IMG/VR virus record: IMGVR_UViG_2695420595_000022
Coordinates: 1-6,491 of that record
From: a virus
Taxonomy: Duplodnaviria > Heunggongvirae > Uroviricota > Caudoviricetes
DNA length: 6,491 nt
Strand: one strand, 5' to 3'
Part shown: piece after piece, positions 1 through 6,491 of the stretch
Layout of the letters: each line of letters opens with the position of its first letter
How positions within the stretch are numbered: the first letter of the stretch is position 1
Translations under genes and position numbers: made by a program
The notes under the pieces: generated by a model
Database searches by the model: none
Told to the model about the DNA's origin: nothing
What the model saw: the letters and a program-made list of their open reading frames with translations, nothing else

Positions 1-1509
1 ATGAAACCATCCATAGAACAACTTCTACATATCTACGGGCCGATGTCCTCATCTGCCTTAAGAGAAAAACTGATAGCCAATGGCCTAACAGAAGTTAACG
101 CCAGACAGCGAATCTCCCGCGTTGGAGGTGATGTTCAACGTTTTACTCATTTTTCTTTGCCCAAAAATGAAGCATTTCTCTATCTGACAAAGGACTATAA
201 CTCTCGTCGATATTGGATTGCATTGCTTGAAAGTCATGTAAATGCAAGAACAGTCTATGCTCACACCTTTTTCGCTTTCCACCCTTATCAAGGGGCGATC
301 CCGACATATCTTTTTAGCAAGGTTTCAGGGAGTCCGGACAAACTGAAGGGACACATTGCGTCAAGCCGTCTTGAAGCGCAATTGCTTAAAGGTTCAGTTC
401 TGCGTAGGGAAGTTGATGTCGTTTTGGGGGATTGTCTTGTTACTTACATAAATAATATTAACGGGGTAACGGATACCCAACATGTCCGAAACCAATTGCT
501 GGTTGAAGATATTCTCATTAAAGGTGTAGCTGACTGGATTAAACACAATAGCCTTGGCAGCTTTAATAAGGTCCAAGTCCGTAACTCTCAGAATATGCCT
601 TCATTTAGCCATCACCATTGGGACATATGTGCTCCGTCATATATTATGCCTTTAGCAACAGTACAAAAAGGTGAAATGAGTAATGGCTTCATTGTTGCAG
701 ATGTCATATACAATGATTTAGATAGCAAAAGCATCCAAACCTATCTCACGAAAGTACAGCGATGCAGAAATATGCGAAATACTCGCCCGTTTCTAGCTAT
801 GCTGATTGCAGAACGTTTTGATCCAGAAGCCTTTCGCCTTGCGAAACAAGCTGGTGTAATGGCTACAACAGTATCTAACCTACTTGGTCAAGACATTTCA
901 GCACTACTGTCCAGTTTATTAAATACTCTTAATCGTGCCAGTGCTATTGCGGCAGCAAACCCAGAAAAAATCAACGAACTATTTAAAGGACTTACGAGGA
1001 TTGAAGGCGCCGCAATCAATATAAGAGGCGTAATGTTTGAAATGTTAGTTGGTCACATCGTACTGAAAACCCAAAATGTCAGCACTGTGGACTTGAATAA
1101 ACAAATCAGTACCGAGGCAGGTAAGGCTGAAATAGATGTGATTGGTTTTAGAGGCGAAGCAGAAATTAAGTGCTACGAATGTAAAGGCTATGAAGTTAAG
1201 CGACTAATTTCAGTCGAAATGATCGAAAAGTGGCTCGAACGAGTTCAACGCATCAGAAAATTCTACAGTCAGATTCATGTGTACCGTGACCGAAAAATGA
1301 CTTTTTCATTCTGGACCTCATCAGATTTTGAACCTGAAGCACTTGAGCTGCTGCTTCATCAGAAGCAAAGAAATACAAAAATATCATTAGACTGGAAAAA
1401 TGGACGTGACATTCTTTCCATTGTTAAGGAAGACAATCTGAAATCAATTGCAGATGTTCTTCAGGAACATTATCTTCGACACCCACTGGCTCCTGATGCA
1501 GATATGTAA
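1..1509 (+). CDS. Hypothetical protein (502 aa); possible N-terminal winged-helix-like region and C-terminal PD-(D/E)xK nuclease-like core; candidate defence cargo
   Basis: Long uninterrupted ORF ending in TAA at 1507-1509; ATG at window position 1, so the true start could lie upstream. C-terminal segment GVMFEMLVGHIVLK...AEIDVIGFRGEAEIKCYECKGYEVKRL has the E / D / E-x-K order and spacing of PD-(D/E)xK nucleases (Mrr-catalytic-like FExLV...IDxI...xCK pattern). N-terminal IEQLLHIYGPMSSSALREKLIANGLTEVNARQRISRV looks helix-turn-helix-like. No Walker A motif and no HNH-type CxxC/His pattern seen. Sampled G+C is low (26/60 at 1-60, 22/60 at 421-480) against 36/60 at 3841-3900. Confidence 0.8.
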   Translation: MKPSIEQLLHIYGPMSSSALREKLIANGLTEVNARQRISRVGGDVQRFTHFSLPKNEAFLYLTKDYNSRRYWIALLESHVNARTVYAHTFFAFHPYQGAIPTYLFSKVSGSPDKLKGHIASSRLEAQLLKGSVLRREVDVVLGDCLVTYINNINGVTDTQHVRNQLLVEDILIKGVADWIKHNSLGSFNKVQVRNSQNMPSFSHHHWDICAPSYIMPLATVQKGEMSNGFIVADVIYNDLDSKSIQTYLTKVQRCRNMRNTRPFLAMLIAERFDPEAFRLAKQAGVMATTVSNLLGQDISALLSSLLNTLNRASAIAAANPEKINELFKGLTRIEGAAINIRGVMFEMLVGHIVLKTQNVSTVDLNKQISTEAGKAEIDVIGFRGEAEIKCYECKGYEVKRLISVEMIEKWLERVQRIRKFYSQIHVYRDRKMTFSFWTSSDFEPEALELLLHQKQRNTKISLDWKNGRDILSIVKEDNLKSIADVLQEHYLRHPLAPDADM

Positions 1510-1738
1510 TGTGGATAAGCCTAAGGTTTATTTAGCTGCCTTTGATGCTGTCTATTACCGAATTGTGATGGTCTGCCCAGTACAAAAATATCATTCTGGG
1601 CGAATTGATTTAGAGGGTTCACCGGCTCTAAGAGAGCCGATATATGGCTAGTGTCTGAGTTCCCAAGAGCTCGACAGTTTGGGCTGTAAAGTTGTGCTGT
1701 CTGCCAGCATCAATCTTTACCGGTGGCCTGCATCATGT

Positions 1739-2293
1739 CTAATCCCTGCCTACAGGAAATTTTCGGTATAGTGTTGACACTCCTACATCATAAATTAATG
1801 CTACGCGCTGACGCGTTTCTCCTGCAGCGATTAGTCTCCCTGCCTGCGCCCACTGCTCATCCGTTAGTTTTGGCTTACGTCCACCAATTCGTCCCTGTGC
1901 GCGAGCAGCTTCCAGTCCAGCTTTTGTTCGTTCAACAATCAGTTCACGCTCCATTTCAGCCAGGGCACCCATCACATGAAAGAAAAAGCGCCCCATTGGG
2001 GTACTAGTATCAATTGAATCCGTCAGACTACGAAAGTTGATGCCTCGTTCGCGCAACTCCTCAACCAGAATGACCAGATGCCGCATACTACGCCCCAGCC
2101 GATCCAGCTTCCAGACAACCAGAGTGTCACCTGCCGATAATGTCCTGAGCAGTTTTTTCAGTCCAGGCCTTTCGGACTTTGTACCGCTTATCTTGTCTTC
2201 AAAAATCAGCTCGCATCCTGCACAGTTCAGCGCATTACGTTGTAGATCTGTGTTCTGGTCATTTGTTGACACACGTACATAGCCAATAAGCAT
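1739..2293 (-). CDS. pin: Serine-recombinase DNA invertase (Pin/Gin/Hin/Cin family)
   Basis: Translation MLIGYVRVSTNDQNTDLQRNAL...LVVWKLDRLGRS...FFFHVMGALAEMERELIVERT...RQRVALIYDVGVSTLYRKF carries the resolvase/invertase catalytic-serine motif (YVRVSTNDQ) and a C-terminal HTH. The ORF track extends to 2329 (MASFLLLSGRST-), but family members start at MLIGYVRVS, so ATG at 2291-2293 is preferred; stop TAG at 1739-1741. Lies immediately beside crossover site A. Confidence 0.95.
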   Translation of the reverse strand: MLIGYVRVSTNDQNTDLQRNALNCAGCELIFEDKISGTKSERPGLKKLLRTLSAGDTLVVWKLDRLGRSMRHLVILVEELRERGINFRSLTDSIDTSTPMGRFFFHVMGALAEMERELIVERTKAGLEAARAQGRIGGRKPKLTDEQWAQAGRLIAAGETRQRVALIYDVGVSTLYRKFPVGRD

Positions 2294-2347
2294 GGTAGAT
2301 CTCCCTGACAAAAGCAGGAATGATGCCATTTGCTCGTTATTTCTGCA

Positions 2348-2373
2348 TTTTCATAAACGTTGGTTTGGGAGAA
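2348..2373. other. Invertase crossover site A (pix/gix/cix-like, pin-proximal type)
   Basis: TTTTCATAAACG-TT-GGTTTGGGAGAA: two imperfect 12-bp inverted half-sites around a 2-bp core, resembling the gix/cix/hix consensus. 2323..2374 is a perfect 52-bp reverse-complement match of 6440..6491, and the GGTTTGGGAGAA half-site is shared with site B. Confidence 0.8.
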
Positions 2374-4215
<1,842 letters not shown>

Positions 4216-4218
4216 TCC

Positions 4219-4962
4219 ATGCATCGTATAGACACGAAAACCGCGCAGAAGGATAAGTTCGGCGCGGGTAAGAACGGTTTTACCCGTGGTAACCCCCAGA
4301 CCGGCACACCTGCCACCGATCTGGATGATGACTACTTTGACATGTTGCAGGAAGAACTCTGCAGCGTGGTGGAGGCATCCGGTGCCAGCCTGGAGAAGGG
4401 GCGGCATGACCAGCTGCTTACCGCGCTTCGTGCGCTGCTGTTAAGCCGCAAGAATCCGTTTGGCGATATCAAATCTGATGGCACGGTGAAAACGGCTCTC
4501 GAAAACCTTGGTTTGGGAGAAGCGGCAAAACGAAATGTGGGCAACGGGGAAAACCAAATCCCTGATATGTCTTTCTGGACGGTTACTGGTGGCAATGGAA
4601 ATTTTGTGATTCGTCAACCTGACGGGCTAATCATTCAGATGGTTACTGTAAGTATAAGCGGTCCAGTGGCGATGAATGGAATGACTGATAATGCTTATGC
4701 CATTACAGGTTCTAATAAGTCTTATATTGCCACAGCCACATTGCCCTTTGTATTTCCTAATAAGGTGCTGGGCGTTATCCCTCTGGTATCAACAACAGCT
4801 TATGGTGGTGTATCCAGTAATATTACAGGTTCATACGCGACGGCGGTTTGTTCTTTTGCCGCTGTCAGGGGGAATAATACGATTGTGTTCAAAGTCGACA
4901 AACCACTGAATGCAGCCTTTCCTTCAGATACCAGCGTCTCAGCGTTAATCATTGGACGGTAA
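4219..4962 (+). CDS. stf: Tail-fibre protein with constant N-terminal part and invertible variable C-terminal part (currently expressed cassette)
   Basis: ATG at 4219 preceded by GGAG (4209-4212). The constant part ends ...[11 protein letters not shown], encoded across site B; the variable part [19 protein letters not shown]...GLIIQMV...LPFVFPNK... resembles tail-fibre receptor-binding tips. Stop TAA at 4960-4962. Confidence 0.85.
4496..4521. other. Invertase crossover site B (constant-side, pixL-type) inside the tail-fibre gene
   Basis: CTCTCGAAAACC-TT-GGTTTGGGAGAA: same architecture and same core (TT) as site A, with an identical GGTTTGGGAGAA half-site, in direct orientation to A and inverted relative to C. 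Confidence 0.8.
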
Positions 4963-4964
4963 GA

Positions 4965-5408
4965 ATGAACTCAGTATTCTTTTCACCCGCAAGTAAAAGT
5001 TTTTATCTGCAAGAATTGTTTCCAGAATATGAGGATGCGGGAACGCTTCCTGATGATGTTATTGAAATTACCAGAGAAACATATGAGCAATTTCTTGGGC
5101 TGCATCCAGAAGGGAAAGAAATTGGCGCTGACAGTTCAGGACGGCCAATATGGATTAATTCCCCGCCGCCTTCAAAAGAGGATGAGATGCTGGCGGCTGA
5201 AATGAAAAAGATATCTTTGGTTTCAGAAGTCAATACCTACATCAATACCCATCAGTGGCCTGGCAAAGCTGCTATTGGTCGTCTGAAAGGTTACGAGCTG
5301 GAACAATATAATTTATGGCTGGATTATCTGGACGCACTGGAACTGGTTGATACCTCCAGTGCTCCAGATATTGAATGGCCTACGCCTCCGGTAGTTCAGG
5401 CCAGATGA
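4965..5408 (+). CDS. tfa: Tail-fibre assembly protein (chaperone for cassette 1)
   Basis: 147-aa ORF starting 2 nt after the stf stop; C-terminus ...SSAPDIEWPTPPVVQAR has the conserved Tfa C-terminal APD(I/V)xWP motif. Confidence 0.85.
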   Translation: MNSVFFSPASKSFYLQELFPEYEDAGTLPDDVIEITRETYEQFLGLHPEGKEIGADSSGRPIWINSPPPSKEDEMLAAEMKKISLVSEVNTYINTHQWPGKAAIGRLKGYELEQYNLWLDYLDALELVDTSSAPDIEWPTPPVVQAR

Positions 5409-5985
5409 CATCCGGCGCGGTGCTGGTATCTGTTGCAGTCACCGCGTCAATGTAATCCAGCACAGCGTTAAGCCGGGTTGTTTCTGCCTGCGTCAGCTTC
5501 CGCCCGGCCTGCAATTTCAGCTGAATCAGACTAATGGAAGCCATAGCAGCATCAATCAGTGACTGGCGCCGTACTTCTGCCGCGTCTACTGCGGCGTTAT
5601 GCTGTGCCTCAGTATCGGTCACCCATTTCTCACCATCCCATTTATCGTATGACGTTAACGGGGCGATAGTGGTTGTATTTTCAGGGTAATCACCCGGAAC
5701 TGTGATTTCTTTTGATTCTCCTGTTTCGGTGCTATAGACGATTTCACCGCGATGGTCTGGCACATATTCCCATGAGTTAAAATCTGCAGAACGGCAAATT
5801 GCATAACCAGCTTTATATGAGCCAGGAGCATCTAAACAGGAACATGCCGGGATACCAACACCCACAGCAAGATATTCAGTTGATGTGGAAATATATTCCC
5901 GTGTTTCACCATCATAATTATAAACGGTAATGTCTCCGGCCTTTGTGGCGATGAGTTCATTATTTAATACAGCTTTACTTATCAT
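5380..5985 (-). CDS. tfa: Tail-fibre assembly protein (chaperone for cassette 2, inverted)
   Basis: 201-aa ORF on the minus strand; C-terminus ...TSTAPDVIWPELPEA matches the Tfa motif. Its ATG (5983-5985) overlaps the TGA stop of the upstream inverted tail-fibre cassette (ATGA coupling). Confidence 0.85.
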   Translation of the reverse strand: MISKAVLNNELIATKAGDITVYNYDGETREYISTSTEYLAVGVGIPACSCLDAPGSYKAGYAICRSADFNSWEYVPDHRGEIVYSTETGESKEITVPGDYPENTTTIAPLTSYDKWDGEKWVTDTEAQHNAAVDAAEVRRQSLIDAAMASISLIQLKLQAGRKLTQAETTRLNAVLDYIDAVTATDTSTAPDVIWPELPEA

Positions 5986-6491
5986 GCAGCCCTCACAATA
6001 TAATTAAAGGCGATGTTACGGGAGCGGGTTTCAGATGCTGTGCGAACTGAGCGAGATGCGTCGAATGTCCAGTTATAAGCGCCATAACCCTCAATAATTT
6101 CGGCTTCCTTTAGACCTGTAGATAATACTTGCCCATGTTGACTAAATGGCCCTGAACTAAGTACGTCTCTAAAAAGCTGGGTACGCCCAAAAGAACCAAC
6201 AATATTCTGAATTGCATCATTCTGTGCAGATAATAAGTTACGACCAGAGTCAATCCCGCGCCCATCATCCCAGCCACGAATAAATTCACCGCGTAAATCT
6301 GGTAATTTTAATGTTGGGTAAGCCTTTGCCAGATTTGGGTACTTTTCAGAAGAAAATACTGCTCCGTTACATTTTAGCCACCCCGTTGGCGGAGTGGCGG
6401 AAGGCCACGGAACAGGCACACCAACGGGTAATGCCGAACCTTCTCCCAAACCAACGTTTATGAAAATGCAGAAATAACGAGCAAATGGCAT
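5982..6491 (-). CDS. stf: Alternative tail-fibre C-terminal variable cassette (silent, inverted orientation)
   Basis: Translation (MPFARYFCIFINVGLGE)GSALPVGVPVPWPSATPPTGWLKCNGAVFSSEKYPNLAKAYPTLKLPDLRGEFIRGWDDGRGIDSGRNLL... is a typical tail-fibre tip of invertible tail-fibre systems. The first ~8 codons, including the ATG at the window edge, lie outside site C; inversion at B x C would fuse the cassette in frame to the constant part at GLGE. Confidence 0.8.
   Translation of the reverse strand: MPFARYFCIFINVGLGEGSALPVGVPVPWPSATPPTGWLKCNGAVFSSEKYPNLAKAYPTLKLPDLRGEFIRGWDDGRGIDSGRNLLSAQNDAIQNIVGSFGRTQLFRDVLSSGPFSQHGQVLSTGLKEAEIIEGYGAYNWTFDASRSVRTASETRSRNIAFNYIVRAA
6441..6466. other. Invertase crossover site C (pin-proximal type, inverted relative to A and B)
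   Basis: TTCTCCCAAACC-AA-CGTTTATGAAAA is the exact reverse complement of site A. Perfect identity extends over 52 bp (6440..6491 vs 2323..2374) and is limited by the window end. Confidence 0.8.

Follow-up and report, generated by a model that had tools for sequence, protein, structure and literature searches.

The first gene in the 6,491-nucleotide stretch of DNA analysed here (the window) encodes a 502-residue protein, a predicted restriction-like stand-alone nuclease that combines familiar parts in an undescribed four-domain arrangement, with two predicted winged helices followed by two predicted restriction-endonuclease folds. In all likelihood the protein acts on its own against DNA that invades the cell. 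More specifically, we assign a probability of about 0.55 to its being an NTP-independent, two-site endonuclease, carried as cargo by mobile elements and acting in defence against, or exclusion of, phages or competing mobile DNA, with the defence role of the family assigned through guilt by association.

The gene and its cargo slot

The open reading frame occupies positions 1–1509 on the plus strand, from an ATG start to its stop codon, and belongs to an uncharacterised family of proteins of about 500 residues. A sequence-only reading made beforehand had described a 502-residue frame with nuclease-like motifs, and the motifs it quoted, FEMLVGHIVLK...EIDVIGFRGEAEIKCYECKGY, are present exactly. 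In Escherichia coli FT130, which shares 99.9% identity over window positions 1–1700, an in-frame TGA lies three codons 5′ of the ATG, and the homologues start at the same residue, showing that the frame is complete at base 1. A word-indexed search recovered 92 full-length homologues (25–97% identity), and an exhaustive search with a profile, across 1.84 billion cluster representatives, recovered 1,252 clusters (E ≤ 1e-3), of which 556 also reach E ≤ 1e-30, nearly all of ~500 residues and aligning end to end. Relatives in these numbers establish the frame as a real gene and exclude a chance one. The GC content of the frame is 40.9%, compared with 49.7% for the remainder of the window, consistent with foreign cargo.

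Upstream of the start codon in FT130 (locus L001, 11985–12000), no Shine-Dalgarno-like sequence is present, and a short palindrome, AGTGT-G-ACACT, ends three bases 5′ of the ATG, with a similar ACTGTGACA located ~130 bp further upstream. The palindromes could be operators; another possibility is that the frame is translated weakly or without a leader.

Convergent with the gene is a pinE-type serine invertase at positions 1739–2293 on the minus strand (its longest open reading frame reaching 2329), which defines the cargo slot. Among 5,426 complete E. coli genomes, 2,811 carry this invertase and only 8 the 502-residue frame, with the slot beyond pinE occupied by mcrA in K-12-type e14 and by the gene of a LEM-3-like GIY-YIG nuclease in O157 strain 28RC1; the P2-like prophage examined has no such slot. 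The position past the invertase, which the sequence-only reading had taken for an accessory cargo slot, is thus a true variable cargo site in which nucleases recur, making the pinE-adjacent end of e14-type prophages a nuclease-swapping hotspot for McrA, the GIY-YIG enzyme and the 502-residue protein.

The gene is the outermost of an ssrA-integrating E. coli prophage of the e14/Mu-tail type, with an ssrA remnant detected by BLAST upstream of the frame in FT130; an Rfam scan of the same upstream region found no RNA family. Outside this att remnant, and outside the window, FT130 carries a gene for a 570-residue OLD/AriA/NsnB-like ABC ATPase (L001 9128–11154; PADLOC E values of 4e-31 to 5e-29), accompanied by a 94-residue frame, both divergent from and upstream of the 502-residue frame. 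The ATPase gene possibly serves defence in its own right, as a PARIS- or Menshen-like gene, which would make the locus a defence island of small size.

The remainder of the window may be rearranged. An IS3-family element lies within 2320–3640, with orfA at 3272–3619 and orfB at 2406–3152, both on the minus strand, and is truncated within orfB; the break, at ~2584/2585, directly adjoins a tail-fibre C-terminal cassette at 2320–2584 on the plus strand. The window as a whole is absent from every complete E. coli genome; positions 1–2575 are of the FT130 type, and for positions 2575–6491 an IS3-ymfQ-fibre arrangement with 100% identity is present in both CP180607 and CP182220. The IMG/VR contig L027 matches the window at 100% identity to either side of the junction, with 304 bp including an N in place of the window’s 86 bp (2585–2670). 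The junction could have arisen through a genuine rearrangement mediated by the IS or have been made in assembly. In addition, comparison of positions 3604–6491 with L001 14355–17043 places ymfQ, the tail-fibre gene and tfa on the plus strand, pointing away from pinE, whereas in FT130 and K-12 e14 their strand with respect to pinE is the opposite one. The crossover-site-encoding motif N-x-GLGE is present three times, at ~2370 (+), 4530 (+) and 6440 (−). This arrangement suggests that the tail-fibre switch region has been inverted or rearranged on a larger scale.

Family assignment and genomic neighbourhoods

Scans of the 502-residue protein itself matched no curated Pfam family (best hit DUF7300, E = 0.12), gave a spurious L23 match only in NCBIfam, no match in PHROGs, and LmuA only in PADLOC (E = 0.007, residues 368–485), with a single-sequence search of the PDB returning a spurious coiled-coil match only. 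When 54 diverse members were scanned one by one, weak Pfam matches were obtained, all within the PD-(D/E)xK clan, comprising NERD (6/54), DUF4143 (4/54), Mrr_cat (3/54, best E = 2.5e-6) and DUF234 (3/54), together with Mrr_cat_2, Card1_endonuc and PDDEXK_11. These matches fall in the C-terminal third where coordinates were checked, and three exceed curated cut-offs. The gathering threshold of Mrr_cat (PF04471) is passed by one relative of the 54 (28 bits against 21), and that of NERD (PF08378) is barely passed by the protein of plasmid pGY1 (25 against 22.1) and by a second member, P0088 (22.4 against 22.1); some members also carry the PGAP annotation NERD. The 502-residue protein itself falls short of both thresholds, with no match to NERD and none to Mrr_cat even at E ≤ 10. 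A family profile searched against PDB sequences found Card1 as its best match (E = 0.06), aligned exactly on the FE, EIDV and ECK motifs.

Among phages, tblastn against deposited genomes found no copy of the family, and one pattern scan of IMG/VR found only 2 loci. PADLOC-DB v2.0.0 holds no model of the family as a system, giving matches at the level of the nuclease domain only, and thus no defence screen represented in PADLOC has caught it. These negative results count against the defence reading given above. A literature search by protein accession found no paper mentioning the accessions searched.

Genomic context was surveyed locus by locus in 17 neighbourhoods, and in all 17 the family member lies on a mobile element. 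Among prophages and small integrative elements, the homologue of a Morganella lambdoid prophage is situated between tail fibre and integrase, another is a prophage-interior moron beside umuDC, and a third accompanies a D5-type primase and AbiEi on a small integrative element. On islands, one homologue directly follows an island integrase and precedes methylase, HATPase and HNH genes, one shares its island with a large serine recombinase and TacAT, one stands beside ParA and near a Mrr_cat gene, and that of Myxococcus is flanked by insertion sequences. The homologue of a Tn7-like transposon comes directly after TniQ, near JetC/JetD. The region around the Salmonella homologue is ICE- or plasmid-like and includes ArdC, integrases and umuDC; the homologue of a Henriciella ICE is found between a type I restriction-modification system and ArdA/TraG, and that of a Sphingomonas ICE adjoins a Gabija-like pair of an OLD-TOPRIM ATPase and a UvrD-like helicase. 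Homologues are also carried by plasmids of Pantoea and Klebsiella oxytoca, with tblastn locating the family on 357 plasmids, 193 of them conjugative. In the 3.6-kb ColE1-type plasmid pGY1 the homologue is the only large open reading frame.

No conserved partner emerged from this survey. No pairwise BLASTP comparison among the genes downstream of different homologues was significant, ruling out a two-gene system with a downstream partner. No methyltransferase is conserved in the 17 neighbourhoods, nor is an SMC-like partner conserved next to the gene. With unrelated genes downstream and no conserved methyltransferase, the family is best regarded as stand-alone mobile-element cargo, often situated among known defence genes.

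Two local associations were also observed. Klebsiella IncF and E. coli W IncI plasmids (L011 5466–10005 and L012 6034–9006, homologues of ~26% identity) share a conserved cassette in the order HEPN, hypothetical, homologue, DUF4238 and small open reading frame, the upstream HEPN nuclease gene being that of the Klebsiella plasmid, and the homologue of this plasmid subfamily may work with partners, unlike the prophage copy. Furthermore, umuD/umuC, encoding the error-prone polymerase V, are found no more than a few kb away from members in three settings unrelated to one another, on a Pantoea plasmid (L002 4843–5292), on a Salmonella element (L016 13050–14752) and in a prophage (L026 4847–6546); this proximity may be a coincidence of shared cargo or may reflect a functional connection with DNA damage.

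Domain architecture, proposed mechanism and rival readings

An AlphaFold2 model built from a 54-sequence alignment (mean pLDDT 90.2, pTM 0.85) predicts, with very high confidence, a single chain ordered as winged helix, winged helix, non-canonical and canonical restriction-endonuclease fold. Winged-helix domain 1 spans residues 1–66 (positions 1–198, plus strand, as for all domains), with a recognition-type helix at residues 31–40, and is followed by winged-helix-like domain 2 (residues 67–152, positions 199–456), the alpha/beta domain A (residues 155–292, positions 463–876), a helical linker joining both nuclease-fold domains (residues 293–334, positions 877–1002) and the alpha/beta domain B (residues 335–495, positions 1003–1485). 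The model supports the winged-helix-like N-terminus proposed from the sequence and predicts two such units; domain A lies in the middle region of ~250 residues, previously said to match nothing. As the sequence-only reading had stated, neither a Walker A motif nor an HNH pattern is present. Single-domain matches only were returned by Foldseek from the BFVD viral structure library, and the closest structural matches of the model are restriction enzymes and NucS, with FokI and N.BspD6I among the top matches.

Both nuclease-fold domains carry conserved candidate site residues, as judged across 221 family members of ~35% mean pairwise identity. The protein has the alpha-beta-beta-beta-alpha-beta core of the PD-(D/E)xK superfamily, with the conserved E...D...(D/E)xK series in domain B at E347 (positions 1039–1041; 95%), D379 (1135–1137; 100%), E393 (1177–1179; 99%) and K395 (1183–1185; 92%, with a further 7% R). 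The fold and motif of the proposed PD-(D/E)xK C-terminus are thereby upheld, and its assignment to the Mrr or Shedu/DUF4263 type is not, with the Mrr_cat threshold unreached and DUF4263 unmatched. Domain A has a variant set, E169 (505–507; 96%), D208 (622–624; 96%), D234 (700–702; 100%) and K251 (751–753; 100%), in which D234-V-I lacks a lysine at the canonical +2 position and K251 lies 17 residues on, in the next helix. A weak local profile-profile alignment of the two domains (E = 7e-4, probability 27%) sets E169 against E347, D208 against D379 and the following helices against each other; no global alignment was obtained. These profiles are compatible with, and suggest without proving, an ancient internal duplication. 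Of the DNA-binding candidates, winged-helix domain 1 is the most conserved domain of the protein (38% mean pairwise identity; helix consensus AARQRISR), with a near-invariant recognition helix (A34 97%, R40 99%), and domain 2 is more variable (30%).

In the mechanism we propose, the two N-terminal winged helices would bind nucleic acid, most likely double-stranded DNA, and the tandem nuclease-fold domains would each supply an active site, E169/D208/D234 with K251 in domain A and E347/D379/E393-x-K395 in domain B. Cleavage would be Mg2+-dependent, with one molecule cutting both strands by two different sites, as Mva1269I and BsmI do. As no methyltransferase accompanies the protein, self-DNA would have to be spared other than by host methylation, and incoming DNA is most likely told apart by a feature, modification or structure of its own. 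This is our preferred reading. McrA, which occupies this slot in e14, is a type IV enzyme, and the recognition helix of winged-helix domain 1 is near-invariant, the latter suggesting a common ligand and speaking against diverse sequence specificities.

Domain A may alternatively be a degenerate, non-catalytic duplicate involved in DNA or ligand binding or oligomerisation, with double-strand cleavage by dimerisation as in FokI, or could be a regulatory or dimerisation module. The missing +2 lysine, the weak alignment of domain A to B and the presence of FokI and N.BspD6I among the structural matches all point this way; however, the residues of the domain A site are at least as strictly conserved as those of the canonical site, and a basic residue moved to the next helix is documented in Mva1269I (PD-Xn-E-X12-QR; PMC3017599). 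We regard a single active site as the less likely reading and prefer two.

The remaining alternatives concern the role or target of the nuclease. A selfish or housekeeping role for the mobile element, be it plasmid or ICE addiction, exclusion of rival plasmids, or a NucS- or resolvase-like repair or recombination nuclease aiding establishment, appears rather unlikely, since the homologues occupy cargo and not core positions on elements as unrelated as phages, Tn7-like transposons, ICEs and plasmids, such that no single element-specific process fits; the similarity to NucS, moreover, is restricted to the minimal nuclease fold, with no PCNA/clamp-binding or dimerisation domain. We also consider unlikely an abortive-infection or toxin-type effector whose nuclease would stay auto-inhibited, through domain A or the winged helices for instance, until a phage cue frees it to degrade host and phage DNA indiscriminately. 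The 502-residue protein has no recognisable sensor domain (CARF, SAVED or STAND) and no partner gene able to make a signal, and its likeness to such effectors is confined to the generic nuclease fold. Winged helices can also act on RNA. NERD-like nucleases can do so too, as exemplified by ZwsA, a stand-alone NERD-domain RNA endonuclease that blocks RNA phages (ZwsA preprint), and an RNA target would suit both the members exceeding the Pfam NERD cut-off and the ZwsA catalytic residues E535/D567/E580/K582, spaced almost like E347/D379/E393/K395. Such E-D-ExK spacing is, however, common in the superfamily, and ZwsA, compared here by its description only, is an 82.4-kDa protein with other accessory domains (VHS, DUF647 and S4), whilst DNA as the target of the 502-residue protein is indicated both by its two winged helices in tandem and by its nearest structural matches, making an RNA-targeting nuclease very unlikely.

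If confirmed, the DNA-targeting, two-site reading would reveal a defence or exclusion module that is compact, portable and encoded by one gene. The module, common on Klebsiella, E. coli and Salmonella plasmids of clinical importance and present also on prophages, Tn7-like transposons and ICEs, could affect the outcomes of phage therapy and the traffic of plasmids. It would likewise offer a natural system in which to study the discrimination of self from non-self DNA without host modification, and a possible scaffold for strand-specific nickases.

Comparison with known systems

Several known defence systems were considered and set aside. Shedu (SduA) was rejected as no match to DUF4263/SduA models was found, and Lamassu LmuA as the match covers the nuclease segment only and no conserved SMC-like LmuB partner is present. 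The CARF/SAVED nucleases Card1, Can2, Cdn1 and Cap4 differ in that the 502-residue protein has no sensor and has N-terminal winged helices and a second nuclease fold, and the END nucleases (PLD + inactive EndoIII) have different nuclease or sensor domains. The same holds for the winged-helix-fusion enzymes, which read Dam-GATC (6mA) sites (PMC11037411); a Dam-6mA reader is in any case unlikely in these hosts, which are Dam+ enterobacteria, and in E. coli any enzyme that depends on Dam would presumably be toxic.

Like NERD proteins, including ZwsA, the 502-residue protein is a stand-alone multidomain nuclease with E-D-ExK residues at similar spacing; unlike it, ZwsA is described as larger, as bearing VHS/DUF647/S4 domains and as cleaving RNA. 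Compared with the Mrr/AF1548-type nucleases (PF04471; PDB 1y88) and the Mrr-like type IV enzymes of E. coli, the 502-residue protein carries one more winged helix and one more nuclease-fold domain, and lacks a Mrr_cat match. It shares with McrA the position beyond pinE at the prophage end and the character of a single-gene nuclease without a methylase, and the 17 neighbourhoods, like type IV restriction, present a nuclease without a cognate methyltransferase. McrA, however, is an HNH enzyme of 277 residues, whereas the 502-residue protein shows no HNH Pfam match, pattern or similarity, in agreement with the earlier view that it is not McrA-like.

The closest architectural likeness is to the class II type IIS enzymes Mva1269I, BsmI, BsrI and BtsCI, monomers that cut the two strands by different sites, of which the N-terminal one is non-canonical (PD-Xn-E-X12-QR) and the C-terminal one a canonical PD-(D/E)XK site (PMC3017599; PMC11889245). 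As in these enzymes, an N-terminal DNA-binding region would precede two PD-(D/E)xK-type domains in one polypeptide, both folds carrying conserved site residues, and the first candidate site is non-canonical, with its basic residue in the following helix, and the second canonical. Unlike them, the 502-residue protein has no adjacent cognate methyltransferase in the context loci. A bolder proposal, which we advance only tentatively and regard as doubtful in full, is that the family (at least 1,250 clusters) is an unnamed, widespread single-gene immune system, a methylase-less two-site monomer whose tandem winged helices would read a generic mark of the invader, such as a hypermodification or a structural or replication intermediate, and not a sequence. 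If true, this would constitute a new architectural class alongside the Mrr, McrA, GmrSD, Shedu and END nucleases.

Follow-up and report, generated by a model that had tools for sequence, protein, structure and literature searches.

The region from 4496 to 6466 is almost certainly the invertible P segment of an e14/SfV-type prophage with a Mu-like tail module. The system is already known, as the Pin-invertible "P segment" of e14-like E. coli prophages, and is not new. The e14 P segment was first described in the 1980s. It was re-examined in 2014 and 2025 (PMC4272514, PMC12529663). The DNA switch is real, complete and active in nature, and it is housed in a decayed prophage remnant. Judged by sequence, its cassettes are a different allele of the e14 P segment, not the K-12 alleles.

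The window, i.e., the whole stretch that we analysed, has a length of 6,491 nt and covers positions 1 to 6,491 of the Caudoviricetes virus record IMGVR_UViG_2695420595_000022. As a DNA switch it adds nothing new, and its value is modest. Comparison between genomes does show that flipping goes on after the prophage has lost its virion genes, which fits a recent claim of host reuse for phage defence.

Architecture of the switch

Sites B and C are 26-bp imperfect dyads with a 12 + 2 + 12 layout, and they bound the segment in inverted orientation. An earlier note on this DNA had described them as inverted sites with compatible cores, and this was correct: the core is TT in both when each is read toward its cassette, so the two are compatible for inversion. 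A repeat finder places the arms common to both at 4503-4522 and 6440-6459 (20 nt, 95% complementary), and the window contains exactly three copies of the 19-nt core pattern AAACSTTGGTTTGGGAGAA, versus none in 200 shuffles. Both sites are base-for-base equal to those of the E. coli K-12 e14 P segment, and they share 18 of 26 bases and the 12-2-12 layout with Mu gix (taken from the Mu genome).

The third copy of AAACSTTGGTTTGGGAGAA, at 2355-2373, is site A, and a 52-nt perfect inverted repeat (2323-2374 and 6440-6491) covers sites A and C. The earlier note's strictly two-state scheme is therefore too simple, as this third compatible site comes with a truncated cassette and an invertase copy. We also considered a multiple-inversion system with extra internal sites and rejected it, because a search allowing up to three mismatches revealed no more sites within the segment. 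Several prophages in one genome have these crossover sites in common. Shared sites make cassette exchange and chromosomal rearrangement between such prophages possible.

Table 1. Features of the window, with positions, strand and main characteristics
Feature	Position	Strand	Details
Pin-type serine DNA invertase, intact	1739-2293	-	184 aa; Pfam Resolvase E 9e-52, HTH_7 E 3e-14
Crossover site A	2348-2373	+	Identical to site C; direct relative to B, inverted relative to C
Truncated third tip cassette, gp53-like	2374-2584	+	Cut ~70 residues past GLGE; Pfam Gp53-like_C E 7e-8
IS3-family element, internally truncated (orfA + partial orfB)	2575-3650	-	Pfam HTH_Tnp_1, rve; decapitates the fibre operon
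ymfQ (Mu gp48-like baseplate wedge gene), own first 7 codons gone	3643-4215	+	Pfam Phage_Mu_Gp48 E 1e-26
Sc, constant 5' part of short tail-fibre gene	4219-4521	+	101 aa, ends ...ENLGLGE; StfP N-terminus orthologue
Crossover site B	4496-4521	+	26 bp: CTCTCGAAAACC TT GGTTTGGGAGAA; same as K-12 e14 site, L004 3779-3804
Tip cassette 1 (Sv1)	4522-4962	+	146 aa; now fused to Sc as a 247-aa fibre, ORF 4219-4962
Tfa1, tail-fibre assembly chaperone	4965-5408	+	147 aa; Pfam Caudo_TAP E 6e-27
Tfa2, tail-fibre assembly chaperone, TfaE orthologue	5380-5985	-	201 aa; Pfam Caudo_TAP E 6e-32
Tip cassette 2 (Sv2)	5982-6440	-	GSALPVGVPVPWP...GWLKCNG...; now joined to the invertase-proximal leader
Crossover site C	6441-6466	-	26 bp: TTTTCATAAACG TT GGTTTGGGAGAA; same as K-12 e14 site, L004 5606-5631
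Invertase-proximal leader	6441-6491	-	ATG + 17 codons, MPFARYFCIFINVGLGE; heads whichever cassette is not on Sc

The constant part matches residues 1-101 of K-12 StfP at 100 of 101 amino acids, and an in-silico flip confirms that it reads in frame into either cassette. As sequenced, the 147-aa Tfa gene starts 2 nt past the 247-aa fibre. Simulated exchange at the core yields a 253-aa in-frame protein of Sc and tip 2 (...ENLGLGEGSALPVGVPVPWP...), ending in a stop that overlaps the start codon of the 201-aa Tfa gene (ATGA). The earlier note had assigned each orientation its own Tfa (147 and 201 aa), and both ORFs do match Pfam Caudo_TAP. Tfa1 shares 53% identity with K-12 TfaP, the C-terminal half being the conserved part, and Tfa2 is 91% identical to K-12 TfaE; the 3' ends of the two genes overlap by 29 nt. 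For the second Tfa, RefSeq gives 200 aa in identical DNA, and the ATG at 5985 gives 201 aa. Tip class pairs with Tfa class across 14 cassettes from eight loci.

The two tips, which the same note had called unrelated, indeed have no similarity that BLASTP can detect (E 2.8). Tip 2 matches Pfam Collar (E 2e-15) and two PDB entries, 9cuy 'Short tail fiber' (E 5e-24) and the T4 gp37 tip 2xgf (E 3e-15). Tip 1 matches Pfam Gp53-like_C weakly (E 1e-4, below Pfam's cut-off), has no relative in the PDB, and finds a best match of 35% identity among 50,697 phage records; its single-sequence AlphaFold2 model has a mean pLDDT of 45.6, too low for use. Neither the deposited phage genomes nor the solved structures contain anything closely related to tip 1. 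The different families of the tips (Gp53-like_C versus Collar) and their mutual dissimilarity are indirect hints that the two fibres may serve different receptors. The tip/chaperone cassette of the window's allele is common in E. coli chromosomes yet uncharacterised.

The cassette which is not on Sc has a reading frame too. The leader and tip 2 form an ORF (5982-6491) that is annotated as a gene in identical DNA, and after a flip the leader and tip 1 form a 163-aa ORF that is annotated in strain 602687. The earlier note was right that tip 1 is fused to the constant part as sequenced, but "silent" was an assumption for tip 2, whose ORF has its own ATG and may be expressed. A promoter and terminator scan of 1500-6491 gave counts at or below shuffle expectation, with no promoter-like signal above chance for either the leader ORF or the fibre ORF.

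Residues 1-183 of the invertase align to Mu Gin (PDB 3uj3, E 2e-92), its motif MLIGYVRVSTNDQ with Ser9 is present, and it is 93% identical to K-12 PinE. An identical invertase allele flanks a segment which is flipped between two loci, L007 and L008. The window ends 25 nt past site C, and a right-hand invertase is predicted from identical loci: elsewhere, every stretch of DNA that is 100% identical to window 2575-6491 runs on into pinE 30 nt later. Two matches to KNNYRNNWNNYRNNM, which we take to be the Fis consensus, lie 48 bp apart at positions 23 and 71 of the invertase gene. Such a pair, suggestive but weak, appears in 3% of shuffles; it is conserved in four pinE alleles and absent in SKA5.

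We propose that a Pin-family serine invertase binds sites B and C, either copy (the one at 1739-2293 or the one predicted beyond the window's right end) being a candidate. If Gin and Hin are a guide, Fis, a host protein, would also be needed, bound to an enhancer inside the invertase gene. The invertase would make 2-bp staggered cuts at the TT cores, rotate one half-site pair by 180 degrees and religate, thereby inverting the ~1.94-kb segment. Crossover falls within the codons for ...N-L-G-L-G-E, so either tip comes to follow the 101-aa constant N-terminus in frame. State 1, the sequenced one, has Sc with the gp53-like tip 1, then Tfa1, and state 2 has Sc with the Collar-type tip 2, then Tfa2; the cassette off Sc is meanwhile attached to the 17-codon leader beside the invertase. 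In the ancestral phage, this switch would have alternated receptor specificity. Here, in a remnant, the DNA switch persists and goes on flipping while no longer setting the host range of a phage at the locus.

Flipping in natural genomes

When flipped in silico, the window matches E. coli 602687 with 100% identity over 3,917 nt, and when left unflipped it is 100% identical to strain PS1Thumoskin9. The flanks of 602687 and PS1Thumoskin9 are 100% and 99.9% identical, and they have the same IS/ymfQ junction. Since both orientations lie behind this same derived junction, and their interiors are 100% identical, the flips postdate the IS insertion. The identical IS-truncated YmfQ occurs in ten places, five oriented as here, four flipped and one with a cassette exchanged with another prophage.

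Breakpoints of the natural flips lie inside the 15 nt shared by sites B and C, and between L007 and L008 a half-site polymorphism (GGTTTG versus GGTTTT) moves with the cassette. Tip 1 is on Sc in 39 complete E. coli genomes and beside the invertase in 159. The closest assembly, L027, contains both arrangements: a contig end joins tip 2 to Sc, and the body joins tip 1 to Sc. For K-12, orientations of the e14 P segment are reported to coexist within MG1655 cultures (PMC4272514), with inversion driven by PinE, PinQ and PinR (PMC12529663).

The earlier note's central claim, an invertase-driven switch that brings either of two fibre/chaperone cassettes into frame, is thus borne out by the sites, the frames and the occurrence of both orientations. 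Frame loss or an inactivated invertase with a fixed orientation, which it had named as contrary outcomes, is not what we found: the frame is kept, the invertase is intact, and both orientations occur in otherwise identical loci.

Decayed surroundings and present function

The IS fragment, which ends at approximately 3650, stands in place of the first 7 codons of ymfQ and all preceding baseplate/tail genes. Linked intact baseplate/tail genes for fibre-bearing particles are absent upstream of ymfQ in the window. What remains of YmfQ is 97% identical to the K-12 protein. Intact relatives align to the window from 3652 on only, and in them baseplate J overlaps the ymfQ start; L003, for example, has ymfQ and the baseplate genes intact. 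From window position 2575 onward, the IS is 100% identical to that of L001. In other strains, the neighbour of the identical remnants is an autotransporter pseudogene and not phage DNA. The earlier note had taken "host-range switch" as the present function, and here we disagree: with an IS fragment in place of all that lay upstream of ymfQ, this copy encodes no virion whose host range could be switched.

Left of the IS is a different piece of DNA, containing an invertase and a 502-aa ORF (no matches in PDB, NCBIfam or Pfam). The truncated third cassette is ~94-95% identical to the invertase-adjacent cassette at the e14 locus of 602687. The junction that links the left invertase and site A to the IS is non-canonical, with a 10-nt microhomology inside the IS, and it is absent from 5,426 complete genomes. 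Neither start version of the chimeric ORF that spans the cassette 3/IS junction has a database record, and L027 has a different cassette 3/IS junction. The link between the window's left third and the switch could therefore be unstable, or an artefact of assembly.

With the virion genes gone, it is very unlikely that the locus is a working host-range switch of a complete phage, i.e., one in which the fibre on virions alternates receptor specificity. Relatives with the same Sc, sites and cassettes (ES5, CD45 and SKA5) do have complete Mu-like tail modules, and CD45 has both a window-identical remnant and an intact prophage whose P segment is 99.5% identical, so supply of fibre in trans is conceivable. 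However, the genes upstream of ymfQ have been replaced, the DNA further left is other DNA with an invertase and the 502-aa ORF, and the border of identical remnants elsewhere is a pseudogene. We give almost no credence to the opposite extreme, a frozen relic that has stopped inverting in this strain and whose orientation differences are an old polymorphism or the product of rare homologous recombination across the 20-nt repeat. The frequency of Fis-site pairs in shuffles would be compatible with such a relic, but the shared derived junction, the intact invertase ORF, the two joins in L027, the breakpoints within 15 nt and the polymorphism that travels with its cassette all argue against it. 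A 20-nt repeat is a poor RecA substrate. We discarded the idea that RecA-type recombination produced the flips, given a shared stretch of only 15-20 nt and breakpoints that follow the core.

Domestication by the host is possible, though on balance we doubt it. The element would then be a phase-variable anti-phage device, in which leader + tip 1 (163 aa), and possibly Sc + tip 2, block adsorption in the manner of K-12 StfE2/StfP2. The DNA mechanism is the same as in our main explanation, and the difference is in present function only. There is a reported precedent: inversion of K-12 e14 creates StfE2 (stfE leader + gp53-like tip of StfP), a protein that blocks T2 adsorption and gives protection against several phages (Kirigo et al., PMC12529663). 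The window shares this leader, to which a flip would join a gp53-like tip, all remnant ORFs are intact, and flips have occurred repeatedly since the IS insertion. However, at 30% identity, tip 1 is too distant from the K-12 StfP tip for the K-12 phenotype to be simply transferable. The scan of 1500-6491 gave no promoter signal, and the remnants are near-identical, so their intact ORFs are no proof of purifying selection. Furthermore, the basis of the K-12 result was protein expressed from a plasmid, together with docking models (PMC12529663).

A more elaborate version strikes us as unlikely: the host would keep a minimal remnant, reduced to ymfQ, fibre, P segment and invertase, as a phase-variable defence against phages, flipped tip 1 behind the leader would block a phage set other than that of K-12 StfE2, and the shared sites would let invertases shuffle tips between loci. 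Cassette shuffling between loci fits the break at window position 2374 and the locus L026. Our preferred reading remains that of an e14-type P segment which still flips inside a decayed prophage.

Comparison with known systems

The K-12 e14 P segment (stfP-tfaP-tfaE-stfE + pinE) has not only the same two 26-bp sites but also the same gene order, the same 29-nt convergent tfa overlap and the same 17-aa invertase-proximal leader, with 3 substitutions. In the order ymfQ - Sc/Sv - tfa - tfa' - Sv' - pin, the window has ymfQ to Sv', and pinE follows 30 nt on in identical DNA elsewhere. The alleles differ in their contents. Tip 1, 30% identical to the K-12 StfP tip, is also longer (146 versus 108 aa), Tfa1 (53% identical to TfaP) differs in its N-terminal half, and tip 2 shares 66% identity with stfE but differs in the middle. 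The segment spans ~1.94 kb, versus 1,797 bp reported for K-12 (PMC12529663). Unlike K-12 e14, the window locus is interrupted at ymfQ by an IS and has a third site with a truncated cassette.

The Mu G segment (S/U, S'/U', Gin), to which the P1 C segment (Cin) is related, is built in a similar way. The window's invertase aligns full length to Gin, crossover in Mu occurs in the same ...NLGL... fibre peptide, each variable part has its own Tfa, and the invertase lies directly beyond the segment and points away from it, as in the window's system. However, the constant part is 101 aa in the window versus 169 aa (509 nt) in Mu S, the total fibre is ~250 versus 504 aa, the core is TT versus TC, and the segment is ~1.9 versus ~3 kb. 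The window copy, moreover, is not in a viable phage.

SfV/SfIV (Shigella) and SKA5 (Escherichia) combine a lambdoid head with a Mu-like tail, and their ymfQ + Sc DNA is 91-96% identical to the window. All of them are complete phages, with tips unlike tip 1. In SKA5 both cassettes of the segment are present, as is an invertase; in SfIV an IS has cost the phage its invertase and one cassette. The isolated phage SKA5 and the intact prophages ES5 and CD45 have the window's module together with baseplate genes and an invertase. Lastly, the K-12 PinQ/PinE-StfE2 adsorption block (2025) involves the same type of DNA element as the window, in which a flip would likewise set a gp53-like tip behind the same leader, although that tip is only 30% identical to its K-12 counterpart.

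Inverted sites, reading frames and paired cassettes

The segment between crossover sites B and C is built as an invertible cassette pair. An earlier note on this DNA had claimed inverted sites with compatible cores, which we confirm: B lies on the plus strand and C on the minus strand, and because both cores are TT, each read towards its own cassette, they are compatible for inversion. The arms common to B and C (20 nt) show 95% complementarity by repeat finder, and the window contains three copies of the 19-nt core pattern, versus none in 200 shuffles.

Features of the window and their coordinates
Feature	Position	Strand	Remarks
502-aa ORF	1-1509	+	without family match
Serine invertase, 184 aa, intact	1739-2293	-	Resolvase + HTH_7
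Crossover site A, 26 bp	2348-2373		third copy of 19-nt core pattern
Gp53-like tip cassette (cassette 3)	to 2584		first part only
IS3-family element	2575-3650	-	internally truncated
ymfQ	3643-4215		Mu gp48-like baseplate wedge gene
Short tail-fibre gene, 247 aa	4219-4962
Crossover site B	4496-4521		CTCTCGAAAACC TT GGTTTGGGAGAA
tfa1, 147 aa	4965-5408		Caudo_TAP, strong match
tfa2, 201 aa	5380-5985	-	Caudo_TAP, strong match; convergent with tfa1
169-aa ORF	5982-6491	-	17-aa leader + Collar-type tip
Crossover site C	6441-6466		minus strand reads TTTTCATAAACG TT GGTTTGGGAGAA

Also as claimed, either tip (alternative fibre end) is joined in frame to Sc, the constant N-terminal part of the fibre, and is then followed by its own Tfa chaperone gene. 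As sequenced, Sc continues into tip 1; with exchange at the core simulated, Sc (101 aa), ending ENLGLGE, is read in frame into GSALPVGVPVPWP..., the stop of the resulting 253-aa protein overlaps the tfa2 ATG, and the other cassette comes to stand behind the leader MPFARYFCIFINVGLGE as a 163-aa ORF.

Tip 2, a Collar-family member, is similar to a short tail fibre of solved structure and to the tip of T4 gp37. Tip 1 is uncharacterised: it matches Gp53-like_C weakly, has no relative in PDB, and in 50,697 phage records its top match is 35% identical. No similarity was detected between the tips, in agreement with the note, whose description of the cassettes as "matched" is supported at class level, since in the 14 cassettes compared, from 8 loci, a Collar-type tip is always paired with a Tfa of ~200 aa with one common C-terminal region, and Gp53-like tips with a Tfa of another class (129-147 aa). 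The convergent tfa genes run into each other at their 3' ends, with a 29-nt overlap (5380-5408). They also have in common an 18-nt imperfect inverted repeat (5318-5335 and 5444-5461), explained by homologous Tfa C-terminal regions (33% identity over 80 aa).

Both orientations in related genomes

The note proposed a read-pair check for flipping, in place of which we compared genomes. Window positions 2575-6491 are 100% identical to strain PS1Thumoskin9, and the same 3,917 nt, flipped in silico, are 100% identical to strain 602687. The flanks of these two strains are also near-identical (100% over 6,263 nt and 99.9% over 2,802 nt), so both orientations of the segment do exist in otherwise matching loci. 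Because both lie behind the same IS/ymfQ junction, the inversion is later than the insertion of the IS. The IS-truncated YmfQ was located in ten places: five as in the window, four flipped and one exchanged, with a P2-like prophage cassette beyond site B. Of 5,426 complete E. coli genomes, 39 have tip 1 fused to Sc and 159 have it adjoining the invertase; the Sc-tip 2 type of junction occurs in 512.

The window's invertase allele (DNA 100% identical over 1-2374) borders a segment that has opposite orientations in assemblies L007 and L008, where a G/T polymorphism in the inner half-site travels with the cassette, which locates the exchange at the core or right beside it. The mechanism is most likely that of the Gin/Hin/Cin/Pin family: invertase dimers bound at the two sites would cut the 2-bp core in staggered fashion, and rotation would be followed by religation. 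In this family, the reaction is activated by Fis bound to an enhancer inside the invertase gene. A candidate pair of Fis-consensus matches, conserved in four pinE alleles, lies 48 bp apart at invertase gene positions 23 and 71, although 3% of shuffles also contain one. For the e14 P segment (the Pin-invertible segment of the K-12 cryptic prophage e14), both orientations coexist in MG1655 cultures (PMC4272514), and inversion is carried out by PinE, PinQ and PinR (PMC12529663).

Draft contigs tend to stop at or inside crossover sites (e.g., the ends of L010, L011, L014 and L027). At the end of L027 (10797-10865), tip 2 is joined through a garbled site to the reverse complement of Sc, unlike the contig body, which joins tip 1 to Sc; this is consistent with either mixed orientations in the sequenced cultures or assembly breaks at repeats. 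At locus L026 (CP148297.1, 8854-10263), the IS/ymfQ/constant-part remnant is as in the window, and beyond site B stands the cassette of a P2-like prophage, which has an invertase of its own (188 aa) and a nearly identical site, TTTTCTTAAACG TT GGTTTGGGAGAA, an arrangement which indicates recombination between prophages at common crossover sites.

Site A, host range and a possible defence role

The note called the segment a two-state switch, but the window holds three compatible sites. Over 52 nt, the site A region repeats the site C region perfectly in inverted orientation (A being identical to C and direct relative to B); like C it sits beside a leader, here with an invertase copy (1739-2293, minus strand), and it carries the truncated cassette 3 (leader, site and cassette together at 2323-2584, plus strand). 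The ssrA-adjacent end of prophages such as L007 matches window positions 1-2374 at 100% identity. This match breaks off precisely where site A has its inner edge, which suggests that prophages exchanged cassettes at the crossover site. Positions 2375-2584 are ~94-95% identical to the invertase-adjacent cassette at the e14 locus of 602687.

The IS takes over at 2575, starting inside the element, and shares a 10-nt overlap, or microhomology (ACCCATTCTG), with cassette 3; here (2575-2670) the IS is without ~170 nt of its orfB 3' end and its terminal repeat. This junction is absent from the 5,426 complete E. coli genomes, and L027, the closest assembly, has another junction, although the DNA on either side of it matches at 100% identity. 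It is either an illegitimate-recombination scar in a genuinely unstable region or an assembly artefact at repeats, so the three-site reading is provisional; the B/C switch is unaffected.

The host-range role does not hold for this copy, because the IS (end ~3650) has replaced the first seven codons of ymfQ and all the baseplate and tail genes that precede it in intact relatives. Strains with an identical remnant have an autotransporter pseudogene on the other side of the IS. An Rfam isrC match (Hfq-binding sRNA, 150 bits) lies at 3465-3587 on the minus strand, inside the orfA region of the element. At the e14 locus of 602687 (at icd; L017 3967-6630) are pinE, a gp53-like cassette, tfa, an IS3-family transposase and a truncated tail-terminator gene. 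This order is that of the e14 locus proper in remnant-carrying strains, and its IS is the same as the window's, so IS copies cut two related prophages in one genome.

The supposedly silent, invertase-proximal cassette is not obviously silent, having its own ATG and a RefSeq gene annotation. By analogy with K-12, where StfE2 is formed after inversion and reportedly blocks adsorption of T2 and gives protection from several phages (PMC12529663), the remnant might have been domesticated to serve the host. We consider this rather unlikely: the K-12 tip is no more than a distant relative of tip 1, and a promoter scan gave no signal. The window's orientation corresponds to the MG1655 reference, which is treated as non-inverted, with StfE2 not formed (PMC12529663). 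Should the remnant turn out to work as a phase-variable device against phages, with a new tip, the upside would be modest.

The 502-aa ORF may be a defence gene candidate. Pfam, NCBIfam and PDB gave no match to it and PADLOC only a weak one, to LmuA (E 0.007, aa 368-485); it fills the cargo slot beside the invertase that holds mcrA in K-12 e14 and a GIY-YIG protein in strains ES5 and CD45. Together with the invertase, it adjoins ssrA in many E. coli assemblies.

Relation to e14 and other known systems

Judged by its sequence, the element is the e14 P segment with a different tip 1/Tfa1 allele. In K-12 e14, both flanking sites are identical base for base to B and C, gene order and the 29-nt tfa overlap are as in the window, and the proteins are close (Sc 100/101 identical to StfP, YmfQ 97%, Tfa2 91% to TfaE, invertase 93% to PinE). 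The alleles diverge at three points: tip 1, with 30% identity to the StfP tip; Tfa1, 53% identical overall and divergent in its N-terminal half; and tip 2, at 66%, in its middle part. The alignment with Mu Gin (PDB 3uj3, E 2e-92) covers the whole invertase, with the catalytic Ser9 present, and Mu gix, taken from the Mu genome, has the same 12-2-12 layout as the window's sites (18/26 bases identical) and likewise falls where the fibre gene encodes ...NLGL.... There are complete relatives: in strains ES5 and CD45 the same cassettes follow a full Mu-like tail and baseplate module; SfV and SfIV have the constant part in common with the window; and the isolated phage SKA5 has the whole arrangement, invertase included. 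Public genomes and the literature already contain this kind of element and its mechanism, and even the identical DNA in each orientation.
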